In this document: one piece after another, positions 1-64,000 of the stretch | Numbering within the stretch: the first letter of the stretch is position 1 | How the letters are laid out: the number at the start of each line of letters is the position of its first letter | Source of the DNA: Escherichia phage RB49 | Length of the DNA stretch: 64,000 nt | Sequence record: NC_005066.1 | Strand: one strand, 5' to 3' | The notes under the pieces: model-generated | Seen by the model: the letters and a program-made list of their open reading frames with translations, nothing else | Database searches by the model: none | What the model was told of the DNA's origin: nothing | Program-made: the position numbers and the translations under genes

Positions 1-43
1 GAGACGGCTTTTCGTCTTCTGTGATTATTTCAAATACGCTCAT
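1..43 (-). CDS. partial CDS, first ~14 codons only; gene continues beyond window start
   Basis: ATG at 43-41 preceded by GAGGA; frame open to position 1. Confidence 0.3.
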   Translation of the reverse strand, partial: MSVFEIITEDEKPS

Positions 44-54
44 AATATTATCCT

Positions 55-528
55 CTATTTGTTAAGCCCTTTAAAGCCAAACACTTTCTTTAATGCATGT
101 TCGGTGATGATCTTAAACTCCATGTTATGCTTTTGGCATAATTTCACGGCAGCTAACCATTTTTCAGTATTTTTTGTGTATGTCCATACTTCATGCATAT
201 ATCGTTGCTTTGTCTTCGCGGTCATTCTTTTTGGCTTTTCCGGTGGCCTTGTCTCTTTAGCTGGTTTAACTTCCCATAAATGCTCCTTGCCATCATCAAA
301 CTTAACGTAAAAATCCATAAAGTATCTGTGTCTTTTCCCGTCTGTCGATGACTCATAAGGAATTACTACGGTCTCAGATCCCCATTTTGCAACTCTAGGA
401 TTGCGGTCTAGCCACTGCATGATCCATCTTTCCCAGCTTGAACGGTATGTGATCTTACGTATATCCCCTTTATACTTTTCCTTATTCTCAGGAACATACT
501 TGCCCTTATAAGTGTTAGATCCTCCCAT
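55..528 (-). CDS. head completion gp4-like protein with nuclease-like D-x(n)-EVK motif
   Basis: 157 aa ORF divergent from gene 53; size and position as T4 gene 4; motif MDFYVKF...EVKPAKE. Confidence 0.45.
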   Translation of the reverse strand: MGGSNTYKGKYVPENKEKYKGDIRKITYRSSWERWIMQWLDRNPRVAKWGSETVVIPYESSTDGKRHRYFMDFYVKFDDGKEHLWEVKPAKETRPPEKPKRMTAKTKQRYMHEVWTYTKNTEKWLAAVKLCQKHNMEFKIITEHALKKVFGFKGLNK

Positions 529-543
529 TTTAGCACCCTTTAT

Positions 544-551
544 TATAAATA
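544..551 (+). promoter_or_regulatory. T4-type late promoter TATAAATA
   Basis: exact TATAAATA 33 nt upstream of gene 53 ATG. Confidence 0.6.
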
Positions 552-583
552 CATAATACTATTTATCAATTGAGGGTGATAAA

Positions 584-1138
584 ATGCTCTTTTCTTTCTT
601 CCCTGCCATTGAATACAACGGCAAGATGATTACTGACATTGTGCGCAATTACCGCGCATATTTCAACGCAATAATTTCTGATTATAACATACAAACATAT
701 TACATTCAAGGTAGTCCACGACCGGAACAAGTTGCATATGAAGTATACGGAAACCAACAACTTTATTGGATCTTGCTGATGCTTAATGACGTATACGATC
801 CGTTCCATGACTGGATCACTGATCAAGAGACAGCATATGAATCAGCCGAACAGCGATATGCAAATGTAGGAGGAAATCAAGTATTATACCACGTTGATAT
901 TGACGGAAACAAGTATTGGAATCTTACCGAATATCCGAAAGGATCAAGCAACTGGTATGATAAAGGGGATATTCATCACCGTCATTTGCAGTTTCATGGT
1001 GCATTATCGGCGGTAGACACGCTGGAAGATGCGATCCTCCGCAATGAGGAACGACGCAAGATCAAGATCATAGATCCTACACAAATTAAACAATTTATTA
1101 ACGCATTCATTCGAGAAATGGAAAAGGCTGATGTGTAA
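584..1138 (+). CDS. 53: baseplate wedge protein gp53
   Basis: 184 aa; T4 gp53-like sequence (YYIQGSPRPE, QLYWILLM, GALSAVDT); position before gene 5. Confidence 0.85.
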   Translation: MLFSFFPAIEYNGKMITDIVRNYRAYFNAIISDYNIQTYYIQGSPRPEQVAYEVYGNQQLYWILLMLNDVYDPFHDWITDQETAYESAEQRYANVGGNQVLYHVDIDGNKYWNLTEYPKGSSNWYDKGDIHHRHLQFHGALSAVDTLEDAILRNEERRKIKIIDPTQIKQFINAFIREMEKADV

Positions 1139-1149
1139 GGTGATTAATT

Positions 1150-2952
1150 ATGCTAATGTTTAATAACTCCGTTAAATGGTTTACCGGAATTGTAGAAAAC
1201 AGGGAAGACCCATTAATGCTGGGGCGTGTTCAGGTTAGGATTCATGGTATACATCCCTCGCTATCCGCACACGGTGACATTCAAGGTCTTCCAACCGAAG
1301 ATCTATTATGGATTACGCCAGTACAAGATATTACAAGCGCGGCGATCTCCGGTATAGGTCAAAGCCCTACTGGTATTGTTGAAGGTTCAATGGTATTTGG
1401 TTTGGCTTTAGATGAACGTTATTTAAACTGCGTTATTCTGGGTACTATTGCCGGACAATATACAGAGAAACCACTCACTACAGAAGGTTTTTGCGACCCT
1501 TCTGGTGCATATCCTCGTTATATTGGTAATGATGTTAATATTCTTGCTCGTGGCGGTATTAACCCAGAAACCGGGCAAACAACAAAACCTGATAGTGTCT
1601 ATATTCGAGATGAAAACACTGGAGTTGCAGTAAATCCAGACGACGAGCCATTAGACCAAATTCCGGTTGATGATAATCCTGATTTTACAATAGAAAAAAT
1701 GCTGCGGGGCGATGAGGGGTATCGCGAGAAATGGTATCTTGATTCAGAAGGATATCCGACAATAGGCATCGGGCATTTGATCATTTATAAGAAAACCAGT
1801 GATCTTGGTATTATCAATAATGAACTTTCTAAGCTGGTAGGGCGTGAAGTTACAAACGGAAGACTTACCGCCGAAGAAGTTAGTAAAGTATTTGCCGACG
1901 ATATAGAAAAGACTCGTCGTGATATGCGCAAACATCCACGAATTGCACCTGTCTATAATAAATGTAATGCCTCACGTCGTATGGCATTAGAAAATATGGC
2001 GTTTCAAATGGGTGTTGGTGGATTGGGTAAATTTAAGAATAGTCTTGCTGCAATGTTAGCGGAAGAATGGAAACAAGCCTATGATGGATTACGTCAATCG
2101 GTATGGGCTAACCAAACTCCAGGACGCTCCAGCCGTGTTTCTAAAATTATTTTAACTGGTAACTTAGAATCATATGGCGTAATTGCTCCAAAGAAAGAGG
2201 AATCAATTTCTGATGATCCGCGAGCACGTTTGAGAAATGCCCGTATTGCTGCCTATAAGACGCAGAGAGCAGAAGAAGAAGACCCAGAAGCACCGTTTAC
2301 CCCACAAGACACACGAATCATGTTTAAAGAGCCTAAGAGTTCGTATTCTGCTAGGTATCCTTATAACCATGTGTACGAGTCAGAGAGCGGTCATATTATC
2401 GAGATTGATGATACTCCTTCTCATGAGCGATATCATCGTAAACATCCTTCGGGTACATTTGAAGAAACCAGACCGGACGGAACGAGGGTAGAAAAGATTG
2501 AAGGCGATGATTATCTGATCGTTAAACAAGGCAGGAAAGTAAACGTTAAGGGTAATTTGCAAGTTGTTGTTGAAGGTGACGCGCAAGTTTATTATATGGG
2601 TAATGTGATGCAAACCGTTGATGGTAACGTCACTGAATTTATTCGTGGTAATGTTAATCAGACCGTTGAAGGTACTGCTAACATGCATGTTGTAGGTGAT
2701 GTTACCGCTCAGCTTGACGCTAATTTGACGGCTAACGTCAAGGGTAATGCTGAATTAATGATCGAGGGTAACACTACCGAAACAATTAAAGGTAACTATG
2801 ATTTAACCGTTGAGGGTAATTTTAATATGACCGTCAATGGCACTAAATCAGATCAGGTTAATGGTGACTGGTCCCGTAATTGTGGTGCAAGCGTTAAAGA
2901 TATTGCATCTGGTACAGTTAAAATTGATGGTAGCCGTATTGATCTTGGGTGA
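1150..2952 (+). CDS. 5: baseplate hub and tail lysozyme gp5
   Basis: 600 aa; N-terminal OB-like region, central T4-lysozyme-like region (GYPTIGIGHLI), C-terminal VxGxxxxx beta-helix repeats. Confidence 0.9.
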   Translation: MLMFNNSVKWFTGIVENREDPLMLGRVQVRIHGIHPSLSAHGDIQGLPTEDLLWITPVQDITSAAISGIGQSPTGIVEGSMVFGLALDERYLNCVILGTIAGQYTEKPLTTEGFCDPSGAYPRYIGNDVNILARGGINPETGQTTKPDSVYIRDENTGVAVNPDDEPLDQIPVDDNPDFTIEKMLRGDEGYREKWYLDSEGYPTIGIGHLIIYKKTSDLGIINNELSKLVGREVTNGRLTAEEVSKVFADDIEKTRRDMRKHPRIAPVYNKCNASRRMALENMAFQMGVGGLGKFKNSLAAMLAEEWKQAYDGLRQSVWANQTPGRSSRVSKIILTGNLESYGVIAPKKEESISDDPRARLRNARIAAYKTQRAEEEDPEAPFTPQDTRIMFKEPKSSYSARYPYNHVYESESGHIIEIDDTPSHERYHRKHPSGTFEETRPDGTRVEKIEGDDYLIVKQGRKVNVKGNLQVVVEGDAQVYYMGNVMQTVDGNVTEFIRGNVNQTVEGTANMHVVGDVTAQLDANLTANVKGNAELMIEGNTTETIKGNYDLTVEGNFNMTVNGTKSDQVNGDWSRNCGASVKDIASGTVKIDGSRIDLG

Positions 2953-2960
2953 GGTAACTA

Positions 2961-3527
2961 ATGGTTGAAATTCTTCCGATGAGTTCAAAATTGGAGGATA
3001 TCAGCGAGCGAGAAATCTTTGAGGTGGTGTTCTCTTATAAAGCAACGCCACCGGATGCAAATACCACATACACGATTAAAGAGTTTAAGATCAGCGAGTA
3101 TCGCCCTAATAAGGGCGTTACCGTTGAAGAAACTAAAATATCTGGTGAGTATCGGGATAGTTTTTCGCTTGGCGCGGATTCTCTTAAATATATAACGAAA
3201 GATAGAATTAAAAAATCTGCCGGAAGTTTTGATGATTTACCAGATCCAATTACCGCAGATCTATATTATTTTAACGCTCCTACACGTCTACAGGAGCTTT
3301 ATACTTATAAAGTCACCCTAACCTATATCCAATCTGTTTCAGAGTCTTCTGGTGGTTCTGGTGAAGGAAATAGTGGTGGTTCCAATAGCCGAGAGGGTGC
3401 TGGTGAAACTAATACGCCTCCGGTAGTAACCGAACACACAATAGAGAAAGTTTATACTCAAACCGTTTTTGGAAATTGGGATGTGTGGGCGCAGCAACTA
3501 AGAGATTATGTACATAGGGGTGTTTAA
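2961..3527 (+). CDS. gp5.1-like hypothetical protein with Gly/Ser-rich linker
   Basis: 188 aa ORF between gene 5 and PAAR gene; synteny only. Confidence 0.5.
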
Positions 3528-3820
3528 TGGCTGGATTATCCTACGATAAAGCTAAAACTACAGGGCACGGAAACTACCCACCTACGGTAATTAATGCAAC
3601 TCAATCTAAGGTATTTGTTGAGGGTATCCCTGTATTAGTCGAAGGAGACCCAATTACACCACACACAAAAACAACAAAGCCTTATGATACACACGGGGGA
3701 ACTACGGTCGCCAGTACCCCGAAAGTATTTGTTACCGGAAAGAAAGCAATTCAAATGGCAGATCGTATTAGCTGTGGCGATACCGTCGCTATGGCATCAC
3801 CGAAGGTATTCATAAAATGA
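3527..3820 (+). CDS. 5.4: PAAR-repeat spike tip protein gp5.4
   Basis: 97 aa, same length as T4 gp5.4; start overlaps upstream stop. Confidence 0.75.
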
Positions 3821-5721
3821 CAAAGCAAAAGATTACACAAATTCCTGATATTTTTAATGCTGCTACATTCGATGAAATTAAAAGCGCATTAACAGACTGG
3901 ATGAGAAACCAGGAAGAATTTAAAGATTTTGATTTTAATGGTGCTGGTATTAACGTATTGATGGACTTGCTCGCATATAATACCCTTTATATTCAGCAAT
4001 TCGCTAACGCCGCGCTATATGAATCTTTTATCAGAACGGCAATTAAGCGTAGTTCAGTTGTTCAAGCCGCGCAAGATTTAGGATATTTGCCAGCAAGTAA
4101 AACTAGTGCATCGACTACAATTATGTTGCACGTATCGCATCCACGAAATCCGGCAAGTATTCGAATCCCACGAGGAACTAAATTTATTGCAAGTGTGGAT
4201 CGCCAGACGTCTTACCCGTTTGTGACTACAGAAGACGTTGTGAGCGTTTTAGGTTCAAATGGTTTATATACTCCTATGCTTAAAGTCGCACAAGGTCGTA
4301 TTGTTCGTACAGAAATGTTATTTGATCCGAAGAAACAAATTCTGATCCGCGATCCTGATATTGACCGCGCTCAGGTTAAGTTGTGGGTAGACGGTGCTGA
4401 ATGGAAAGACTGGACACGAGAAAGCATTGTTAATGCAACTGGTGCAAGCAATATTTTCTATATGCGTGAAACCGTAGACGGACATACTGAAATTTTCTTT
4501 GGTGAGGGTGAATCAACTTTATCTGCTGCTGGCGGTGCACTGGAAGCAAATTATATCGGTGGACTTAAGCCGTCAACTGGTGCTAATATTGTTATCGAAT
4601 ATATCAGCACTAAGGGCGCGGAAGCAAACGGTTCAGTTAATTTCACATACGCGGATACCCTTGCATCTATCTCTATTGTTAAAATTATTGAGAATCCGAC
4701 AAATGATCGTGATTATGTCGGTGCAGATGGTGGTGGTGATCCTGAATCAATCGAACGTATCCGTGAACTTGCTCCGGTAATGCGTGAATCTCAGCGTCGT
4801 TGTGTTACTGCTTCTGACTATGAGGCTTTTGTGTCTAGCCGTTTTGGTAGTATTGTTCAGGCGGTACAATGTTTCACTGACCGAGAAAAACCGGGTTATG
4901 CTTTTGTTGCGGTTAAGCCTAAATCTGGCTTGCGCTTGACAACTGTTCAAAAAGAAGATATGCGGGATTATCTGGCAAAATATAATCTTGCCCCTATCAC
5001 TCCGAGCATCATTGACCCTAACTATCTATATATTAAACAGAATATTAAAGTTTCATATTCAATCAATGACTTGTCAGAATCAGAGCAGTGGTTGCGCGGT
5101 GCGGTTATTGATCAGATTGATGCATATTATACCGACGAAGTGGAAATTTTTAACCAGACCTTTAGTAAGTCTAAAATGCTTGCGCGTATTGACAAAGCTG
5201 ATGTATCTGTGATAGGTTCTAGTGCAGAAATCGAGATGGTGCGAGAGATCGACAACTTCTATAAAGCACCGATGGCTGGAATCAAGTTTTTAAACCAGTA
5301 TAAGAGCGGAATCAAGTCTAGTTCATTCAACTTCGAAAAGGACGACAAGCAATATCCGATCCATTATGTAAGTACAGAAATGAACAAAGAATCCGGTTTA
5401 GCTAAATTGCTGGTTGGACCTTTCCCTGTTGATTCTGCAATCGCTTTACCGCACTATTCCGGCACTGATTTTGATAAAGAGGTTATTGACGGTGCGGACC
5501 TATACTTTGAGGTTGGAGAGGTTCAGCATTATGACGACCTTATTTCATGGGATCTGGGTAAACTGAATATCAATAGCGATCGCTTTACTGGTTCATATAT
5601 TGAGTTGACAGCTAAACCGATTGCTGATAACATCTTTACTAAAGACGGTTCTTTGATCGTGTTTGAAAACGATCTCCGTCCTCAGTACACAACTATTAGT
5701 CTGGAGGCAATTGCTCAATGA
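3817..5721 (+). CDS. 6: baseplate wedge protein gp6
   Basis: 634 aa; synteny and size (T4 gp6 about 660 aa). Confidence 0.85.
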
Positions 5722-8700
5722 TTAAAGCGCCTAGTGTAACTAGCTTGACAATAGAAAAATTGTCTGCTAATCAGGCGTATATCACATGGGATGACGTAGG
5801 CGAAAACTTCTTTTATTTTGTGGAGTTAGCCGAAACCAGAACACGAGACGGGGAGATCATCCCCGTCGATGAGTTAAGCTGGGTAAACCTGGGATATACT
5901 GCCGAACAAAACTGGTTTGAGGATAAAAACCTTTTTCCAGAATATTATTACAAGTTTCGTGTAGCAGTAGCCGCAGAAGGATTTGAACAAAGTAAATGGG
6001 TTGAGACAGAAGAGTTTCAGACATTTAAAACAAACGCATATAATTTTTCTATGATGCGAGAGTTCAACCTTGCAAACGAGTTTATAAAGGAAAAATTTAC
6101 ATACGATAATCGAGAGTATGTCAAGTTTAATACCGACCTTATTCAAGCATCATTGATGAAGGAAGATTTTGTCTTTAGTCCTGAATATGCAAACATGACA
6201 AATATCTCAAACTATATTGTAGTTGATGAGAACTTTCATGAAATACAGGATCACATAGAAAAAGTTTGTACTGATATAAACCGCACTATGTTAGCGGAAA
6301 TGAACGGTGTTTTGTACCTTTTCGAACGGTTCCAGCCGATCGTGAAAGTGTCAAATGATAAAGGTCAATCATGGAAAGCATACAAGGCTTTTAATGACCG
6401 TGTAGGCAATCCGGTTTCCCGCACATGCGTTTATCAGTCTAAAACCACTACTTACGTTTTAGGATATGACCGAATCTTTTACGGACGACAAGCTAGCGAT
6501 ACTCGATGGAGCGCGGACGATGTTCGATTTAGTGATGATACGATCACTTTTGCAAAGGTTGGTGACGAAAACGACTTAGGGTTTGATGTTGAGGTCTTTG
6601 GTGTATTTTCCAGATTAACAGGTGACACCACAAAATACGCCGAAGCTATGGCGTGCAGTGATGACTATTTGTGGGTTGGTGCTAAAGATGTTATTCGCCG
6701 GATTCGTCTTAAGAATACTCCCGTTGATACCGTACAGGGTTCGCCTACGTTTGGAGAAAAAATATTCGATCCTGATGTTATCCGAGTAACAGGAAATGAT
6801 AAAGCCGTCATTCAGAAAATGGATGTGATCGACGGTAAATTGCTTGTATTTGTTACGGGTGAAGTTAAACAGCGTTATCAAGATCCAACTAAACCAGAAA
6901 ACGTTGTTCCGTCAGATGATGCGGGTGTATACTTAATAGGGAGTGATGGTCTGTCTTTTCAGAGAGTATTTGGCAACACTCCGCAGGAAAGGGAATATAT
7001 TCAGCACGGGTTCAGTAATATGTCAACCAATGGTGATGAGGTGTTCATAAGCCATTATAATCATCACTTCGAAAGCATTTTACCTGATCCAGAAACTGCC
7101 GCGAAATATGAATTGGGCGAAGCTGTAAAATATTCTCAGGAGCCAACTTATCTAACTGATAAGAAAATACATCAAACTACTTTCAGAGCAAGTTATGATG
7201 ATTTGCGTATTTGGGAGTTAGGACCGCAAGCGTATTATAATGAGGCTGATTATACATGGATGCGTCGAAATGGTGTTCGTGTATGGATCACAAATGATAA
7301 TCGCCCGTTGGTTGTTTATCCAGAGGTTATCTATACTCAAGAAGTTGATACATCTGGCATTCTTGACCAAAATAGGGTCAACCGAGAAGTTTATGATAAA
7401 GGGACCGTGACCTGTTATCTTAATAATGTTAAATTTGAAGGATTCAAACAATATGCATCCGGTGTAATGTTCCATAAAAACACGGGAGAGATCATAGGAT
7501 TCTATCAATTTAATTATCGTGTTCGTGATCAGGTTGGTGTATACTGGAAACCTACAAATGTAGCATTTGTTGCTGAATTGCAAAATCAGGTTCGAGAGGT
7601 TCCCTGGGTTCCTGTTCATTATGACAGAGAGCAAGATCCAGATTTGCGACCTTTACTGAATAAGATGACGCCTGATAGCTTTTTACTTGAGAACGAAAAT
7701 TTCAGAAAATTCTCTGAATATTATCTGCAATTCTTAAGCGATGGTTCAGGAACATATTATAATAAACTAAAAAATCTGATTAAAAACAAATATCCACGCG
7801 AGCAAGATGCATATGAGTATCTTTGGTCAGAGATGAACAAACGAAACATATATGCAGATAAAAACAAGCGAGATGCGGTAGTAAGATTCTTTGAATCCCG
7901 CAAATCAGATTTTTATTCCACTAAGGGCGTGGAGGCTTCTTATAAGTTCTTGTTTAAGTTACTTTATAATGAAGATGTAGAAATTGAGGTTGAATCACAA
8001 GCCGGACTAGAGTATGATATTGTTGTTAGTTCAACGAACATTGACGAGGATATCGTAGGTCGCACGATTTATACTCCAACCGGACGGGCTAACGTGACGT
8101 ATCTTGAAAGGGAATATGAAGGTGGTCGCCTACGCTGGCGAGTAACCATTCATAACCTGATCGGGCGGTTCGAAGAAGGTCAAGTGATCAAATCAGAGAA
8201 AACAGCGTTTGAAGGGATGATCCTTGTTGGTGTACGTGGTAAAGAGTTGTTGAGTAGTTCAATCGACTATATCAACCGCTCACGAAGCCAATACACCATG
8301 AAGATTAAAAGTGCATTGCCAGTTTCGCGCTATGCAAATGATGTAATGCGATTCGTTCATCCTGTCGGCTTTGGGTTTATCGGTGTTACCCTGCTTACGA
8401 TGTTCATTAACAGCGGGTTAAGCATGAAACACACAGAGACGATAATTCAATCTCTAAAAAATTATAAGTTTGACAGCGGATTGCCTAGCGTGTATCCTGA
8501 TCGGGTGGCAGACCTTGACGTTGACGGAAACATTAAGAAAGACCCGCTTACCGGAAAAGCATTATACTTAACGTCACCGACAATGGGCGAAGAGTTCCCC
8601 GTTCCTCCTGAATATGATCAGGAGAACAGCGAATTGTTCCACGGACTTAAAGCAAGCGAACGAAGATTTGCAATGAGTCCACTGTTTGACCAGTCGGCGG

Positions 8701-8804
8701 TAACATTCTCTATGTTCCGTGAACTTGTAGATAAACGGTTGAAGGATAATATAGGAAATCCACGCGATCCAAAGAATCCGACACAGAGGAAAATTAATGG
8801 CTAA
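5718..8804 (+). CDS. 7: baseplate wedge protein gp7
   Basis: 1028 aa; synteny and size (T4 gp7 about 1032 aa). Confidence 0.85.
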   Translation: MIKAPSVTSLTIEKLSANQAYITWDDVGENFFYFVELAETRTRDGEIIPVDELSWVNLGYTAEQNWFEDKNLFPEYYYKFRVAVAAEGFEQSKWVETEEFQTFKTNAYNFSMMREFNLANEFIKEKFTYDNREYVKFNTDLIQASLMKEDFVFSPEYANMTNISNYIVVDENFHEIQDHIEKVCTDINRTMLAEMNGVLYLFERFQPIVKVSNDKGQSWKAYKAFNDRVGNPVSRTCVYQSKTTTYVLGYDRIFYGRQASDTRWSADDVRFSDDTITFAKVGDENDLGFDVEVFGVFSRLTGDTTKYAEAMACSDDYLWVGAKDVIRRIRLKNTPVDTVQGSPTFGEKIFDPDVIRVTGNDKAVIQKMDVIDGKLLVFVTGEVKQRYQDPTKPENVVPSDDAGVYLIGSDGLSFQRVFGNTPQEREYIQHGFSNMSTNGDEVFISHYNHHFESILPDPETAAKYELGEAVKYSQEPTYLTDKKIHQTTFRASYDDLRIWELGPQAYYNEADYTWMRRNGVRVWITNDNRPLVVYPEVIYTQEVDTSGILDQNRVNREVYDKGTVTCYLNNVKFEGFKQYASGVMFHKNTGEIIGFYQFNYRVRDQVGVYWKPTNVAFVAELQNQVREVPWVPVHYDREQDPDLRPLLNKMTPDSFLLENENFRKFSEYYLQFLSDGSGTYYNKLKNLIKNKYPREQDAYEYLWSEMNKRNIYADKNKRDAVVRFFESRKSDFYSTKGVEASYKFLFKLLYNEDVEIEVESQAGLEYDIVVSSTNIDEDIVGRTIYTPTGRANVTYLEREYEGGRLRWRVTIHNLIGRFEEGQVIKSEKTAFEGMILVGVRGKELLSSSIDYINRSRSQYTMKIKSALPVSRYANDVMRFVHPVGFGFIGVTLLTMFINSGLSMKHTETIIQSLKNYKFDSGLPSVYPDRVADLDVDGNIKKDPLTGKALYLTSPTMGEEFPVPPEYDQENSELFHGLKASERRFAMSPLFDQSAVTFSMFRELVDKRLKDNIGNPRDPKNPTQRKING

Positions 8805-9792
8805 TGAAAATAGTGTGATCTATCGCTCAATCATTACTAGTAAATTCAGAACGGAAAAACTTCTGAATTTCTATAATTCTGTAGGCGATGAGGCAAATCA
8901 AATTACAATTTATGGAACGTTTGGACGTTCGGAGCCGTGGTCAGAAAACGAAAAAGAGGTGGGCTTTGCCCCACCTTATCCGACCGATTCAACGGCTGGT
9001 GTTGTTGATATGTGGACCCATATGATGGGGGCGGTTAAGATTAACAAATCACTTCTTGATGCGGTTATCCCTCGTAAAGATTGGGGTGATACCGGACAGG
9101 ATAACCCGCGCACATTCTTTATCAATGACATTGTTGTTGTCAACTCAGCACCATATAACCGAACTGATGTTGGTAGTGGCTGGATGGTGTATCGCGTAAC
9201 CGATGTTCCTGATCGCGGTTACTGCTCGATTTCAAGCATTGACGCTAAAGTAGAGTGTTTGAAGTTGGGCGGAAAGTGGACACCCACTCATGAATCAATT
9301 GCGCCACCTGTAGGAAAGGGCGATTCTATTGATATGGGTGATGGGTATCGTTGGGAATATCTGTACACAATTCCACCTGATGCGGCGATCAACCGTTGCA
9401 CCAATGAACATATTGTTGTTCCATTCCCTGATGAATTGAGACAAGATCCGGCGCGTTGGGGCTATGACAATGTGATCACCTGGTATAATGACTATAATCT
9501 GCTTTATCGGTTGAAAGTAGTAACTTTGCGTTTTCAGGCTTATATGGACTCTGCGCAATTCCCAACTACCGCGTTAGTGGGTAATACTGGTTTCCGTCAG
9601 TTAAGCATTATCCTTAACCCATTGGAAAAGAAAGCACGCCCTAGCGATCCAGACGTTAAAGCGGTTGAAGATAAGTACCGACCGCAAGACTTAGAGCCAC
9701 ACTCAGGCGAAATGATCTACATGGAAAACCGACAACCTATCGTTCGGTCATTAGATCAAACAGAACTTGTTTCTGTATTGTTTGAGTTCTAA
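8797..9792 (+). CDS. 8: baseplate wedge protein gp8
   Basis: 331 aa; synteny and size. Confidence 0.85.
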   Translation: MANENSVIYRSIITSKFRTEKLLNFYNSVGDEANQITIYGTFGRSEPWSENEKEVGFAPPYPTDSTAGVVDMWTHMMGAVKINKSLLDAVIPRKDWGDTGQDNPRTFFINDIVVVNSAPYNRTDVGSGWMVYRVTDVPDRGYCSISSIDAKVECLKLGGKWTPTHESIAPPVGKGDSIDMGDGYRWEYLYTIPPDAAINRCTNEHIVVPFPDELRQDPARWGYDNVITWYNDYNLLYRLKVVTLRFQAYMDSAQFPTTALVGNTGFRQLSIILNPLEKKARPSDPDVKAVEDKYRPQDLEPHSGEMIYMENRQPIVRSLDQTELVSVLFEF

Positions 9793-9806
9793 GTGTATGA
9801 TTTAAA

Positions 9807-9840
9807 AGCCAATTCGAGAGAGTTGGCTTTTTCTATTTTT
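9807..9840 (+). terminator. intrinsic terminator after gene 8
   Basis: hairpin AGCCAA-loop-TTGGCT followed by T-rich run. Confidence 0.5.
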
Positions 9841-9844
9841 GGTG

Positions 9845-9872
9845 TTGACAATCTTGCCTGATAAGGTATAAT
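9845..9872 (+). promoter_or_regulatory. sigma70-type promoter (TTGACA, 16 bp spacer, TATAAT)
   Basis: TTGACA at 9845-9850 and TATAAT at 9867-9872; GGAGG RBS and ATG follow. Confidence 0.6.
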
Positions 9873-9901
9873 GCTCACATCTAAACAACGGAGGATAAAT
9901 T

Positions 9902-10057
9902 ATGGCACGTCGTAAATTTACAGATAATTGTGAAGCAATTCAGGTATCCCCTTGCGGTTGGGATGTGATCGCGAACGGTGAAAAGATCGGCGAGATCATC
10001 GATCATACTCATTCATCACTAGCCGATTACACCGATGAACTATGGGAGCATGAATAA
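9902..10057 (+). CDS. small hypothetical protein (51 aa)
   Basis: ATG 9 nt after GGAGG, directly downstream of consensus promoter; below ORF-track length cutoff. Confidence 0.4.
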   Translation: MARRKFTDNCEAIQVSPCGWDVIANGEKIGEIIDHTHSSLADYTDELWEHE

Positions 10058-10135
10058 CACTAAACGATTCAAGACTATCGACGAAGCTATCTATTTTGTG
10101 TATAATCCAACTTTCGGTATGTGGAGTAATAGAAA

Positions 10136-10465
10136 ATGGCACGCGTAAACATTAAACTACACTACACAATGGGTAAACCAAAACATCCAATGCATAAAGT
10201 GTTTTGGGGCTTGCATCTTCAAGAAAAATGGCATGATAACTATTGGTTTTGTGAGCATGATAAGAAGTGGCATTCTCAAGATGAAGTTAATGCGATGATG
10301 GAACAGGGTATAAAATTTAATTACTCTAATTATGACCATAGCATTACTTGTATTCGAAAATTGAAACGGTTTATTCGAAAGAATCCGCAATTTAAAAACT
10401 TTGTGTTCTTTATGTCTCATGTTTATTTGGGGCATAGCGTTACAGTAACAGCAAAGGTTAAATAA
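10136..10465 (+). CDS. hypothetical protein (109 aa)
   Basis: ORF with GGAG RBS; stop overlaps methyltransferase start. Confidence 0.5.
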   Translation: MARVNIKLHYTMGKPKHPMHKVFWGLHLQEKWHDNYWFCEHDKKWHSQDEVNAMMEQGIKFNYSNYDHSITCIRKLKRFIRKNPQFKNFVFFMSHVYLGHSVTVTAKVK

Positions 10466-11304
10466 TGGCACGACTTTCTAAACAAGAACAAAAATTACAC
10501 GATCGGGTGATGGAGTTGATTAATTCAGATCGCCAATTGACATATGAAGAAAAAGAATTTTGCTATAATAACTATCATGGCGATGGTCTAGGCGGTTCAG
10601 GTGCATTCTTTACCCCAGAAGGGCTTGCATGGGATTTTACCATCGATGCACATTGCACAGGAAAAGTATTAGATCTTTGTGCTGGGATCGGTCGCTTATC
10701 TTTTTGTATGTTACATCGTTGTAAGCCAGAAAAGATCGTATGCGTCGAACTCAATCCAGAATTTGCGCGGATTGGCAAGAGACTATTACCGGAGGCAGAA
10801 TGGATCACCAGCGATGTATTCGAATTTGAGTCAAACGAAAAATTCGATGTGGTGATCAGCAATCCACCTTTCGGGAAAATCAATACAACCGACACAAAGG
10901 ATGTATTTGAGTACACTGGCGGCGAATTTGAATTTAAGGTTATGACATTAGGACAGAAGTTTGCCGATGTAGGTTATTTTATTGTTCCTACTGGTTCCGC
11001 TGGTTTTGCCTATTCCGGCAGACCTTATTATGACGGGACCATGAAGTCTAATAAATATCTAAAATGGAGCAAACAAACTGGTTTGGTGACTTATGCCGGA
11101 TGTGGGATCGATACATCAATCTATCGCGATGAATGGCATAGTACCAGCGTTTTAACAGAAGTGGTTGAGGTTCGGTATTACGAGAAAGAAGCCGTAGAAG
11201 CGCCTAAATCACGTCCTAACGAACAAATAGAAGAAAGTAAGGAGATTACCTTACCGAAACAGGAAAGCGAGTCTGGGACGCTCTCAGATTTGTTTGACAT
11301 TTAA
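10465..11304 (+). CDS. class I SAM-dependent methyltransferase, probable N6-adenine type
   Basis: motif I VLDLCAGIGRLS and motif IV DVVISNPPFG about 70 aa apart (gamma-like order). Confidence 0.65.
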   Translation: MARLSKQEQKLHDRVMELINSDRQLTYEEKEFCYNNYHGDGLGGSGAFFTPEGLAWDFTIDAHCTGKVLDLCAGIGRLSFCMLHRCKPEKIVCVELNPEFARIGKRLLPEAEWITSDVFEFESNEKFDVVISNPPFGKINTTDTKDVFEYTGGEFEFKVMTLGQKFADVGYFIVPTGSAGFAYSGRPYYDGTMKSNKYLKWSKQTGLVTYAGCGIDTSIYRDEWHSTSVLTEVVEVRYYEKEAVEAPKSRPNEQIEESKEITLPKQESESGTLSDLFDI

Positions 11305-11308
11305 TTAT

Positions 11309-11336
11309 AAGCCGTCCTTGTGGGCGGCTTTTTTGT
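11309..11336 (+). terminator. intrinsic terminator after methyltransferase gene
   Basis: hairpin AGCCGTCC-TTGT-GGGCGGCT followed by TTTTTT. Confidence 0.55.
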
Positions 11337-11344
11337 ATGTATTT

Positions 11345-11352
11345 TATAAATA
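11345..11352 (+). promoter_or_regulatory. T4-type late promoter TATAAATA
   Basis: exact TATAAATA 28 nt upstream of gene 9 ATG. Confidence 0.6.
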
Positions 11353-11379
11353 ATACATCATAACATGAGGAATTAAACA

Positions 11380-12234
11380 ATGGCACAAGTTCCAAAGAAA
11401 AGAATAGACACAGGTACTGTCGGCAATCCATCGACTGGCGATATCTTATATGATGGCGGTAATAAAATTAACGATAACTTTGATTCAATATATGACGCAT
11501 TTGCGGATCAGCGGTTTAAAGACGTAGACCACGGCGTGGGAAGAATGGTTATTCATGCAACCGGATACTATCAGAAACATCCACGTCAAAGCTACGCTGG
11601 TTCCGCTGTTGAGATTGGGAGTCTACACGATATCGATACAACTCAAGGCGCACTTATTGCTATTCTACCTAAAGCAAAGGTCGGCGAGGGTGTTGTATTC
11701 ATAAATAGTAACGGTAGCCTTTCAACGACTACACCGCTCAATATTCGAACTCAAGCAGGTGATTCTATTAGCGGTTATTCCGGTGATGCTACAATAACAC
11801 AACCATTTTCAAAAGTCACTGTTTGGTGTACTGCCGTTGAAGGTAGTCGCGTAACATGGCGATTGGGTATCGAAAGTATGTTTACCGATACAACAACGCC
11901 ATTAGATAAAACAGTTAACGTAACTGGAGTAGCAACAAACGTTGCTATTGCCGCAAAAACAGAATACGTTTCCATCAAATTATTAACTACCGCTAGCAAT
12001 ACATCCGGTTCAAAAATGCGTTCAAGTGAAACGCTACTGATGATTGATTCTAAAGCCGGAAAAGTTTATGCGACGGAATATGCAGTTTTGCAGAAGACAG
12101 AAGATGAACTATACACGGTTCGTTATTTCATCGGTTCCGGCGATAAAGTATATGCAGAGTATAAGGCTACTGGCGAAAATATTCGTTTAGCAGTTAAAGC
12201 CGTAGACACTATTAAAATCGGGGTTGCTACATGA
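11380..12234 (+). CDS. 9: baseplate wedge tail fibre connector gp9
   Basis: 284 aa; N-terminus closely T4 gp9-like (DTGTVGNPSTGDILYDGGNKINDNF). Confidence 0.85.
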   Translation: MAQVPKKRIDTGTVGNPSTGDILYDGGNKINDNFDSIYDAFADQRFKDVDHGVGRMVIHATGYYQKHPRQSYAGSAVEIGSLHDIDTTQGALIAILPKAKVGEGVVFINSNGSLSTTTPLNIRTQAGDSISGYSGDATITQPFSKVTVWCTAVEGSRVTWRLGIESMFTDTTTPLDKTVNVTGVATNVAIAAKTEYVSIKLLTTASNTSGSKMRSSETLLMIDSKAGKVYATEYAVLQKTEDELYTVRYFIGSGDKVYAEYKATGENIRLAVKAVDTIKIGVAT

Positions 12235-14033
12235 AACAATTAATTAATATCGGTAACGTTGTTGATGACGGTACAGGTGATTATCTAAGAAAAGGCGGTC
12301 AAAAGATTAATGACAACTTTTCTGAACTTTATACTAAGCTGGGGGATGGTGATATCCCTCATGCATCCGGCGCGTGGAAAACTCACACACAACCAGTATT
12401 AAAACCAAATTTTGGTGATGCATGGGCGATTAATACAACGAACAACGCTGTTTCTGTTGAATTGCCTAAAGGAAGCGCGAGTGATTATAATAAAACAATT
12501 AAACTTCGTGATGTTTGGCGCTCATGGGCTGCACATAACGTAACATTGAAGCCAGCACAAGGTGATACCATTAAGGGATCTCCAATCGACCGTGAGTTGT
12601 ATAAAGATTTCATGGATGTTGAATTGGTTTATTGTGCGCCTGGACGTTGGGAATATGTCGAAAATAAACGAGTAGATACTATCACCACTTCCGATTTAAG
12701 CACAGTCGCTAAGGAAGTTTATATTGCAACCGAAGGACAAACAGACTTCCCCAATGTGTTTGGTTCCAATACTTACAATATTCGAAATGTTGAAGTGTAT
12801 TATCGCGGTAACTTGCTTTATTATGGCAAGGATTTAACCGATGATTCTAACTATGGTTCAATCGGTGAAAACGGTGATATTGTTCCTCTGGACGGTAAAA
12901 GCATTAAATTACGCTTCCCTTGTTCGGCGGGTGATACCATTCAAATCATCACTTATATGGACGGTATCGCATCCTTCCGGTCAAGCTATATTACTCATAC
13001 AATACGCGTTTATGAAACAGGAATGACCACTTTGGAATCCATCCCCGGTGAAGTTTGGGTTGGTGAACTAGCTAATAAGAAAGAATTTACTAATGCTGAA
13101 TTAGGCGTAAGTAAGCGAGATCTTATTAATCCAAATTCATTTGAATTGCTGATCAACGGCACACAAATGATTAAAGCGGGTGATGCGGATTTACCTTCCT
13201 TTATTTGTGAAGGTGCTGACGGTGAAACGGAAGAAACCTGCGTACTTGCTGGCGGTCAATGGGTGGAATCTGGGGAAGATTATTCATTGATGTTCGACGA
13301 AAACAGCGTGGTGACTGGTATTAAATTATCTAAAGCACTAGATAACCGAGATACTATCACAATTCGCTGGTTTAATAATGATATCGGAACATTAATGGAA
13401 TGGGACGGTGTAGGCGGTATTAAAGAAAAAGCAGATAAAATCTATCTTAATAACGAAGATGAAGTCACTCTGACAAATCGAATTGAATATACCGATTTCC
13501 AAAATCCAAGCCAAGCGACTAAACGCCCAATGGAAGATTATACAGGTCGTGTGATGGATATCTATTCCATATTCGATATTTTCTATCCTATAGGCACAAT
13601 TTATGAAAATGCGCATAACCCAGCTAACCCAGCGACCTATATGGGATTTGGTACATGGGTACGTTATGCAGAAAAAGAATTTTTAGTTGGTTGGTCTTCT
13701 GACGCAAGCGATCAAAACTTCGCACTAAACAACAACGATCTTGATACACATGGTCAACCTACACACACCGCAGGTGGTAACGGTGGTGATGTTGCATACC
13801 AGATCAAGAAAAATATGATTCCTGAATTACAGAGCGACGATCGAGTTCTTGTAAAAGATGATAATGGAAATATTATTATCGGTGGTTGTCAGGTAGACCC
13901 TGATGCAGTAGGTCCAGCGTTTACCAAATATCGCGAAGATAATGTTAAAGTTAATCAGGGAAATACCGACCCGTCAATGATTGGTATTCTTCCTCCATAC
14001 AGAACTGTCTATCGTTGGCTAAGGGTAGGTTAA
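12231..14033 (+). CDS. 10: baseplate wedge protein gp10
   Basis: 600 aa; synteny and size. Confidence 0.85.
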   Translation: MKQLINIGNVVDDGTGDYLRKGGQKINDNFSELYTKLGDGDIPHASGAWKTHTQPVLKPNFGDAWAINTTNNAVSVELPKGSASDYNKTIKLRDVWRSWAAHNVTLKPAQGDTIKGSPIDRELYKDFMDVELVYCAPGRWEYVENKRVDTITTSDLSTVAKEVYIATEGQTDFPNVFGSNTYNIRNVEVYYRGNLLYYGKDLTDDSNYGSIGENGDIVPLDGKSIKLRFPCSAGDTIQIITYMDGIASFRSSYITHTIRVYETGMTTLESIPGEVWVGELANKKEFTNAELGVSKRDLINPNSFELLINGTQMIKAGDADLPSFICEGADGETEETCVLAGGQWVESGEDYSLMFDENSVVTGIKLSKALDNRDTITIRWFNNDIGTLMEWDGVGGIKEKADKIYLNNEDEVTLTNRIEYTDFQNPSQATKRPMEDYTGRVMDIYSIFDIFYPIGTIYENAHNPANPATYMGFGTWVRYAEKEFLVGWSSDASDQNFALNNNDLDTHGQPTHTAGGNGGDVAYQIKKNMIPELQSDDRVLVKDDNGNIIIGGCQVDPDAVGPAFTKYREDNVKVNQGNTDPSMIGILPPYRTVYRWLRVG

Positions 14034-14034
14034 T

Positions 14035-14679
14035 ATGATTTCGAAAACACGTTCAAAAGCTAGTGTATTTTCCAGCGATGCGGCGTTTATTTCATACGAT
14101 CCAGGATCGAAAGATCCTGTTATCGGTGGTTCTCGTCCTATTGGTGGTGTTAATGTCGATCAATCAAGAAAAGGTTCCTATGTAAGCAACGTTCAATCTG
14201 CAATTGATGACCTTTATTCATTGTCAATGATCCGAATTGGTGATGTGTTGGTTACAACCAACTCAACTCCACCACAAGCCGCAGGACAGATTGAAACTCT
14301 GTCATTTTCTGGTTCTGTTAACAATCAGCATAATCCAGACGCAAACAAAGTATTAATTGATGTTTTGGGTTATCCATTTATTGTTGATGTTGGGTCTTCC
14401 GGCGTTTCTCTATGTGAGAAAGTAACGGAAAAATTTACCGAACTAATGAATAAAAACATTATGTTCAAAGAAGTAAAAAGAAAAGGAAGTAGCAACGACC
14501 AATTAGAAATTCACTATATCGATTCTCTTGAACACCCACCAACCGATATTAACAAGTACGGAATTACAATTACAGGAAATGTTGATTCTCCTGCTCGTGT
14601 TGGTTATGGTTCATGGTCTCGAATGGGTACAGAAGAGAAATTTGGAACTACCCTATATTATTTCAAACGTATTGCATAA
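14035..14679 (+). CDS. 11: baseplate wedge protein gp11
   Basis: 214 aa; synteny and size. Confidence 0.85.
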   Translation: MISKTRSKASVFSSDAAFISYDPGSKDPVIGGSRPIGGVNVDQSRKGSYVSNVQSAIDDLYSLSMIRIGDVLVTTNSTPPQAAGQIETLSFSGSVNNQHNPDANKVLIDVLGYPFIVDVGSSGVSLCEKVTEKFTELMNKNIMFKEVKRKGSSNDQLEIHYIDSLEHPPTDINKYGITITGNVDSPARVGYGSWSRMGTEEKFGTTLYYFKRIA

Positions 14680-14690
14680 GGTGATGTATA

Positions 14691-16091
14691 ATGGCAAACA
14701 ATACTATTAACCATGTAAAAGACGATGCTCAATACGTCAAGTTTAACCCTGTAAATGATTGGCCTCAAAGCATTACCAACGTACAAGCGGCTTTAGCCGC
14801 TATTAATGGCTTTGCCGTAAATGGATTACCGGACGCTACGGAAGATACAGCCGGGATCGCTGCAATCGCAACTCAGGAAGAAGTAAACGACGGGACAGTA
14901 GACAATAAGATCGTGACTCCAAAAACACTGGCTGTTAAAATGTCACGTCCAGATGCTACAAAAGAAGTAAAAGGCATTACCCGATTTGCCACGATGGAAG
15001 AATCGCTGCAAGAGAGCAACGAGAACATGGCAATCGGTCCAGACACACTAAACCATTACTTCACCACTAAAAAGGCGTCAGAGAGCGTTCAGGGGACTAT
15101 TAAGATATGTTCTCTTGAGGCGGCAAAGATTGGCAGTGATGACACAATGGCAGTAACACCGAAAAAGATGCACACTGCCATTGCACAGATTGTACCGGGA
15201 TTAATTCCAGATCAAAACACAGCAACAGAAAGCGCACAGGGTTTAGTTCAGTTAGCAACTAATGCGCAGGTTTTACAAGGCCAGATTCGAGAAGGTTTTG
15301 CAATTAGTCCTTATGCATTTGCAAATGCTCGCGCCAATGAGAATCAGGCGGGTACTGTTAAGATCGCCAGCCAGTCACAGATGAATGCTGGTTCAGATGA
15401 TACTGTAGTTGTTTCTGCTAAGAAGTTTGCAAGCACTAAGGCAACAACGTCTCAATACGGTATTGTTAAACTACGAGACACCGTGGGAAGTGAGGCTAAC
15501 GCTGCATTATCAGCAAATGCTAAGGTTCTTCCGAGCACTGGCGGTACGGTAAGCGGAAACGTCTATAAAGGTTCTAACTCAGACGGCAACCAGTTTGTTA
15601 CTAAAAATGAATTAGCGAATCACGCAATGCCAATTGGTGGTATTATCCTTTCTGGATTCAATGCGGATCGCGGCGACTTTCTGATCTGTAATGGTCGTTC
15701 ACTGAATAAAAATCAATATCCGCAATTATTTTCTGCGATTGGTTATACCTTTGGTGGTTCAGGTGACAATTTTAACCTTCCTGATATGCGCGGTTTAGTT
15801 GCTCGTGGTTGCGATCATGGAAGAAACCTTGATCCAGGTCGTCGATTTGGTTCTTATCAAGAAGACGCAATGCAGAGAATTACTGGTAAATTCCCTGTAG
15901 CTGACCGCTGGCGCGGTTGGTATGGTGGCGCATTTACTGCACAGCGCGGTCAATGGAGCACGAACTATAAAAACGGTGGTGGTGATGATTGGGGTACTAC
16001 TGTTAACTTTGACTCAGGAAGATCCGTAAGAACGGCTAACGAGACTCGCGTCAAGAGTCTGGCATTAAACTATATCATAAGGGTGCGCTAA
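14691..16091 (+). CDS. 12: short tail fibre protein gp12
   Basis: 466 aa; N-terminus T4 gp12-like (VKFNPVNDWPQSITNVQAALAAI); C-terminal receptor-binding region. Confidence 0.85.
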   Translation: MANNTINHVKDDAQYVKFNPVNDWPQSITNVQAALAAINGFAVNGLPDATEDTAGIAAIATQEEVNDGTVDNKIVTPKTLAVKMSRPDATKEVKGITRFATMEESLQESNENMAIGPDTLNHYFTTKKASESVQGTIKICSLEAAKIGSDDTMAVTPKKMHTAIAQIVPGLIPDQNTATESAQGLVQLATNAQVLQGQIREGFAISPYAFANARANENQAGTVKIASQSQMNAGSDDTVVVSAKKFASTKATTSQYGIVKLRDTVGSEANAALSANAKVLPSTGGTVSGNVYKGSNSDGNQFVTKNELANHAMPIGGIILSGFNADRGDFLICNGRSLNKNQYPQLFSAIGYTFGGSGDNFNLPDMRGLVARGCDHGRNLDPGRRFGSYQEDAMQRITGKFPVADRWRGWYGGAFTAQRGQWSTNYKNGGGDDWGTTVNFDSGRSVRTANETRVKSLALNYIIRVR

Positions 16092-17860
16092 TGATTGAAC
16101 AATTAAACATCCACGAGATCCCACATGTTGACGGTGTACCAAGCGAAGGACAGCACCGTATTATTTGGATCAAGAATGGCGAATGTTTAAGCGCAGCAAC
16201 GACACAGACTGGCAATGACGGGACGCTTAACCGCGCCCCGGTTGCAATTCAAGAAAACGTTGCACGCGTAAACGAAAACGCAAAATCAACCGTCGCTAAA
16301 GTTAACGAGGTTGTAACGGCGGTTAACGATATTAAAACAACTTTAGGGGTCATTTCTGACGGAAGTATCATTGATGTGGTTAACCAGACTGTCGCAAAAG
16401 TTGAATCCGTCGAAGAGAACTTAGGAGAAACAGCAAGAACTCTACAAACAACGGTAGACGCTGTATCAGAACTTAACATCAAGATTGGTGATCGCCCCGC
16501 TGCCGATCCGAGCACAAGAACAATCTATGATGACATTTCTTTCATCAAACAAGAAATGGGTTCTTATCCTAACTTTAATATCAATGGTTCCCCTGATGCT
16601 GGCAGTTCCGGTTCTGGCATCAAATACCGAGTTATTCAGAATACCGCAGCATTAAATGACCACGGTCGCCGAATCGTTCAGCTTGAAAACGACTGGCAAG
16701 ATTCTGACGTAGGCGAGTTAACAAGACAAGTTAACAAAATGCGCAGTGAGATCGGCGACACGTCTCTTGCAACACAAGAAAATGTGTATGTTCGTCTCCG
16801 CACCAACGCAAGAAATATTGCTAACTTATCAAACGAAGTTCTAGAAGTCAAGAAAGCAATTTTGTTTGATTCAATCCCTGATATCGGGACTAAAGTCACT
16901 ACGCTGGGAACTAATTATGAACTTCTAAACAATGATGTTAATGGTGTAGATTCCGGTATTCGTCCTCGTCTTCTGGCTGTCGAGAATAAGATCGGAACGC
17001 CTCAATCGGCTGGAAGCATTGATTATCGATTAACCAACACAGAGCGAGAATTTTTAGATCTTAAACAGGTTGTTGGTGTAAGCGGTGCTGACGGTTTGCG
17101 CGGTGAAGTTGTTCGACTTTCCAATGAGATTGGCACTGACAGCGATCGACATACTCTAGCCGGACGTATTAAAGTTGTAGAAAACACTCAGGGTCGGTTA
17201 GAAGCAAGCGTACAGGACATGGAACAGATTGTAGGTGATCGCGAATCAGGTTTGACCGCTGGCGTTATTAAACTATCAAGTGATATCTATGGTGATGATG
17301 GTTCAGAAGATCCATTTACTCAGAAAGGCGTGATTAAAATCGTCAAAGAGCTACAAACATCTAACGGAAACAAAGTAGATGATGTACCTGATGACGGTTT
17401 CCATTATCTTCGTAAGCGCGGAGAATGGGTGCAAGTTGCATATGCTGCTGGAGCATTTAAAAATACCGCAGATATTACGGTTGAACTTGACGAACAGGAT
17501 GTTTATAAACCGATTCCACTTAACGACATGGCGGAAGAAGTTAATGCGCGTCAAATGGTGAAAAGTGAATCTGTTGTTACCGTTCAGGACAAAGGTTTAT
17601 TCCGTTGTGTATTCCGTTGTGCTGTACAAGCTCAACATAATGCAACATTCATTGTTGCGATTTTCAAAAATGGACAGATGGTACATGAAGCGAAAAATGG
17701 TCATTACGGCACAGACGAATTGATCAGCTATTCTACCAGTGCTTTCCTAAATATTGAAAATGGCGATCAGATTAACATCCGTATTAAGGGTGTATCTGCC
17801 GAAGCAGTAGCACAGCCAGTACAAATTAAAGAGTTCCTCTTTGGGATTTCTCCGGTATAA
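16091..17860 (+). CDS. wac: fibritin (whisker/neck protein) with extra C-terminal globular domain
   Basis: 589 aa; N-terminus T4 wac-like (VDGVPSEGQHRIIWIKNGE), long coiled-coil segments, foldon-like YLRKRGEWV, then about 125 further residues. Confidence 0.8.
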   Translation: MIEQLNIHEIPHVDGVPSEGQHRIIWIKNGECLSAATTQTGNDGTLNRAPVAIQENVARVNENAKSTVAKVNEVVTAVNDIKTTLGVISDGSIIDVVNQTVAKVESVEENLGETARTLQTTVDAVSELNIKIGDRPAADPSTRTIYDDISFIKQEMGSYPNFNINGSPDAGSSGSGIKYRVIQNTAALNDHGRRIVQLENDWQDSDVGELTRQVNKMRSEIGDTSLATQENVYVRLRTNARNIANLSNEVLEVKKAILFDSIPDIGTKVTTLGTNYELLNNDVNGVDSGIRPRLLAVENKIGTPQSAGSIDYRLTNTEREFLDLKQVVGVSGADGLRGEVVRLSNEIGTDSDRHTLAGRIKVVENTQGRLEASVQDMEQIVGDRESGLTAGVIKLSSDIYGDDGSEDPFTQKGVIKIVKELQTSNGNKVDDVPDDGFHYLRKRGEWVQVAYAAGAFKNTADITVELDEQDVYKPIPLNDMAEEVNARQMVKSESVVTVQDKGLFRCVFRCAVQAQHNATFIVAIFKNGQMVHEAKNGHYGTDELISYSTSAFLNIENGDQINIRIKGVSAEAVAQPVQIKEFLFGISPV

Positions 17861-17866
17861 GAAATT

Positions 17867-17890
17867 AAAGGGGCGTTAAGCCCCTTTTTC
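17867..17890 (+). terminator. intrinsic terminator after wac
   Basis: hairpin AGGGGC-GTTAA-GCCCCT followed by TTTTT. Confidence 0.6.
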
Positions 17891-17906
17891 GTTTATAGGT
17901 GATATT

Positions 17907-18839
17907 ATGTCAGGATATGTAACCAATAACCCAAGAGAATTAAAAGACGCTATTCTGCGTCGTTTAGGCGCACCAGTAATTAACGTAGAAGTAACAGAAG
18001 ACCAGATTTACGATTGTATTCAGAGAGCACTAGAACTCTATGGGGAATATCATTTCGATGGTGTGAATAAAGGATATAAAGTATTTCGTGTTAGTGCAGA
18101 GCAAGCGCAACACGGGGTATTTGATTTAAGCGATTCTGGTGTATTTGCAGTAACTAAAATAATTCGAACAAACGTAGGTAGCGCGGCTACGATGGATGGT
18201 ACTGCCGTTTATCCGTGGTTCACCGACTTTCTGTTGGGTTTAGCGGGTGTAAATGGCGGTTTAGGATCTGGCTGTAGTAAATTTTATGGTCCAAATGCAA
18301 TGGGTGGTGATCTAGGATATTTCGAACAGCTTATGAGCTATAGAGCCACTATGCAAAATATGCTCAATCCGCTGCCAGATTATTGGTATAACAGCGCAAA
18401 CGGACAACTTAAGATAACAGGAAACTTCCGAGAAGGTGATCTCATTGTTGTTGAATTATATGTTAAAAGCTATGTAGACGTTCCTGATATGATCGGCGCG
18501 GTTGCTGGTTATGCTCATGCGGGAGGATGTTCTACCGCTGGCGGGATTAGCGCCGTTTATGATAATCCAACTGCTGGTTTAAGCGGGATTGTTGCTGGCA
18601 TGGGACCGATCAGTGAGAACAAGCAGGGCGCATATAATAACCGTTGGGTTAAAGACATGGCAACCGCTTTCACTAAGGAGGTGTGGGGGTCCATCATGGC
18701 TAAACATCAAGGTCTGCAATTACCCGGCGGTGTCACTGTTGATGGTATCCGAATCATTGAAGAAGCACGCGCCGACATAGAGAAATTGCGACAAGAACTA
18801 GAATTATTAGATCCTCCGTTCGGCATCCTCATGATTTGA
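17907..18839 (+). CDS. 13: neck protein gp13
   Basis: 310 aa; synteny and size. Confidence 0.85.
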
Positions 18840-18875
18840 TTTATTGGGGGAGTATTCCCCCATTTGGAGTAACAT

Positions 18876-19616
18876 ATGTTTAACAACACTCTTTTTGCTC
18901 GCCTTGAATCGCAAAAGGATTATGAGAATACACGACAAACAGAGATTCTTAATCCTTATGTGAACTTTCACAAATATACAAATACTCAGACGTTAGCCGA
19001 CGTTATGGTCGCCGAAGCTATTCAGATGCGAGGTGTAGAATTATATTACATCCCTCGTGAATTTGTCAAACCAGATATGATCTTTGGTGAGGATGTTCAA
19101 AGCAAATTTACTAAAGCATGGAAATTTGCGGCTTATATTAACTCATTTGATGGGTATGAAGGAGCGGGTAATTTCTTCTCTAGTTTCGGGTATCAAGCTA
19201 ATGATGAACTAACTTTTACGGTTAACCCCAACCTATTCAAACATCAAGTAGATGATCAAGAGCCAAAATCAGGTGACTTAATTTATATTCCAATGAGTAA
19301 TGATTTATTTGAAATTAATTACGTTGAGCCATATCAGCCGTTTTTTCAGGCTGGCAAAAATGCCATGCGTAAAATTATTGCAGAGAAATTCGTGTATAGC
19401 GGTGAGGAATTGCGACCAGAATTACAACGCAATGAGGGAATTAATGTTGATGAGTTTGCGGATCTGGATCTTGCACCGATCACTAATCTGGACGGGTTAA
19501 CAGATATCAACTTAGATCAGTACAAAGAAGATAAGCAATTCAGAAGCGAAGGACAAGATTTTATTGATCCGTTTGATCCTATTAATGGCAAGGGTTCACC
19601 TTTCGCCGATTTTTGA
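18876..19616 (+). CDS. 14: neck protein gp14
   Basis: 246 aa; synteny and size. Confidence 0.85.
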
Positions 19617-19642
19617 TAAATACTCATAAACAAGGGGGTCAA

Positions 19643-20476
19643 ATGTTCGGTTGGCACTATAATTCGTCAATTAGAAGGTATATTGTATTGCTGGGTAATT
19701 TATTCTCCGGCGTACAAATTAAAAGGGTGCGTAGTGACGGTGAGCGGTTTATTAAAGTTCCTATCACCTACGCAAAGAAAGAAAAATTCATGATGAGTCT
19801 GGACAAATATAACAATATCTCAAGTGAGGAAGACGTAGCAAAGGTAGAAACTATTTTACCGCGTATGTGTCTTTCTTTGATTGATATGACATACGCCCAG
19901 AACTTTAAAACAAATATTGCAAATAAGACAGTACCAAAATATACGGCTGATGGAATCAGGAGTGTGACACAATATAATCCTGTACCATATAAGTTTACTT
20001 TCGAGTTAGGGATTTATACGCGTAACGAAGATGATATGTTTCAGATAATTGAACAGATTCTTCCTTACTTCCAGCCTCATTTTAACTGTAAGATTAAAGA
20101 ACTACACGGTAATGATGTATGGATTGATCGAGATATTCAGGTCACAATTAGTTCTATTACTCCAGATGAACAGGTAGGCGAAGATAAGTTTTCTCGTCGT
20201 CGTCTTGAGTGGACTATTATGTTCGAATTTATCGGGTTTATATATCCTCCCGCTACCGACGTTAAGGGGGAAATTAGAACGATTTATCTTGATTTTCATG
20301 CCAATTCTCGTGAATTGAATCCTAGCGGTAATTTTGAATCAGTGGATCACGAGGTCGTTAAACGTGACGTCGAGCAAGAAGATTGGGACGGAACAATCAA
20401 AGAATCATATTCTAGTGATATTCCAATACCAGTTGCACCAACTCCACCGGGTCCACGTATTGTAAGAGAATTTTAA
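19643..20476 (+). CDS. 15: tail sheath stabiliser/tail completion protein gp15
   Basis: start placed at MFGWHYNSS (T4 gp15-like N-terminus) after GGGGG RBS; ORF track starts 30 nt earlier. Confidence 0.85.
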   Translation: MFGWHYNSSIRRYIVLLGNLFSGVQIKRVRSDGERFIKVPITYAKKEKFMMSLDKYNNISSEEDVAKVETILPRMCLSLIDMTYAQNFKTNIANKTVPKYTADGIRSVTQYNPVPYKFTFELGIYTRNEDDMFQIIEQILPYFQPHFNCKIKELHGNDVWIDRDIQVTISSITPDEQVGEDKFSRRRLEWTIMFEFIGFIYPPATDVKGEIRTIYLDFHANSRELNPSGNFESVDHEVVKRDVEQEDWDGTIKESYSSDIPIPVAPTPPGPRIVREF

Positions 20477-20489
20477 GAGGTATTTTATT

Positions 20490-22807
<2,318 letters not shown>

Positions 22808-22841
22808 ATACGATAATGCATAAAAAGATGAGGAAATTCTA

Positions 22842-24842
22842 ATGACTCTATTATCACCGGGTTTCGAAACGAAAGAAACTACTCTCTCCACTACCATTGT
22901 GCAATCTGAGACTGGTCGCGCGGCACTGGTAGGTAAATTCCAATGGGGTCCAGCTTTCCAGATTATTCAAGTAACTAATGAAGTTGAATTAGTTAATAAA
23001 TTTGGTCAGCCGGATAATAACACCGCAGACTATTTCATGAGCGGGGCTAACTTCCTCCAGTACGGTAATGATCTGCGTGTTGTTCGTGTATTGAATAAAG
23101 AAAAAGCGAAAAACGCAACCGCACTGGCTGGTAACGTCGAGTTTGAAATCACAAACGAAGGTTCAAACTATGAAGTAGGCGATACTATCAAGATTAAACA
23201 TAACCGTCAAGATATTGAAACGGCGGGTAAAGTAACTAAAGTTGATGGTGATGGTAAAGTTAAGGGCGTATTTATCCCAACTGGTAAAATTATCGCTCAC
23301 GCTAAAGCAATCGGTGTATATCCAGAACTCGATGGCGGTTGGACGGCAGAGTTCACTTCTTCGTCAGGTAACGGTAGTGCGGCGCTGTCAGTAACTAAAA
23401 TTGTCACTGATTCCGGTCTTCTGTTAACGGATCTGGAAACTTCCCGCGCCAATATCACAAATCAAACTTTCTTGACTAAACTCAAGAAATATGATATGCC
23501 AGCGGTAAGCGCGATCTATGCTGGTGAGATTGGAAACTCGCTGGAAGTTGAAATTCTGGCGCGTAGTGCGTTTAAGAACACTGCACCGGATCTGACCATG
23601 TATCCTTATGGTGGCGAGCGCACCGCAGCACGCAACCTGATTCCATATGCACCGCAGAATGATAATCAATATGCATTTATTGTTCGTCGCGATGGTGTTG
23701 TGGTAGAATCCTATGTACTGTCTACTCTGAAAGGGGATAAAGACGTATATGGCAATTCTATCTACATGGACGACTTCTTTGCTCGCGGTTCTAGCCAGTA
23801 CATCTATGCAACCGCTCAAGGGTGGGTAGATGGTTTCAGTGGTATTATCTCTCTTGCTGGTGGTGTTTCTGCTAACGAAGCAACGACTGGTGGAGTTGGT
23901 GCTGATCCGTTCATCGGTGCGATGATGCAAGGTTGGGATCTGTTTGCTGAACGAGAATCTATTCACGTAAACCTGTTGATCGCTGGTGCATGTGCTGGCG
24001 AAGGCGATGCGTTCTCTACCGTACAGAAACATGCTGTTTCCATCGGTGATGAGCGTCAGGATTGCTTAGTAATGGTTTCTCCGCCGCGTAGCACTGTTGT
24101 TAATATTCCGGTGACTACCGCAATTGATAACCTGATTGCATGGCGCGAAGGTTCAGGAAACTATAATGAAAACAACATGAACATTAATACCACTTACGCG
24201 GTTATTGATGGTAACTACAAATATCAGTATGACAAATACAACGACGTAAACCGTTGGGTTCCGTTGGCTGCTGATATTGCTGGTTTGTGCGCTCGTACTG
24301 ATGCTGTATCCCAGCCGTGGATGAGTCCGGCAGGTTATAACCGTGGTCAGATCATGAACGTGGTTAAACTGGCAATTGAGCCTCGCAAGGCGCACCGCGA
24401 TCGTCTGTATCAGGCCGCAATTAACCCGGTGATCGGTGCTGGTGGTGAAGGGTTTATCCTGATGGGTGATAAAACCGCTACGACTGTTCCCAGCCCGTTT
24501 GACCGCATTAACGTTCGTCGTCTGTTTAACATGCTGAAAAAGAATATCGGCGATTCAAGCAAATACAAACTGTTTGAAAACAACGATAACTTTACTCGCG
24601 CTTCCTTCCGTATGGAGGTTTCGCAATATCTCAGCACGATTCGCTCTCTGGGTGGCATTTATGACTTCCGAGTACAATGCGACACCACGAATAACACGCC
24701 GGATGTAATTGATCGTAACGAATTTGTTGCTAGTATGTTCATCAAACCAGCAAAATCGATCAACTATATCATGCTCAATTTCACTGCTGTTGCAACTGGT
24801 TCTGATTTTGACGAAATTATCGGTCCAGCTAACCAGGCATAA
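22842..24842 (+). CDS. 18: tail sheath protein gp18
   Basis: 666 aa; synteny and size. Confidence 0.9.
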   Translation: MTLLSPGFETKETTLSTTIVQSETGRAALVGKFQWGPAFQIIQVTNEVELVNKFGQPDNNTADYFMSGANFLQYGNDLRVVRVLNKEKAKNATALAGNVEFEITNEGSNYEVGDTIKIKHNRQDIETAGKVTKVDGDGKVKGVFIPTGKIIAHAKAIGVYPELDGGWTAEFTSSSGNGSAALSVTKIVTDSGLLLTDLETSRANITNQTFLTKLKKYDMPAVSAIYAGEIGNSLEVEILARSAFKNTAPDLTMYPYGGERTAARNLIPYAPQNDNQYAFIVRRDGVVVESYVLSTLKGDKDVYGNSIYMDDFFARGSSQYIYATAQGWVDGFSGIISLAGGVSANEATTGGVGADPFIGAMMQGWDLFAERESIHVNLLIAGACAGEGDAFSTVQKHAVSIGDERQDCLVMVSPPRSTVVNIPVTTAIDNLIAWREGSGNYNENNMNINTTYAVIDGNYKYQYDKYNDVNRWVPLAADIAGLCARTDAVSQPWMSPAGYNRGQIMNVVKLAIEPRKAHRDRLYQAAINPVIGAGGEGFILMGDKTATTVPSPFDRINVRRLFNMLKKNIGDSSKYKLFENNDNFTRASFRMEVSQYLSTIRSLGGIYDFRVQCDTTNNTPDVIDRNEFVASMFIKPAKSINYIMLNFTAVATGSDFDEIIGPANQA

Positions 24843-24876
24843 TCAGTAAATTAGCATAGATTAAAAGTTAAATCAA

Positions 24877-24895
24877 GCGGGGAGAAAATCCCCGC
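24877..24895 (+). promoter_or_regulatory. intercistronic RNA hairpin GCGGGGA-GAAAA-TCCCCGC
   Basis: perfect 7 bp GC stem between genes 18 and 19; no T-run. Confidence 0.4.
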
Positions 24896-24915
24896 TCTAC
24901 TAAGGAATATCAATT

Positions 24916-25410
24916 ATGGCACTCGATTTGAATGATATTACACGCGGTTTCGAGTCTGGCGATTTTGCTCGTCCTAACCTGTTTGAAGTTGAGATCCCGT
25001 ATCTGGGGCAAAACTTTAAGCTGATGTGTAAGGCTGCGACTGTCCCGGCTGCTACCGTAGAAAAAATTGCTATAGGCTATCAAAACCGTAAAATTAACAT
25101 CGCTGGCGACCGTGTATACGACGACTGGACCATCACTGTATTCAACGATGACGCACACAAGATCCGTGATGCTATCGTTGCATGGAGCGATCAGACACAT
25201 GGCACTGGTTCGGCGATCACTGGTGCAACTCCTGCACAATATAAGAAACAAGCTATTGTTCGTCAACTTAACCGTAACACCGAATCAACTAGCGAAAAAA
25301 CATTGTACGGTATTTTCCCTACCAACGTTGGTGAAGTAACCCTCGATTGGGAACAAAACAACGAAGTTGAAACGTTTGAAGTTACTTTTGCTATCGATTG
25401 GGTAGAATAA
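24916..25410 (+). CDS. 19: tail tube protein gp19
   Basis: 164 aa; synteny and size. Confidence 0.9.
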   Translation: MALDLNDITRGFESGDFARPNLFEVEIPYLGQNFKLMCKAATVPAATVEKIAIGYQNRKINIAGDRVYDDWTITVFNDDAHKIRDAIVAWSDQTHGTGSAITGATPAQYKKQAIVRQLNRNTESTSEKTLYGIFPTNVGEVTLDWEQNNEVETFEVTFAIDWVE

Positions 25411-25422
25411 ATATATTATCAT

Positions 25423-25441
25423 GCGGGGAGAAGTTCCCCGC
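25423..25441 (+). promoter_or_regulatory. intercistronic RNA hairpin GCGGGGA-GAAGT-TCCCCGC
   Basis: same stem as hairpin at 24877; between genes 19 and 20. Confidence 0.4.
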
Positions 25442-25468
25442 CTAATTTCTCCCAATTCGAGGTGAATA

Positions 25469-27034
25469 ATGTTTAGTAGATTAAAAATGCTTGCGCGTTG
25501 GGCTGATTTTGACAACGACAAATACGAAGAACAAATTAAAGATAAAGCAGAGTCTATCGCCGCACCTAAAAACAATGATGGTGCTACGGAAGTAGAAATT
25601 AACGATAATTCACCTGCTAGCTCGTGGAACTCTCTTACCCAGCAATTTTACAGCACCGACCAGAAAATCAGCACAACTAAGCAATTAGTTAACACATATC
25701 GCGGTTTGATGAATAACCATGAAGTCGAAAACGCTGTACAAAATATCGTTAACGATGCGATTGTATTTGAAGAAGGTCATGAAGTTGTTTCATTAAATCT
25801 TGAGGCGACTGGCTTTAGTGAATCTGTAAAAGAGCGCATTCATGAAGAATTTAAAGATCTTTTAAACACTATCCAGTTTGATAGGCGCGGTCAGGATATG
25901 TTCCGTCGCTGGTATGTCGATTCGCGTATTTTCTTCCATAAAATCATCGGCAAAAATCCAAAAGATGGTATCGTAGAATTACGCCAGCTTGACCCACGTA
26001 ATCTTGAATATGTTCGCGAGATCATTACAGAAGACACACCGGAAGGTAAAATTTATAAAGCAACTAAAGAATATTTCATTTACACCGTAGGCAATAGTTC
26101 TTATTGCGCGGGTGGTCAAGTATTCTCTCCCAATAGTCGCGTTAAAATCCCGCGTAGTGCTATTACATACGCTCACAGCGGCTTGATGGATTGTGATGAT
26201 AAATATATCATTGGTTATTTGCATCGGGCTGTTAAGCCAGCAAACCAGCTTAAATTGTTGGAAGACGCAATGGTCGTTTATCGTATCACGCGTGCACCGG
26301 AACGCCGAGTGTTCTTTATTGATACCGGAAACATGAACAACCGCAAGGCTGCACAGCACATGAACTCAGTGGCACAGTCTTTTAAAAACCGCGTTGTTTA
26401 TGATGCATCGACTGGTAAACTTAAAAACCAGCAAGCAAATCTATCAATGACAGAGGACTACTGGTTACAGCGTCGAGATGGTAAAGCAATCACCGACGTT
26501 ACTACTTTACCCGGTGCATCCGGTATGAGTGATATCGATGATATTCGCTACTTTAACCGTAAATTGTATGAAGCGTTGCGTGTGCCATTGTCACGCAGCA
26601 ATCTCTCCGATGCTAATATGGTGATCGGTGGTGATGGTTCAGAAATTACTCGCGATGAGTTGGAATTTTCGAAATTCATTAGAACTCTGCAATCACAGTT
26701 TTCGGAAGTATTGCGCGATCCTCTGAAATATAATCTGATTCTCAAAAATGTAATTACGGAAGACGATTGGGATCGTGAAATAAATAATATCAAGGTGGTT
26801 TTCCATCGGGACTCTTACTATACAGAAGTTAAAGACGCGGAAATTTTAGAACGTCGAATCGGTCTAATCGAACGTATTACACCTTACATTGGTAAATATT
26901 TCTCTAACCAGACAGTGATGCGTGACATTCTGAAATATACCGATGACCAGATGGACACCGAGAAGAAACAGATCGAAGAAGAAGCGAACGATCCGCGCTT
27001 TAAACAAACTCCCGATGAAATAGAGGATTTTTAA
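25469..27034 (+). CDS. 20: portal vertex protein gp20
   Basis: 521 aa; synteny and size. Confidence 0.9.
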   Translation: MFSRLKMLARWADFDNDKYEEQIKDKAESIAAPKNNDGATEVEINDNSPASSWNSLTQQFYSTDQKISTTKQLVNTYRGLMNNHEVENAVQNIVNDAIVFEEGHEVVSLNLEATGFSESVKERIHEEFKDLLNTIQFDRRGQDMFRRWYVDSRIFFHKIIGKNPKDGIVELRQLDPRNLEYVREIITEDTPEGKIYKATKEYFIYTVGNSSYCAGGQVFSPNSRVKIPRSAITYAHSGLMDCDDKYIIGYLHRAVKPANQLKLLEDAMVVYRITRAPERRVFFIDTGNMNNRKAAQHMNSVAQSFKNRVVYDASTGKLKNQQANLSMTEDYWLQRRDGKAITDVTTLPGASGMSDIDDIRYFNRKLYEALRVPLSRSNLSDANMVIGGDGSEITRDELEFSKFIRTLQSQFSEVLRDPLKYNLILKNVITEDDWDREINNIKVVFHRDSYYTEVKDAEILERRIGLIERITPYIGKYFSNQTVMRDILKYTDDQMDTEKKQIEEEANDPRFKQTPDEIEDF

Positions 27035-27265
27035 ATGAAACAATTTATCGAAGCAATTAAAACTCGCGATCTAACGCTGATCGAAAAAGAATTTGATAAG
27101 ATCATGGAGGCTAAAAAAGCCCAGATCATCGAATCCCAGCGTGTCGAAATCGCATCCAGTATCATGATCGAAGGTGAAGAAGAAAAAGACCGCGATGATG
27201 AAGATATGGAAGATGAGGACGAAGATCGCAAAGACGATAAAAAAGACAAAGAAGACGACGAATAA
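27035..27265 (+). CDS. 67: prohead core protein gp67 (acidic C-terminus)
   Basis: 76 aa with D/E-rich tail; synteny. Confidence 0.7.
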   Translation: MKQFIEAIKTRDLTLIEKEFDKIMEAKKAQIIESQRVEIASSIMIEGEEEKDRDDEDMEDEDEDRKDDKKDKEDDE

Positions 27266-27277
27266 TAGGAAGCCAAC

Positions 27278-27685
27278 ATGATTAAAGATTTTACTCCTAA
27301 AGCTGACTTAGAAACTTTTCTGCCGGAAGCACAGGAAAAATTGGACATGTTGGCTATGTTTGAGTCAGAAGAACTATTGAAAATCGTTGAAGGTATCTCC
27401 GAGGATGAGCCGGAACTGGCGGTAGCAATGCTGTCTATCATCGACGGAATTACTGTAAATGAAGCAATGGTTAAACATGTAAACGCACGCGGGGAAGTTG
27501 CACGTAAGAAAGATCGCAAAACCCGTGAGCGCAATGCTTACATGACTACTGGCCTAAGCAAAGCTAAACGCCGTCAAATTGCCCGTCGTGCTGCAAAAAC
27601 CAAACGTGCAAATCCATCTATCGAACGTCATGCGGAACGTAAGCGCAAAAAAGCAATGCGTAAACGTAAGGCGTTAGGATTATAA
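27278..27685 (+). CDS. 68: prohead core protein gp68
   Basis: 135 aa with basic C-terminus; synteny. Confidence 0.7.
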   Translation: MIKDFTPKADLETFLPEAQEKLDMLAMFESEELLKIVEGISEDEPELAVAMLSIIDGITVNEAMVKHVNARGEVARKKDRKTRERNAYMTTGLSKAKRRQIARRAAKTKRANPSIERHAERKRKKAMRKRKALGL

Positions 27686-27696
27686 CAGGAAACAAC

Positions 27697-28392
27697 ATGG
27701 AAAAGAACGAATTACTGATCGAACAATGGGGCGTTCCTTGTGCTCGCGGTAGTTCGTCATTGCTTGAATCATTTGATGATAAGGCTACAGGAAATCTCTA
27801 TATTCAAGGGATTTTCCTGCAAGCCGAAACAGTAAACCGTAATAAACGCTGGTATCCTCGCAGTGTTCTAGAAAATGCGGTTACTAAATACATACATGAA
27901 CAAGTTGAGACACATCAAGCTCTAGGCGAACTTAATCACCCAGCAAGAGCAATGCCAGATCCATCTAATGCTTGCATCATAATTGAAAAATTATGGTGGG
28001 AAGGTAATAACGTGATGGGTAAAGCCCGTGTTATTGAAGGGGATAAAGGCGCAGGTGATAAACTTGCTGCACTGATTCGCGCTGGCTGGATTCCTGGCGT
28101 TTCCTCCCGTGGGTTGGGTCGGTTGAAAGACTCTGGTCGCGGATACAATATTGTACAGGAAGGTTTTGTGTTGACGGTTGGTGTTGATGTTGTATGGGGT
28201 CCGAGCGCACCTGATGCGTGGGTAACTCCGGTGGTTGAGTCAATGGATAGCGATTCTAGCGCGTCAGACGCACCAGAAAGCGATAAAACCGAAAAAGTGA
28301 CTAACCCTACAGCCTCACAACAAAACATCGTAGAATCGAATAATAGCGCGTTTATGGCGCTCGCAGAAGCGTTATCTAAACGCTATAAATAA
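27697..28392 (+). CDS. 21: prohead core protease gp21
   Basis: 231 aa; synteny before scaffold and major capsid genes. Confidence 0.85.
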   Translation: MEKNELLIEQWGVPCARGSSSLLESFDDKATGNLYIQGIFLQAETVNRNKRWYPRSVLENAVTKYIHEQVETHQALGELNHPARAMPDPSNACIIIEKLWWEGNNVMGKARVIEGDKGAGDKLAALIRAGWIPGVSSRGLGRLKDSGRGYNIVQEGFVLTVGVDVVWGPSAPDAWVTPVVESMDSDSSASDAPESDKTEKVTNPTASQQNIVESNNSAFMALAEALSKRYK

Positions 28393-28423
28393 TAACGTCG
28401 TTATCAACAAGAAGGTTATAACC

Positions 28424-29218
28424 ATGCTTAAAGAAATGCTGCTCGAAGAAGCAAAACAGATCACCGTAGACGTTGCTCTCGATGACCTGTTTGAATCCGT
28501 CGAACTGTCGCCGGAAGTAAAAGAAAATTTTGGTACTATCTACGCTCAGGCGGTAAAAGCTAATGCTGTTGCTCTGGCAGAAAGCCACATTGAAAAAATC
28601 GCCGCTAAAGCCGATGAACTGGTAGAATCAAAGGTCGAAGAAGCACGCACCGAGATTGAAACCAAACTGTACGAAGATGCAGATAAATTCCTGAATCACT
28701 TAGGCGCTAAATGGCTGGCAGAAAATAAAGAAGCCGTCACCCGTAATATTAAAGCGGATCTGTGCGAATCCCTGATTGGTTCTCTGAAAGATGTTTTCGT
28801 TACTCACAATGTTGTAGTACCGGAAGAATCTGTAGACGTTGTTGCTGAACTTGACGAAGCACTCAAAGAAGAAAAAGAAAAAACCTCTGAACTCTTTGAT
28901 GCCAAACTGCAACTTGAAAGCGAAATTCGTGGCATGAAGCGCGAACAAGCGATCAATGAAAGCACTCGTGATCTTTCCGATACTCAGAAAGAAAAAGTAA
29001 CCGCGCTGATTGAAGGTCTGGAATATAGCGAAACTTTCGATAAGAAATTAACTGCAATTGTCGAAATGGTTGCTAAGAAAGAAGACAAACAAGCTAAGAT
29101 TGAAGAATCACTAAATACTGATGCCGACAAGCTGAATGTTATTGCAGAAAATGTCGAAAAATCAGATAAAAAGGCAACTGTAGATTCCGGCGTATCCCGC
29201 TACCTGAATTTCATCTAA
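28424..29218 (+). CDS. 22: prohead core scaffold protein gp22
   Basis: 264 aa, highly charged and helical; synteny. Confidence 0.8.
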   Translation: MLKEMLLEEAKQITVDVALDDLFESVELSPEVKENFGTIYAQAVKANAVALAESHIEKIAAKADELVESKVEEARTEIETKLYEDADKFLNHLGAKWLAENKEAVTRNIKADLCESLIGSLKDVFVTHNVVVPEESVDVVAELDEALKEEKEKTSELFDAKLQLESEIRGMKREQAINESTRDLSDTQKEKVTALIEGLEYSETFDKKLTAIVEMVAKKEDKQAKIEESLNTDADKLNVIAENVEKSDKKATVDSGVSRYLNFI

Positions 29219-29236
29219 TGTAATTCAAATCTACTT

Positions 29237-29244
29237 TATAAATA
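29237..29244 (+). promoter_or_regulatory. T4-type late promoter TATAAATA
   Basis: exact TATAAATA 34 nt upstream of gene 23 ATG. Confidence 0.65.
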
Positions 29245-29277
29245 CTTTAGGTTAACAACAAACAAGGTTTAAAGAAC

Positions 29278-30864
29278 ATGAAAACTACCAAAGAACTGAT
29301 GGAAAAATGGTCCCCGCTGCTGGAGAACGAAAAACTGCCGGAAATCGCAACTGCGTCTAAGCAGAAACTGGTTGCTAAAATTCTGGAATCTCAGGAAGCG
29401 GATTTTGCTGTAGACCCGATCTATAAGGATGAAAAAGTTGTTGAAGCATTCGGTGGCTTTATCGCAGAAGCCGAAGTTGCTGGCGACCACGGTTATGACG
29501 CATCTCAGATCGCGGCTGGTCAGACTACTGGTGCAATCACCAACGTAGGTCCGGCTGTTATCGGTATGGTTCGCCGTGCTATCCCTAACCTGATCGCATT
29601 TGATATTTGTGGCGTTCAGCCGATGAGCACCCCGACTAGCCAGATCTTTGCAATCCGTTCTGTATACGGTGGCGATCCGCTGAAATCCGGTGCTCGCGAA
29701 GCATTCCATCCGATGTATGCACCTGATGCGTTCCATAGCTCTCTTGCTGCTAAAGAGGCAACTGTAGGTTCACCAACTGGTACTGCATTCGCTAAACTAA
29801 CTCTTTCCCAGGCTATCACTGCTGGTGATATCGTATATCACACCTTCGCAGAAACTGGTATTGCTTATCTGCAAAACGTAACTGGTGATTCTGTAACACC
29901 ACAGAAAGTAGGTAGCGAATCCGAAGATGAAGTAGTAATGAAGCTGATTGAAGAAGGTAAATTGGCTGAAATCGCTTTCGGTATGGCTACTTCCATCGCC
30001 GAAATTCAGGAAGGCTTTAACGGTTCCAGCAATAACCCGTGGGCTGAAATGTCAATGCGTATTGACAAACAGGTTGTTGAAGCGAAATCTCGCCAACTGA
30101 AAGCCCGTTACTCTATCGAAGTTGCGCAGGATCTGCGTGCTGTACATGGTATGGATGCTGACGCTGAACTGAATGCTATCCTGGCTAACGAAGTTCTGCT
30201 GGAAATCAACCGTGAAATCGTTGACGTCATCAACTTTACCGCTCAGGTTGGTAAAACTGGTATGACTCAGACCGTTGGTTCTAAAGCTGGTGTATTTGAC
30301 CTGCAAGACCCGATCGATACTCGCGGTGCTCGTTGGGCTGGTGAATCCTTCAAATCTCTGATCTACCAGATCGACAAAGAAGCTGCTGAAATCGCTCGTC
30401 AGACTGGTCGCGGTGCTGGTAACTTTGTTATCGCTTCCCGTAACGTTGTAAACATTCTGGCTTCTGCTGATCAGGGTATCAGTCTTGCTATGCAGGGTGC
30501 TGCAAAAGGTCTGAATACCGACACCACTAAAGCTGTTTTCGCTGGTGTTCTGGCTGGTAAGTACAAAGTGTTCATCGACCAGTATGCTCGTCAAGACTAC
30601 TTCACCGTAGGTTACAAAGGCGACAACGAAATGGATGCTGGTATCTACTATGCTCCGTATGTTGCTCTGACTCCGCTGCGTGCAACTGATCCGCAGTCTT
30701 TCCACCCGGTTCTGGGCTTCAAGACTCGCTACGGCATCGGTATTAACCCGTTTGCAGACAGCAAATCCCAGGAACCGTCCGCTCGCATCACCTCTGGTAT
30801 GTTGAGCAAAGACAGCGTAGGCAAAAACGCATACTTCCGTCGTGTATGGGTTAAAGGCTGCTAA
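29278..30864 (+). CDS. 23: major capsid protein gp23
   Basis: 528 aa; T4 gp23-like throughout; codon usage typical of a highly expressed gene. Confidence 0.95.
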   Translation: MKTTKELMEKWSPLLENEKLPEIATASKQKLVAKILESQEADFAVDPIYKDEKVVEAFGGFIAEAEVAGDHGYDASQIAAGQTTGAITNVGPAVIGMVRRAIPNLIAFDICGVQPMSTPTSQIFAIRSVYGGDPLKSGAREAFHPMYAPDAFHSSLAAKEATVGSPTGTAFAKLTLSQAITAGDIVYHTFAETGIAYLQNVTGDSVTPQKVGSESEDEVVMKLIEEGKLAEIAFGMATSIAEIQEGFNGSSNNPWAEMSMRIDKQVVEAKSRQLKARYSIEVAQDLRAVHGMDADAELNAILANEVLLEINREIVDVINFTAQVGKTGMTQTVGSKAGVFDLQDPIDTRGARWAGESFKSLIYQIDKEAAEIARQTGRGAGNFVIASRNVVNILASADQGISLAMQGAAKGLNTDTTKAVFAGVLAGKYKVFIDQYARQDYFTVGYKGDNEMDAGIYYAPYVALTPLRATDPQSFHPVLGFKTRYGIGINPFADSKSQEPSARITSGMLSKDSVGKNAYFRRVWVKGC

Positions 30865-30950
30865 TATAAGCCAATTCCTGAAAAACTCCGGTCGGGTGCA
30901 ATACCCGACTTATCATAAACCTTATGACAGTGTAAAGTGTTAATTCCAAA

Positions 30951-30979
30951 GGGAAGACTCGAAAGGGTCTTCCCTTTTT
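30951..30979 (+). terminator. intrinsic terminator after gene 23
   Basis: hairpin GGGAAGAC-loop-GTCTTCCC followed by TTTTT. Confidence 0.7.
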
Positions 30980-30995
30980 GCGTATTATAACCCGT

Positions 30996-31003
30996 TATAA
31001 ATA
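30996..31003 (+). promoter_or_regulatory. T4-type late promoter TATAAATA reading into the 23-24 intergenic region
   Basis: exact TATAAATA 17 nt after the gene 23 terminator; no long ORF downstream for about 360 nt. Confidence 0.45.
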
Positions 31004-31367
31004 AGGTTGCAAGCCTATATTCTATTGGGAGCGAAAATCGATACACACAACAAAGACAGGAAGATGCGGAACATCGGTGGGTTGCTAGCCTAAATCCGGT
31101 GGATATGATATGTGATTTCTTTTGATGCTGGATTTATTAAAACACAACAAACAATTCCACCAATTTTCGTAGTAACTGCATGGCAAAGGACCAATGAATG
31201 AAATGAGCGTTCATGTTGATATTGGGTCGGATAGATTTGGTAGATATATATACAGATCTTGTGTATACAGACCTTGTTATGACATTTCAGCGTGACGCTA
31301 GCGGTAATTTTTGGTTTTGGTACGCTGTTCCCTGAATTAACCCAAAATTCTCCATAAGGAGGAATGC

Positions 31368-31520
31368 ATGAGTAAGAAAGAAAACAGCTATGTTATGACT
31401 CGTAAGGAATACAACGAATTGATGTTAGCATTAGCTTATGCAATTATTCGTTCTGATCATGCAATTAATCTGGTAAACAAAGTTAACCGTAGCGTTGATA
31501 ATGTTTCTAGGAAGAAGTAA
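31368..31520 (+). CDS. small hypothetical protein (50 aa)
   Basis: ATG preceded by AAGGAGG; followed by hairpin terminator. Confidence 0.35.
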   Translation: MSKKENSYVMTRKEYNELMLALAYAIIRSDHAINLVNKVNRSVDNVSRKK

Positions 31521-31530
31521 GTTTATTTTT

Positions 31531-31558
31531 GGAATCCTTCGGATTCCTTTTTCTTTTT
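31531..31558 (+). terminator. intrinsic terminator
   Basis: hairpin GGAATCC-TTC-GGATTCC followed by TTTTTCTTTTT. Confidence 0.6.
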
Positions 31559-31559
31559 G

Positions 31560-31567
31560 TATAAATA
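31560..31567 (+). promoter_or_regulatory. T4-type late promoter TATAAATA
   Basis: exact TATAAATA 37 nt upstream of gene 24 ATG. Confidence 0.6.
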
Positions 31568-31604
31568 TGATATATCCATTAAGGCAAATACAGGATTCAT
31601 AAAC

Positions 31605-32846
31605 ATGACTCATATTTTTACTGAACTGTTGCGGGAATCTACTTCCTCAGTAGCTAACCAGACAGCGCGACCGCAACTATTATCATTAACTCGCGCGGTA
31701 AACAACCTGATTTTCTCTGATCTGGTAGCAATCCAGCCAACGGATCAACCAGTATCTGCATTGTACGGCCTACGTTATCTTAATCGTGATGGTCAGATGA
31801 CTTTCCGAACTGCTGCGACCTACGGTGGCGCGGCTGGTGATCGCACAGAGATTGAAGAGTTTTCAAAAGAAAAATCTTATGACGAAGGCGCACTATTCAA
31901 ATCAGGCGATGTTGTATACGAAGTTGTGACCGCTGGTACAGTCGGTGAAGATGCCGAAACTCCAGAATCTGCAATCTTTAAAGGCGTAATGACAAACAAA
32001 ATTCGTTTCTATAGCGATTGTGCATCGGTAGAATACTTTGAAGATAAAAACACCGAAATTTCGTCTACCTCTATGCAGTTTGACAAGTGGCAAGTTAATG
32101 TAGGTTCTCGTAAACTGAAAACCTCGTTCACGACCGAATTGATGCAGGATCTTGAGGCAAGCCAAATCAACTCTGAAAACTCTGTAATTGATCTTCTGGC
32201 TACTGTTGCTTCCGAAGAGATCAACAAAGATATTATTCAGAAGTTGATCACTGTATCATCTCGCTATAAAATTAAAGGGATCACCCCTGATGGCGTACTT
32301 TCTCTCGTTAGCGTTCAGGATGCACCAACACAAGCGCGTGAACTTTACCGCTATGCTTGCGAAATGAGCAATCAAATGTTGCGGACTTCCTCCTTTGCTG
32401 GTACATACGTTTTGGCGTCTTCTCGCGTGGTTGGCCTCCTGCAATCTTCCGGTTGGATGGAAGAAACCGACAATGCTCTAAGCGAAGGTCGTCTACGTTG
32501 CGGTCTGGAAGTGTACGCAGACACGACAACACCTTTCGATTATATGCTCGTTGGTTGTAAGCACATGATCGGTGATATGGAGAGTGTAGGTTCTCTGTTC
32601 TACTCCCCATATACAGAAGCAGACGGCGCTGGCGCGTATAAGAGCGTAATTGACCCTAATAGCTTCCAGCATCATGTAGCTATTATGAATCGTTATTCAC
32701 TCTCTGTCAACCCATACACATCAAAAGTTGATCAGGAAGAACACCAGGTCATCAAGGGTGACGATTGGGGTAAAATGGCTGGACGTTCAGAAATGTCCTA
32801 CATTTTAGGAATCGAACTGCCACCGCTTGAGATTGACAACGCTTAA
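31605..32846 (+). CDS. 24: capsid vertex protein gp24
   Basis: start placed at MTHIFTELLRE (T4 gp24 starts ...ELLRESTT); gp23 paralog; ORF track extends 48 nt further upstream across the late promoter. Confidence 0.9.
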   Translation: MTHIFTELLRESTSSVANQTARPQLLSLTRAVNNLIFSDLVAIQPTDQPVSALYGLRYLNRDGQMTFRTAATYGGAAGDRTEIEEFSKEKSYDEGALFKSGDVVYEVVTAGTVGEDAETPESAIFKGVMTNKIRFYSDCASVEYFEDKNTEISSTSMQFDKWQVNVGSRKLKTSFTTELMQDLEASQINSENSVIDLLATVASEEINKDIIQKLITVSSRYKIKGITPDGVLSLVSVQDAPTQARELYRYACEMSNQMLRTSSFAGTYVLASSRVVGLLQSSGWMEETDNALSEGRLRCGLEVYADTTTPFDYMLVGCKHMIGDMESVGSLFYSPYTEADGAGAYKSVIDPNSFQHHVAIMNRYSLSVNPYTSKVDQEEHQVIKGDDWGKMAGRSEMSYILGIELPPLEIDNA

Positions 32847-33434
32847 CTAAATATCTAACCAAGACAAGTCAGATCCGCCCAAGATTTTTTCGACGGCGGA
32901 TCTATTTTCTTGATGATATAAGTTAAAACATGGTATCCCATGTCTACGGGCAACATAAACAGCAATTCGAGTTCCTCCCGAAACAATCCCATTAACTTCT
33001 TTCGCCCAAAATATCACACAATCTACAGGGTCATCAAGTGTCTCACCTAAAACTTGAGCAACATTTCTGGAAAACAGATTTTGCATGTATAACGGTATCG
33101 AACGAGGATTATCATAAACGTGTTCTAATTCATCCATCGCCAGATTTTTTTGTTCTAAGGTTTGCCATGCAATCACATCATGACCGTTATGCTTGTGGTC
33201 ATAAAACTTCCAATTTGGAATGAAAATTTTTCTATAATCTGGATCGTAATACTTCATGAAAGCATTGTCCATACCATAAGCCCCTCCAGAATGCGCTACA
33301 ACGCGATTTTCTGACAATACCCTCCCAATGGTACTAGCCATTATCAAAATGTCGCTAGGCGCTTTTCTAGAGCCTATTAAAGCACATCTACGAAGTGGTT
33401 TTACTCCAAATAGATCTTGTAACTGGTCAAACAT
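32847..33434 (-). CDS. DprA/Smf-like Rossmann-fold (SLOG-type) protein
   Basis: 195 aa; motifs LIGSRKAP, HSGGAYGMD, FSRN, SGGTRIAVYVARRHGIPCF in DprA order; strong GGAGGA RBS. Confidence 0.55.
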   Translation of the reverse strand: MFDQLQDLFGVKPLRRCALIGSRKAPSDILIMASTIGRVLSENRVVAHSGGAYGMDNAFMKYYDPDYRKIFIPNWKFYDHKHNGHDVIAWQTLEQKNLAMDELEHVYDNPRSIPLYMQNLFSRNVAQVLGETLDDPVDCVIFWAKEVNGIVSGGTRIAVYVARRHGIPCFNLYHQENRSAVEKILGGSDLSWLDI

Positions 33435-33586
33435 AATATTTCCTCCATAGAAAGCAATATCATACTACAAGTTAATAACAAATACAAGTATCCGCGTAGC
33501 GGAAGCGAGCACAGCGAGCAATAAAACACTTCTAGTAATTGATTAATAAATGTTCGAAACAAATTTTTATTATTCTATAAGATAAG

Positions 33587-33612
33587 TCTTCGTTTTGATC
33601 ATAATTTAATCA
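33587..33612. repeat. 26 bp direct repeat, copy 1 (TCTTCGTTTTGATCATAATTTAATCA)
   Basis: identical to copy at 33736-33761. Confidence 0.8.
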
Positions 33613-33735
33613 TACATGTAAAAACTACACAAAAGGATATCGCTTCGCGAACTCCTACGGAGTATAACATTTGTGTTACAATATGTAGTGATTAATAATT
33701 AACCAAAGATACATTTTCTATGTTCTAAAGATCTT

Positions 33736-33761
33736 TCTTCGTTTTGATCATAATTTAATCA
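33736..33761. repeat. 26 bp direct repeat, copy 2
   Basis: identical to copy at 33587-33612; flanking ACATGTAAA also shared. Confidence 0.8.
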
Positions 33762-33814
33762 AACAGTATTAATATTGTGCACATGTAAACTAAAATTATG
33801 TTAATAACAGATAC

Positions 33815-33838
33815 AAAAAAGCCGTCCCGAAGGACGGC
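33815..33838 (-). terminator. intrinsic terminator (minus strand)
   Basis: hairpin GCCGTCC-TTCG-GGACGGC then TTTTTT on minus strand, just after stop at 33848. Confidence 0.6.
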
Positions 33839-33847
33839 TAATGTTAA

Positions 33848-34285
33848 TTATTTGTTGATAACGATCTGATTTCGGCGAATGGTAACATTACTCTTAGAGA
33901 TGATCAGATCATCCGGCACTACGTTAGTTTTGTATGGTTGGAAGCGAACAAGCATCTGATTGCGTTTAGACCCTTCCTTAATCTTGATTTCCATCTGGAT
34001 ATTGTTTCCTACGTGAGCAACCGCAATTTCACCTTTATTCTCATAGACCCACTTGCTGGTAACGTCTCCAGCAAAAGCCTTAATAACTTGCAATGCTTCG
34101 TCGTATGCGGTAGAGCTGTGAACTTTCAAAAGGCCAGCCGTAGCAAGACGGGAGCAGGTGATCGCCGGAGATTGCCAAACATCAACATTAATTTGCTCAA
34201 TCAGAGTAACACCGCCATGATCAACTGCTTTGAATGCTTCAAACATTGCCTTTTTCATTGCTACGTGGTTTTTACGGAATTTCAT
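33848..34285 (-). CDS. hypothetical protein (145 aa)
   Basis: ORF with terminator downstream; no recognised motif. Confidence 0.5.
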   Translation of the reverse strand: MKFRKNHVAMKKAMFEAFKAVDHGGVTLIEQINVDVWQSPAITCSRLATAGLLKVHSSTAYDEALQVIKAFAGDVTSKWVYENKGEIAVAHVGNNIQMEIKIKEGSKRNQMLVRFQPYKTNVVPDDLIISKSNVTIRRNQIVINK

Positions 34286-34331
34286 AATTAGTCACCTCTA
34301 TTGATTAGTTATTCAGAATATCAATTACAAA

Positions 34332-34607
34332 TCAGGACATTGCCCGTTTGAATGCGTCCATTATAACAGTGTTATTTGGCTTGTCAACACGTTTTTGAAC
34401 TTTATTTTTAAATTTTTTGTTGATGTGGTGTTTACGATAAACAACCTTTTCACGGTTGGCGTAAGCCTCTCGTGCGTCTTTTACCATCAACCATGCCTTA
34501 GCCGCATCTTGTCCGCTGATCCCGCCAATCTTCTTAGCAATATCAACAAAATTAAGACCGTGGTCTTCGCGTAGCATGTAAACCATTAACGCTGTTTTCT
34601 TGTCCAT
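34332..34607 (-). CDS. hypothetical protein (about 91 aa from Met at 34607; ORF open to 34715)
   Basis: internal ATG overlaps stop of upstream small ORF as TGATG. Confidence 0.45.
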   Translation of the reverse strand: MDKKTALMVYMLREDHGLNFVDIAKKIGGISGQDAAKAWLMVKDAREAYANREKVVYRKHHINKKFKNKVQKRVDKPNNTVIMDAFKRAMS

Positions 34608-34804
34608 CACTTCGCCCCATTGACGATTAACAGGATAGTGATCAGCACCGGAAACTGGATCATGATAGTGCCAATAAACCGGATAAATGCATTTTCTGAC
34701 TTCCACACATGACATGCGACTAGCTGATAGACCATTGTTGAAACCAGAACTAGGATATAAACCGAAAGCGGTGTAACTTCGATTAGTCGGGAAATCTCAT
34801 TCAT
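34607..34804 (-). CDS. small hydrophobic (two-helix membrane-like) protein, 65 aa
   Basis: two hydrophobic stretches; stop overlaps next start. Confidence 0.35.
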   Translation of the reverse strand: MNEISRLIEVTPLSVYILVLVSTMVYQLVACHVWKSENAFIRFIGTIMIQFPVLITILLIVNGAK

Positions 34805-34962
34805 ACTTCACCTCATACATTCATAAACACAACAACGAATAATACAGTAACAGTTATCAACGCCATTTTCAACCCCATATTCATAATATTTTCTTCGCCT
34901 CACGATGGACAGTAGCATGTCGATTCGTGCCATTATAGTCATCTAAATCGCTCTGTCAAGAA

Positions 34963-34996
34963 CAAAAAAACAAAAAAGCCACCCCGAAGGATGGCT
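34963..34996 (-). terminator. intrinsic terminator after hoc (minus strand)
   Basis: hairpin with UUCG loop followed by long T-run on minus strand. Confidence 0.55.
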
Positions 34997-35007
34997 GATA
35001 GATTTCA

Positions 35008-36222
35008 TTAAGCAGGATGCGTTTCACGAATGCGTAGAACTCGCTCTAACGTCTCTCGGTCCAGTTTATGTAACTCTTTAGACTGATACATGAAACCATT
35101 GCGAGATTCCATGCATGTGCAATCACTATATTTTTCTTCCGCTGCTGCGATCGTCTCCAGATCTTTGGCGTACTTGCTGGTTGAATAAACTTCTCGATCA
35201 CGCCACTCTAACCCAGCCTCATTGAATTTAACAATCTCGTCAAATACCCACCATCCAATGTAGATAAATGAAGTTTTGCGCCACGGGATCGGGTGTACGT
35301 AACGAAACATTTTAACAACTTCCATTGAACATTTTCGGCTTGTACTTGCTGCAACTTCTACTGTTTCATCTTCGATCTGTTGATATAGTTTAGCAACACA
35401 CCAGAATTTGGCTGTGTCATCGTAAGTAGCACTCTCTTTGAACAGATGACCGTCTGGAGTGATAGAAAATCCTTCCAGTGCTTCGCCGACCTCACTACCG
35501 ATCAGAGTCGGTGACAGTTGCCCTTCGCGCTGCAAATACCAGTTATATTTGATCGTCAAATTAGGCATACCGCTAGAATCGCCTACAATGTCCTCTGACA
35601 CAACATAATTAAGTGAGATCTCATTACCTAGTGCCACGGTCTTTGATTCCACCACATCCTGATCTACGTTCATTGTTGCCAGCATGATTTTAGTCGATGC
35701 GCTAGCGGCTGAATCTTCCGACTCTCCCCACACTTTTACAGTATACACGCCGTTTTTATCTGCTGTAAATTCTTGGATCGTAATATCCTGTGTTGTGTCT
35801 ATAACGTCTTCGCCCTTACTCCAACTATAATGTAGTTCATAGTTGTCTGCTGGAGTCTTCCCACCAGAAAATTTTACTGTTGCATGTAATTCTACGTCTG
35901 TTTGTGATGATACGTAGAAATGCTGCGGTTCGGTGATATTTACGATTAACTCAGCTTCTTCCATGAGGAAAACTTCAGATTCTACTGATGTCATCGTATC
36001 GGTATCTTGTACCGTGACTTTATAGCTACCCGCATTTTCACTTGTTGCGTCTGCTACAGTTAGCGTAGCTGTGTTATTTTCATGTGGTTGGTCGTCTTTT
36101 GTCCATGTATATGTCAAATTGCTGGGTAATGGTTCGTCACCCGCTACAGTCGCTGTTAAGGTGAAACCATCTCCAGCAAGAAAACATCTTTTGTTAGATT
36201 GTATTGATACTGTGAAAGCCAT
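35008..36222 (-). CDS. hoc: Hoc, highly immunogenic outer capsid protein (Ig-like domains plus capsid-binding C-terminus)
   Basis: 404 aa; repeated Ig-like segments (YTWTKD...AGSYKVTV), C-terminal GWWVFDEI...ESRNG as in T4 Hoc. Confidence 0.8.
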   Translation of the reverse strand: MAFTVSIQSNKRCFLAGDGFTLTATVAGDEPLPSNLTYTWTKDDQPHENNTATLTVADATSENAGSYKVTVQDTDTMTSVESEVFLMEEAELIVNITEPQHFYVSSQTDVELHATVKFSGGKTPADNYELHYSWSKGEDVIDTTQDITIQEFTADKNGVYTVKVWGESEDSAASASTKIMLATMNVDQDVVESKTVALGNEISLNYVVSEDIVGDSSGMPNLTIKYNWYLQREGQLSPTLIGSEVGEALEGFSITPDGHLFKESATYDDTAKFWCVAKLYQQIEDETVEVAASTSRKCSMEVVKMFRYVHPIPWRKTSFIYIGWWVFDEIVKFNEAGLEWRDREVYSTSKYAKDLETIAAAEEKYSDCTCMESRNGFMYQSKELHKLDRETLERVLRIRETHPA

Positions 36223-36391
36223 ATAAAGCCACTCCCATCGAAAATCCGAATTTAATTAATTGAAATAGTTGATTGTCATCAACCAGATAACCATTGCGAG
36301 ATTCCAATACATGAGTATTAGAATAGTGATGCAACGAGGCCGAAATAGTATCGATCTCGTCTGGGTATTTGTTCTGTTTGATGTAATACAT
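36194..36391 (-). CDS. short ORF resembling the Hoc C-terminal tail (possible duplicated fragment or pseudogene)
   Basis: KYPDEIDTISASLHHYSNTHVLESRNGYLV parallels hoc KYAKDLETIAAAEEKYSDCTCMESRNGFMY; no convincing RBS. Confidence 0.3.
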   Translation of the reverse strand: MYYIKQNKYPDEIDTISASLHHYSNTHVLESRNGYLVDDNQLFQLIKFGFSMGVALYGFHSINTI

Positions 36392-36486
36392 TGATTTTGT
36401 TAGACATGTAGTATCCTCTTTTTAATTGCATAACGGAACTACAATTAAAATTATAACAAATATTTCACAACTTTTATCACCCAAAA

Positions 36487-37215
36487 TTACTTGAGTGTGT
36501 GGAATTGGCTATGTTTAGTCTCTCGCACCTTGACAGACCCATCGCGTTTGATATAATAGATCAGTGACTTGAGGGTGTCGTGTACATACGCGTGCGGGAA
36601 ACGCTCTGGATACTTCTTCCAATCTGGAGTATTAACGATCCAGTCGAAAATCCACCACGGGCAGGAGTAGTAACCACGACCGCCACCGATCAAGCAAATG
36701 GTCGGACGGAAGCCAGTAAGATCGCAAAATGAATCAGTGTCATGTGCTGGGGAACGATGTTCTGCTTCGTCAGAGAAAATGTTGGCTACCGGAGATTCCA
36801 CTTTAACTTCCGGTACATCTACAACTTCAATTGTAACTGGTACTGTGTGTGGTTTGGCTTCTTCTACAACTTCAATTGTAATTGGTTCTTCTTTTTGTTC
36901 TGGTTCTTTCATTGCTTCAACCAGAGACGGATCAACTTCGTCGAATACCACTTTATCATCTACGGTGTCTGCTGCCAGAATAAGATCGTTAATACTGGTT
37001 CCTTCTGCCGGAGTTTCTTCTTCCATTTCGGAAGCCAGTTTAGTTAATTCGGTTTCTACGAACTCGATCATGTTCTCTAGTGATAAAGTCTTTTTGACCT
37101 TAATATCAAATTGTTTTGCGTAGTCAGCTAATTCTGTTTTAGCTGTTTTCTGTGCTTCTTTGTCGTCGGACGCCGCAATAGCGCGGAGTTCTTCGAAATA
37201 TTCTTTATCAAACAT
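36487..37215 (-). CDS. Inh-like acidic protein with Hoc-like WW capsid-binding motif
   Basis: 242 aa; acidic low-complexity N-terminal two thirds; C-terminal CPWWIFDWI; position of T4 inh next to hoc. Confidence 0.5.
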   Translation of the reverse strand: MFDKEYFEELRAIAASDDKEAQKTAKTELADYAKQFDIKVKKTLSLENMIEFVETELTKLASEMEEETPAEGTSINDLILAADTVDDKVVFDEVDPSLVEAMKEPEQKEEPITIEVVEEAKPHTVPVTIEVVDVPEVKVESPVANIFSDEAEHRSPAHDTDSFCDLTGFRPTICLIGGGRGYYSCPWWIFDWIVNTPDWKKYPERFPHAYVHDTLKSLIYYIKRDGSVKVRETKHSQFHTLK

Positions 37216-37241
37216 GTTATTCTCCTGAATGGGGGTGTTTG

Positions 37242-37249
37242 TATAAATA
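37242..37249 (+). promoter_or_regulatory. T4-type late promoter TATAAATA
   Basis: exact TATAAATA upstream of uvsW. Confidence 0.55.
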
Positions 37250-37285
37250 TTTGTATACTGTATTTATTGAGTGAGGCTATTCGCT

Positions 37286-38788
37286 ATGCAAGATATTAAA
37301 ATTCACTTTCTGAACTACTCCCATGTTCAAATTGAATGTAGCGATTCAATTTTATTAGAAATGCGAGATTATTTTAGTTTTGAAGTCGAGGGAGCGCGGT
37401 TTCAAAAAAGATTTAAGTATGGTGGATGGGATGGGCGTATTCGTCTTTTAGATTACAACGGAAAGCTGCCAATCGGCCTAACTAAAACCGTGGGAATCTT
37501 CGCTAAAAATATGGGCTATAGCGTATGGGTAGATCCTCGCTTATTCGAAAAAGAACAAGTTACAGAAGAAGAAATTACAAAATGGTGTAATGACTTAGAA
37601 TTATATTCCGGTGCTAACAGGATCACCCCGCACTGGTATCAATCAAAGGCTGTCTTTGAAGGTATTCATCATAAACGCCGTATGTTAGTTTTGCCTACGT
37701 CCGCTGGTAAATCTGCGATTGCTTGTATGTTGTCTCGTTGGTACTTAGAGAACTACGAAGGGAAAGTGCTGATCATCGTTCCTACCACGTCGCTAGTGCT
37801 GCAAATGCGTGATGATTTTGTTGATTATCGCCAGTTTCCGTATGAAGCAATTCATACTATCATGAGCGGTACTAGTAAACACGTAGGTGATCGCCTGATC
37901 GTTGTTAGTACGTGGCAATCAGCATGTAAACAGCCGAGTGAATGGTTCCAGCAATTTGGGATGGTTATTGTTGATGAATGTCACAAGGCCACTGCTAAAA
38001 ACCTGCTAAACATCGTTACTGATATGGATCATTGCCAGTTTAAGATCGGTATGACTGGTTCCCCTCGTGACGGGAAAGCTAACATGATGCAGTATGTCGG
38101 TCTTTTCGGTGATATTTCTAAGATCGTGAGTATTGACCGCCTGATGGAAGAAGGTCAAGTGACGAAACTGAAAATCAACTGTCTTTTCCTTCGTTATACC
38201 GATGAGGAATGTAGCGCGGTTAAGGGTAGAGAATATGCGGAAGAGATCAAGTATATTACGTCTAACCCACGACGTAATAAGTTTGCTTGTAATTTGGCGC
38301 TAAAACTCGCTAAGAAGGGCGAAAACGTATTCCTGATGTTCCGCAATACTAAGCACGGAAAACTTATGTATGATGCGTTACAGAAGGTACACGACAAGGT
38401 TTATTATATTGACGGTGGAGTTAAGACAGAAGAACGTGATGAATTTAAGAAATTAGCGGAAGGGGAAACAGGGATCATTTGCGTTGCATCCTATGGTGTG
38501 TTCTCTACTGGTGTTTCAATTAAGAACTTGCACCATGTTATTTTCGGTCATCCAGTGAAGGAATCAACTATCGTTCGTCAGAGTATCGGTCGTGCATTGC
38601 GTAAACATGGTTCTAAGGATATTGCAACGGTCTGGGATCTTATAGATCATCTGGCGGTGAAGACAAAGAGCAAGAATGCTAAGAAACAGTTTAGCCACCT
38701 TAATTATGCTCTTAAACATGCCCTTGAAAGAATAAAAATTTACAACACCGATCGATTCGAATATGTCACGAAAACCATCGAGATTTAA
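37286..38788 (+). CDS. uvsW: UvsW DNA helicase (SF2)
   Basis: start placed at MQDIKIHF (T4 UvsW-like); Walker A PTSAGKS, DECH box; ORF track begins at an upstream GTG. Confidence 0.9.
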   Translation: MQDIKIHFLNYSHVQIECSDSILLEMRDYFSFEVEGARFQKRFKYGGWDGRIRLLDYNGKLPIGLTKTVGIFAKNMGYSVWVDPRLFEKEQVTEEEITKWCNDLELYSGANRITPHWYQSKAVFEGIHHKRRMLVLPTSAGKSAIACMLSRWYLENYEGKVLIIVPTTSLVLQMRDDFVDYRQFPYEAIHTIMSGTSKHVGDRLIVVSTWQSACKQPSEWFQQFGMVIVDECHKATAKNLLNIVTDMDHCQFKIGMTGSPRDGKANMMQYVGLFGDISKIVSIDRLMEEGQVTKLKINCLFLRYTDEECSAVKGREYAEEIKYITSNPRRNKFACNLALKLAKKGENVFLMFRNTKHGKLMYDALQKVHDKVYYIDGGVKTEERDEFKKLAEGETGIICVASYGVFSTGVSIKNLHHVIFGHPVKESTIVRQSIGRALRKHGSKDIATVWDLIDHLAVKTKSKNAKKQFSHLNYALKHALERIKIYNTDRFEYVTKTIEI

Positions 38789-38793
38789 TAAAT

Positions 38794-38817
38794 AGGGGCT
38801 TTAATGCCCCTTTATTC
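38794..38817 (+). terminator. intrinsic terminator after uvsW
   Basis: hairpin AGGGGC-TTTAAT-GCCCCT then TTTATT. Confidence 0.5.
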
Positions 38818-38831
38818 TACGGAGATTAAAA

Positions 38832-39068
38832 ATGATTAGCTTTAAACGTTTTTTGGTTGAGGCCGCTATTGACGGTTTCATGAGTAAGATTTATTCTTGT
38901 AATACTATCGAGGGATTAAATGAACTTGAGGCATATTATGAGAAGCGCAAGAAAGAAACAGAATTGAAACCTGCTGATGATATTTCGATCCGTGATGCCA
39001 TCGCTGGACGCCGTAAGCAATTGGAAGCGGACAACGAGCCAGAAGAGGAGCCGGAAGAGGATTTTTAA
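38832..39068 (+). CDS. uvsW.1: UvsW.1-like small acidic protein
   Basis: 78 aa ORF immediately after uvsW, as in T4. Confidence 0.65.
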   Translation: MISFKRFLVEAAIDGFMSKIYSCNTIEGLNELEAYYEKRKKETELKPADDISIRDAIAGRRKQLEADNEPEEEPEEDF

Positions 39069-39079
39069 GATATAAAAAA

Positions 39080-39104
39080 GCCCCATCATTGATGGGGCAA
39101 AATA
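39080..39104 (-). terminator. hairpin terminator (minus strand)
   Basis: GCCCCATC-AAT-GATGGGGC followed by T-run on minus strand. Confidence 0.45.
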
Positions 39105-39131
39105 AACCAATTAAAATCGGTTATCAACAAA

Positions 39132-39308
39132 TTACATTAACAGCATTGTTTGCTCTACGAGTTGTTCTTGTTCTTCGCCGTTCGCATCTTCACTAATCGA
39201 ACGTTCTGTTACTAGCTGTAAGCAGTAGCCAGTATGAACAACGCCGTTTTCTGTCTGGACGGATAACGCATCCTCGACAGGTTGTTTACAACAAATACAG
39301 ATTTTCAT
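39132..39308 (-). CDS. small hypothetical protein (58 aa, Cys-containing)
   Basis: ATG at 39308 preceded by GGAGGA; below ORF-track cutoff. Confidence 0.4.
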   Translation of the reverse strand: MKICICCKQPVEDALSVQTENGVVHTGYCLQLVTERSISEDANGEEQEQLVEQTMLLM

Positions 39309-39329
39309 AAAAATTCCTCCTGCATGTAT

Positions 39330-39737
39330 TTAGCGACCAGATTCCAGCATACGCAATTCTATAGCATTCTTGATCGCAAAGCCACGAGATTTAACGATAT
39401 CAAGTGCGCGACCAGCAAAATCCATTACCATCTGGTAATATGCAATTTTCGTATCAAGCGGTAAGATCTCGTCGTCTGCTGCCATGACAACTTTCAATTC
39501 TGATTTCTCATATTCAGCACGACACCAGTCATCACTACGGTTAGTGTAAAAGTCAAGACGATTTTTCATAGCCTTTTTCTTTTTAGCCTCAAGAGCAATC
39601 GTCTCTCTTTTCGCCTCGCTGTAAATCCTTAACCACTTTGAGTATACTACCGGATTATTCAGCGCCTCCCATTGCAACTTAGTCGCATCGATCTTCATGT
39701 CAGCTTCTAATTGTTCTTTCAAATCGTTTAGGTCCAT
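39330..39737 (-). CDS. uvsY: UvsY recombination mediator
   Basis: 135 aa; T4 UvsY-like (KSRGFAIK, YSKWL). Confidence 0.85.
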   Translation of the reverse strand: MDLNDLKEQLEADMKIDATKLQWEALNNPVVYSKWLRIYSEAKRETIALEAKKKKAMKNRLDFYTNRSDDWCRAEYEKSELKVVMAADDEILPLDTKIAYYQMVMDFAGRALDIVKSRGFAIKNAIELRMLESGR

Positions 39738-39784
39738 AATATCCCCTTATTCACACTAAGACCTATATCATATCACACACAAAA

Positions 39785-40183
39785 TCACTTTGCAAGTCTT
39801 ATGCGTAGTTGTTCAAGATCATCTGGGTTGTCTATTACTGAAAAGTAGATTGATACTATGATTGAGTTATCGTCGTACTGCGGAGTTACTTCTACTGTCA
39901 GGTTTCGGACCCGTGGTTCATAGTTTCGGATCGCCTCATTGATGTTTTTTGATAAGGTATCCACCGTCAGTGGGTTCATGTTCTCAAACAAAGATTTATT
40001 GAGATCGCATCCAAACAGTGGATCAAATGGACGAGATCCCTTGCGAGTAGTCACGATCAGTAGAATAGAATCCTTAACCGCTTTAATCCCTATGTTCTTT
40101 TTAACGTCGTTATTCCACGATCTGGATATATTGAGATCCAAATCAGTATACATCTGATTAATAGTTGCCATGTTATACCTCAA
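39785..40183 (-). CDS. 25: baseplate wedge protein gp25
   Basis: 132 aa, same length as T4 gp25; gpW/gp25-family features. Confidence 0.85.
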   Translation of the reverse strand: MRYNMATINQMYTDLDLNISRSWNNDVKKNIGIKAVKDSILLIVTTRKGSRPFDPLFGCDLNKSLFENMNPLTVDTLSKNINEAIRNYEPRVRNLTVEVTPQYDDNSIIVSIYFSVIDNPDDLEQLRIRLAK

Positions 40184-40809
40184 AGAATTTTAAGGAAACT
40201 GGATAGACCTGATAATGAATATACACCAGATTCCCCGCATTCGCACTTGATCGGTACTGCCAGCGTGATTTGATTTCTTGTTAGCTCGTCGATCACTTCT
40301 TCCACTTTATCCGTGGTAAGCATATCCAGCACGCGGTCAAAGTCCTGTGCGTTCAGGTCGTCTATATTGAATTGCTGATCGCCGATCACGATATATTCGA
40401 TACATGCAATTACCATCTGCATAATATCAACATCTTCTGTAAACTTAGGTTGACGAAACTTGATTTTTACTTGTCCTAAGTCCAGAATATACGGTTCAAC
40501 TTCTGGTATCTGTGTGCGTGAAACATCAAGAGAGTATACTTTCTCTTTATTGCATACACCACACACCCAAGTAGCATCAAATTTCATCTTATTGAGGCTG
40601 TGACACCATAAGAGAAGAAAAATATATTCTGCTTCGCATTTCTCTAGCTCTAATGCATTGATCCCCGTACATTCATGTATGATCTCTATAACAACCTCTG
40701 ACAGCTTGCCAGTCTCTTTTGCTGCTACCAGTTTTTGAAATTCGCCGAAGGTGAAAGCACGGGCGTGTATCAACTTTTCGCCTAATTGGATCTTGAAAAA
40801 GTATTGCAT
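40180..40809 (-). CDS. 26: baseplate hub protein gp26
   Basis: 209 aa; synteny, start overlaps gene 25. Confidence 0.75.
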   Translation of the reverse strand: MQYFFKIQLGEKLIHARAFTFGEFQKLVAAKETGKLSEVVIEIIHECTGINALELEKCEAEYIFLLLWCHSLNKMKFDATWVCGVCNKEKVYSLDVSRTQIPEVEPYILDLGQVKIKFRQPKFTEDVDIMQMVIACIEYIVIGDQQFNIDDLNAQDFDRVLDMLTTDKVEEVIDELTRNQITLAVPIKCECGESGVYSLSGLSSFLKIL

Positions 40810-40851
40810 AATAAAACACCCTTTATAAACACATAGAATTATTTAGTATTT

Positions 40852-40859
40852 TATAAATA
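40852..40859 (+). promoter_or_regulatory. T4-type late promoter TATAAATA
   Basis: exact TATAAATA 21 nt upstream of gene 51 in divergent 26/51 intergenic region. Confidence 0.6.
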
Positions 40860-40879
40860 CCCGAAAGGGGGATTATACC

Positions 40880-41650
40880 ATGAATATTATCCGAATAAAA
40901 CTACCGGAAGGTGTGCAGAGATTTAAACCGTTCACGGTAAAAGATTATAGAGATTTCCTTCTGGTGTCAACTGAAATTAAGATGAATCCAGAAGAAGAAC
41001 AAACGATTCTTGATGAGCTATTAGAAGAAATATATCCAGACGTAGACCCGGCATTTCGTGAATATATTTTCCTGAATGTCTTTACTAGTTCAATTGGTAA
41101 AACTAAGATACCGCTTTGTTTTACTTGCCCGACTTGCAACAAAGAAAGAAAAATGTTGCTTAACTTACAGGTTGAAGCACTAAAACCAATCGTTCTAGAG
41201 GCCGCAGGGCTTAAAATAACTTTCCGGTATGTTAAACCATCAACCGACTATGCAAAAACGTTTCTGGATGCGATAGAGCGTGTATCTGATGGTATTAATG
41301 ATTATCTATGGACTGAATTACCGGAAGAAGTTAGAGAACAGGTTATAGATTCAATCTCATTTGCTGAATTTGAAGAAGTTGTTAAGCAGATGCACACAAT
41401 CAAGATCGAACAAAAGATATCTTGTTGTGAAAGTCATGACCTGAAATACATAGGTCTTCTTCCATTGTTCAAATTGTTGTTGAATCCAGATGAGTTATTC
41501 ATCTTTTATCGAATAAACCATCTATTGGCAAAATCAAATTATTCTATCAGTGATCTTATGGATATGTTACCGATTGAGAGAAACATTGCACTGACACTGG
41601 TCGAGAAAGACGTAAAAGAGGCAAATAATGCAAAGAACGGGGTTTCCTAA
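40880..41650 (+). CDS. 51: baseplate hub assembly protein gp51
   Basis: 256 aa; synteny. Confidence 0.75.
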   Translation: MNIIRIKLPEGVQRFKPFTVKDYRDFLLVSTEIKMNPEEEQTILDELLEEIYPDVDPAFREYIFLNVFTSSIGKTKIPLCFTCPTCNKERKMLLNLQVEALKPIVLEAAGLKITFRYVKPSTDYAKTFLDAIERVSDGINDYLWTELPEEVREQVIDSISFAEFEEVVKQMHTIKIEQKISCCESHDLKYIGLLPLFKLLLNPDELFIFYRINHLLAKSNYSISDLMDMLPIERNIALTLVEKDVKEANNAKNGVS

Positions 41651-42737
41651 TGTCTCAATAAAACTTTATCAGGATTATGAGGCATTTCTAAATCATCGCT
41701 TTATAGAGTTGGGTGCTACCTTTGTTACAATGACTCTGCGTGATTCGATTCGTGGGGTGAACGAAGGATTGTTGCAATTCTATGATAATAAGGTGATGCA
41801 TACAAAATTAAACGGGAGAGAGATCATTCAGATTTCGCTATCCACTGCTAATACAGATGAAGTGTTTAACCGAATCTATGGGATCTCTCATAGTAATGTA
41901 ACAATTGACCAAAAATCCGACAATATTTTAACATTCCAGTTAAAGAGCTATCACGAAACATTAAACCTTAAATTTTCTCGCTCATTGACAAATAACGCGG
42001 TTAATAACGTAACTAGCATGATTGATGCCATCTATAAGGAAGTTCCTTTATGGAAACCTACTATAAAGGGTGATAACGTTGTTATTCCTCGTTGTCCGTG
42101 GGTTAGTACCATAAATGACTATATGGATTTTGTGAGGGCATACGGGCAAAGCGTAGAAACAGAGTCTTTCGTGTATTGCTGGGAAGATTTTGATGGTATA
42201 ACGATCGCTGGACACGATACAATATTAAAAAATGAGCCAATACCAGCTATAATCTGTGAGCCTAGACTCATGGGGCAGTTTATTGATATGTCGCCTAATC
42301 TGATGGTTTTTAATTTCGAGTGGCAGACTAAGAGTAATGCTAAAGTTAAAAATTCATTTAGCAATGTGACATACACAACTATTGATTTTGTTACTAAGCA
42401 GTATAATAAAATTGTTGTTGGTAATGGGGATAATATTGCACACTTTGCTCATGGTGGCGCTTATGGTAATTTAACTTATAAGAATGCGTTTTTGGAAGGT
42501 TCTAAACTTGCCACAATAGAACAATATGATTCATATGCTACCGCCGTGTGTCACGGTAATTTTTCGTTGCGCCCCGGTATGGTTATTCGATTCTTTGATG
42601 AGAAACAACAAGCACGCAATGATTTTATTGTTGACGAAGTTGTGCATGAAATTAGCCGAGAGCAATCATTAACTCACCTGTATATGATCGGTAACAGCGA
42701 AGAATTACAGGAAGTCAAATTTGAAGGTAAGATATAA
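41628..42737 (+). CDS. 27: baseplate hub protein gp27
   Basis: 369 aa; synteny and size. Confidence 0.85.
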   Translation: MQRTGFPNVSIKLYQDYEAFLNHRFIELGATFVTMTLRDSIRGVNEGLLQFYDNKVMHTKLNGREIIQISLSTANTDEVFNRIYGISHSNVTIDQKSDNILTFQLKSYHETLNLKFSRSLTNNAVNNVTSMIDAIYKEVPLWKPTIKGDNVVIPRCPWVSTINDYMDFVRAYGQSVETESFVYCWEDFDGITIAGHDTILKNEPIPAIICEPRLMGQFIDMSPNLMVFNFEWQTKSNAKVKNSFSNVTYTTIDFVTKQYNKIVVGNGDNIAHFAHGGAYGNLTYKNAFLEGSKLATIEQYDSYATAVCHGNFSLRPGMVIRFFDEKQQARNDFIVDEVVHEISREQSLTHLYMIGNSEELQEVKFEGKI

Positions 42738-43255
42738 TGACAGAAACTAAACCTATGTTAAAATTTGTTGTTCCTGTAAAAAAATTAGAGATAAACGGGA
42801 AACATATTAAGATCCCAAAAATGGGGATTAAGCAACATCGATTATTAAAAGATGTTCGTAGCTGTGATGAAACATTAAAGATTCTTCTTGATTCAATCTG
42901 TCCTGGGTTAAACGCTGCCGAGTCTGAATTGGTTATGCTTAACCTTTGTGCGTTTAATGGTAAGTGTCTGGAAGAAAAAGATGGTCTTAAGCTGTCTGAT
43001 GTGTATATTTGTACAGAGACCGAATTTACTTTAAATGGTAAAGTCTTTAAATTTAAAAATCCAATGTATACTTCTGACCCCATTATCGATGACGCTGATT
43101 TCTTGAGTCATCATTATCACGATCCTAGCGTAGACTTCCATGATTTCCCAGCTTTTATTATGGATTGGGCTACAGGATTAAGAAAAACTATTGCACTGGA
43201 TACACCGGAAGGTACTATCTATGGTGGAATTAACATATTGGATCGCCTATCATGA
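42737..43255 (+). CDS. 28: baseplate hub distal subunit gp28
   Basis: 172 aa; synteny. Confidence 0.75.
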   Translation: MTETKPMLKFVVPVKKLEINGKHIKIPKMGIKQHRLLKDVRSCDETLKILLDSICPGLNAAESELVMLNLCAFNGKCLEEKDGLKLSDVYICTETEFTLNGKVFKFKNPMYTSDPIIDDADFLSHHYHDPSVDFHDFPAFIMDWATGLRKTIALDTPEGTIYGGINILDRLS

Positions 43256-44985
43256 ATGACGCATTAACATCATTTCGCGGGATGCGCAAGGAAGCGGAAG
43301 AAAACCCGATTGATAAACTTAACAAATTAGATAAACTTGATTCTATTGATAATTTGCAAGCCGCTACCGAATTGGTGGCAGAGACAGTAGAACAAAAATC
43401 TAATGAAGTTGTTGGTGCGGTAGAGGATAACACCGCAGCCAATGAATTGACGGCCGAGAATACCCAATCTACCGCTGGCAATACCCAAAAAACTTATGAA
43501 GAATTGCAAAAACTCAATAATTTCTCTTCTCAGATGAATGAGAAATTACGTGGTTTTGGTGTTATGATGGAACGTAGATTTGGTGTTGTCAGTAAAATGG
43601 CTAGCGGTATTGGTGCGATTGAAGAAGCACTGAAAAAACCGGAACAACCGCAAACAATGCCATCACCTCAGCCATTTTTGCCTACTGTACCGGAACAGCC
43701 TAATAATGACAACTATCAAGGTCTTCCAAAGAAAAAACCGGATGTTGATGACCGAAAGAAAAAGAACGCCACAGATAAGCGTAATGCTGATTCTATGGAA
43801 AATCTTCTTAAAGTTGTTCGTGGAGGATTTAAAGAAACCATAGGTATCTCTAATAAGGTCTTAGGGATGTTATTTAAGATCACTTTGACCGCTATGGCAG
43901 AAGCCGCAAAATGGGGTGCTATTTTGATGGGTATTGTTTTTGTCATTGATACCCTGATGGTTCATTTCAGATATTGGAGTGATTTATTCGAAACAAAATT
44001 CAAGGAATTTATGGATAAGGCCGGAGGATGGGCTGGTCCTATTAGCGATATTTTAACTACTGTTCGTCAGGTTCGAGATTATTGGTCTAAAGGAGAATAT
44101 AAAGAATTAATTAAATCTCTGGTTATGGGTATTGGTGATGCGTTCTATAAAACCTTTATCCAACTTGATCGAATTATCACTACTGGTATTGCTAAAATTC
44201 TTCGCATGATCCCTGGTATGGGTGATTATGCCGATAATTTAGAATACGGTGCTTTAAAGTCTGCTGTTGCTAAAGGCTATAAGCCAAATGAAAGAGAACT
44301 CGAATTAATGGATAAGGTCGAGTCTGAACACGAAGAAGACAAATATGGAGAGCGCACAGGATGGACAGGAAAAGCCCGTGATATTGGCGAGGCCATAGGC
44401 GAATCTATTAAAGATAAATTTAATGAAGGTCTTGTTAGTCTGGGCTGGAGAGATCAAAAGGATGTTGACGCAGAGAAACGACAAGAAGAATTAAAACGCG
44501 GGGAATACAAGTCTGTTTCTGCTGAACAACGATCTGCTAGTCGTAAACTTAAAATTAAAAGCGAGGGAGCGATCAATAATATTAATGAAGTTATGGAGAA
44601 TTTGAGCGGTGACTATGACAAAGAAAGAATGGAAGAGTTGAAAAAGGATATTGATGTTTACCGTGAACAAGTTCAAGATCCTACATTAGTTGAAAGTGAT
44701 CGTTCTCAGTTAGAGCGTCTTATTGAAAAATTTGATGAGATGTATGCTGATAAAACTAATGGTGTGGTTCCAACTAACCCTGTTCCTGCAACTGAAACGG
44801 AAACAGCAAAACAAGCGGAACGTACTGAACAAATGCAGAAACAAGCTGCAATCCAGCAACAAACGACAAATCAGACCTCAAACGTAAATAATACACAAAT
44901 TGTAACAAACAATAGAACTATTAAACAGGGTGCACCAACAACTAGAATTGATGCCCCTGGTACAATTAATATGGGGAACTTTTAA
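43252..44985 (+). CDS. 29: baseplate hub/tail length tape-measure protein gp29
   Basis: 577 aa; synteny and size. Confidence 0.85.
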   Translation: MNDALTSFRGMRKEAEENPIDKLNKLDKLDSIDNLQAATELVAETVEQKSNEVVGAVEDNTAANELTAENTQSTAGNTQKTYEELQKLNNFSSQMNEKLRGFGVMMERRFGVVSKMASGIGAIEEALKKPEQPQTMPSPQPFLPTVPEQPNNDNYQGLPKKKPDVDDRKKKNATDKRNADSMENLLKVVRGGFKETIGISNKVLGMLFKITLTAMAEAAKWGAILMGIVFVIDTLMVHFRYWSDLFETKFKEFMDKAGGWAGPISDILTTVRQVRDYWSKGEYKELIKSLVMGIGDAFYKTFIQLDRIITTGIAKILRMIPGMGDYADNLEYGALKSAVAKGYKPNERELELMDKVESEHEEDKYGERTGWTGKARDIGEAIGESIKDKFNEGLVSLGWRDQKDVDAEKRQEELKRGEYKSVSAEQRSASRKLKIKSEGAINNINEVMENLSGDYDKERMEELKKDIDVYREQVQDPTLVESDRSQLERLIEKFDEMYADKTNGVVPTNPVPATETETAKQAERTEQMQKQAAIQQQTTNQTSNVNNTQIVTNNRTIKQGAPTTRIDAPGTINMGNF

Positions 44986-46043
44986 TGAAAATTAGTGTTA
45001 TCAATGATGCCGTTGATAGCTTTAAAGCGGGGGTTAAAACCTCCGCTGGTTTTACCTCAAAAAATAAAGGGAAAACATTAACCGCTCAATTCCCCGCTGA
45101 ACGTGCTAGCGGTAATGATGCTAGCGGTTATTATATCAACGACTTATATAATAATGGTCTGTTATTCACTGCATACGATTATACATCTCGTACTACCGGA
45201 TCGTTGCGTGATTTCAGGAAAAAGAAAAATGTTGCTAGCGGTTTTGGTGGTAGCGTTAATATCGCTGGTTTTGATTTAAATTTGGGTGGGAGAAATGCTG
45301 CATTTGACCGAGAGGCAATTGCTAATATTCTTCTTCCTCGTAGTCAATCTGACGTTGACGCTGCCAGCCATAAGTTTAATGATGTTGGTGAATCTGTTAT
45401 TTCTCGCGGCGGTGGTACTTTAGGCGGTGCTCTTTCTAATATGGCATCTACTGCCGTTTTTGGTGGTATCGAAAGTATTACTGGTGGATACCTTGCCGAT
45501 CACGGTGAACAGATTTATAATACTGCGCGAAGCATGTATGCGGGTGCTGACGCACGAACGAAAAACTACGTATGGCATCTAACCCCACGTAGTATTGAAG
45601 ACCTTCGCAATATTCTGATCATATACGAAACGTTTTTAGAATTGTCTTATGGTTCTAGTGGTATTTCCAGCACCGCAAAAGAATTAAAAGCGGAAGTTGA
45701 TGCGTGGTATAAAAATACACTATTGAGAAAATCCACTCCAGAGGAAGCGAAGAGAAATGATACTCTGTTTGAAGGGATCACCGATTTTCTATCAAACGTA
45801 ATTACTGTATCTAACCCGACAATATGGATGATCTCTAACTTCGGCAAGCGTACATCGTTTGAAGGGCGTAGCGATGCATTTGGTCCCGCTCAGATCTCAA
45901 GTGTACGTCTGGACAAGTCGCCTGATGGTAAGTTTAATGGCCTTGCTATTTCTCCTAACTTGCCGAGTACCTTTGTTCTGGAAGTAACATTTAGAGAGAT
46001 CTTGACACTTTCCCGTGGTACTATATTTGGGAGTGCGGCATAA
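44985..46043 (+). CDS. 48: baseplate tail tube cap gp48
   Basis: 352 aa; synteny. Confidence 0.85.
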   Translation: MKISVINDAVDSFKAGVKTSAGFTSKNKGKTLTAQFPAERASGNDASGYYINDLYNNGLLFTAYDYTSRTTGSLRDFRKKKNVASGFGGSVNIAGFDLNLGGRNAAFDREAIANILLPRSQSDVDAASHKFNDVGESVISRGGGTLGGALSNMASTAVFGGIESITGGYLADHGEQIYNTARSMYAGADARTKNYVWHLTPRSIEDLRNILIIYETFLELSYGSSGISSTAKELKAEVDAWYKNTLLRKSTPEEAKRNDTLFEGITDFLSNVITVSNPTIWMISNFGKRTSFEGRSDAFGPAQISSVRLDKSPDGKFNGLAISPNLPSTFVLEVTFREILTLSRGTIFGSAA

Positions 46044-46975
46044 TGTTTGATTTAAATGACTTTAACGAACAAGCCGCTAACCTTGACTTTCAGCGATCGA
46101 ACTTATTCAGTGTGGCATTTGCCACCACTCCAAGTAATAAGACACAAGCGATCCTAGAAAGTATGGGTGGTGCGGTATATGATATTATACCAAATGCATT
46201 AAATGACTATTTCGGGATTACTCGTGGTGATTATACTGACGCATTAACAAATCTTGCTGTACAGGGTGTTAGGCGTGCTGTTGATTCATCTGGTGTCAAA
46301 AAGTATCTTTTAGGTGCAATGTCATCCCGCGTAGTTCAATCTCTTCTGGGGCAATTTGATGTTGGTACGTATGCGCTTGACTGGTTCAATATGGCATATA
46401 AGACAAGCGGTCTTCTGGTGTATGCTGTTAAGGTTCCAGAAAACAGATTGAATTATGAAATGGACCGTAACCACAATGCGCCAAACATTCGAATTACCGG
46501 ACGTGATTTTGATCCGCTTGTATTGAGCTTTAGAATGGACTCTAGCGCATCAAACTATAGAGCAATGCAGGATTGGGTTAACTCAGTAGAAGACCCCGTT
46601 ACAGGGCTTCGTGCGCTTCCTGTTGACGTTGAAGCAGATATTCAGGTCAACTTACATAACCGAATGGGAGTTCCTCACACGATCATGATGTTTAATGGTT
46701 GTGTTCCTGTTGGTGTGAGTGCACCGGAATTAAACTATGAAAACAACAACGAAATCACAACATTCGATGTTACTTTTGCGTATAGGACTATGCAAACTGG
46801 TGCTGTAGGAGAGCAAGCCGCGCGAGAATGGATTGAGGATAAGGCAATAAACGCAATAACAAACACTTTCGGTAATAATTTACTTGATAGTGGGTTATCT
46901 GCTGCTGGTAATGCTTTATCGCGTCTAAATGGCGTTGGTGGGCGTGTGGTGAATACTGTTACTAACTGGTTCTGA
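46043..46975 (+). CDS. 54: baseplate tail tube initiator gp54
   Basis: 310 aa; gp19/gp54-like tube fold motifs; synteny. Confidence 0.85.
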   Translation: MFDLNDFNEQAANLDFQRSNLFSVAFATTPSNKTQAILESMGGAVYDIIPNALNDYFGITRGDYTDALTNLAVQGVRRAVDSSGVKKYLLGAMSSRVVQSLLGQFDVGTYALDWFNMAYKTSGLLVYAVKVPENRLNYEMDRNHNAPNIRITGRDFDPLVLSFRMDSSASNYRAMQDWVNSVEDPVTGLRALPVDVEADIQVNLHNRMGVPHTIMMFNGCVPVGVSAPELNYENNNEITTFDVTFAYRTMQTGAVGEQAAREWIEDKAINAITNTFGNNLLDSGLSAAGNALSRLNGVGGRVVNTVTNWF

Positions 46976-46984
46976 TAAGCGAAA

Positions 46985-47008
46985 GGCGGGGATAATCCCC
47001 GCCTTTTT
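46985..47008 (+). terminator. intrinsic terminator after gene 54
   Basis: hairpin GGCGGGGA-TAA-TCCCCGCC followed by TTTTT. Confidence 0.7.
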
Positions 47009-47492
47009 ATTTTGCTAAATCATTGCAATATTTTAGTGCCTTAGTTTGAAATTCTGCGCTGTTAAGTTCTTCATAACGGTCATAATCACCGTTTAATGCT
47101 GCCTTTCTTGCTTCTTGCTCTATCTGCATGTCAGACATGATAATACAGCGATCCCGCGCTTTCATCTTCTCAAGTTGTATAGACTCTTCTTTCTGCTTGC
47201 GCAATTCTTCTTGACGCTTCTTTTCTTCTTGTGCTTTCTCTTCCCGCGCTTCTTTGATTGCATCCTTGAACATCTGCGTTTGTGGTGCTAAACCAACTTT
47301 AACTCGATCTACGTCTCGACGTTCCATTTTAGAAATAAAGCATGATTCGATCTGATCATCACTTGCATATGCTGCTTTACATTCACGAAGCAAGAAAACC
47401 GGATCTGATTTAGCATTCATCATAGCTTCCATGTTGGCACAACCAGTAAGCATGAATACAGCCGCAAGACCAATCAGTTTAATCATTTTCAT
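47007..47492 (-). CDS. putative lipoprotein (signal peptide with LTGC lipobox, charged coiled-coil body)
   Basis: N-terminus MKMIKLIGLAAVFMLTGC; stop overlaps start of upstream ART gene. Confidence 0.6.
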   Translation of the reverse strand: MKMIKLIGLAAVFMLTGCANMEAMMNAKSDPVFLLRECKAAYASDDQIESCFISKMERRDVDRVKVGLAPQTQMFKDAIKEAREEKAQEEKKRQEELRKQKEESIQLEKMKARDRCIIMSDMQIEQEARKAALNGDYDRYEELNSAEFQTKALKYCNDLAK

Positions 47493-48313
47493 TTAGTCAC
47501 CTCACCGAAAATTGTAAATTGTCTACGATTCTCATCGCCGAAAGATTCTACTACGTCGTTTACCTTGACGCAAGTCCCGCGCGGTAAAATTACTTCACAT
47601 TCGCAAGGGTTCCATGCAATGGACCCAACAACAAAACCTTTATGATCTTTTACGTCAATTACCCATGATACATTACAAGAATGTTGCATCTTTCCGGTCA
47701 TTGATTCATATCGATTCTCACAATAAAGGCTAGTGCTGTTTGATAGCCATCCTCCAAAGATGATCGGTGTCATGCTGGTTGACACAAAGTTTTTAAAGGT
47801 AAATTCCTTATCTTCAATAATACGCTCTATTGTCTGAATGTCAAGATGTTGACCGCGATAAAGAGTACCGTTTAACTTTTCGGTTTTATCCATGACGCAA
47901 TCCATCAAATCAACAATCTCTGATATCTCATCGGTCATGTCTTCTTCCCCTAAGAGAGCACCATTTACCCATTCGTATTGCTCAGACACATAATCACAGA
48001 TTGCATTATATTCTGCTGGTGTTATGTTGTTATGTTTGTAATGTTTGAATACATTATCTCCAAAGTCTTCGGAGTGTACTTCATACATCACATTAATGAT
48101 TTTCTTGACAAATCCATAATCTTGTGTCTCACGCTCAAGGAAGCGGATAACCTTCACATAATCATCAAAGTTAATCTGATCGCTGATCATCTCAGTGATC
48201 ATGTAACCATTAATCCCCTCAATGTCATATGTTTCAATATAATTGTCCATACGTTCCATCATTGATTCGCGTGATTCTTCCGAAAGACGAAAATCCTGTA
48301 ATTTCTTGAACAT
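47489..48313 (-). CDS. ADP-ribosyltransferase, Alt-like short paralog
   Basis: R-S-E triad motifs LYRG, FVSTS, ECEVILPRG colinear with those of the 683 aa Alt; GGGAGG RBS. Confidence 0.7.
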   Translation of the reverse strand: MFKKLQDFRLSEESRESMMERMDNYIETYDIEGINGYMITEMISDQINFDDYVKVIRFLERETQDYGFVKKIINVMYEVHSEDFGDNVFKHYKHNNITPAEYNAICDYVSEQYEWVNGALLGEEDMTDEISEIVDLMDCVMDKTEKLNGTLYRGQHLDIQTIERIIEDKEFTFKNFVSTSMTPIIFGGWLSNSTSLYCENRYESMTGKMQHSCNVSWVIDVKDHKGFVVGSIAWNPCECEVILPRGTCVKVNDVVESFGDENRRQFTIFGEVTK

Positions 48314-48337
48314 TTTAAACCTCCCATATAACAGAAA

Positions 48338-48365
48338 ACGGGGCTAGTATAAAACTAGTCCCCGT
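48338..48365 (-). terminator. hairpin between alt and the Alt-like gene (minus strand)
   Basis: 10 bp bulged stem ACGGGGCTAG/CTAGTCCCCGT, U-rich tail on minus strand. Confidence 0.4.
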
Positions 48366-48390
48366 TTGAGTCAACCATTATTTCTTAAAA

Positions 48391-50442
48391 TTACATTTTA
48401 AATTTATCTGGCATTGCGTCTACAGATACCAGATCAGCGATAAGCTGACGTAGAGTTGCCTTATCTGCTTTCTTACGTTCGGTTTTAGCTTCGCTAATGA
48501 AGCTGGAGAAAGACAGGTCAGAAGCAGGTTTAACAACACCTTCACGGATGAATGCATCACCGTCCGCGATCATCTCGCCAGATTCTTGTAATGCTGCCAG
48601 TTCATTTTTGTTCATAATATGTGCCTCAATGTAATAAGTTTCTTGTGAATCCGTCGATGCCGTAGCACGAGTTACCGTATCAAAGGATAACACAACACCG
48701 CGAGGAAGTAAAATCTCGCATTCTTTGTAAGCAAATGCTTTGTTACCTACTGGCAAGACAGGGATGTTTTCCGCGCCAGCAATGGAGAAAGCAACATTGG
48801 CGCCACCTTCACCGCGAGAGCCAGCCATAGAATCAACACCAGCAACGGCACTAGCCACGTTTGCATTCCAGCCGCCAAAAATGTTAGGTGCAAGGGAAGT
48901 GCTCACATAGTTTTTAAAGTAAAACGCTTTTTGCTTACGTGCAGTTTCCCACATTTGCGACCGGAAGTCCATACCACGATACAGAATAGTACCCGGATCA
49001 AGTTTAACGCCATAGTTGGAGAAGGCATTATCCAGTGCATCGCACATCTTGACCAATTCTTCTGGATCTGATATGCCTTCAAACTCTTCCAGCTTGCGGT
49101 CGGTTAGGAAGTTGTTCATATTGATGTATGCTGCATCGGCATATTCGCTCAACACAAAACCTTCCGCGCCTGGCAGATCAAGATCAATATCTGCCATCAT
49201 TTCACCCATGTTGCTAGCAATTGCTTCAAACATACCGGAAGCAACATTACGTAGGGCATCGGTTTTAATCTGGGTGATATGACTACGCAGCATTTCAGCT
49301 TTTACATCTGCTGGCATAGACTGGTCTACTCGATCCATTGCCAGGGCGGTGATCTTGTTTTCGAATACTTCCTCGCTCATGATTTCTTTTAAGCGTTTGA
49401 CCGAGGCTGCGATAACTTCCGCAGACAACGGATCATATTGATCCTGAACTTTTACCAGTTCGCTTACTGCGTATTTTGCATCGGCTTCGCTTTCAAAAAT
49501 AGTACGCATGAAACCATAGCGAGTGATAATATCACTTGTCCAGTCATTCAGAGAACGGGCGGTTGAACGTTCTAAGGCTTGACGGTCAATCAGAGTATTA
49601 AACTGTTTCTTAGGTTCGGCTTCGGTGATATCTTCTTCCGGTTTAAGATTAATTTTTTCTGGATGATTCACATAGTCGCTGTTATAGGTCGCTTGAGTTT
49701 TCAGCATTTCTTCTTTAGTCAAACGAGATTTAGCCGCTACGCGTTGTTCTGCTTCCGCGTTTCGTTCTTCTTCTGACACAAGACTAGCCGCATACGCTTC
49801 ATCTTTAGTCAGAGATTCACCAGTAGCCTTAGATACCCAGCGATCACCTAAATCACTTTCTACTTTAGTGAACAAGGATTCATCAAGTTTAATCCCTTTA
49901 ATCTTATCAATCGCCATCCCGCGACGCTTGACAACAACTAAAGCGATCTTTTTGCTGGTCATTACTTCCTGCTGGAATACTTCAAACTTCGGTGTACGAC
50001 GCACCAAACGCTCTATAACGCGCTTAACCAGTTCGGTCTTACCTTTCATGCGGGATACGTTAAAACGGAACATAACAGCGTCTAATTGCGATTTACGGGC
50101 TGTTTCCATAACCACATCAAAAGCACTTGCCATGACTGCAATCGGGTTATCGCCTAGACCATTTTTAAGCTGTACAATACGACCGCTTTTGTTCATTTCG
50201 CACAGTACAACATGTGCGGTCTTGTCACCCATACGAATGATTTTAGGTGTTTTGTTGGTGAAGTTACAAAGACGGACAATCACATCTTTATCGCGTGTCT
50301 GTACTGCAAAAAGCTGTTTAGGATTCTGCTTAGGCTTTAAGCACTGTACCGGAGCAATACTGCCAAAGTTTTCTTCCTCTTCCGTCAACAGCCATTTCTC
50401 GAAAGATTCAATCATTAGATCGTCGATTTCTAAGTTAAACAT
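48391..50442 (-). CDS. alt: Alt ADP-ribosyltransferase (packaged host-takeover enzyme)
   Basis: 683 aa (T4 Alt 682 aa); motifs ILYRG, YVSTS, KECEILLPRG; position next to gene 54. Confidence 0.85.
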   Translation of the reverse strand: MFNLEIDDLMIESFEKWLLTEEEENFGSIAPVQCLKPKQNPKQLFAVQTRDKDVIVRLCNFTNKTPKIIRMGDKTAHVVLCEMNKSGRIVQLKNGLGDNPIAVMASAFDVVMETARKSQLDAVMFRFNVSRMKGKTELVKRVIERLVRRTPKFEVFQQEVMTSKKIALVVVKRRGMAIDKIKGIKLDESLFTKVESDLGDRWVSKATGESLTKDEAYAASLVSEEERNAEAEQRVAAKSRLTKEEMLKTQATYNSDYVNHPEKINLKPEEDITEAEPKKQFNTLIDRQALERSTARSLNDWTSDIITRYGFMRTIFESEADAKYAVSELVKVQDQYDPLSAEVIAASVKRLKEIMSEEVFENKITALAMDRVDQSMPADVKAEMLRSHITQIKTDALRNVASGMFEAIASNMGEMMADIDLDLPGAEGFVLSEYADAAYINMNNFLTDRKLEEFEGISDPEELVKMCDALDNAFSNYGVKLDPGTILYRGMDFRSQMWETARKQKAFYFKNYVSTSLAPNIFGGWNANVASAVAGVDSMAGSRGEGGANVAFSIAGAENIPVLPVGNKAFAYKECEILLPRGVVLSFDTVTRATASTDSQETYYIEAHIMNKNELAALQESGEMIADGDAFIREGVVKPASDLSFSSFISEAKTERKKADKATLRQLIADLVSVDAMPDKFKM

Positions 50443-50477
50443 TTTATATCCTCTAGTTGATAACCTATAAACCTATA

Positions 50478-50504
50478 TTTATGAAAAGGGGGCTTAACGC
50501 CCCC
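50478..50504 (-). terminator. intrinsic terminator (minus strand)
   Basis: hairpin GGGGGC-GTTAA-GCCCCC then TTTT on minus strand. Confidence 0.6.
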
Positions 50505-50508
50505 TTTA

Positions 50509-50721
50509 TTATAATGCACCATCGAGCAATTGCTCTAAGGTGTATCCTGAATAGTCTTTTTCAATCAGGGTATATTTTCCTACTCGTTTAATCCAGCCAC
50601 GCATTTCAACGTATTCTGCGTAGTTGATGGTGCGAGTTGTTCCATCTTCTAGCAAAGCAGTACCGATTTCGTTAATGCGGTCATAAGTTACGTCGGTAAT
50701 GATGATTTCGATGTTAGCCAT
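50509..50721 (-). CDS. hypothetical early protein (70 aa)
   Basis: ATG follows promoter cassette and AAGGAG RBS. Confidence 0.6.
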   Translation of the reverse strand: MANIEIIITDVTYDRINEIGTALLEDGTTRTINYAEYVEMRGWIKRVGKYTLIEKDYSGYTLEQLLDGAL

Positions 50722-50757
50722 TTGATACTCCTTAGTAGTTCGTTTCGGTATGGGTGT

Positions 50758-50786
50758 ATTATGATATACACCCTCTGTTATGTCAA
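50758..50786 (-). promoter_or_regulatory. early promoter cassette A (TTGACA-17-CATAAT)
   Basis: minus-strand -35 at 50786-50781, -10 at 50763-50758; -10 sits in loop of GGGTGTAT/ATACACCC hairpin. Confidence 0.65.
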
Positions 50787-50792
50787 CAACTT

Positions 50793-50972
50793 TTAGAACA
50801 TTTTTGAAATTAATTCTGCTTTGATTTCGCAGAGAACATCTAAAGATTTCTCGTCACCTGCTTTTGCGGCTTCTGTTTGCATTTTTGAAATGGCTTCAAT
50901 GTCAGTGCAATTATAAGCCGCTTGAACTTTAGCGATTGCGATGATTGCCGATTCGATGGTTAAGTGTTTCAT
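50793..50972 (-). CDS. hypothetical early protein (59 aa)
   Basis: ATG after cassette B with AGGAGA RBS; below ORF-track cutoff. Confidence 0.45.
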   Translation of the reverse strand: MKHLTIESAIIAIAKVQAAYNCTDIEAISKMQTEAAKAGDEKSLDVLCEIKAELISKMF

Positions 50973-51004
50973 GTTTGATTCTCCTTTCGTTTCGGTATGG
51001 GTGC

Positions 51005-51033
51005 ATTATAGGGGATCGGTGACCCCCTGTCAA
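51005..51033 (-). promoter_or_regulatory. early promoter cassette B (TTGACA-17-TATAAT)
   Basis: consensus hexamers; spacer is GC-rich near-palindrome. Confidence 0.7.
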
Positions 51034-51040
51034 CAACTTT

Positions 51041-51559
51041 TTAGTTATTTTTTAATTGTTCATCTTGCAATAATGCAATCACATGCTGGCGATGTTCTTC
51101 CGATTGAGACACACCGAAAAAGTTTGTTTTGTAGAAATACTCTAATCGGTCTTCTCGTGTGCTCTCTTCCATCATGATCGCGGGTAGTCCGAGATTTCGG
51201 AAACGTCGCTTTTCTGCTGGCGTAAAATCACTGTAATACAACATAGAATCATCATTACAAGCAATGCTAAACTCATCCTTCATAAAGGAGAATATTGCGT
51301 TTAAACGCTGTTTACCGTCCACGATTTCGATCTCATAGCGAGAGCCATCATCAATCTTAGCCATTGCGATAGCACCAACCGGAAAATCATTAATCAGGTT
51401 TTCGATAAACATACGTTTGTTTTCGGTGTCCCATACTAAAGGACGCTGATAATCTGGGTTCATGTTGATATAGCCATCTTCTAACCATGCTTCATAAACA
51501 GAGATAACAAAGTTTTTAGTATTGGTATAGTAACGGCGTTTAGGCGTTAAACGGTTCAT
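51041..51559 (-). CDS. DUF262-like (ParB/GmrSD N-terminal domain-like) protein
   Basis: motifs NPDYQRPLVW and IVDGKQRL; start placed at Met 51559 with AGGAGA RBS (ORF track extends to 51595). Confidence 0.6.
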   Translation of the reverse strand: MNRLTPKRRYYTNTKNFVISVYEAWLEDGYINMNPDYQRPLVWDTENKRMFIENLINDFPVGAIAMAKIDDGSRYEIEIVDGKQRLNAIFSFMKDEFSIACNDDSMLYYSDFTPAEKRRFRNLGLPAIMMEESTREDRLEYFYKTNFFGVSQSEEHRQHVIALLQDEQLKNN

Positions 51560-51560
51560 G

Positions 51561-51890
51561 TTATAGTCTCCTGAATGGATCATCACGTAAATCAATATCT
51601 TTTAAGAACTCATCCCATGAATGGCGGATATTGTTCTTAATTCTCCAGATAAGAGCAGGGATTGAACGCTCTCCCATCTGGAAGTATGGATCATATGATC
51701 CGTATGCCCAATATGCTACTACAATTCCACAATCAGCGCAATAGTATTCTATTTCACTTGCTGGCGACCAAAGTCCATCAATATGATCGGTGATCTTGCT
51801 TTCGATGTTATGGCTATGACAATCAGGGCAACGGATGCAATGACCTTGTTTATCGTAATTTGACGTTAGCGAATACTTAAACAATCTCAT
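51561..51890 (-). CDS. zinc-ribbon protein
   Basis: CIRCPDCHSH ... YYCADCG cysteine pairs; 109 aa. Confidence 0.55.
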   Translation of the reverse strand: MRLFKYSLTSNYDKQGHCIRCPDCHSHNIESKITDHIDGLWSPASEIEYYCADCGIVVAYWAYGSYDPYFQMGERSIPALIWRIKNNIRHSWDEFLKDIDLRDDPFRRL

Positions 51891-52606
51891 TATAGATCCT
51901 TATTTGCTTCAAATACTGCCTTTGCGAATCCTCGCGGGGTAAGTGACCTGATAGTCTTTGTTTTCGTTCCTTTCCCGCCTAGCTTAGAATGCTGTTTACT
52001 GTACCCTTTATTAATCTGCAAAGGTTTCTTTTCTGGCATTATAAAGCCTTGTCCGGTCCATAAGCAAGTCTTTTTCGGGTACATATCACGGGCGGCAATA
52101 TACTCAGGAAAAGTAGGATGTTTATCATCTTCCGGCAAATAACCGCCATATTCCCACGGATGGAACATATAATCAGGCTTACGCCACATGCTAGAGATAA
52201 CGCTTACAGGATTCTCTATCATGTAGGGAACTCCTATCCATTCACCCAAATAAGCGGTTATTTTAGCTGCCCTTACATCATGAACTTGAATCAATGGTCC
52301 TTGTTCTAGTTTCTTTCGTTCAAAGTGCGCAGCGCCACTAACAGCTAAATTGGTGCACGGTGGGAATGCAAAGATAATATCCGGTTTCCCCCATTCAAGG
52401 TCCATTGCTCTTTCCAGCCAGTTCAAATCAATCCAGGTGTTTACATAGGTAATGTTTGGATGTTCAAATCTGGTATTATATTTTTTGTATGTACCGTGGT
52501 CGCCATCGTCAGCATTAAAGCAGATCACCTTATGACCCGCTTTAGCCCATTCTAACCCCATTATCCCCGACCCGTCAAAGTTGCAGAATATTAATTTTTG
52601 TTTCAT
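51890..52606 (-). CDS. C5-pyrimidine methyltransferase-like protein lacking a target-recognition domain
   Basis: motif I-like FDGSGIMGLEWAKAG, PC motif FAFPPCTNLAVSG, ENV-like YMIENPVSV; only 238 aa. Confidence 0.45.
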   Translation of the reverse strand: MKQKLIFCNFDGSGIMGLEWAKAGHKVICFNADDGDHGTYKKYNTRFEHPNITYVNTWIDLNWLERAMDLEWGKPDIIFAFPPCTNLAVSGAAHFERKKLEQGPLIQVHDVRAAKITAYLGEWIGVPYMIENPVSVISSMWRKPDYMFHPWEYGGYLPEDDKHPTFPEYIAARDMYPKKTCLWTGQGFIMPEKKPLQINKGYSKQHSKLGGKGTKTKTIRSLTPRGFAKAVFEANKDL

Positions 52607-52848
52607 ATACGCCCCTTTAATCCAACACAGATTTTAGAAGGTTCTTTGCCGTGCCACATTAAGTAAAGTCCGTTAATGCGGCCTTGTTTTGTATATGATT
52701 CTTTTCTGATCTTCTTATAGTGTCGTGTTTCCTCTACCGATTGTTTAGAATACCAATCATAAAGGAAGAGGAACAAAGGCCAACCATTAGCAACCTTAAT
52801 GCAGTTATTCAAAAATTCCTTATTTCGTTTAATTAATTTTCTTTTCAC
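52603..52848 (-). CDS. hypothetical protein (81 aa)
   Basis: start overlaps upstream stop; operonic. Confidence 0.5.
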   Translation of the reverse strand: MKRKLIKRNKEFLNNCIKVANGWPLFLFLYDWYSKQSVEETRHYKKIRKESYTKQGRINGLYLMWHGKEPSKICVGLKGRI

Positions 52849-53096
52849 GCTGCCCCCATTGGTTTGATAGTAACAGAATCTAAAAGACCTTTGTTAGCCA
52901 GTTCGCGGCAAGTTTTCAGATCCGCAACTTCCCAGCCAGCCGCAATCAGGTTATCAATGAGGCTGTTAGCAACTTCTTCGCTCATGAAAGAGCACTGTTT
53001 GCCGATGGTGTAGCGTACACGCTGTAATTTCAGTTTACGGAAGCCTTTAACGTTCAGGTCTTTAGCGATTTTCTTTGCGGTTTCGATGTTAGCCAT
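52845..53096 (-). CDS. hypothetical early protein (83 aa), first gene of five-gene operon
   Basis: ATG GCT AAC ATC start directly after cassette C. Confidence 0.55.
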   Translation of the reverse strand: MANIETAKKIAKDLNVKGFRKLKLQRVRYTIGKQCSFMSEEVANSLIDNLIAAGWEVADLKTCRELANKGLLDSVTIKPMGAA

Positions 53097-53136
53097 TGTT
53101 TGATTCTCCTAAGTGGTATCTCGTCTTGATGGTTGT

Positions 53137-53165
53137 ATTGTAGGGGAGTTATCCTCCCCTGTCAA
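53137..53165 (-). promoter_or_regulatory. early promoter cassette C (TTGACA-17-TACAAT)
   Basis: spacer is hairpin GGGGAG-loop-CTCCCC. Confidence 0.6.
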
Positions 53166-53179
53166 CACTTTTTATAAAA

Positions 53180-53347
53180 TTATTTGTTAATTTCTGGTGC
53201 GTTGCTAGGATAGTAACCTTCTTTAACTCCGAGGTATTTCGCAACCATCCCTACAATCTTCTGTGCTACTACAATGTCAAATTTCAGATAATCTTCGCCG
53301 TGGGTTTCAACGATATATGCTTCACATGCTGCTTTAGTCTCGAACAT
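53180..53347 (-). CDS. small hypothetical protein (55 aa), duplicate copy 1
   Basis: about 85 percent nt identity to 57506-57673; ORF track entry 53284-53490 reads on through the promoter. Confidence 0.5.
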   Translation of the reverse strand: MFETKAACEAYIVETHGEDYLKFDIVVAQKIVGMVAKYLGVKEGYYPSNAPEINK

Positions 53348-53380
53348 TTTGATTCTCCTATTTCGTTTCGGTATGTGTGT

Positions 53381-53409
53381 ATTATAGGGGATCTCCCGAT
53401 CCCCGTCAA
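53381..53409 (-). promoter_or_regulatory. early promoter cassette D (TTGACG-17-TATAAT)
   Basis: spacer hairpin GGGGATC-loop-GATCCCC. Confidence 0.6.
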
Positions 53410-53422
53410 CAACTTTTTTAGA

Positions 53423-53899
53423 TTATTTGCACCACACTGTAATTTTCTTATCATGTTGGTAGTGAATCCATCGAATATCATCTTTATCAATCATGACAGT
53501 AACATACCCATTTACTAGTGATTTGTCAAAACGGTTATGTAACAGTGCAATATATTGAAAGAATGGTTCTTTTGTATTTGAATATATTCCCTTACCATCA
53601 AACGTCATGACATTTTTGTGAACTTTAAATTCATTACGAAGAACAGCCGTCATTGTCCCGTCTTCATTAGTTTTGAGTTTTAATTCGGATTCTTTGTAAA
53701 AATATGCGTCACGGGCTTTACTTTCTTCCCCGTCTTGTACTCTTACTTCACTAGCATAATCACACTGATAGGTCTTATCTACATTTTCGATCTTTTCTTG
53801 TGTCATATCAAAAAGCGGTGCGACCTTTTTCTTGGCCGCGTGTGCTACGTTGGTCATGGACAGTGCTGCAACAACCGCAATAGCAATAATCTTCTTCAT
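53423..53899 (-). CDS. secreted/periplasmic protein with N-terminal signal peptide
   Basis: MKKIIAIAVVAALSMTNVAHA signal peptide; 158 aa. Confidence 0.6.
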   Translation of the reverse strand: MKKIIAIAVVAALSMTNVAHAAKKKVAPLFDMTQEKIENVDKTYQCDYASEVRVQDGEESKARDAYFYKESELKLKTNEDGTMTAVLRNEFKVHKNVMTFDGKGIYSNTKEPFFQYIALLHNRFDKSLVNGYVTVMIDKDDIRWIHYQHDKKITVWCK

Positions 53900-53929
53900 A
53901 GTATTCTCCTTTTGTTTTGTGTTGGGAGT

Positions 53930-53958
53930 ATCTTAGCGACACTCCCGTTATTTTTCAA
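53930..53958 (-). promoter_or_regulatory. early promoter cassette E (TTGAAA-17-TAAGAT)
   Basis: weaker hexamers; hairpin GGGAGT/ACTCCC overlaps -10. Confidence 0.45.
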
Positions 53959-53964
53959 ATCTTT

Positions 53965-54246
53965 TTATTCGTGATTAGTTTCGATGTTGTGCATTTTGCA
54001 CCAGTTCAACCAATCGCCCAGATCTTGATAGTTGATGCTTTTATCTGCTGCCATCGTTTTTGTCTTGATACCCATATGTGCGTTATGAGTAAGCATTTTT
54101 ACAGTGAACTCAATTTTATCACCTTTAGCTTTAACATCAACCAGTTTGGTCCACTGGCTACCAGCGCCGCGAATGTTCATACCAACGATGTTTCCGATGT
54201 ATGCTTCTTTGTTTTTCAGGATTTCGGTTGCTTTGATGAATTTCAT
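53965..54246 (-). CDS. hypothetical early protein (93 aa)
   Basis: ATG after cassette F. Confidence 0.55.
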   Translation of the reverse strand: MKFIKATEILKNKEAYIGNIVGMNIRGAGSQWTKLVDVKAKGDKIEFTVKMLTHNAHMGIKTKTMAADKSINYQDLGDWLNWCKMHNIETNHE

Positions 54247-54279
54247 TTTTGATTCTCCAGTTCGTTTCGGTATGGGTGT

Positions 54280-54308
54280 ATTATGCTATGTTCTTACTTT
54301 GGTGTCAA
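54280..54308 (-). promoter_or_regulatory. early promoter cassette F (TTGACA-17-CATAAT)
   Basis: consensus -35, conserved leader ACACCCATACCGAAACGA. Confidence 0.65.
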
Positions 54309-54315
54309 CAACTTT

Positions 54316-54585
54316 TTAGATATTTTCAGAAATAAATTTTAAAACTTGACGTAAATGTTTCTCATCTTTGATAGTCGCCGGAAGTTCTTCTTTTACTTCC
54401 TGTGCAAGATAGATATTTCCGTTCCAAGTGAAAGATCCGTCTTCGTTTACGCGATAGCTGAACATCCACTCGCAATCATTTTCGATTTCATATACACACA
54501 GAAGGGTGTAATCGTTAAAGCTAGTGATTTCAAGGTCGAAGCCGTGACGTTTTGCAAAGTTGGTAGTGGTTTTAGTCAGTGCCAT
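54316..54585 (-). CDS. hypothetical early protein (89 aa)
   Basis: ATG after cassette G. Confidence 0.55.
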   Translation of the reverse strand: MALTKTTTNFAKRHGFDLEITSFNDYTLLCVYEIENDCEWMFSYRVNEDGSFTWNGNIYLAQEVKEELPATIKDEKHLRQVLKFISENI

Positions 54586-54625
54586 TGTTTGATTCTCCTA
54601 AGTGGTATCTCGTCTTGATGGGTGT

Positions 54626-54654
54626 ATTATGCTATAGTCGTGATCTGGTGTCAA
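54626..54654 (-). promoter_or_regulatory. early promoter cassette G (TTGACA-17-CATAAT)
   Basis: consensus -35; follows terminator hairpin. Confidence 0.65.
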
Positions 54655-54684
54655 CAACTTTTTTAAATTTTTGGAAATAAAAAA

Positions 54685-54702
54685 GCCGACACTAAGGTCG
54701 GC
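54685..54702 (-). terminator. intrinsic terminator (minus strand)
   Basis: GCCGAC-loop-GTCGGC then T-run on minus strand. Confidence 0.6.
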
Positions 54703-54707
54703 ACATT

Positions 54708-55019
54708 TTAAAAATTCTTGCTATATATGCAAGCCTCATAATCTAGAGGATGACCGCCAATCCTACCAGGCTTAATATTCCAACCGCATCGATATTTTCT
54801 GACCATGCTAACCGTTTCGGTTCTTAGAGCATTTCTTTGCAAATCATACCCCCTAAATTCTTGTCTATAAGGACAGTCCGCTTTGCAAGTTGGCGGTTCT
54901 ACGTCATTTAGCGGGTCGGAAGCAGTTGGCTTTATTATCAATTCTTTGTTTGCAATAATCATAAGCACATCCCATTGAAGACAATTTAACATCTTCGCAA
55001 TAAGTGTTGAATCCGTCAA
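54708..55019 (-). CDS. Cys-rich hypothetical protein (overlaps next ORF; possible frameshifted gene)
   Basis: 103 aa ORF overlapping 54904-55095 in another frame. Confidence 0.35.
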   Translation of the reverse strand: MTDSTLIAKMLNCLQWDVLMIIANKELIIKPTASDPLNDVEPPTCKADCPYRQEFRGYDLQRNALRTETVSMVRKYRCGWNIKPGRIGGHPLDYEACIYSKNF

Positions 55020-55095
55020 ATACGATCACTTCGTATTTGACTCCATCAGCGATAGCTTTTACTTTATACCATCCATGCTTGTATAAAATCTTCAT
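54904..55095 (-). CDS. Cys-rich hypothetical protein (63 aa)
   Basis: ATG after cassette H with GAGGA RBS. Confidence 0.45.
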   Translation of the reverse strand: MKILYKHGWYKVKAIADGVKYEVIVFDGFNTYCEDVKLSSMGCAYDYCKQRIDNKANCFRPAK

Positions 55096-55127
55096 CTTTA
55101 TTTCCTCAATCTCGTTTCGATGGGTGT

Positions 55128-55157
55128 ATTATGCTATAGGCTAGACCAGGTTGTCAA
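55128..55157 (-). promoter_or_regulatory. early promoter cassette H (TTGACA-18-CATAAT)
   Basis: consensus -35. Confidence 0.6.
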
Positions 55158-55188
55158 CAACTTTTTTAATTTTTTGGGAAATAAAAAA

Positions 55189-55206
55189 GCCGACGCTAAG
55201 GTCGGC
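55189..55206 (-). terminator. intrinsic terminator (minus strand)
   Basis: GCCGAC-loop-GTCGGC then T-run; near-identical to hairpin at 54685. Confidence 0.6.
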
Positions 55207-55214
55207 TAATAAAA

Positions 55215-55523
55215 TCATTTGGACAAATAATCATTCTGTGCAATCCGGTCGGCGTATGCTGGTGTTATGTCAATCGCCAGCACTTTAACGCGTGCTTTCT
55301 TGCGACCTGGGTTTTCTCGTAACCAGTGCTCATGACCGTGAACATTTTTATACTTTGATGCTTCTTCAAATGTACGGATCGGACCTGGGTAATCAGCGTA
55401 AAGGATCTCTAGGTCTTCGGTGATGTAAAAATATACATCGTAATTACTGTTCTCTAGTTTAAGCAGAGAGTTGCGAAATTGTGGTAAATTCTCGCGGGTA
55501 AATTCAACTACAAGATTTTTCAT
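55215..55523 (-). CDS. hypothetical protein, HxHW...VLAVDV-motif family, paralog 1
   Basis: VYFYITEDL ... HGHEHWLREN ... VLAIDI. Confidence 0.6.
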   Translation of the reverse strand: MKNLVVEFTRENLPQFRNSLLKLENSNYDVYFYITEDLEILYADYPGPIRTFEEASKYKNVHGHEHWLRENPGRKKARVKVLAIDITPAYADRIAQNDYLSK

Positions 55524-55552
55524 AGTGATATCCTCATTCAGATAGATTAAAA

Positions 55553-55567
55553 GGGGCTTAACGCCCC
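55553..55567 (-). terminator. hairpin terminator (minus strand)
   Basis: GGGGC-loop-GCCCC then U-rich on minus strand. Confidence 0.45.
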
Positions 55568-55574
55568 CCGTATA

Positions 55575-55862
55575 TTAAAACAGTCCTTCCTGTACACCGT
55601 AGTAGAGTTCGTCACTGATAATTTCATTAATGCGACGGTGTGCATATTCCTGATTTGCGAAGTTATCAGCAAGTTCTACTTTAGTTTCGCCGTCATGAGT
55701 CCATTTAGTGATAACTTTACCATCTGCAAATTTGAAGTTGAACTCTTTAGCTACTGCATCGCGTACCAGACGTGCGAACTTGTTGTTACGGATGGCATTA
55801 TCGGTTTCGTGTGCAGCGTGAGCGAATTTGTTAACTTTCAGAGTGATAGTAATGTATGCCAT
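55575..55862 (-). CDS. hypothetical early protein (95 aa), AKEFN family copy 1
   Basis: RLVRDAVAKEFNFK parallels REVRKALAKEFNTK of 58891-59220. Confidence 0.55.
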   Translation of the reverse strand: MAYITITLKVNKFAHAAHETDNAIRNNKFARLVRDAVAKEFNFKFADGKVITKWTHDGETKVELADNFANQEYAHRRINEIISDELYYGVQEGLF

Positions 55863-55908
55863 AATTTGATTCTCCTAGTTAGAAAGTGTATCTCGTTTCG
55901 ATGGGGAT

Positions 55909-55937
55909 ATTATGCTATATCCCCGATCCGGTGTCAA
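55909..55937 (-). promoter_or_regulatory. early promoter cassette J (TTGACA-17-CATAAT)
   Basis: -10 in loop of GGGGATAT/ATATCCCC hairpin. Confidence 0.65.
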
Positions 55938-55943
55938 CACTTT

Positions 55944-56237
55944 TTATAAAATAATTTTTTGATATTTTTCTATGATGTTTGTGTAGGTCACGTCAACCGC
56001 TAGCACCGTTGCTTCGAATCCACCGTTTAGCCAATGGCTATGATCATGATCGTGAAAGAAACCTAGACCAGTACGAAGACCTTCTTTATATTCTGCGCGT
56101 ACATTCAGTTTGTCGTCGATAAACAGATAAAACCATGAATTTTTACTAGGATTGATGATACAACCTTTCAGATTAGGAAGAATATCACGACTAAGAATAA
56201 ACTTATCACCTACTTTGAACATAATATTAGTCCTCAC
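55944..56237 (-). CDS. hypothetical protein, HxHW family, paralog 2 (probable true start at internal ATG near 56222)
   Basis: WFYLFIDDKL ... HDHDHSHWLNG ... VLAVDV. Confidence 0.55.
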   Translation of the reverse strand: MRTNIMFKVGDKFILSRDILPNLKGCIINPSKNSWFYLFIDDKLNVRAEYKEGLRTGLGFFHDHDHSHWLNGGFEATVLAVDVTYTNIIEKYQKIIL

Positions 56238-56547
56238 TTATAAGGTCAAACCAATTGTTTTTCGCATAATGCTTAATGCGTGCTTGATCTGCTTCCGCTG
56301 GTGATAGATTCCATGCAACCACTACAACTTCTGACGCATCGTCATCCGTTTCTGATACCCAATGATTGTGATTCATACAGTTATTTGCTATCGAGTGAGC
56401 AAATGATTTCATCACTGGAGACGTATAATCATAGTAACGGATTTTCAGATTTTCATCAACGTACAAGTAGATCGTATACGGCTTATATTCAGTAACCAGT
56501 AACAGACAGTTACGCAATTCTGGGAAAATCTTTTTAGTTAATTTCAT
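56227..56547 (-). CDS. hypothetical protein, HxHW family, paralog 3
   Basis: start placed at MKLTKK with GAGGA RBS; TIYLYVDENL ... NHNHWVSE ... VVVVAW; ORF track extends to 56628. Confidence 0.5.
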   Translation of the reverse strand: MKLTKKIFPELRNCLLLVTEYKPYTIYLYVDENLKIRYYDYTSPVMKSFAHSIANNCMNHNHWVSETDDDASEVVVVAWNLSPAEADQARIKHYAKNNWFDLISED

Positions 56548-56548
56548 T

Positions 56549-56767
56549 TTATAATCCTCGGTCTCGGCTATAGTACACGGTACGCCATACAATTTCATGT
56601 TTCGTGTCGCTCCAGCACACGATCTCATTTACTCTTAAATCTTTGTTATCAACAAAAGATGAACATTGTGACGCTTCTTTCATCATTTTATCTGCTGTTT
56701 TCTCATCAAATACAGCACAGATTTCTTTATACACTCGATAATCTTTGAATTGACTCTGAATACCCAT
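56549..56767 (-). CDS. hypothetical protein, KMMxxASxC family copy 1
   Basis: start placed at MGIQSQFKDY; paralog of 56727-56990. Confidence 0.45.
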   Translation of the reverse strand: MGIQSQFKDYRVYKEICAVFDEKTADKMMKEASQCSSFVDNKDLRVNEIVCWSDTKHEIVWRTVYYSRDRGL

Positions 56768-56990
56768 AATTAACACCATTCCAACCAATTGTTTTTGAGA
56801 AAACGTTTATCCACTGTTGAGTGTAGCATGTTTCTTTCCATGATACAATACGAGTGGAATAATGGTTTTTGTTTCCAGAAAAGGACGGGCATTTTGATGC
56901 ATCTTCCATCATCTTTTCGGCGAACTCTGGTGCGTATACTCGCAGGATCTGTTGATATGCTTTGTATTCTTTAAATTTGCTCATAATCAT
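56727..56990 (-). CDS. hypothetical protein, KMMxxASxC family copy 2
   Basis: MSKFKEYKAY...AEKMMEDASKCPSF; 3' end overlaps next gene by about 40 nt. Confidence 0.5.
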   Translation of the reverse strand: MIMSKFKEYKAYQQILRVYAPEFAEKMMEDASKCPSFSGNKNHYSTRIVSWKETCYTQQWINVFSKTIGWNGVNYGYSESIQRLSSV

Positions 56991-57249
56991 TCACTACCTT
57001 ATCAGCTTCTTTTGTTGTTTTTACATCAACTGCGATAACTCGTAAAGGTTCGTCATGGTTCCACCAGTGGTCATGAATATCAGCTTGTGATTTATCACCA
57101 AAGGAATCACGAATATCATTTTTACATTTATAGCTAATGTGACCTTCATAGTCAACATAAAGGTAATTATCGAAAATCGGCGTTTTTAAGATCATACCGA
57201 AAAATCTTTCTTTGTGTGTCTTATCCAGCGTTGCAGTAATTCGCATCAT
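56971..57249 (-). CDS. hypothetical protein, HxHW family, paralog 4
   Basis: NYLYVDYEGH ... HDHWWNHDE ... VIAVDV. Confidence 0.55.
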   Translation of the reverse strand: MMRITATLDKTHKERFFGMILKTPIFDNYLYVDYEGHISYKCKNDIRDSFGDKSQADIHDHWWNHDEPLRVIAVDVKTTKEADKVVNDYEQI

Positions 57250-57261
57250 AATATATTCCTC

Positions 57262-57441
57262 TTAGAAAGGGATGGTCATTTCTTGAGCTTGTACATTCTC
57301 GTTAGGATTAAACTTCATCCAGCCGATATTGTCTACCAGCATATGCACATTTTTATCATATCCTACGTGAGTAGTCAACACTAAATGTGCTTTACCTTCA
57401 ATGATGAGTTCCATGTACTTCTGAACTTCGATAGCTTTCAT
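57262..57441 (-). CDS. hypothetical early protein (59 aa)
   Basis: ATG after cassette K; below ORF-track cutoff. Confidence 0.45.
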   Translation of the reverse strand: MKAIEVQKYMELIIEGKAHLVLTTHVGYDKNVHMLVDNIGWMKFNPNENVQAQEMTIPF

Positions 57442-57473
57442 TTTGATTCTCCGTTTGTTGTCTTGATGGGAGT

Positions 57474-57502
57474 ATCTTACTACTCCATTTAATCATTGTC
57501 AA
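57474..57502 (-). promoter_or_regulatory. early promoter cassette K (TTGACA-17-TAAGAT)
   Basis: consensus -35; hairpin GGAGTA/TACTCC overlaps -10. Confidence 0.5.
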
Positions 57503-57505
57503 CTA

Positions 57506-57673
57506 TTATTTGTTAATTTCTGGTGCGTTGCTCGGATAGTAACCTTCTTTAACACCTAGATATTTTGCAACCATTCCGGTGATCTTCTGTGCTACTACGA
57601 TATCGAATTTCAGGTAGTCTTCACCGTGGTTTGCTACAATGTATGCTTCGCATTCTGCTTTAGTCTGGAACAT
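57506..57673 (-). CDS. small hypothetical protein (55 aa), duplicate copy 2
   Basis: near-identical to 53180-53347 protein; ORF track entry extends through promoter. Confidence 0.5.
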   Translation of the reverse strand: MFQTKAECEAYIVANHGEDYLKFDIVVAQKITGMVAKYLGVKEGYYPSNAPEINK

Positions 57674-57707
57674 TTTTGATTCTCCTATATCTCGTTGGTA
57701 TGTGTGC

Positions 57708-57736
57708 ATTATAGGGGATCACCGATCCCCTGTCAA
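57708..57736 (-). promoter_or_regulatory. early promoter cassette L (TTGACA-17-TATAAT)
   Basis: spacer is perfect hairpin GGGGATC-GGT-GATCCCC. Confidence 0.7.
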
Positions 57737-57741
57737 CAACT

Positions 57742-58035
57742 TTATAATGCTTTATATGCGTATTTCATAAATTTGTCTGCCACTTCATTGGCATGTTCAG
57801 ATTCTACGCCTGATTCGAGAACAATAGCTAGGTCGGTTTCGTCATTCCCGCCGTACCAATGATTTGATGTTCGATTTTTTTCAATTGGAAATTGGTCACT
57901 TTTATCTGTGCGACAAAATACATCTAAATGCTCGTCGATGTAAAAGATCCAATCTTCATAAAGAATAACGGTATTAGCAAGATTTTTATTGCCTTCAACG
58001 AAAGGTTCCGCGACAAATAGCTTAGTTTGTTCCAT
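57742..58035 (-). CDS. hypothetical protein, HxHW family, paralog 5
   Basis: start placed at MEQTKLF with GAGGA RBS; WIFYIDEHL ... SNHWYGGNDE; ORF track extends to 58092. Confidence 0.5.
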   Translation of the reverse strand: MEQTKLFVAEPFVEGNKNLANTVILYEDWIFYIDEHLDVFCRTDKSDQFPIEKNRTSNHWYGGNDETDLAIVLESGVESEHANEVADKFMKYAYKAL

Positions 58036-58051
58036 AGTAATTTCCTCAAAA

Positions 58052-58243
58052 TTATACAGTTTCGTAAACTTCCCAATGTTCAGCGCCAACACGCTTAACG
58101 AAAAGGTTTTCTTTGATGTTATTCATAAACGTCTGGATGGATTTAATGCGGTTTGAAGGTTTCCATTCTTCGTTGGCATTGCGTCGATACATCATAACAT
58201 TACCAGTTCGCTTATATTCAGCAACCATTTTAAGACCACACAT
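58052..58243 (-). CDS. hypothetical protein (63 aa)
   Basis: ATG with GAGGA RBS. Confidence 0.4.
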   Translation of the reverse strand: MCGLKMVAEYKRTGNVMMYRRNANEEWKPSNRIKSIQTFMNNIKENLFVKRVGAEHWEVYETV

Positions 58244-58300
58244 AATATTATCCTCAATTTGTGGGAGAGTATTACCCCTCCCAATGATTGTTATGTTATA

Positions 58301-58621
58301 TCACACAAAATGGCGTGTCAATGCTTCTTTTGCGGTTCCGCTAAGACTTTCAATCTCGCCTGGCATAACATCAACCGCCAGAACTTCTACAACATCCTCG
58401 GACCCTAACCAGTGAGTATGGCCTTTGTAGAACTTGATAACCAGACCACCTTCCTCGTCCCATTTAACGCTATCGCTAGCCCACCACACATCACCGTCGA
58501 TAAAGTTGATGTAAAGCACACTACGCCACATTGAATTAATTACTTTCAATACTGCGCCTTTCATCTCTTCCACGGTATGGTCTTCCATTTTGAAGACCTC
58601 ACCTACCTGAACTTTTGCCAT
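58301..58621 (-). CDS. hypothetical protein, HxHW family, paralog 6
   Basis: VLYINFIDGD ... KGHTHWLGSED ... VLAVDV. Confidence 0.6.
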   Translation of the reverse strand: MAKVQVGEVFKMEDHTVEEMKGAVLKVINSMWRSVLYINFIDGDVWWASDSVKWDEEGGLVIKFYKGHTHWLGSEDVVEVLAVDVMPGEIESLSGTAKEALTRHFV

Positions 58622-58638
58622 TTAGTCACCTCTCTTTA

Positions 58639-58818
58639 TTACATAACAATCACGCCAGCCGTTGAAAGTTGATGTTTCAACTGAGCATTTTCTGCTACCG
58701 TCAAATCAATGATTTCTTGTGACGCTGCAATCATATAGCCATTGGTGATATTGTTTTGCATCAGTTCAATGGTTTCTTCGTTGTAGCGGATTTTAGCGAT
58801 GATTTCGTTGAAGTTCAT
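58639..58818 (-). CDS. hypothetical early protein (59 aa)
   Basis: start placed at MNFNEIIAK after cassette M; ORF track entry 58639-58884 reads through promoter. Confidence 0.45.
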   Translation of the reverse strand: MNFNEIIAKIRYNEETIELMQNNITNGYMIAASQEIIDLTVAENAQLKHQLSTAGVIVM

Positions 58819-58852
58819 AATTGATTCTCCTAGTTCGTTTCGGTATGTGTGT

Positions 58853-58881
58853 AGTATAGGGGATCGGTGATCCCCTGTCAA
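58853..58881 (-). promoter_or_regulatory. early promoter cassette M (TTGACA-17-TATACT)
   Basis: spacer hairpin GGGGATC-ACC-GATCCCC. Confidence 0.6.
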
Positions 58882-58890
58882 CAACTTTTT

Positions 58891-59220
58891 TTAAAGTTTT
58901 TCCATGATAACGGTCATAATTACATCTTCTGCGCGAGCTGTCAGATTATCAGCGTCAGCATGTGGGCGGTTGGTTGTTACAGAGATAACACCGTTGCGCA
59001 CTGGTTTGATATTGATATCAAGATGATCCGCGAAACGTTCGTGATCCGCGAAACGTTCGCCAGTTACAGAATGAATTTTGGTGTTAAATTCTTTTGCCAG
59101 TGCCTTGCGAACTTCACGAATCAGGATAGCGTTTTTCAGTTGGTTCTCCGCGCTCATGGTCTTCTGGGTGTTCATGGTTCCGTCGAAGTCAATCATTGGC
59201 AGCGTTACGATGTATTTCAT
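58891..59220 (-). CDS. hypothetical early protein (109 aa), AKEFN family copy 2, with internal ERFADH tandem duplication
   Basis: paralog of 55575-55862; contains 18 bp tandem repeat. Confidence 0.55.
   Translation of the reverse strand: MKYIVTLPMIDFDGTMNTQKTMSAENQLKNAILIREVRKALAKEFNTKIHSVTGERFADHERFADHLDINIKPVRNGVISVTTNRPHADADNLTARAEDVIMTVIMEKL
59025..59060. repeat. 2 x 18 bp tandem direct repeat (GATCCGCGAAACGTTCGT / ...GC)
   Basis: 17 of 18 identical; in-frame within CDS 58891-59220. Confidence 0.75.
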
Positions 59221-59265
59221 TTTTGATTCTCCGTTTAAGAAAGTGTGTTTCGTTTTGATGTGTGT

Positions 59266-59294
59266 AGTATAGGGGATACGTGATCCCCTGTCAA
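59266..59294 (-). promoter_or_regulatory. early promoter cassette N (TTGACA-17-TATACT)
   Basis: spacer hairpin GGGGAT-loop-ATCCCC. Confidence 0.6.
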
Positions 59295-59307
59295 CAACTT
59301 TTTTGAA

Positions 59308-59652
59308 TTATTTTTTCATGAGCTTAATGGCTTCTTCCATAGCCAGCACATTTCGATAGTTAGGGTATCGTGTTAGATCGTCATACATTCGCTTAAGGGT
59401 GGAAACTTCCTCAAACTCTGGGTTTTCTAGATACAGTTGAACAAATTGTTTCTCTACCATCTCTGCTTTTAGCTTGTCTGCTTGTTCCTGTTCATATGAT
59501 TTAGTTGGACCCAACACCAACAAAATGATAAAGGTGATCAACGGGCTAATGATCAACGATAGGAGAACATAACCGATAACGCTACGGTTTAAACGGCTTG
59601 CGTACATGCCTACTAGGAAAACAAAAAGGATATAGATAAACAGAAAGAACAT
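59308..59652 (-). CDS. membrane protein (two N-terminal TM helices plus cytoplasmic tail)
   Basis: hydrophobic stretches at residues about 1-20 and 27-47. Confidence 0.55.
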   Translation of the reverse strand: MFFLFIYILFVFLVGMYASRLNRSVIGYVLLSLIISPLITFIILLVLGPTKSYEQEQADKLKAEMVEKQFVQLYLENPEFEEVSTLKRMYDDLTRYPNYRNVLAMEEAIKLMKK

Positions 59653-59659
59653 ATAATGG

Positions 59660-60133
59660 TTACTCCTTATTTTCTCGCTCGTACTTTTCGAAATAAAATT
59701 CTACTGGCTGGTCATGAATTGACAGCAAGCCAAAGCGTTTAGCCGCTCGCAATCCCATATTGCGCTGAATGTACTTCTGGAAGTTCTCGCGTATACACTT
59801 ACGCCAGTATTCTAAGCCCATACAGCTTTTATAAAGATTGCATTGCACACACGCCGGATTCATGTTATCAAGTATATCATGTTCCGGTTTATGCATTCCT
59901 ACAACCTTATACTTCCACGATCCATCATCATTACGGGCAATTCGTCCATTTTCATCATAGACTACCTTTGAGCGTCGCAATACTGGTTTGATGTGGTCTG
60001 CGTGCCAGCGATCCCCTAGTTCCTCGCCACAATAGGCACAACGTCCACCATATTTCATTTTCAGGATCTGGCGTTGCTCTTTCTTTGACAATTTTTTAGG
60101 TTTAGGGGCTTTCGCCCCTTCATTATCACACAT
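59660..60133 (-). CDS. HNH endonuclease
   Basis: CAYCG ... HADHIKP ... N ... CVQCN HNH motif; start overlaps ligase stop. Confidence 0.7.
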   Translation of the reverse strand: MCDNEGAKAPKPKKLSKKEQRQILKMKYGGRCAYCGEELGDRWHADHIKPVLRRSKVVYDENGRIARNDDGSWKYKVVGMHKPEHDILDNMNPACVQCNLYKSCMGLEYWRKCIRENFQKYIQRNMGLRAAKRFGLLSIHDQPVEFYFEKYERENKE

Positions 60134-61628
60134 CGAATACCTCTTTTACTGTATTTGCAGTGGTCTTGTCGTAGCGAATACGTTTGATGATTGGGAGAAA
60201 TAAAGAGAACTCCGGTTCATCTTCTTTACGTGATTTGCTGCGGATATACCCGTTGCATGTCATCTCAATGACTTTTCCAATCAGGTTATGACGGTCAGTC
60301 CATAACATTTCTCGGTCGAGTTCATTTCGACGATCGAACGGAATTACACGTTCAGTACCATCATCACCTTTTTCGGTTGTAGTGTCGGTTAATCCCGATC
60401 CGGTGTTAGTCATCATTCGTCCGCACGCACTACGGACAGTAAAACCGCCTACCTTATTGGGGTCTTTACTATGCGGATATACATCAACAATTTCCGCGTC
60501 GAAGTCAATCACTTCTTTAAATTTAACCTGATCTTTACTACGGCGATCTTCAAATACACCATGTAAATTTTTAAGGATAATACCTTCTAAGCCCATGTTT
60601 ACATAGCGATGATATACTTCGCGAGCTTCATCTATATTGTTAACTACAGTGTTTTCGATTATCTGAACACGAGGATCGTTAAGTTCTTCAACAATCTGTT
60701 TTAGTTCTTCGAATCGATCTTTATATTGCTTCGTTGCTTTCTCATTTCCGTAATACACATCACGGTCGATAACATCCCAGACAGTATAAACAATACATTG
60801 GGCTTCTTCTTTTGGAATAGTTCCTTTAAGTGATTTGTTGAGGATACCATTTCCAGTCTGACGGTCTGCAACAACGGATTCTTTCACTGCTTCCGCTACT
60901 GGCGTTAATGGCATTTCCTCTTCTTCAAATATCCATGACAGAGTACCATCATAAACGCTCTCAACGAAGTTCTGCGCTGGTGTTTGCGAAAGGGTAGGCA
61001 TATATACCAATTCGCCATCTAGAACAATTCCACGGCCTCGTAGACGCTCTAAAACCGCAAACAAATCATCAAGCCCTTGATAGGTATTACCTGAGCGGGT
61101 ATAGATTGCTAATGTTTCCCCGTCAATATCAGCCATACCACGAGCGCCATCGCTTTTAAGTTGTGCATACGCCGGATATTTGATATTGGCAATGGTCTTA
61201 TCAGAACATGACGATGCAAGGTGGCACGGCTGCTGGGGGATCAGTTTCTTCCATACCTTGTTTGCAGTGGTAGCGGAACAACCGCATTCCAGGTCACGAT
61301 TCAGGACCATCATTGCAACTTTAGCATCATCTTCTGACAAGCAAGTCAGAGTATCGGTAACTAGCTGTAATGCTGCATTACCAGTTACTTGACGTGTTGC
61401 AAGTTTATTTTTAAAGACCTGCAATGCACCGGATAAAGACAATACAGACGAATAGCGAGACGGTTTATCGTATTTCTTTACGCCAAACGTAACCTGTTTG
61501 CAATATGCCAGATAAAAGCATTCTTTCAGCGTTTCATTGCTCGCGGATTCTTTCAGAATCTTTTCTTTCAGCGATGTTTTGTCTGTTGCTGCAAGCTGAT
61601 TAATGATATTAAGAATTGACATTTTCAC
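60126..61628 (-). CDS. 30: ATP-dependent DNA ligase gp30
   Basis: 500 aa; adenylation motif I LKSDGAR (KxDG); position between gp31 region and alt as in T4. Confidence 0.9.
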   Translation of the reverse strand: MKMSILNIINQLAATDKTSLKEKILKESASNETLKECFYLAYCKQVTFGVKKYDKPSRYSSVLSLSGALQVFKNKLATRQVTGNAALQLVTDTLTCLSEDDAKVAMMVLNRDLECGCSATTANKVWKKLIPQQPCHLASSCSDKTIANIKYPAYAQLKSDGARGMADIDGETLAIYTRSGNTYQGLDDLFAVLERLRGRGIVLDGELVYMPTLSQTPAQNFVESVYDGTLSWIFEEEEMPLTPVAEAVKESVVADRQTGNGILNKSLKGTIPKEEAQCIVYTVWDVIDRDVYYGNEKATKQYKDRFEELKQIVEELNDPRVQIIENTVVNNIDEAREVYHRYVNMGLEGIILKNLHGVFEDRRSKDQVKFKEVIDFDAEIVDVYPHSKDPNKVGGFTVRSACGRMMTNTGSGLTDTTTEKGDDGTERVIPFDRRNELDREMLWTDRHNLIGKVIEMTCNGYIRSKSRKEDEPEFSLFLPIIKRIRYDKTTANTVKEVFDV

Positions 61629-62088
61629 CTCGTTTTGTTAAACGTTCACGAATATCATTGAGGATACTACAAAATTCCGATTCAGTCAATATAGTCTTTA
61701 ACGGATCAGTTCCACCTATGCTATGACGTAATTTCTTATTTCCGGTCGCGAGTAATGCTTTACAAAATTCTGGGTTATTCCGTGCCATCGTAACAAATGC
61801 CAGATGTACCAGTCTGTAATAATGCTCACTCATTCGATGAATCGGGCGACCCTGAAAATATAACATGTGATTCTCAATCTTTTCAGTTCTTCCGGTTCTT
61901 TTTGCTTTGCCGCCGTGCATCAAAAAGATTTCTCTTTGTCTCTGAGGGTTCTTAAATCTTAGCCCCTGTAAAAATCCTTCTGTGCTGTTAATATCGCAAC
62001 CAAATAGACGGAATGGTCTTTTATTGAAATTACTCAATTCACCCGATGGATAAGGTCCACCCGCATAGATATCAATTTCAGAAGTCAT
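61609..62088 (-). CDS. NADAR (YbiA-like, DUF1768) domain protein
   Basis: GELSNF...PF...STEGFLQGLRF ... LLATGNKKL in NADAR order; 159 aa. Confidence 0.55.
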   Translation of the reverse strand: MTSEIDIYAGGPYPSGELSNFNKRPFRLFGCDINSTEGFLQGLRFKNPQRQREIFLMHGGKAKRTGRTEKIENHMLYFQGRPIHRMSEHYYRLVHLAFVTMARNNPEFCKALLATGNKKLRHSIGGTDPLKTILTESEFCSILNDIRERLTKRGENVNS

Positions 62089-62242
62089 TGAAACTAATCT
62101 CGCTAATCAGAGAGAACGGATCATAATCGTCATTAGGAATATCGATAGTAATCGAATGAGGATTTACCCATACACCAAACTGGTCTTCTTCGGTGAATAC
62201 TTCGGTATGGATTTCGTGGATGTTTACATTCATAGTTTTCAT
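62078..62242 (-). CDS. small hypothetical protein (54 aa)
   Basis: ATG at 62242; overlaps NADAR gene start by 11 nt. Confidence 0.3.
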   Translation of the reverse strand: MKTMNVNIHEIHTEVFTEEDQFGVWVNPHSITIDIPNDDYDPFSLISEISFNDF

Positions 62243-62324
62243 AATAAAATTCCTTAATAATCAATAACTTACAAAATCATATAGCCAAAATATAGGCGGG
62301 ATTATTTCCCGCCGTTTAAAATAA

Positions 62325-62648
62325 TTAACCGTAAACTACCACAATATTCTGTTTGTGCGTTACAGTCCATTTCAGGTCGATCTCTTCTTCCTTCTTAACG
62401 CCGTTAATAACGTCTGGATGAGGAACTTTATTCATCTTGCCATGTGGCAGTAAAACAGTTTTACCCAGCAATTCTTTATCTACCGTCTCGCCAATATCAA
62501 TAATCTTACCTACCAGCGGAATCTCACCCATAGTGCGCTTTTGCTCAATAATGATCCCCATAGAGCTTTTTACTTCGGTCCCTGCGCTTTCTGCTTTAGC
62601 TTCGATAATTACATAATCACCAAGTGCTTTAGGAGTTTTAACGGTCAT
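62325..62648 (-). CDS. 31: GroES-like co-chaperonin gp31
   Basis: 107 aa; GroES-like fold features (GDYVIIEAKAE, mobile loop); position as in T4. Confidence 0.8.
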   Translation of the reverse strand: MTVKTPKALGDYVIIEAKAESAGTEVKSSMGIIIEQKRTMGEIPLVGKIIDIGETVDKELLGKTVLLPHGKMNKVPHPDVINGVKKEEEIDLKWTVTHKQNIVVVYG

Positions 62649-62689
62649 AATTTTATTACCTCTTCAAATCAATACAGTTTAATGATGAA

Positions 62690-63010
62690 TTATTTATAAA
62701 TTTCGACGATCTGCGCTGGAGTCAGCCCATCTACATTAATCAGACTATCAAGCCCAAAACTACGGAAACCTTCAACTGCAATTTCATATACTGGCAAAGA
62801 TGTTTCTGATTCTTTACGCGGTTTTTCAACATTCGGAACTAACCACTTTTCGTATGTTTCAAACGGCATCAGTGCCGGATCTCGCGTGGCGATCATCTCG
62901 CGGACAGTACCATCTTTCTTAGTAAACTGCAAAGAGTGAGTACCGACCGAGAACATTTTCTTTAGTGCTTCACGAAGTGCGATATTATCAATTTGTTCAG
63001 TCATTATCAA
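62690..63010 (-). CDS. hypothetical protein (106 aa)
   Basis: ORF between gene 31 and cd; start overlaps cd stop. Confidence 0.5.
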   Translation of the reverse strand: MIMTEQIDNIALREALKKMFSVGTHSLQFTKKDGTVREMIATRDPALMPFETYEKWLVPNVEKPRKESETSLPVYEIAVEGFRSFGLDSLINVDGLTPAQIVEIYK

Positions 63011-63503
63011 TACCCTTCAAATCAGTCAATAATGCTTTTGGAATACGCGTAACCGTAATGTCGGCTTTATCCAAAATATCAGCCCAATCACGCCCACCGT
63101 TTCGGTCGTATGTATCGCAATAGTATAGATGTTTAATACCACTGTTTGCAATTGCTTTAGCGCAATCTGGACACGGTGAAGCAGTACACCACATACTAGC
63201 GCCTTCAATCGATACACCATTACGGGCAGCAAACAAAATAGCATTTAATTCAGCGTGGATCTCGTTTTTCTGTGACCATGCACTATGTTCTGGTCGTTTT
63301 TCTGGGATCATTTTACCGTCATCATCCAGCCAACCGCTTTTATGTGCATGACAGCTACAATTTACTTGCCCTGCTGGAGTGCCGTTAAATCCAGTAGAAA
63401 TGATTCGCCCGTCTTTTTCGATCAGTGCGCCTACCTTCCACGAAACACATTTAGAGTTCTTTGCGATCAGATAGGCGATCTGCATGTAAGTTTGTGACAA
63501 CAT
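62997..63503 (-). CDS. cd: dCMP deaminase
   Basis: zinc-dependent deaminase motifs HAELNAI and PCPDC; 168 aa. Confidence 0.85.
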   Translation of the reverse strand: MLSQTYMQIAYLIAKNSKCVSWKVGALIEKDGRIISTGFNGTPAGQVNCSCHAHKSGWLDDDGKMIPEKRPEHSAWSQKNEIHAELNAILFAARNGVSIEGASMWCTASPCPDCAKAIANSGIKHLYYCDTYDRNGGRDWADILDKADITVTRIPKALLTDLKGIDND

Positions 63504-63524
63504 AATATAATCCTCACATAGTAA

Positions 63525-63728
63525 TTAACCGTATACGCGAAAGTATTCTACTGATCCGTCGCTATACTGTTTTACATTGAATGTATTCACACCATGATTA
63601 TTTCTCATGATGACATATACACTGCGACGTTCATCGCTAAACGGCATAACTGGCGCTGGTTCAATATCAACACTAAAACCACGTTTAGCAAGTGCTTCGC
63701 CTAATTGCTTGAGTTTATCGGTAAACAT
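63525..63728 (-). CDS. hypothetical protein (67 aa)
   Basis: ORF; start overlaps upstream stop (TAATG). Confidence 0.45.
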   Translation of the reverse strand: MFTDKLKQLGEALAKRGFSVDIEPAPVMPFSDERRSVYVIMRNNHGVNTFNVKQYSDGSVEYFRVYG

Positions 63729-64000
63729 TAAAATTCTCCGTAGTTAACCTGAAAACATTCTACACCAATTGAGCGGTACATGTCAACCACTTGATCACGG
63801 TCATCTACCGCCAAAACAACATGATAACGCGGTGCAATTTCAGAGAAGAAGATCTCTTTCTTCACTTCATGATCAGGACGACGATCATTAGTTTCACGTT
63901 GAAAGTGATCACTAGGTTCAATACCCTGTTCACGCAACCATTGCAGAGTATCTTCTTCGCAAACATCCTCACGCCCTGAGCATGTGATGATACGATAGCC
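63728..64000 (-). CDS. partial CDS, C-terminal part of a gene continuing beyond window end
   Basis: frame open from 64000 to stop at 63728; ORF track start at 63937 is a TTG inside this frame. Confidence 0.4.
   Translation of the reverse strand, partial: GYRIITCSGREDVCEEDTLQWLREQGIEPSDHFQRETNDRRPDHEVKKEIFFSEIAPRYHVVLAVDDRDQVVDMYRSIGVECFQVNYGEF

Follow-up and report, generated by a model that had tools for sequence, protein, structure and literature searches.

A gp43-like C-terminal tail on the orphan methyltransferase of a sigma70-driven cassette between baseplate genes 8 and 9 of Krischvirus

We analyzed a 64,000-nt stretch of the Escherichia phage RB49 genome (NC_005066.1; hereafter the window), which belongs to Krischvirus (RB49/Phi1 group), and found that a methyltransferase encoded between baseplate genes 8 and 9 ends in a peptide nearly identical to the clamp-binding terminus of gp43. 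This clamp-binding-type tail is the most informative feature of the locus and was absent from the original prediction, which had read the locus as an acquired, early-expressed module inserted in a late structural operon. With moderate confidence, we favor the reading that the island would provide an early-made N6-adenine DNA methyltransferase tethered to the replication clamp and encoded in an insulated cassette of the PeSL (promoter-early stem-loop) type. By itself the island is routine, as it is already annotated and is present genus-wide, its terminator and promoter unit is a described PeSL cassette type, and the methyltransferase gene was listed in 2006 as RB49ORF143w. What is new here is the gp43-like tail of the methyltransferase, together with Q-x(1-3)-LF tails across its family.

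The methyltransferase tail and the clamp epitope of gp43

The methyltransferase consists of a catalytic core (residues 1-238; 10465..11178, + strand), a disordered and acidic linker (residues 239-272; 11179..11280, +) and the terminal epitope LSDLFDI with the stop codon (11281..11304, +), the tail peptide being KQESESGTLSDLFDI. In the predicted structure, pLDDT was below 50 over residues 251-279. When the methyltransferase end (...GTLSDLFDI) is compared to the Phi1 gp43 end (...ASLTDLFDI), six of the last seven residues are identical, and the Krischvirus gp43 terminus aligns with RB69 ...ASLFDMFDF, the clamp-binding 11-mer of a co-crystal (PMC2988020). When 961 ORFs, each 40 aa or longer, were scanned for this C-terminal match, gp43 (7/7) and the methyltransferase (6/7) were the only ones to reach 4/7 or more; the next best had 3/7. 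The Krischvirus Dam (L006 25545-26357), which served as a control, had no clamp-like tail.

The epitope LSDLFDI is invariant in the genus, including KFS-EC, which has four substitutions directly 5' (upstream) of the motif, and 56 Krischvirus records share a gp43 tail with an identity of 99% or more. Among same-locus relatives, the linker ranges from ∼7 to ∼40 residues in length and an [ST]L..(L/M/V)F-type end persists. T4 clamp epitopes are described as swappable, competing for the same sites, and carried on divergent unstructured linkers (PMC2988020). The methyltransferase tail has the sequence characteristics of such a gp45 ligand, namely a hydrophobic/acidic C-terminal epitope and an unstructured linker, and may bind gp45. 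In an AlphaFold gp45-GS15-tail single-chain fusion, modeled with the clamp as a monomer and from a shallow alignment of 13 sequences, the clamp had a pLDDT of about 92 and the tail remained below 50 except at residues 272-274. The model gave the tail no confident position, and speaks neither for nor against docking.

DNA identity between the methyltransferase gene and gene 43 is confined to the final 14 nt, TGTTTGACATTTAA, and large-segment recombinational transfer from gene 43 was rejected as the origin of the tail given this short identity. The tail may have arisen by microhomology capture or by convergence.

Clamp motifs across the methyltransferase family

The methyltransferase belongs to phrog_3820; the family counts 1037 members, and the 110 tails compared were rich in clamp-type motifs. 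LF was present within the last 14 residues in 50 of 110 family tails (shuffled mean 4.9, maximum 12), Q-x(1-3)-LF in 33 of 110 (shuffled mean 1.0, maximum 5), and the strict form Q[LMFV]x[LMF]F in 19 of 110 (shuffled mean 0.1), a 30-fold or higher enrichment of the beta-clamp motif. The QLxLF consensus at C-termini is the bacterial beta-clamp motif (PMC4549789). Labeled examples include pTTS12 (...AQLSLFDAA), a non-T4 Rhizobium phage (...PQLSLFGDAA), one plasmid and one mobilisable element, and ∼115 Pseudomonas megaplasmids carry a QLSLF-tailed methyltransferase. The window protein has TLSDLF, without the Gln, and is not itself a QLxLF protein. Given that QLxLF is found at the same position on plasmid, mobilisable-element, and non-T4 phage homologs, the tether appears to be a family trait, which seems to have been retuned to the clamp replicating each element. 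We see an even chance that phrog_3820-type methyltransferases form a widespread family of orphan DNA methylases that belong to mobile elements and are coupled to replication by a clamp tether. This tether would be QLxLF, for the host beta clamp, where the element is a plasmid, a mobilisable element, or a small phage, and a gp43-like epitope, for gp45, where it is a T4-like phage.

In RB43 and Slopekvirus, the methyltransferase tails (...NLFTFTIE and ...DLFTFTIE) loosely resemble the ends of their own gp43, gp55, and gp33 (...SLNTLFGDDW, ...TLEMFL, and ...TLDDFM). Since this likeness is only generic, lineage-by-lineage covariation of tail and clamp ligands is seen for Krischvirus alone, in a comparison that leaves out the metagenomic contigs L009-L012, which do not include gene 43.

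The tail could alternatively be clamp-inert, and the island an ordinary moron encoding a free-diffusing orphan DNA adenine methyltransferase with an anti-restriction or epigenetic role, whose likeness to gp43 reflects convergence or microhomology capture. This would agree with the mere 14 nt of DNA identity to the 3' end of gene 43, with the lack of confident docking in the AlphaFold fusion, and with homologs that have no tail and are evidently maintained, as in some members of the T4 superfamily (phiM12, CC2, GAP32) and enterobacterial prophages. However, among 961 ORFs the methyltransferase alone shares six of its last seven residues with gp43, the motif was kept while the neighboring linker changed, and an independent, canonical beta-clamp motif was enriched at least 30-fold at the same position in distant members. 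We therefore consider a clamp-inert tail unlikely.

Catalytic core and substrate of the methyltransferase

The original prediction of a 279-aa methyltransferase bearing an NPPF motif is well supported. NPPF (motif IV) occupies residues 133-136 (10861-10872, +) and is preceded by GAFFTP (motif X, residues 46-51; 10600-10617, +) and LCAGIG (motif I, residues 71-76; about 10675-10692, +), the motif order X - I - IV of gamma-class amino-methyltransferases. Among 30 homologs, N133, P134, F136, G74, and G76 were invariant, and P135 was at least 90% conserved. The motifs also passed profile search: the best Pfam match was the generic MTS (38.6 bits vs. a cutoff of 23), Eco57I likewise exceeded its gathering threshold (28.6 vs. 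25.3 bits), and N6_Mtase fell below (16.8 vs. 20.4 bits). PADLOC returned DNA methyltransferase matches starting at residues 36-46, including mad2 (4e-17). From this fold and these motifs, we propose that the protein is a gamma-class N6-adenine DNA methyltransferase, with DNA as its probable substrate.

No cognate restriction endonuclease was found with Pfam or PADLOC among the neighbors ORF1, ORF2, and genes 8 and 9. Pairing in a restriction-modification system was rejected for lack of this nuclease candidate, and the enzyme, flanked by baseplate genes, is therefore an orphan, as had been predicted. The genus has a Dam as well, annotated in Phi1. In the Krischvirus TB34, which carries the island, modified nucleosides were undetectable by HPLC-MS, in a paper that never mentions adenine methylation; this result speaks against dense methylation but leaves room for sparse sites. 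RB49 DNA is reported to be cleaved by DraI, HpaII, and NheI.

Several GenBank records name this gene product 'release factor glutamine methyltransferase' or 'prmC'. The protein scored 37.5 bits against the PrmC/HemK NCBIfam equivalog (TIGR03534; cutoff 199.1) and 29.2 bits against RsmC (cutoff 295); both scores are under their cutoffs, and it therefore falls outside these equivalogs. An enzyme acting on RNA or protein, through rRNA or tRNA m6A or m2G or on release-factor glutamine, is accordingly improbable in our assessment. Matches to RNA enzymes span the 170-residue Rossmann core only, whereas DNA N6-adenine methyltransferases align over 207-221 residues, N-terminal helices and FFTP motif included. 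Moreover, a clamp-binding tail would be sensible only on a DNA-directed enzyme, and family homologs were found among other DNA methyltransferases on mobile elements.

Least probable is that the tail acts as a clamp competitor or regulator, which would displace gp43, gp55, or gp33 to set the timing of replication or of late transcription, while methylation would be a minor activity or one that has been lost. In favor of this, the epitope is almost that of gp43, and T4 clamp epitopes can stand in for one another and contend for shared sites. Against it, the invariant catalytic residues are strictly conserved family-wide, and the beta-clamp-motif architecture recurs on plasmids lacking any gp55/gp33 system.

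An insulated cassette within a late operon

The island is flanked by gene 8, encoding a baseplate wedge subunit (8797..9792, +; Pfam Phage-Gp8, E=1e-143; phrog_977), and gene 9, encoding a baseplate wedge/tail-fibre connector (11380..12234, +; Pfam T4_gp9_10_N, E=1e-40). As originally predicted, these genes adjoin in T4 and lie ∼1.6 kb apart here: in T4-type phages, the 63 bp between them hold just a terminator hairpin and TATAAATA. The terminators, promoter, three ORFs, and late promoter described for the island were each recovered in place or within a few bases.

At the left end, an intrinsic terminator (9804..9841, +), composed of a 12-pair stem hairpin (9804-9831) and a T-run, represents the stem-loop half of a PeSL-type cassette and putatively terminates the late gene 6-7-8 transcript. 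A hairpin 3' of gene 8 is position-conserved in L009-L012, and T4 also has one at this site. The promoter half follows as a sigma70 early-type promoter, TTGACA-16-TATAAT (9845..9872, +), which was described as near-consensus and matches 12/12 positions; it is an annotated promoter in GEC-3S, and a TTGAC(A/T) version is kept in divergent relatives. ORF1 is preceded by a Shine-Dalgarno sequence, GGAGGA (9890-9895, +), with ATG at 9902, and a second, weaker sigma70-like site, TCGACG-17-TATAAT (10078..10106, +; 10/12), is a consensus match only, located 5' of ORF2. At the right end, a position-conserved (L009-L012) intrinsic terminator (11309..11336, +), with a hairpin at 11309-11330 and a 9-pair stem including six GC pairs, would halt early transcription ahead of gene 9. 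The T4-type late promoter of gene 9, TATAAATA (11345..11352, +), can be read directly from the sequence and also precedes gene 9 in T4 and L009-L012.

Promoter-like sites were not in excess region-wide (9 found vs. 10.8 expected in shuffles), but a match at 12/12 positions is a rarity. Of 21 sites matching at least 11/12 positions in the window, 19 were on the minus strand, and the promoter at 9845-9872 was the sole plus-strand site of this quality in the first 32 kb, which comprises late structural genes. All three island ORFs (51, 109, and 279 aa) are on the + strand, and their products share the MAR- start that had been pointed out, found in 3 of 90 likely genes in the window and nowhere outside the island. 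Together, these features support an insulated sigma70-driven cassette within a late operon, for which early timing is suggested by the promoter sequence.

Small ORFs, distribution, and age of the island

The 51-aa ORF1 (9902..10057, +; phrog_16603 in relatives) is present as predicted, but seems to be a truncated remnant. ORF1 has 85 aa in 56/56 relatives, and 11 bp (GGTATCAACTT) are missing between 10048 and 10049 in a deletion private to the window, which appears to have broken the 85-aa gene. An out-of-frame remnant of 37 aa (10035..10148, +) holds the final 31 residues of the 85-aa ORF1 product and overlaps the start of ORF2 by 13 nt, as is also the case in relatives. ORF2 (109 aa; 10136..10465, +; phrog_12630) is mosaic within the genus. 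ORF1, ORF2, and a 154-aa ORF of L011 had no match in Pfam, NCBIfam, or PADLOC, and matched function-less PHROGs only.

The ORF1-ORF2 pair is found without the methyltransferase in Vequintavirus (rV5-like phages), and the methyltransferase without the pair in L009, L010, and L012. The island, previously considered a single module, thus stands as an insulated cassette, but holds two modules, each of which occurs without the other: ORF1-ORF2 is apparently a separate two-gene module common to rV5-like phages, and we propose that both small genes are passengers unrelated to the methyltransferase.

The insert is indeed missing from T4, but it is neither a novel nor a recent acquisition given its fixation in 56/56 complete Krischvirus genomes. 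Metagenomic relatives (L009-L012) retain a methyltransferase of only 61-69% identity between genes 8 and 9, within an unchanged arrangement of regulatory elements. In the comparison of gp8-gp9 junctions, relatives uniformly had these genes and kept the early-type promoter, rather than having late promoters only. The methyltransferase is therefore probably the old, stable core of the island, and shuffling as modules is confined to the small ORFs.

Proposed mechanism and significance

In the mechanism that we propose, the cassette would have lodged at the gene 8/gene 9 junction, between its ancestral terminator and its late promoter. Host sigma70 RNA polymerase would read ORF1-ORF2-methyltransferase soon after infection, as the promoter elements suggest, translation would be coupled via overlapping stops and starts, and the downstream terminator would bar the early transcript from gene 9. 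The key product would be the small gamma-class N6-adenine DNA methyltransferase, a substrate class predicted from its fold and motifs, with a tail that ends in what corresponds in sequence to the gp45-binding peptide of gp43 and may bind gp45 likewise. Because it shares this peptide, we propose that the methyltransferase rides loaded clamps on replicating phage DNA, so that newly made phage DNA would be selectively and fully methylated by the time it is packaged. Methylation would then shield the phage, which is reported to lack hydroxymethyl-cytosine modification genes, from host restriction. An anti-restriction or epigenetic role, as originally suggested, is thus one that we infer.

The interest of the tail is that it would account for full and selective protection of a very fast-replicating genome by a small orphan methylase. 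Given that T4-like phages load their own clamp on phage DNA only, a clamp-bound enzyme would mark phage and not host DNA. If correct, this would represent a new client class for the T4 clamp. Therapy cocktails make use of Krischvirus phages, whose host range is affected by how sensitive they are to restriction by the host. Similarly, a QLSLF-tailed methyltransferase could aid the establishment of Pseudomonas megaplasmids in new hosts.

Comparison with known systems

The closest precedent for the cassette is in the same phage genus, in the PeSL cassettes of RB49 and Phi1 (Arbiol et al., 2010, PMC2839356; Comeau et al., 2014, PMC4122927), for which promoter and terminator activity have been measured (PMC2839356) and which are also defined by mini-circles that form when flanking PeSLs recombine. 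Like these, the island has a consensus sigma70 promoter and a terminator stem-loop 5' of an ORFan with a Shine-Dalgarno sequence and start codon, and the sequence features of a PeSL are all present: a 12/12 promoter and, in an AT-rich intergenic stretch, an adjacent 12-pair hairpin followed by a T-rich run ahead of the -35 element. The full PeSL is at the left end only, the right end being a terminator and late promoter. A few PeSL cassettes are inside the virion module, and a role in keeping early transcription out of late genes is noted for them (PMC2839356). In contrast to the cassettes that vary between Phi1 and RB49 in that study, this one is fixed and ancient, and the main text of the paper names neither the gene 8/9 locus nor the methyltransferase.

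Similarly to the gp45 ligands gp43, gp55, and gp33 (Geiduschek and Kassavetis, 2010, PMC2988020), the methyltransferase has a short C-terminal hydrophobic/acidic peptide on a divergent unstructured linker. None of the gp45 ligands named in that review (clamp loader, gp43, gp55, and gp33) is a methyltransferase, and the clamp review PMC9690074 lists none either; T4 DNA ligase is also reported as a clamp partner, in the title of PMC6212786. Many family members resemble mobile-element proteins with a C-terminal beta-clamp QLxLF motif, such as IS transposases (PMC4549789; Dalrymple, 2001), whereas the window methyltransferase lacks the Gln and resembles the phage clamp epitope instead. Our literature search found no clamp-binding prokaryotic or phage methyltransferase, though one may be described elsewhere.

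As with T4 Dam and other phage orphan adenine methyltransferases, the island enzyme is phage-encoded and has no cognate nuclease; it differs from Krischvirus Dam in belonging to phrog_3820, in its gamma-class motif order, and in its clamp-like tail. M.EcoGIX and M.BceJIII are plasmid replication-associated orphan m6A methyltransferases that, according to the abstract of Fomenkov et al. (2020, PMC7736820), shield incoming DNA from restriction, associate with DNA polymerase I, and act on single strands. They would be, like the island methyltransferase, replication-coupled enzymes of mobile elements, and that abstract describes no clamp motif. A plasmid tblastn with the island methyltransferase returned no Escherichia plasmids among its organisms, and homology to M.EcoGIX/M.BceJIII was not established.

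The nearest functional analogy may be eukaryotic DNMT1, a maintenance DNA methyltransferase recruited to PCNA via a PIP-box (PMC9690074). Both would be DNA methyltransferases with a clamp-binding motif that direct methylation to newly replicated DNA. The island enzyme is unrelated to DNMT1, being of the N6-adenine and not the C5-cytosine type, its clamp and motif are unrelated, and its purpose is presumably restriction evasion, rather than epigenetic inheritance. If our reading is correct, clamp-coupled methylation, so far represented by DNMT1, would extend to phages and plasmids, and the methyltransferase family would play the part of DNMT1-PCNA in prokaryotes and viruses, with nascent mobile-element DNA methylated at the fork ahead of restriction.

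Architecture, Conservation, and Age of the Island

The layout that the original prediction gave for the region between baseplate genes 8 and 9 was recovered in full and is near certain. Between gene 8 (8797–9792; Pfam Phage-Gp8, E = 1e-143) and gene 9 (11380–12234; T4_gp9_10_N, E = 1e-40), the island begins at its upstream end with a terminator (a 12-pair hairpin followed by a T-run, 9804–9831) and a sigma70 promoter that is a perfect 12/12 consensus (TTGACA-16-TATAAT, 9845–9872). A GGAGGA Shine-Dalgarno sequence separates this promoter from three co-oriented plus-strand ORFs of 51, 109, and 279 aa (ORF1, ORF2, and a methyltransferase, MTase, starting at 9902, 10136, and 10465), the last two of which meet in a TAATG overlap. 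A second terminator (11309–11330) closes the downstream end, followed by the T4-type late promoter TATAAATA (11345–11352) and gene 9. We consider the island confirmed because these elements, the ORFs, and the MTase profile matches were all found within 9793–11379.

Given that 9845–9872 is the only strong plus-strand sigma70 site across the late structural genes in the first 32 kb, it is a non-random match. Of the 21 window sites scoring at least 11/12, 19 point in the early-gene direction (minus strand) and cluster at 47–64 kb, a hyperplastic region rich in promoter-early stem-loops (PeSLs); the only other perfect 12/12 plus-strand promoter lies at 36530. PeSLs, units of a terminator and a consensus promoter, were described from exactly these phages, at about 50 per genome, with strong promoter and terminator activity measured, "a few" inside the virion module, and a proposed role in blocking the spill of early transcription into late virion genes; the main text of that study names neither the gene 8/9 locus nor any methyltransferase (PMC2839356). 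Both island terminators have a common AAGCC...GGCTTTTT frame, and in metagenomic contig L012 GGGTTGGCTTTTT is present in both flanking terminators. This likeness is compatible with insertion by stem-loop recombination of the kind put forward for PeSLs, and may also be just the usual terminator style of the phage. The common MAR start, encoded ATGGCACG (9902, 10136, 10465), holds as well: MAR- occurs in the three island genes only, and MA- in 15 of 90 likely window genes. For the MTase family the ancestral start is MA[RK], but the homologs of ORF1 and ORF2 in phage FV3 begin MSLRK and MAHVN; the shared start may reflect translation optimization or recombination microhomology.

The window belongs to Krischvirus (RB49/Phi1/JSE/GEC-3S group; best match Shigella phage Sf20, 98.4%), and the whole island was present in 56/56 complete Krischvirus records at 91–98% identity. 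The GEC-3S record annotates its promoter and both terminators, and the MTase gene appeared in a 2006 list as RB49ORF143w, with a weak "Methyltransferase small domain" match (PMC1524935). The original description, an early-type island housing an orphan MTase at the gene 8/9 junction, is thus correct, though already annotated and ordinary for Krischvirus. In MW748999.1 (phage Skers, match H217), the island match stops after the first 55% and the terminase large subunit is listed next, which could be a rearrangement or an assembly artifact.

Genes 8 and 9 are adjacent in T4-type phages, as the original prediction stated for T4. The 63-bp T4 junction contains only a terminator hairpin and TATAAATA, so that the Krischvirus island sits exactly between an ancestral terminator and late promoter. 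Four metagenomic contigs (L009–L012) represent more distant relatives (gp8 80–89%, gp9 56–77%, MTase 61–69% identical), and all four carry the MTase at the same junction, alone in L009, L010, and L012 and preceded by an unrelated 154-aa ORF in L011. Rather than having late promoters only, all four keep the early-type promoter in the order terminator, TTGAC(A/T) promoter, genes, terminator, TATAAATA. The MTase is thus the stable core of the island, and the retained locus and regulatory order mark a module that was acquired relative to T4 but is old, fixed, and selected for early-type expression. The proposed acquisition stands in that its genes are absent from the T4 junction, though not as a recent event.

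ORF1 and ORF2

The proposed self-contained island is indeed an insulated cassette, but consists of two modules, as ORF1-ORF2, its 13-nt overlap included, is also found in FV3, an unrelated rV5-like phage (Vequintavirus; 2010–2830 of record L022). The last 84 residues of FV3_23 share 69% identity with ORF1 (E = 4.5e-45), and FV3_24 shares about 70% with ORF2; rV5-like phages were absent from the list of MTase matches. ORF2 is mosaic within Krischvirus, with nucleotide identities of 78–80% to Phi1, RB49, KFS-EC, and JK32 and of 93–99% in flanking segments (ORF1 87–93%), and the N-terminal half of the window ORF2 is nearer the FV3 allele than the Phi1 allele. Neither ORF had a match in Pfam, NCBIfam, or PADLOC.

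The predicted 51-aa ORF is present in the window, but it is a truncated form, since ORF1 is 85 aa in every relative. Compared with 56/56 relatives, the window alone lacks 11 bp (GGTATCAACTT) at 10048/10049, within the ORF1 region (9902–10148), and this private deletion splits the gene into the 51-aa piece and an out-of-frame 37-aa ORF. This deletion is either a real inactivating mutation or an assembly error; if real, ORF1 is dispensable.

Identity of the Methyltransferase

The predicted methyltransferase motifs passed profile search, with the 279-aa protein scoring above the Pfam gathering thresholds for MTS (38.6 bits; threshold 23) and Eco57I (28.6; 25.3) and belonging to phrog_3820, "DNA methyltransferase" (E = 7e-118). 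The motif order GAFFTP (46–51), LCAGIG (71–76), NPPF (133–136) is that of gamma-class amino-methyltransferases, and across 30 homologs N133, P134, and F136 never vary, with P135 conserved at 90% or more. Top PADLOC matches are DNA MTases (mad2, 4e-17; type II MTases), aligned from residue 36–46. The name PrmC or release factor glutamine methyltransferase, used in several GenBank records, was rejected at 37.5 bits against a curated cutoff of 199.1. We consider it likely that the protein is a DNA adenine MTase. It is an orphan, as predicted, because it has no nuclease partner.

The closest relatives outside the genus (55–62% identical) are orphan genes of 236–243 aa that lie at the outer margin of prophages or degraded islands in enterobacteria, and are nearer to the window MTase than homologs in other T4-like phages (45–50%). 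In RB43 (14046–14780 of record L008), the homolog is flanked by helicase gene 41 and primase gene 61 within the early replication cluster, a different locus from that in Krischvirus, yet again an early-expressed context.

A Clamp-Epitope-Like Tail on the Methyltransferase

In alignment, prophage MTases end at the catalytic domain boundary, and Krischvirus-type and RB43-type phage MTases continue into an acidic linker of low complexity, followed by a short conserved hydrophobic end. AlphaFold gave the window MTase a pLDDT of about 90 at residues 1–245 (core) and below 50 at 251–279 (disordered tail). The tail ends ...KQESESGTLSDLFDI, and Krischvirus gp43, the phage DNA polymerase, ends ...EKVASLTDLFDI, which aligns residue-for-residue with RB69 gp43 ...EKKASLFDMFDF, whose terminal 11-mer was co-crystallized on the RB69 sliding clamp; such C-terminal epitopes of the gp45 clamp ligands gp43, gp55, and gp33 are freely interchangeable and sit on divergent unstructured linkers (PMC2988020), and an LDFL motif is known in clamp ligands (PMC9690074). 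A six-frame scan of a composite 166-kb Krischvirus genome, covering 961 ORFs of 40 aa or more, gave just two matches to LTDLFDI of 4/7 or above: gp43 (7/7) and the MTase (6/7). The runners-up scored 3/7. Separately, a 70-aa ORF (50509–50721, minus strand; ...YTLEQLLDGAL) and Phi1 a-gt.5 (12934–13167 of record L006, minus strand; ...SLIIDYIPEGK) have loosely clamp-epitope-like ends and may be additional clamp clients or hits that a loose pattern gives by chance.

Identity of the gp43 tail is 99% or higher across 56 Krischvirus records, and the MTase terminal motif is invariant among seven genomes compared, including KFS-EC, where four substitutions lie directly upstream (...QETASVALSDLFDI). In the distant relatives with the MTase at the gene 8/9 junction, linker length falls from about 40 to about 7 residues while the type of end is kept (TLTDLFDI, SLSMFDI, TLDFVDFSEI), the last resembling T4 gp55 ...SLDFLYEA. 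DNA identity between the MTase gene and the gene 43 3′ end is limited to 14 nt; therefore, the tail is not a large recombined gene 43 segment. The separate T4-type Dam of Krischvirus (annotated in Phi1) has no clamp-like tail. In a single-chain AlphaFold model of gp45-GS15-tail (monomeric clamp, 13-sequence alignment), clamp pLDDT was about 92 and the tail stayed below 50 except at 272–274; the T4 polymerase tail is reported to favor an open subunit interface in solution (PMC2988020). A clamp tether is the moderately favored reading of the MTase tail.

An exhaustive profile search (E up to 1e-3) recovered 1037 family members; among the 150 best representatives, the core was complete in 146, and 110 carried a tail of 5 residues or more. 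Scoring the last 14 residues of these 110 tails against shuffled tails, we found LF in 50/110 (shuffled mean 4.9, maximum 12 of 500), Q-x(1-3)-LF in 33/110 (mean 1.0, maximum 5), and strict Q[LMFV]x[LMF]F in 19/110 (mean 0.1). Q-L-x-L-F is the bacterial beta-clamp-binding consensus, "often" C-terminal in clamp clients (PMC4549789). It lies at or near the end of the MTases of the conjugative Pseudomonas megaplasmid pTTS12 (an 85-residue Pro/Ala linker, then ...AQLSLFDAA; the gene is present on 115 Pseudomonas plasmids), a Rhizobium phage of 59 kb outside the T4-like group (...PQLSLFGDAA), a plasmid contig with ParAB and relaxase genes (...PQLSLFA), and a relaxase/integrase mobilizable element (...KQLTLF). 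Thus, elements replicated by the host replisome bear the host-clamp motif, while Krischvirus, with its own clamp, bears the epitope of its own polymerase. RB43 and Slopekvirus MTases have the right kind of tail (...AQNLFTFTIE, ...SDLFTFTIE), which only loosely resembles their own gp43, gp55, and gp33 ends (...SLNTLFGDDW, ...TLEMFL, ...TLDDFM); phiM12, Aeromonas CC2, and GAP32 MTases have no tail. Tails that run a few residues past LF to end in -AA (22/110; QLSLFDAA, DLFGAAA, ELFPIAA; representatives P0134–P0280) recall ssrA-type degradation tags.

DNA Modification and Proposed Role

HPLC-MS of Krischvirus TB34, an island carrier (match H13), reported "no detectable modified DNA," and RB49 DNA is cut by DraI, HpaII, and NheI. 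Given that the TB34 paper nowhere mentions adenine methylation, though the genus also encodes Dam, this result argues against dense non-specific methylation, not against sparse sites. Glucosyl-hydroxymethyl-cytosine was reported in DNA of SAP and not in that of TB34, which is 99.96% identical; neither has known synthesis genes, and the authors leave the contrast unexplained (PMC13390438).

We propose that host RNA polymerase would fire the PeSL promoter early, with terminators on both sides insulating the cassette from the late operon, so that the MTase would be made alongside replication proteins. Its gp43-like terminus would dock it on gp45 clamps loaded on phage DNA, where it could N6-methylate adenines of nascent DNA and may thereby protect from restriction a phage that, by report, has neither the hydroxymethylase nor the glucosyltransferase genes of T-even phages. 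As a whole, we favor this mechanism only slightly; the clamp-tether idea is cheap to test. Within the literature searched, neither a clamp-binding MTase tail nor its switch between beta-clamp and gp45 types across this mobile-element MTase family appears to have been described. The tailed MTases would combine two known kinds of protein, the orphan anti-restriction MTase and the clamp client, and DNMT1-PCNA offers a conceptual parallel to a clamp-tethered phage MTase.

Follow-up and report, generated by a model that had tools for sequence, protein, structure and literature searches.

The closest described relatives of the protein analyzed here are the fibritins of phage T4 and of the RB49-like phages. 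T4 fibritin (PDB 2bsg, 3j2o, 1aa0, and 1rfo) combines an N-terminal domain and a segmented coiled-coil shaft with a foldon of 27 to 30 residues that alone drives trimerization, and its C-terminus contacts the tail fiber according to the literature. RB49 represents one of the eight fibritin C-terminal types of Letarov and Krisch (2013; PMC3797505). Its expanded C-terminus, which earlier papers call alien or without relation to the T4 one, was described in 2005 (Letarov et al., J Bacteriol 187:1055) and in 2013 (PMC3797505). RB49 fibritin has been reported biochemically to be a trimeric whisker at the virion neck, and biochemistry also showed that its expanded C-terminal domain is needed for folding and trimerization, the foldon motif being insufficient by itself (PMC3797505). 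Letarov and Krisch speculated, in addition, that the role of novel fibritin C-termini is adaptation to a niche (PMC3797505). The extension and its folding role are already known, and the feature studied here is the RB49-type fibritin; what the present analysis adds is a fold assignment and the recognition that the foldon motif is retained. A publication tying fibritin to the C1q, TNF, or BclA fold was not found in the literature searched, an absence that is no proof, and the fold of the RB49-type extension apparently had not been named before.

The wac gene and its domains

The window, a stretch of 64,000 nucleotides of Escherichia phage RB49 (NC_005066.1), contains the following features at this locus:

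14691..16091, + strand, gp12 short tail fiber gene (open reading frame list; Pfam Collar domain)
16091..17860, + strand, wac (fibritin, neck whisker), 589 amino acids plus stop codon (open reading frame list)
17867..17887, + strand, strong terminator-like hairpin directly 3' of the wac stop, with an 8-bp stem (5 of the pairs GC) and a T-run after it
17907..18839, + strand, gp13 neck protein gene, the downstream neighbor (open reading frame list; the gene at this position is named gp13 or neck protein in 10 related phages)

The TAA stop of gp12 and the ATG of wac overlap (TAATG), and the order gp12-wac-gp13, which is that of T4-type phages, is annotated in all 10 Krischvirus genomes examined. 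In phage G2494, the annotation has a putative terminator at the site equivalent to the hairpin. At the DNA level, wac is 99% identical to the wac genes of the RB49-like Krischviruses RB49, Phi1, and GEC-3S. Phage records with a match covering 80% or more of the gene number 56; they are mostly Escherichia and Shigella phages, and those examined among them are Krischvirus. The encoded protein matches PHROG 1056 (fibritin neck whisker) with an E value of 4e-186 over residues 1 to 581, and T4 fibritin structures (2bsg/3j2o, phmmer against PDB) align with residues 7 to 431 at an E value of 3e-49. Pfam Fibritin_C (PF07921) scores 105 bits against a cutoff of 21, over residues 368 to 451 and up to the end of the profile. 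With this curated threshold passed, an N-terminal domain and shaft homologous to those of T4 fibritin, and the position between gp12 and gp13, the sequence identifies 16091..17860 as wac of an RB49-like Krischvirus. It is the same gene as in RB49, Phi1, and JSE, with the same length of 589 amino acids, the same position, and no substantive difference. The protein divides as follows:

16091..16240, + strand, N-terminal domain for attachment to the neck (residues 1-50), with strong conservation between this protein and T4 fibritin; role taken from PMC3797505
16241..17380, + strand, fibrous shaft (residues 51-430), the homolog of the segmented T4 coiled coil, with which it aligns (2bsg/3j2o) through about residue 431
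17381..17443, + strand, foldon-like motif (residues 431-451), DVPDDGFHYLRKRGEWVQVAY; end of the Fibritin_C match, T4 foldon alignment, hairpin in the AlphaFold2 model
17444..17857, + strand, head (residues 452-589), predicted C1q/TNF-like (BclA-CTD-like) jelly-roll

A sequence-only reading of this locus had pointed out a foldon-like YLRKRGEWVQV in the C-terminal part of fibritin, and this segment lies at residues 439 to 449; the two further strings quoted from the extension, FRCVFRCAVQAQHNATFIVAIFKNGQ and LNIENGDQINIRIKG, are likewise present in the open reading frame. Residues 425 to 449 share 10 of 25 positions with residues 456 to 480 of the 487-residue T4 fibritin, including the Y, RK, and GEWV of the motif, and both the foldon sequence pattern P-x-D-G-x-x-Y-x-R-K-x-G-E-W-V and the beta-hairpin (modeled strands at 438-442 and 445-449) are found. 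The C-terminal 169 amino acids alone match Fibritin_C (E value of 2.6e-6), and a profile of the C-terminal region finds the T4 foldon peptides 1rfo and 4ncv in PDB. As that reading had also stated, T4 fibritin ends at the foldon, stopping 7 residues past the aligned segment. The N-terminal domain, shaft, and foldon motif are alike in the two proteins, whereas in the window protein a further 138 residues follow the motif, which is not at the extreme C-terminus and, according to PMC3797505, does not suffice alone for trimerization as the T4 foldon does. The T4-like foldon motif has been kept, and the head is appended to it rather than substituted for it.

Fold and relatives of the C-terminal head

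The extension had been estimated at about 125 residues; it exists, with a true length of 138 (residues 452-589). An AlphaFold2 monomer model, run on an alignment of residues 421 to 589 with ten relatives at 20 to 85% identity, reached a mean pLDDT of 89.2 and a pTM of 0.82 and places an all-beta domain of about 12 strands after the foldon hairpin. The structure prediction asked for in the sequence-only reading accordingly returned an ordered extension, and the comparison with fibritins of related phages set it apart from the T4 C-terminus and identified it as the RB49-type one. The compact ten-strand jelly-roll of the C1q/TNF-like structural superfamily is present in the model. Foldseek returned 215 matches in PDB at an E value of 0.001 or less, and the 50 best are without exception members of the C1q/TNF superfamily, including C1QL, cerebellin, collagen X NC1, Caprin-2 C1q, BclA, ExsFA/BxpB, EDA, APRIL, 4-1BBL, and the spike knob of phage phi812. 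The head thus has a predicted C1q/TNF-like fold and matches that of the solved BclA-CTD.

This bears out the proposed C1q/TNF-like jelly-roll as a fold, while the Pfam family thresholds are missed. BclA_C (PF18573) matches 8 of the 11 aligned family members, with a best E value of 3.3e-7, but below its curated cutoff of 38 bits, the window protein scoring 20.4 bits and a relative (P0018) 27.9 bits. C1q (PF00386) matches 4 of the 11 at E values of up to 1 (best, 0.025), with scores of 13.1 to 15.4 bits against a cutoff of 23.7. The head may be regarded as related to BclA_C at the profile level, below the curated cutoff, and the profile scores do not place it in either Pfam family.

The nearest counterparts by fold differ in what they are mounted on. 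BclA-CTD and ExsFA/BxpB of the Bacillus exosporium (1wck, 3twi, 7r1m, and 8d02) sit on a collagen-like stalk, in contrast to the coiled coil here, and their identity to the window protein is 11 to 14%. The metazoan gC1q and TNF-ligand domains (Caprin-2 C1q, C1QL, cerebellin, collagen VIII/X NC1, EDA, and APRIL) are 10 to 19% identical to the head, and their collagen stalk is absent from the window protein, which contains no collagen-like Gly-X-Y repeats and has the fibritin coiled coil and foldon as its stalk; the likeness is one of fold and not demonstrated common ancestry. The same fold occupies the distal end of trimeric phage fibers in the cyanophage A4 tail fiber (9k09), the A-1(L) short tail fiber (8ke9), PRD1 P5 (1yq5), TM4 gp23 RBD (9n6a), the phage 1358 RBP (4l92), and the phi812 central spike knob (9eul). 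Those heads are mounted on phage tails or at vertices, with receptor or carbohydrate binding annotated for several of them, whereas the RB49-type head is on a neck whisker.

By sequence, the head has few relatives. A tblastn search confined it to 56 Krischvirus records among 50,697 phage records, and an exhaustive phmmer search of 1.84 billion representatives returned only its own family and one further protein (P0024), which was rejected as a low-complexity repeat artifact. A single-sequence search against PDB sequences found nothing, a profile search of the head region against PDB found only foldon-containing chains, and a homologous-protein search with the head as the query gave short fragments only. 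The fibritins of Jiaodavirus (KP179/KPV15) and of Aeromonas phage AS4 have a comparable layout, with 588 amino acids, a Fibritin_C match ending at about residue 450, a foldon-like motif, and a beta tail of about 138 amino acids. Their heads are 19 to 26% identical to the Krischvirus head, and head-only profile comparison (hhalign) gave E values of 7.8e-5 and 3.1e-4 (probabilities of 61% and 39%). Homology of the Krischvirus head with those of KP179, AS4, and a further protein (P0020) is weakly supported by these sequence comparisons. A 159-residue fragment of KPV15 is the second-best BFVD structural match (TMq of 0.72; E value of 1.7e-10), and this match of predicted structures supports homology with the KPV15 head. 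A common origin with the KP179/KPV15 and AS4 heads is likely.

Selection and exchange of the head within Krischvirus

The wac genes of ten divergent Krischviruses are all 1,770 nucleotides long and free of indels. The dN/dS ratios obtained for their segments by the Nei-Gojobori method are approximate, since dS between the allele lineages is near saturation:

N-terminal domain (residues 1-50), 0.048, the second-lowest of the wac segments
shaft, 0.094
foldon, 0.036, the lowest of the gene
head, 0.162, the highest of the gene
gp13 (control), 0.044

A ratio of about 0.16 indicates that the head is under purifying selection, and no hypervariable loops were found in it among the ten sequences; diversifying selection was rejected on both counts. 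The RB49-type and JSE-type heads differ by 14 fixed substitutions, which are conservative and fall in strands as often as in loops, and the segment 544-555 and the last 13 or so residues are almost invariant within the genus. The variation in the head is therefore not that of a host-range tip.

Between the three wac lineages (RB49 type, JSE type, and JK32), DNA identity in the shaft is only about 73%, compared with 88 to 99% for the adjoining gp13 and 93 to 99% for gp34 to gp36; by these identities, wac is a deep-allele cassette. ECD7 and Makalu_002 combine an RB49-type shaft, about 99% identical to that of the window in both (99.2% in ECD7), with a JSE-type head. The replaced segment corresponds to the following feature:

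about 17516..17821, + strand, exchangeable head core (codons 476-577), replaced by the JSE type in ECD7 and Makalu_002

In ECD7, this block (17518-17819 of the window) shares 99.3% identity with JSE, compared with 76.8% with the window (Fisher P of 1e-39), and the 5' crossover can be placed between codon 440 and codon 476, a conserved region with the foldon and first strand. These mosaics indicate that modular exchange of the head between wac alleles of the same type is still going on within the genus.

Natural mosaics were also used to test docking of the head on the tail-fiber knee, the alternative modeled on T4. The gp34, gp35, and gp36 proteins are 95 to 100% identical among Phi1, ECD7, Makalu_002, JSE, and JK32; ECD7 has a JSE-type head, yet its gp36 is 100% identical to that of Phi1, and JK32 has a divergent wac, yet its gp36 is 99.6% identical to that of Phi1. 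Co-variation of head type with gp34, gp35, or gp36 was not found among these five phages, so that there is no co-evolution signal for an interface between the head and the tail-fiber knee at the genus scale. This neither establishes nor refutes docking, because an interface could lie in the conserved part of the head.

Probable role of the head at the whisker tip

The head is attached to a trimeric coiled coil and is therefore likely to be trimeric itself, and it probably serves both as a C-terminal folding knob and as the contact tip of the whisker. Three heads would pack round the fiber axis into a knob, as do those of C1q, TNF, collagen VIII/X NC1, and BclA. Together with the foldon motif, the knob would nucleate trimer folding and set the register of the coiled coil from its C-terminal end, and as the distal tip it would make the contacts of the whisker, the likeliest partners being the long tail fibers of the phage itself, as in T4. 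Counting against this reading are the missing co-variation of head alleles with gp34, gp35, and gp36 and the use of this fold by several phage tail fibers as a receptor-binding head; the literature searched also yielded no experimental study of what the whisker does in RB49-like phages.

The sequence-only reading had instead suggested an adhesin or environmental sensor. A putative lectin-like head of this kind would bind an external ligand, such as a host surface polysaccharide, mucin, or another glycan, either for a reversible first contact or as a signal controlling fiber deployment. This functional idea is rather weakly favored, and we consider it unlikely. The C1q/TNF-like fold serves as a receptor-binding head in the cyanophage A4 and A-1(L) tail fibers, PRD1 P5, TM4 gp23 RBD, and the phage 1358 RBP (with GlcNAc bound), as well as in a TNF-like lectin of Photorhabdus, and many BFVD structural matches of the head are annotated as tail fibers, collagen-repeat proteins, or C1q-domain proteins. 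A binding role would also suit the far greater divergence of wac than of its neighbors, the exchange of the head as a module, as is often seen in receptor-binding tips, its dN/dS ratio as the highest of the gene, its independence from the tail-fiber knee, and the niche adaptation speculated on in PMC3797505. However, that ratio is far below 1, loops of the hypervariable kind are absent, the 14 fixed differences between head types affect strands as much as loops and are conservative, and host range follows gp38, in which alone RB49 host-range mutants differ (PMC9569957).

Somewhat less likely still is a device for folding and capping only, that is, a trimerization nucleus and protease-resistant cap with no binding partner. 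The published need for the expanded domain in folding (PMC3797505) is what it would predict, and it accommodates both the tolerance of different head alleles with unchanged gp34 to gp36 and purifying selection free of hot spots. Nevertheless, T4 fibritin folds with its foldon of 27 to 30 residues, the motif is retained here, and 138 extra residues seem excessive for such a task; the strong conservation of residues 544 to 555 and of the last 13 or so may stem from the packing of the core or from a binding surface, and the data fit both.

The strongest form of the binding idea, in which the knobs at the tips of the six whiskers are true ligand-binding heads, each a lectin or sensor that recognizes glycans of the host surface or the environment, is improbable. 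If it were true, RB49-like phages would possess a second, whisker-based layer of recognition, with which they might cope with many O-antigen types or control tail-fiber release, and the swapping of head modules among wac alleles would tune this layer; neck whiskers, like tail fibers, would then count as recognition organelles in this therapeutically used phage group. That there is no separate domain, the extension being disordered, a standard fibritin C-terminus, or an annotation artifact, has practically no chance of being correct: nothing was found in its favor, and the confidently modeled beta domain, the fold matches, and the selection data already refute it.

Overall, the observation of the sequence-only reading is confirmed and its interpretation partly supported, and the result as it stands is mainly a gain in annotation that gives a fold name to the long-known "alien" C-terminus of the RB49 type. 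Taken together, the named fold, a foldon motif that is kept and not replaced, and a head that recombines within the genus as a module account for the inability of the foldon to fold the RB49-type fibritin by itself. The boundaries of the foldon motif (residues 431-451) and the head (residues 452-589) are now defined for experiments and for the engineering of trimerization tags.

Divergence of wac and mosaic head alleles

Comparison of the window with the loci of ten divergent Krischvirus phages (L001 to L010) reveals that the fibritin (neck whisker) gene wac is a deep-allele cassette, with three lineages, namely, RB49-type, JSE-type, and JK32. The shaft DNA identity among these lineages is about 73%, with dS values of 1.1 to 1.9, and the divergent tract is limited to between points near the wac start and the wac stop. 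The flanking gp13 gene is 88 to 99% identical in the same comparison, and the tail fiber genes gp34 to gp36 are 93 to 99% identical, in contrast to about 73% for the wac shaft. The features at and around the gene in the window are as follows.
16091-17860, plus strand: wac
16089-16093: TAATG, in which the wac start overlaps the gp12 stop
17867-17887: strong terminator-like hairpin followed by a T-run, directly 3' of wac
11345: nearest T4-type late-promoter consensus (TATAAATA) upstream of wac

Because gp12 ends and wac begins within the TAATG, translational coupling of the two genes is suggested by the sequence.

ECD7 (L002) and Makalu_002 (L008) are natural mosaics that carry a JSE-type head on an RB49-type shaft, the latter showing 99% identity to the window. 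In ECD7, the block spanning codons 476 to 577 (window positions 17518-17819) shares 99.3% identity with JSE, against 76.8% with the window (Fisher P = 1e-39). On the 5' side, the crossover falls within codons 440 to 476, which is the conserved junction of the foldon and the first strand.

Homing endonuclease genes near wac and gp36 variation

Inserts are located at about 2950-3414 in L002, L004, L005, and L008, after gp13 and ahead of the neck gene that follows it.
ECD7 and Makalu_002: seg-type homing endonuclease genes (SegC and SegB), by annotation
MIZ4: gene annotated as a homing endonuclease, with no gene name
KFS-EC: ORF annotated as hypothetical, matching the endonuclease genes in size and position

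The window has no insert at its gp13/gp14 junction (18839-18876). The mosaicism around wac could be due in part to co-conversion driven by homing endonucleases.

Over its C-terminal ~100 residues, gp36 is near-identical in Phi1, ECD7, and JK32 and sharply different in JSE (L016), where the final ~300 nt of the gene (about 8740-9038) show about 60 mismatches in 300 nt with L013 to L015 and L017. Among these five tail fiber loci, the differences at the gp36 C terminus do not follow the type of wac head.

Head-only gene calls and foldon-like motifs

Several short, stand-alone calls contain only the fibritin head or part of it, namely, P0001 and P0002 (ENA metagenome gene calls, 110 amino acids [aa] each), P0025 (KPV15, 159 aa), and BFVD entry A0A192YAF6 (Morganella phage MP1, 141 aa, "fibritin neck whiskers"). 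Rather than free-standing head genes, they are probably wac genes that were annotated in truncated form or in pieces. Some Krischvirus fibritins (P0005, P0006, P0009, and P0010) match PF28231 in precomputed Pfam annotation, a family that might already represent this head.

P0021 (1,006 aa) and P0022 (736 aa) are longer, metagenome-derived fibritin relatives, in which several foldon-like motifs, such as GTYLRKTGEWVK, KYYARRDGMWEKI, GQIYGRKDNKWVV, GNVYGRKDGAWDRI, and GKDYVRKSENWSVL, are spread over the C-terminal halves. The foldon-like hairpin looks like a reusable punctuation element of whiskers. Both proteins terminate in more beta-rich sequence.

Follow-up and report, generated by a model that had tools for sequence, protein, structure and literature searches.

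In the plastic regions of T4-like phages, pseudogene remnants occur between core genes as truncated or frameshifted pieces of genes that are intact in relatives, and they show raised substitution and indel rates. The locus described here, the spacer between the major capsid gene (gp23) and the vertex gene (gp24) of an RB49-type phage, is like them on each of these points. It differs from the usual remnants of hyperplastic regions in that it lies inside the highly conserved head-gene cluster, and in that the same RB49-type scar is present in about 50 sequenced isolates, with part of it annotated as a protein family (phrog_20809).

In T4, this site holds segD, a minus-strand gene for a GIY-YIG homing endonuclease that separates genes 23 and 24, as stated in the original prediction for the locus. 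The segD gene and the insert found here in other krischviruses have the same position, and both are optional inserts between the major capsid and vertex genes. They have, however, neither sequence nor domain similarity; segD is a minus-strand endonuclease gene, and the insert of krischviruses a late operon for fibre-like proteins on the plus strand.

Late units of T4 extend from a gp55-type promoter, for which the T4-type consensus is TATAAATA placed at -13 to -6 (PMC1524935), to an intrinsic terminator. The unit analysed here has the same motif, a spacing to the start codon close to that of its neighbours, and a terminator composed of a hairpin and a U-run; unlike T4-type late leaders, the first ~360 nt of its predicted transcript consist of noncoding debris and are unusually long.

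For the proteins encoded by the insert, the closest described structures are the C1q/TNF-like heads of BclA and PRD1 P5 and the fibre tips of R-type pyocins and AP22, which resemble the models of the insert proteins g2 and g3 in combining a stalk with a knob. Sequence identity of g2 and g3 to these knob fibres is only 4-19%, any trimerisation, virion attachment or receptor would be putative for them, and the g2 and g3 genes are located among head genes, unlike the fibres of a tail-fibre module.

Organization of the gp23-gp24 spacer

The window, i.e. the whole stretch of 64,000 nucleotides that was analysed, is Krischvirus (RB49-like) genome. Its gp23 gene (29278-30864, plus strand) and its gp24 gene (31605-32846, plus strand, with the ATG at 31605) are separated by a spacer of 740 bp (30865-31604). 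The spacer was compared against a collection of 50,697 phage records, and shares 94-98% identity with its counterpart in about 50 Krischvirus members (RB49, Phi1, JSE, GEC-3S, KFS-EC and others). Over both strands of the whole 64-kb window, 31047-31367 is the longest run without an ORF of at least 50 aa; with a threshold of at least 62 aa, the longest run in the window is 30865-31556. The second-largest ORF-poor gap of the window (33435-33847, 413 nt without an ORF of at least 62 aa) is found between two minus-strand genes 3' of gp24, and is kept as a gap in annotated relatives.

The original prediction had listed, from left to right, a gene 23 terminator, a perfect late promoter reading into an ORF-poor stretch of about 360 nt, a 50-aa ORF with a strong ribosome-binding site (RBS), a second terminator and the gene 24 late promoter, and all of these are in place. 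The first hairpin 3' of the gp23 stop codon (GGUCGGGUG/UACCCGACU, 30890-30910; -13.1 kcal/mol, z -3.5) is conserved in 13 relatives and has no U-run on the plus strand; read on the minus strand, it is followed by a T-run and called terminator-like by the scan. The intrinsic terminator of gp23 (30948-30982, plus strand) has a 13-bp stem, a GAAA loop and a run of five uridines. Its hairpin (within 30948-30977; -20.4 kcal/mol, z -5.5) was overlooked by a simple terminator scan; the records of GEC-3S and G2248 carry a terminator annotation for it.

The late promoter motif TATAAATA follows as an exact match to the T4-type sequence at 30996-31003 (plus strand), and occurs again as the gene 24 late promoter at 31560-31567 (plus strand), where it is invariant in the alignment of 13 relatives. 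In the window, ten copies of the motif were observed, with 5.9 expected by chance. The motif at 30996 is separated by 45 nt from the start position of g1, the first gene of the operon described below, compared with spacings of 40, 41 and 45 nt for gp22, gp23 and gp24; it aligns with the promoter of this operon in phage Brandy, and is identical in 12 of the 13 phages aligned, with CATAAATA in JSE. The unit is closed by an intrinsic terminator 3' of the 50-aa ORF (31531-31559, plus strand; -9.2 kcal/mol, z -3.8), formed by GGAAUCC-UUC-GGAUUCC (31531-31547) and a U-run and likewise among the annotated terminators of GEC-3S and G2248.

No terminator-like site was found in a scan of 31004-31530, and a scan of the spacer for the late motif with at most one mismatch returned nothing besides the TATAAATA copies and TATATATA at 31245-31252. 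From the promoter spacing, the lack of an intervening terminator and the lack of another late motif, we infer a late transcript of ~0.55 kb. The TATATATA sequence, one mismatch from the late-promoter consensus, lies inside the debris and was created by a (TA)2 expansion private to the window.

A sigma-70-type promoter candidate on the minus strand (TTGCAA-17-TATAAT, 10/12; 31012-30984) overlaps the late promoter and faces the complement of the two hairpins (30977-30948 and 30910-30890), the second of which has the minus-strand T-run; it could give a short early antisense RNA of ~95 nt, or be due to chance. Further downstream, the terminator and promoter stretch before gp24 (31525-31563) weakly resembles, by blastn, T4 sequence 21-60 nt past the gene 23 stop codon (T4 locus L025, 2032-2071; 80% over 41 nt, with an E of 1.4e-4 from a two-sequence search); the two phages could share a terminator here, or sequences of the hairpin/T-run kind could match by chance.

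The intact operon in related phages

In six Krischviruses (G2248, Brandy, UPWr_E1, SSG23, SFHK24 and JK32), out of 57 Krischvirus records in the collection, the match to the spacer is limited to its right-hand part. The gp23-gp24 gap of these six is ~3 kb longer and contains a cassette of plus-strand genes for proteins of 102 aa (g1, phrog_16217), ~570 aa (g2) and ~309 aa (g3), followed by the 50-aa gene; JK32 carries an additional gene for a protein of 614 aa (g4). The intact loci are those of G2248 (L005, 651-3786), Brandy (L004, 668-3825) and JK32 (L010, 2898-7948), together with L008, L009, L021-L024 and L027. In a tblastn search, the other parts of the 64-kb window gave no match to the cassette.

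For g2, the AlphaFold model is of moderate quality (pLDDT 62) and contains a TNF/C1q-like knob, and the sequence has five collagen-like G-X-Y triplets. In the model of g3, a beta-sandwich knob is combined with a long helix, which we interpret as a coiled-coil stalk. With a stalk and a C-terminal beta-sandwich knob in the models, g2 and g3 resemble phage fibres, and we infer their fibre function and association with the virion from the predicted fold alone. The coiled-coil protein g4 of JK32 shares its first ~55 residues with g3 (37% identity, E 9e-14), which suggests a common docking module.

When the cassette proteins were searched against Pfam, nothing reached the gathering score, except for coiled-coil families in the case of g4, and a PDB sequence search with a g2 profile yielded nothing significant, with a pyocin fibre as the best match (E 0.46). 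PADLOC, applied to the cassette proteins and the 50-aa protein, gave no sign of a defence system; its matches were coiled-coil artefacts (JK32 g4) and one marginal Cas6 (50-aa protein, E 0.0076). In the literature library that was searched, neither the cassette nor the scar is described, and the papers on Brandy49, SSG23, JK32 and G2248 contain no mention of the cassette genes and no proteomics or genetics on them.

Remnants of the operon in the window

By pairwise blastn, the spacer of the window is a patchwork of the cassette locus, matching three separate places in Brandy, and every base of 30865-31604 aligns with the fibre-cassette locus of relatives. The segment 30700-31049 matches that locus from the end of gp23, through its terminator and the late promoter, to the first bases of g1, and the segment 31193-31700 matches it from the end of g3 through the 50-aa gene into gp24. 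At 31026-31043 (plus strand), a relic RBS region (GGGAG) is followed by the dead start of g1, in which ATG is replaced by ATA (31041-31043; GGGGAGCGAAAATTAGATGCACACA in Brandy and GGGAGCGAAAATCGATACACACA in the window, as aligned). The ATA is found in all 13 remnant-type phages, i.e. the window and 12 relatives.

Two further fragments, both on the plus strand, fill the ORF-poor stretch. The first (31050-31211) is internal to g2, covering about residues 394-446 of ~570 and thus the start of the TNF/C1q-like knob. It is 87.7% identical to Brandy L004 2161-2321 by blastn and split over three frames (blastx of 31051-31210, frames 3, 2 and 1, E 5e-15), with a match by tblastn as well. The second (31193-31357) is the 3' end of g3, comprising its last ~50 codons (about residues 260-310 of 309); it matches Brandy L004 from 3501 on (88-94% blastn identity) and is split over two frames (blastx of 31198-31354, E 3e-12). 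As 31050-31357 is accounted for as gene fragments, the stretch is not the random spacer against which the original prediction had been framed.

The g2 and g3 pieces join in an imperfect direct repeat (31193-31211, plus strand), the copies of which in the intact locus, AATGAAGGAAATGAGCGTT and AATGAGATTAAATTAGCGTT, are imperfect 19-20-nt repeats ending in a shared AGCGTT; this points to an origin of the junction by deletion between short repeats. At the left deletion junction, no clear microhomology was seen. Within the g3 fragment, the window-private (TA)2 expansion (4 nt; 31244-31252, plus strand) breaks the 45-50-aa ORF of the g3 tail, which is why no long ORF had been seen here at first reading.

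Decay and constraint

For the analysis of diversity, the window was aligned with 12 remnant-type relatives. Nucleotide diversity is 0.033 in the g2 fragment, with eight indel events (1, 1, 1, 2, 5, 13, 20 and 99 nt), and 0.022 in the g3 fragment, with four (1, 1, 4 and 11 nt), compared with 0.0028 and no indel events in the 50-aa gene, and with 0.012-0.015 and no real indels in the adjacent coding sequence of gp23 and gp24. Nucleotide diversity is thus about tenfold higher in the debris than in the 50-aa gene, the majority of the 12 indel events in the debris are not multiples of three, and the starts, ends and frames of its short ORFs vary among close relatives. Similarity to intact genes, truncation, frameshift and start loss, and relaxed constraint are all found together in the ORF-poor stretch, which we regard, on these comparisons, as very probably a gene remnant, i.e. 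pseudogene debris.

The 50-aa gene (31368-31520, plus strand), the last gene of the former operon, is intact and belongs to phrog_16600, a family without assigned function. As predicted, it has a strong RBS, AAGGAGG (31356-31362), separated from the start codon by five bases. The protein has 100% amino-acid identity in 40 records, and dN/dS against G2248 is 0.14; an ungapped dN/dS against JK32 was set aside, since the two sequences are misaligned by a 1-codon indel. Homologues have 48-50 aa, with 15 invariant residues, and extend down to 47% identity, and an exhaustive HMMER search returned four cluster representatives in 1.84 billion proteins.

To judge from sequence comparison, the 50-aa gene is the sole part of the unit under detectable constraint; its retention could be due to recent common ancestry or to selection, with two substitutions within the close group. 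The nucleotide diversity of the gene is 4-5 times below that of the flanking capsid genes, and there are zero synonymous changes in close relatives; this could stem from a recent sweep, from recombination, or from constraint on the RNA itself. Its Shine-Dalgarno sequence is paired in a small hairpin (31348-31363, plus strand; 6 bp, -6.8 kcal/mol, z -2.9), the AUAA loop of which holds the stop codon of intact g3. Comparable small hairpins are present in G2248 and in metagenome relatives. The arrangement suggests that, where the operon is intact, translation of the 50-aa gene is coupled to that of g3.

A late noncoding RNA had been among the roles envisaged for the ~360-nt stretch, and it might equally be thought of as a structured leader for the 50-aa gene or gp24, given its location 3' of a perfect late promoter with no terminator between, and the hairpin at the Shine-Dalgarno sequence. 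The stretch is probably transcribed, as a leader only, but a function as RNA is very unlikely: its minimum free energy (-80.5 kcal/mol) is no better than the mean of shuffled sequences (-82.5 kcal/mol; z +0.40), with 64 of 100 shuffles folding at least as well, and a search of 30500-32000 against Rfam (E <=10) gave five matches of 17-20 bits, none of them credible against gathering scores of 43-114. Furthermore, relatives have tolerated deletions of 99, 20, 13 and 11 nt here, plus many indels of 1-5 nt, the gene fragments explain the whole of 31050-31357, and the Shine-Dalgarno hairpin is part of the g3 stop/RBS junction of the intact operon rather than of the debris.

Marginally less probable again is that the short plus-strand ORFs (28-40 aa) are micro-peptides made late in infection, as had also been put forward. 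Hypothetical proteins of 33-57 aa are annotated here in several records, and one of them has its own PHROGs family, phrog_20809, with a frame that is open in most relatives. This family, to which the recurrent "hypothetical protein" of 45-57 aa in Phi1, GEC-3S, JSE and others belongs, matches the C-terminus of g3 (last ~45 residues), however, and corresponds in the g3 model to the last two strands of the beta-sandwich and the disordered end. The g3-tail frame is open (45-65 aa, with a weak AAGGA upstream) in 10 of the 12 sampled relatives and broken in the window and in 011D4; among relatives, the ORF has four different N-termini, two C-termini owing to a 1-nt indel, and a third owing to loss of the stop codon.

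In the nine phages sharing the same frame, all nine variable sites of the g3-tail ORF are nonsynonymous (pN 0.028, versus 0.0014 in gp23, which has a pS of 0.048), which fits neutral drift, and the remaining short ORFs are without any conservation. The short ORFs are accordingly frameshifted fragments that vary among relatives, and phrog_20809, phi1p161.1 and similar entries would be due for re-annotation as a pseudogene tail, although a residual g3-tail peptide is still conceivable in relatives with the open frame.

Loss versus gain

The order gp23-102-564-309-49-gp24 recurs in metagenomic relatives with a 50-aa homologue at 57% identity, and the full cassette order is also found in the divergent JK32 and on one contig from IMG/VR. 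Another contig, whose homologue of the 50-aa protein has 50% identity, carries a truncated upstream ORF followed by a 49-aa gene and gp24. Full-length homologues of g2 extend down to 37% identity, some of them on ~170-kb contigs. The IMG/VR scan yielded two loci in all, one of the remnant type and one intact, which are too few for natural frequencies. Because the cassette order recurs in distant relatives, the intact operon would be ancestral and the RB49-type spacer derived, and because the pieces are internal and 3' fragments of long intact ORFs, the change would be a loss, not a gain. On this sequence evidence, the DNA that was lost amounts to ~2.7 kb and came from a late operon of fibre-like genes already present in the ancestor of the lineage.

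The opposite course, in which the short spacer came first and Brandy, G2248 and JK32 acquired the 3-kb cassette by later insertion, would agree with the small share of Krischvirus records that carry the cassette (six of 57), but is very improbable: out-of-frame internal and 3' pieces of ORFs that are long and intact elsewhere cannot come from an insertion, the g1 start is mutated in the window, and the full cassette is present in all of the most divergent relatives found.

An origin of the scar from a homing endonuclease gene has next to no probability, even with segD at this site in T4 and with intergenic sites between conserved late genes given as typical landing sites of such genes in PMC2988022, since the best tblastn match of SegD to the spacer has an E of 0.6 over 8 residues, Pfam (stop-free segments of at least 25 aa in six frames, E <=10) gave no endonuclease domain, and the cassette alignment takes up the entire spacer. 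Of the lost mobile element proposed in the original prediction, the scar of lost DNA is borne out by the cassette homology; the mobile element is not, as the SegD tblastn and six-frame Pfam searches for endonuclease remnants gave no sign of one at the spacer.

Proposed history and present unit

The 740-bp gap is in all likelihood what remains of a late operon that once separated the major capsid gene from the vertex gene. This operon would have comprised the late promoter, g1 (102 aa), g2 (~570 aa), g3 (~309 aa), the 50-aa gene and the terminator. One deletion would have removed ~1.5 kb from the g1 start to mid-g2, and another ~1.2 kb, consisting of the rest of g2 and most of g3, with the ends joined at the imperfect 19-20-nt direct repeat. 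What is left today would be the promoter, the ATA-mutated start of g1, ~160 nt of g2, ~165 nt of g3, the 50-aa gene and the terminator, with the g2 and g3 remnants frameshifted and presumably drifting neutrally.

The present unit most likely runs from the late promoter through a junk leader and the 50-aa gene to the terminator. The gp55-type promoter at 30996 would start the ~0.55-kb transcript, which would stop at the terminator at 31531-31559; the first ~360 nt would be functionless pseudogene debris with the role of a 5' leader alone, and the sole product would be the 50-aa protein. As judged by its alignment with the intact locus, this promoter once drove the lost g1-g2-g3-g50 operon and is now the sole recognisable promoter for the 50-aa gene; it would be kept because that gene has no other. 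The debris would persist because there is no strong selection for its removal, and is still shrinking in some lineages.

The largest noncoding gap in this part of the RB49-type genome would thereby be explained, and a tempting candidate for an ncRNA or micro-peptides removed. A supposedly streamlined T4-like phage would carry, in about 50 sequenced isolates, ~300 nt of junk under a putative live late promoter. The feature itself is an ordinary, though well-preserved, example of decaying genes; what merits further attention is the optional operon for fibre-like proteins that came to light alongside it.

The optional operon of putative fibre genes

An unstudied optional operon for fibre-like proteins between capsid genes, in a genus used in therapy cocktails, is a new lead that may bear on host range. 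That the scar marks the loss of previously undescribed accessory virion fibres coded in the head-gene cluster (g2, g3 and the 614-aa fibre of JK32) is a tentative proposal, which on the present models we hold to be possible but rather doubtful. If such fibres were located on the capsid or neck and aided adsorption, their presence or absence would constitute a host-range switch, which could be flipped by recombination between co-infecting phages via the flanks that are still in place. Such fibres might also be behind the passage of Brandy49 through O-antigen layers, since its infection of O-antigen-shielded strains is reported as unexplained (PMC9569957); to connect the cassette with O-antigen penetration is speculation. 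A link between isolation host and cassette state was considered and dropped, as remnant and intact types both come from wild and laboratory hosts.

In Brandy, g2 (L004, 984-2713) is present as two overlapping ORFs of 250 and 327 aa, and in G2248, SSG23, UPWr_E1 and JK32 as a single ORF of 570-576 aa; the split in Brandy is either a frameshift with which decay starts or a sequencing error.

Follow-up and report, generated by a model that had tools for sequence, protein, structure and literature searches.

A conserved, hairpin-rich intergenic module in Krischvirus RB49 and its possible role as a DNA-level cis element

The region considered here is an intergenic stretch of 413 bp (33435-33847) within 64,000 nucleotides of the genome of Escherichia phage RB49 (NC_005066.1), the whole of which is referred to as the window, and which belongs to Krischvirus, the RB49/Phi1/JSE-like T4-type coliphages. 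It is flanked by two minus-strand open reading frames, 32847-33434 and 33848-34285, the first of which encodes a DprA-like protein that matches phrog_768 (E 1e-60) and has a homologue annotated as YspA SLOG family. A conserved non-coding stretch of this size is unusual in a T4-type phage because these phages pack their genes tightly. An earlier note, made from the sequence alone, had described a perfect 26-bp direct repeat here, lying between a terminator and the ribosome binding site (RBS) of the DprA-like gene. That placement holds (hairpin 33820-33839, GGAGG 33442-33446) but its orientation needed correcting: the two neighbouring genes are read from the minus strand, which places the terminator upstream of the repeats and leaves the DprA-like gene downstream, in the order ORF165, terminator, repeats and DprA-like gene. 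Read in this direction, the features are the following.

33848..34285, minus strand: ORF165-like gene (145 aa), upstream of the region, with weak and marginal winged-helix-like fold matches
33814..33839, minus strand: intrinsic terminator of ORF165, AGCCGTCC-TTCG-GGACGGCT then TTTTTT
33796..33819, minus strand: hypervariable spacer, directly 3' of the terminator, forming the upstream module boundary
33689..33763, minus strand: unit U2, a 75-bp AT-rich quasi-palindrome (nhmmer E 5e-14), with the repeat copy 33736-33761 as left arm and TTTGGTTAATTATTAATCA (33707-33689) as right arm
33625..33688, minus strand: hairpin cluster H-a, with a closing stem CTACA...TGTAG and including TAACA-CAAA-TGTTA
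33669-33661, minus strand: weak extended -10 candidate TGtTATACT, within H-a
33663-33651, minus strand: mini-hairpin M1, ACTCC-GTA-GGAGT, within H-a
33650-33640, minus strand: mini-hairpin M2, TCGC-GAA-GCGA, within H-a
33540..33614, minus strand: unit U1, the second quasi-palindrome copy (nhmmer E 6e-11), with the repeat copy 33587-33612 as left arm and TTCGAACATTTATTAATCA (33558-33540) as right arm
33491..33519, minus strand: hairpin cluster H-b, a direct repeat and a mini-hairpin
33505-33519, plus-strand reading: direct repeat GCGAGC-ACA-GCGAGC of H-b
33491-33503: mini-hairpin TCCGC-GTA-GCGGA of H-b, with its GNA loop on the plus strand
33459..33487, minus strand: candidate sigma-70 promoter P3 of the DprA-like gene, directly after the H-b hairpin (PWM 8.8 bits), TTGTAT 33487-33482, 17-bp spacer, TATGAT 33464-33459
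32847..33446, minus strand: RBS GGAGG (33446-33442), ATG (33434) and DprA-like/SLOG-family gene (195 aa)

The ORF165 terminator is annotated as such in the G37-3, GEC-3S and Makalu records, and combines a G+C-rich hairpin with a T-run on the transcribed strand (33839-33820 and TTTTTT), a combination found in this element only and not in the repeats. In other genera rnlB lies directly upstream of the DprA-like gene. The idea that the region is a decayed rnlB pseudogene was disfavoured, the region being highly structured repeat DNA. Small ORFs (a 53-aa TTG ORF at 33401-33562, and an extended DprA start in SSG23 and UPWr_E1) were rejected, as they depend on a 1-nt indel and are unconserved.

The two copies of the 26-mer, TCTTCGTTTTGATCATAATTTAATCA, are exact on the plus strand (33587-33612 and 33736-33761), and a third match is absent from the whole 64 kb with three mismatches allowed (0 in 100 shuffles). 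Each is followed by a similar segment, as had been observed, with ACATGTAAA at 33614-33622 and 33781-33789. The true duplication is, however, longer than the perfect repeat, consisting of an imperfect 77-78 bp (33540-33616 and 33689-33765) with 78% identity and a period of 149 bp. The 26-mer is the best-kept (left) arm of a hairpin-rich non-coding module of about 110 bp, in which GC-rich mini-hairpins come after every unit, their GNA triloops being closed by a C:G pair. The arm consensus, read outward, is TTTGATYA-WWWW-TTAATCA, the inverted ends of the unit (TTGRTTAA...TTAATCA) are imperfect, and within the window the arm motif (three mismatches or fewer) clusters only in this region. GATC/Dam enrichment was rejected, with 3 sites against 2.5 expected.

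How widely is this arrangement shared? A search with nhmmer finds exactly four copies in a 164-kb genome (E 5e-14 to 6e-11, with the next match at E 3.2), namely the tandem pair at the DprA-like locus, a third copy in the gap between genes 35 and 36, and a fourth ahead of gene 3. At each of these loci the module has the orientation of the downstream gene and is positioned just upstream of its promoter, and at the two loci with a same-strand upstream gene it comes after the terminator of that gene. The 35/36 copy is located between the gene 35 terminator and the late promoter TATAAATA, and the gene 3 copy between divergent late-like promoters; a T4 late promoter inside 33435-33847 was rejected, there being no TATAAATA in that interval. 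The repeats, whose absence or variability in close relatives would have told against the earlier proposal, are kept in 57 of 57 records of cultured Krischvirus phages, each with four module places. Among 13 phages, 10 of 154 unit columns are variable compared with 69 of 342 third codon positions, and pi is 0.016-0.019 in the units versus 0.05-0.067 at third codon positions, the latter also being exceeded by the spacer at 33796-33819 (pi 0.17). Judged by this variation, the units are under purifying selection within the genus. Further afield, relatives with a DprA-like protein 50-87% identical keep the order of terminator, unit, hairpins, unit, hairpins, promoter and gene, and a lineage with 84% gp36 identity has filled sites at the shared loci; the divergent relatives with the tandem layout upstream of the DprA-like gene are uncultured. 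A scan of viral contigs with TTAAANNNTGNNCAAAN{30,60}ATTAATCA, a pattern that is too degenerate, returned only chance matches besides a Krischvirus contig, a scan with the 16-mer TTCGCGAAGCGATATC returned mostly chance matches, and a metagenome scan with a DprA alignment gained almost nothing. The module is conserved, and it is apparently undescribed.

The copies within a genome evidently evolve in concert. For instance, the copies of lineage M are 77-86% identical among themselves but 58-69% identical to Krischvirus copies, even at the same locus. Such behaviour counts, indirectly, for the suggestion in the earlier note of a recombination site, and it invites comparison with the PeSL cassettes of phi1/RB49 (Arbiol et al. 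2010, PMC2839356; Comeau et al. 2014, PMC4122927), whose hallmark is a near-consensus sigma-70 promoter. About 52 PeSLs occur in a genome, most of them ahead of ORFans in the hyperplastic regions (PMC2839356; PMC4122927). The module and the PeSLs are both repeated intergenic stem-loop motifs of about 100 bp found in the same phages between a stop codon and the next RBS, and both would be recombination substrates, as is proposed for PeSLs. The stable stem-loops of the region are likewise intergenic, in or next to a promoter and before an RBS, comprising the terminator (33820-33839) and mini-hairpins at two places (33663-33640 and 33503-33491). The second place immediately precedes P3 and the RBS, and the H-b hairpin with P3 fits the PeSL subclass with a stem-loop upstream of the -35. 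Unlike PeSLs, the Krischvirus units lack the defining promoter, exist in exactly four copies, are built from a 75-bp quasi-palindrome with GNA mini-hairpins, and in two cases precede late structural genes; neither ORF164/165 nor the 35/36 region is mentioned in the text of the PeSL paper. A PeSL-like cassette that is maintained by recombination, spread and homogenised by gene conversion or unequal exchange, and whose sole role is as a site of modular shuffling, is an unlikely explanation. It would account for paralogues that are closer than orthologues, for the hypervariable boundary right after the terminator, for a copy number that deviates in the relative L032, which has three cores, and for a 76-nt copy in an unrelated prophage (see below), and PeSLs in the same phages have been proposed to mediate such exchanges (PMC2839356). 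Against it are the purifying selection on the units within the genus, the retention of three loci and the tandem layout across lineages whose proteins are only 50-60% identical, a copy number of strictly four throughout the 57 genomes, and GNA mini-hairpins whose highly specific signature is unexpected for a passive scar.

The prophage copy, 76 nt in length, 82% identical and single, is present in an unrelated E. coli prophage within a 1.3-kb non-coding gap bearing iterons. After it come GNA mini-hairpins in three pairs, with both strands represented, as well as 3-7 GTGTAGG iterons, and the copy is oriented toward far plus-strand genes; TATAAATA T4-type late-promoter motifs precede both genes flanking the gap. 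No match to the element was found in a plasmid collection, and a relationship between ORF165 and the neighbouring gene of the prophage was rejected as the two have no similarity. With its imperfect inverted ends, dispersed copies and presence in an unrelated prophage at 82% identity, the module has something of a small non-autonomous, MITE-like transposon inserted in several intergenic regions and the prophage, and more generally it resembles REP/BIME, ERIC and MITE elements in being short, imperfectly palindromic, intergenic and multi-copy, with concerted evolution and horizontal spread. Transposition is nevertheless most improbable: the copies number only four and their loci do not differ between genomes, the lineage with 84% gp36 identity included, there is no evident transposase partner, the mini-hairpins are outside the inverted ends yet travel with the unit, and no target-site duplications were noticed in the sequences read. 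The module also differs from REP/BIME, ERIC and MITEs in its very low and fixed copy number, its orthologous loci, its orientation and its GNA mini-hairpins, and has no sequence similarity to them. A very unlikely proposal that draws phage and prophage together sees in the module a common cis-acting site from which a DNA transaction is launched, for instance replication priming, or clamp loading in the service of late transcription. Krischvirus and the prophage-like element would both carry it because one of them exploits or senses the other, and the late-promoter motifs would enable the prophage element to react to a T4-type phage infection or to hijack it.

Could the units simply be promoters, as the earlier note had suggested in proposing duplicated promoter or operator elements? 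The relevant idea is that each unit holds a sigma-70 promoter with an ATGATC-like -35 and a central TATA -10, the arms acting as repressor operators, which together with P3 would give the DprA-like gene three tandem regulated promoters. The distance from the ATGATC-like hexamer to the central TATAnn is fixed at 17 bp in 11 of 12 units, some relatives have good matches (12.4 bits for TTGAAC-N17-TATAAT in L036; L033 and L032 with 9.2-9.6 bits), and the arms cover both the -35 position and sequence downstream of the start, as is often the case for operators. The position of P3 is also conserved, reading TTGTTT-N17-TATAAT in L163, TTGTGT-N17-TATAAT in L035 and TTGATT-N17-TATAGT in L033. In RB49 itself, however, the sequence 17 bp downstream of ATGATC is TTAGAA in U2 and TATAGA in U1, and over the four Krischvirus copies it is TTAGAA in three and TATAGA in one, with the critical final T missing. 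The best sense-strand sigma-70 sites of the intergenic region score 8.8 (P3), 7.8 and 7.1 bits, none of them at the conserved register of the units, and the best match of a unit is at most 7.1-7.8 bits compared with 13-16 bits for PeSL-type and real early promoters elsewhere in the window. Moreover, two of the copies precede late genes with their own TATAAATA, the unit centre is replaced wholesale between lineages, and there is no known repressor candidate. Regulated promoters within the units are therefore quite unlikely; of the earlier interpretation the anatomy stands, a cis-acting site is plausible and an operator may be present, while the duplicated promoter is weak. Desplats et al. (2002) reportedly recognised only early and late promoter classes in RB49. 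No MotA-box promoter was seen by eye, a motA annotation is absent from the 101 kb of Phi1 that was read, and no transcriptome paper on RB49-like phages was found.

A further aspect is the folding potential of the module. Within the inner helix of the palindrome, both sides have changed in 6 of 10 pairs, the covariation score is 0.25 compared with 0.117 in shuffles (0 of 500 reach 0.25), and 83% of cells are paired as against 45% or fewer when the partner is slid, although the arm covariation rests on few independent events because the copies within a genome are homogenised. Stems of the mini-hairpins vary by compensation (ACTCC/GGAGT, AATCC/GGATT, ATGCC/GGCAT), and orthologues of the H-b hairpin with compensatory stem changes occur in L016, L163, L033 and L036. 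The compensatory stem changes bear on a possible, though doubtful, alternative in which the module is a structured RNA element, transcribed in the sense direction by terminator read-through or from a weak internal promoter, and acting as an RNase III/RNase E-type processing site, a 5' or 3' structure that confers stability, an element of attenuation or anti-termination, or a small-RNA pair. An RNA would be consistent with a module that shares the direction of the downstream gene at each of the three phage loci, with the compensatory changes in the mini-hairpin stems, with a wobble bias in the two local arm hairpins of the sense strand (19 G-T pairs versus 5 A-C mismatches), with the same hairpin series in each copy (z -2.9 to -3.8 in four of five copies by nearest-neighbour DNA folding), with an RNA fold of the whole intergenic region at z -3.0 in RB49 and -7.5 in L033, and with short T-runs after M2 in several lineages. 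Conversely, good intrinsic terminators precede the module, and at two loci a late promoter follows it, which would leave it out of the late mRNA, and in RB49 there is no strong promoter ahead of it. Folding of the antisense strand is no worse than that of the sense strand, the long palindrome having no strand bias, and the arm sequence is kept beyond what pairing needs. The loops are of the GNA/GNNA type associated with stable DNA mini-hairpins rather than GNRA or UNCG, while the terminators of the phage use UUCG loops. Loop orientation also reverses between copies, M1 having GTA in the RB49 window and TAC in the 35/36 copy, and TCGGC-GTA-GCCGA in L016 corresponding to TCGGC-TAC-GCCGA in L163; such flips with kept stems fit a hairpin potential at the level of the duplex. 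Comparison with Rfam 15 gave two sub-threshold, terminator-driven matches only (25 bits where the gathering score is 95, and 22 bits where it is 80), and there was no match in the 35-kb Phi1 segment holding the 35/36 copy. The tRNA-like appearance of the three-hairpin H-a cluster was likewise dismissed, as ARAGORN finds nothing.

Most likely the module would act on the DNA itself, as opposed to being a gene or a simple promoter. The reading tentatively favoured here, which is given less than an even chance, is that of a structure-prone and sequence-specifically recognised DNA-level cis element, either origin- or priming-like or a protein-binding site. The AT-rich palindrome would provide an easily melted or protein-bound part, and the C(GNA)G mini-hairpins, once extruded, would resemble single-strand initiation signals, the two together marking a start of replication or priming, or another DNA transaction, beside the downstream promoter. 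That the 26-mers are perfectly identical would be due to gene conversion between the copies, together with constraint on the sequence of the arm. Counting for this reading are the fixed four-copy family, the constraint and deep conservation of the units, the covarying palindrome arms, the placement of the 35/36 and gene 3 copies, the prophage context and, not least, the mini-hairpins. In the three family intergenic regions GC-rich triloop hairpins reach 8.7/kb compared with 0.34/kb elsewhere, and 6 of 7 family triloop hairpins are of the C(GNA)G type on either strand as against 1 of 55 elsewhere in the genome (Fisher 8e-7). Other observations pull the other way, in that co-orientation at the three phage loci and in the prophage is simpler under an RNA- or promoter-linked function, and the G-T/A-C bias (19 versus 5) leans to a transcribed or single-stranded sense strand.

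The proposed DNA-level element has counterparts among known systems. Apart from this module, C(GNA)G mini-hairpins have been described at primase-dependent origins. GCGNAGC and CCGAAGG are 'mini-hairpin DNA' motifs at the phage G4 complementary-strand origin and at RSF1010 ssiA (PMC13037366). By their sequence, the mini-hairpins of the module match the GCGNAGC / GCGNNAGC class, CTCC-GTA-GGAG, TCGC-GAA-GCGA and CCGC-GTA-GCGG each having a GNA/GNNA loop, C:G closure and a short G+C stem, and GCGAAGC, GCGTAGC, CCGTAGG and CCGAAGG with their short C:G-closed stems are of the same class as those of G4 and RSF1010 ssiA/ssiB (PMC13037366). The prophage mini-hairpins, paired on both strands beside iterons and an AT-rich segment, resemble RSF1010 oriV, from which the Krischvirus loci differ in having no iterons. 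With respect to T4 itself, the module copies are comparable to oriE, oriF and oriG as multiple dispersed non-coding cis sites in one genome (PMC3016281). Against an origin-like reading, the T4 origins have no common motif, unlike the four module copies, which form one family, and oriF and oriG start from promoter-primed R-loops instead of hairpins (PMC3016281). T4 oriE, like the present region, belongs to the gp24-hoc-inh-uvsW neighbourhood, and it depends on a promoter of early type (PMC3016281). In origins of the oriF/oriG type a MotA-dependent middle promoter comes before a DNA unwinding element, a part that the AT-rich centre of the unit may be able to play. Iterons like those of oriE are absent from the region, where Tandem Repeats Finder and find_repeats show only an 11-nt TTTRATCATAA doublet within each arm. 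T4 oriG is located by gene 34, near the 35/36 copy. T4-type phages carry their own primase, which is not known to require hairpins, and hairpin-dependent priming is not known from these phages, which also counts against an origin-like role.

What the module means for this group of phages depends upon which of these readings is correct. Were it only a recombination cassette, the PeSL picture would be extended, and the breaks in metagenome assemblies at the repeats of the DprA-like locus would be explained. If instead replication starts at the module, or factors for replication or transcription are loaded there, it would represent a sequence-defined, origin-like family in T4-type phages. Its conservation at the same loci and its presence in a prophage make it a concrete and testable candidate cis element in these phages.

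The AT-rich non-coding gap ahead of the DprA-like gene of RB49 holds a 26-mer, TCTTCGTTTTGATCATAATTTAATCA, in two exact copies at 33587-33612 and 33736-33761, just as the earlier note had described; no third copy with up to three mismatches lies in the 64-kb window, and the 26-mer is absent from 100 dinucleotide-preserving shuffles. The segment ACATGTAAA follows either copy (33614-33622 and 33781-33789). The 26-mers are the perfect core of an imperfect duplication that extends over 77-78 bp (78% identity, period 149 bp), and each forms the left arm of a 75-bp AT-rich quasi-palindromic unit (U2 and U1), which is followed by small G+C-rich hairpins (clusters H-a and H-b). The terminator and ribosome-binding site reported to flank the region are both present, with the refinement that the genes lie on the minus strand, so that the terminator is upstream and the DprA-like gene downstream; the order of transcription is ORF165-like gene, terminator, repeats, GGAGG ribosome-binding site and DprA-like ATG. 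In Phi1, where the window corresponds to positions 65,331-129,330 (by the offset of the gap match), the gap separates ORF165 from ORF164. The features are as follows:

33848-34285, minus: ORF165-like gene (145 aa), upstream edge of the gap
33435-33847: non-coding gap, bounded by two minus-strand ORFs
33839-33820 plus T-run, minus: intrinsic terminator after the ORF165-like gene
33540-33616 and 33689-33765: imperfect duplication
33763-33689, minus: unit U2
33707-33689, minus: U2 right arm, TTTGGTTAATTATTAATCA
33688-33625, minus: H-a, after U2, with mini-hairpins M1 and M2 enclosed by CTACA...TGTAG
33663-33651, minus: M1, ACTCC-GTA-GGAGT
33650-33640, minus: M2, TCGC-GAA-GCGA
33614-33540, minus: unit U1
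33558-33540, minus: U1 right arm, TTCGAACATTTATTAATCA
33505-33519: H-b direct repeat after U1, GCGAGC-ACA-GCGAGC
33491-33503, read on the plus strand: H-b mini-hairpin, TCCGC-GTA-GCGGA
33487-33459, minus: P3, candidate sigma-70 promoter, TTGTAT-N17-TATGAT, directly after H-b and followed by the ribosome-binding site and start codon
32847-33434, minus: DprA-like gene (195 aa; phrog_768 match, E 1e-60)

Read from the centre outward the arms have the consensus TTTGATYA-WWWW-TTAATCA, in which Tandem Repeats Finder detects an 11-nt doublet; at up to three mismatches this motif is confined, within the window, to the 33435-33847 region. The units belong to a small dispersed family. Searched with a 15-unit profile, the 164-kb Phi1 genome yields exactly four copies (E 5e-14 to 6e-11; next match E 3.2), namely the tandem pair in the ORF165/ORF164 gap, a third at about 149,925-150,030 in the gene 35/36 gap, and a fourth at about 62,480-62,590 on the minus strand, upstream of gene 3 and between divergent late-like promoters. 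The 35/36 gap reads gene 35, terminator, unit, GTGCC-TAC-GGCAC, TCGC-GAA-GCGA, 20 nt, TATAAATA and gene 36. All four copies share the orientation of the gene that follows, and the module (unit plus mini-hairpins) stands shortly before that gene's promoter; two of the three loci have a terminator ahead of it. The four places are occupied in 57/57 Krischvirus records, none of which annotates the element, and no unit match was found beyond this group among the phage records searched. That these dispersed copies are MITEs is very improbable.

The mini-hairpins carry a signature of their own. Seven of the 62 G+C-rich 4-bp triloop hairpins in the genome lie in the three family gaps, which total 804 bp (8.7 per kb versus 0.34 per kb elsewhere), and 6/7 are of the C(GNA)G type on one strand or other, versus 1/55 elsewhere (Fisher 8e-7). 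The 'mini-hairpin DNA' motifs GCGNAGC, GCGNNAGC and CCGAAGG are reported from the phage G4 complementary-strand origin, RSF1010 ssiA and the N4 early promoters (2026 review, PMC13037366).

The earlier note had named absence or variability of the repeats in close relatives as evidence against it, and the close relatives supply no such refutation. The gap region is 95-99.5% identical in 57 phage records, all Krischvirus (RB49, Phi1, JSE, GEC-3S and others), and among 13 Krischvirus genomes picked for divergence the units have a pi of 0.016-0.019 (10/154 columns variable), below the 0.050 and 0.067 of third codon positions in the two flanking genes (69/342 columns), and are therefore constrained. 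In G2248 and PHB13 the two 26-mers differ from each other at three positions, and the GATC inside them (33594-33600, 33743-33749) has been lost from both tandem copies by different substitutions (GACC in U2, GAAC in U1), a parallel change at one arm position, while a third GATC at 33730 is unchanged. Hypervariability marks the 24 bp immediately downstream of the terminator (33796-33819): their pi of 0.17 is well above the synonymous-site level, they are replaced wholesale in G2248, and they may represent a recombination breakpoint at the module's upstream edge.

When the DprA-like and ORF165 proteins were used as queries, uncultured relatives came up at 50-88% amino-acid identity (contigs L016, L163, L032/L164, L033/L034, L035, L036 and L166). 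Wherever a contig covers it whole, a non-coding gap of 326-574 bp is kept, running from terminator through unit a, two mini-hairpins and unit b to a GCTCGC-type repeat with hairpin, a sigma-70-like promoter and the DprA-like gene; L032 has three unit cores. The mini-hairpin stems change in a compensatory manner (ACTCC/GGAGT, AATCC/GGATT, ATGCC/GGCAT; in a further hairpin TCCGC/GCGGA versus TCGGC/GCCGA) and the loops remain GAA, GTA or GATA. With stems kept, the loop orientation is flipped, both between the DprA gap (GTA) and the 35/36 copy (TAC) and between lineages (GTA in L016, TAC in L163). Many metagenome/SRA contigs of relatives break within or at the edge of the gap (L032, L034, L035, L164, L165, L166), which fits a tandem repeat confusing assemblers, so that the element would be under-represented in contig collections. 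The L016 lineage has some 150 nt extra between P3 and the DprA-like start (L016:2280-2440), in which CTAAAATCAATTCT / CTAAAATCGCTTCT form a direct repeat and GGTGATACCCTAAAA ... TTTTAGAGGGTATTGTG are complementary at long range; this extra stretch may be a structured leader without counterpart in Krischvirus. In other T4-type genera (Mosugukvirus PM2, Klebsiella phages Roth76 and P-KP2, Bragavirus phiP4-3) no long non-coding gap precedes the DprA-like/YspA-SLOG gene, which lies directly after RNA ligase 2 (rnlB) or within a few small genes of it; Krischvirus has ORF165 and the 413-bp gap in place of rnlB. The adjacency of rnlB and the DprA-like gene in those other genera suggests a joint RNA-repair role.

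The L016 lineage has a unit copy in its 35/36 gap too (L172); the centre of this copy is 77-84% identical to that lineage's own DprA-gap units versus 69% to the Krischvirus 35/36 copy. Copies some 50 kb apart thus evolve in concert. That the module is nothing other than a passive recombination cassette is nevertheless unlikely.

The long palindrome combines an outer TGRTTAA/TTAATCA with a 10-bp inner helix. Across 11 aligned units 83% of it is paired, versus 45% or less for a slid partner, and 6/10 inner pairs are altered on both sides; its covariation score of 0.25 compares with 0.117 +/- 0.023 in shuffles, none of 500 reaching it. Folding the arms instead into two local hairpins gives 88% pairing but hardly any covariation. 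Sense and antisense strands fold equally well, which fits a duplex-level palindrome or symmetric, co-evolving protein sites. In the local hairpins of the sense strand G-T pairs outnumber A-C mismatches by 19 to 5, many of these cells being inherited rather than independent, an excess that hints at a sense strand that is single-stranded or transcribed. This wobble bias, together with the co-orientation of module and downstream gene, favours a structured RNA, the main rival and on balance somewhat unlikely; the units match no Rfam family and no tRNA.

Our tentative preference is for a cis element acting at the level of DNA. The module sits where sense transcription should be lowest and folds equally on both strands; its loops can point either way, its arm sequence is kept more strictly than pairing demands, and its hairpin motifs and prophage setting are reminiscent of origin or single-strand initiation regions.

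The suggestion that the repeats are duplicated promoter elements is weak in RB49. On a sigma-70 position weight matrix calibrated against the window (99.9th percentile 7.0 bits), with which RB49 consensus early promoters score 13-16 bits, the best sense-strand sites in the gap are P3 (8.8), ACTACA-N17-TATACT with an upstream TG (7.8) and another at 7.1, and no antisense site reaches 7 bits. In 11/12 units exactly 17 bp separate a conserved ATGATC-like hexamer from a central TATAnn, and some relatives have good matches (L036a 12.4 bits; L033a and L032a 9.2-9.6), but the central hexamer of the Krischvirus units is TATAGA in one copy and TTAGAA in the other three. Regulated promoters are accordingly a poor prospect, a little behind the recombination cassette. 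Because of these poor matches the units also fail the defining promoter feature of the promoter-early stem-loop (PeSL) cassettes of phi1/RB49 (PMC2839356), although H-b with P3 resembles the PeSL subclass in which the stem-loop precedes the -35. The positive controls for the scoring were typical PeSL-type cassettes on the minus strand (terminator hairpin and T-run followed by a consensus TTGACA-N16-TATAAT), at 34959-34932, downstream of hoc, and at 34387-34360, upstream of the ORF165-like gene.

The element is shared horizontally with prophages. A 76-nt copy of about 82% identity occurs in 53/5,426 complete E. coli genomes, and in none of the plasmids searched. In the three strains examined the copy is housed in a 1.27-1.38 kb non-coding gap within a prophage with terminase and Rha genes (in H2, L173:3885-5151 = NZ_CP028733.1 2553383-2554649, 1.27 kb; likewise L175 and L176). 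Three pairs of GNA mini-hairpins follow the unit in H2: AACC-GAA-GGTT and TCCC-GAA-GGGA; CGCC-GTA-GGCG adjoining GCGAAGC; and GCGC-TTC-GCGC and CGGC-TAC-GCCG. GTGTAGG iterons number seven in H2 and three in BS74R-D, the contig counts being seven in L173 and three in L175, and the H2 gap also contains the box TTGATTAAT-T-ATTAATC. The T4 late-promoter motif TATAAATA occurs three times there versus about 0.3 expected by composition, and lies some 40 and 70 nt before the start codons of the flanking genes. The remainder of the H2 gap matches no cultured phage, and the flanking proteins could be assigned to no family and do not resemble ORF165. The H2 gap could be an origin region, or could serve genes responsive to T4-type phage infection.

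The RB49 gap shares its gp24-hoc-inh-uvsW neighbourhood with T4 oriE. That origin is marked by 12-nt iterons, and T4 origins have no common motif (PMC3016281); a repeat search found no such iterons at the RB49 gap, and the element is not classed as an oriE homologue. Within inh (36487-37215, minus), a perfect TTGACA-N16-TATAAT with upstream TG at 36530-36557 is the window's top plus-strand site (15.2 bits); it is antisense to this late gene, points towards uvsW and recalls the early antisense transcription at T4 oriE/repEA-repEB. Neither plus-strand ORF at this site (36698-37123, 36742-37047) has a PHROG match. A full-text literature search of partial coverage found no description of the element, and an earlier mention is possible. 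The element is best placed among the dispersed intergenic cassettes of T4-type phages.
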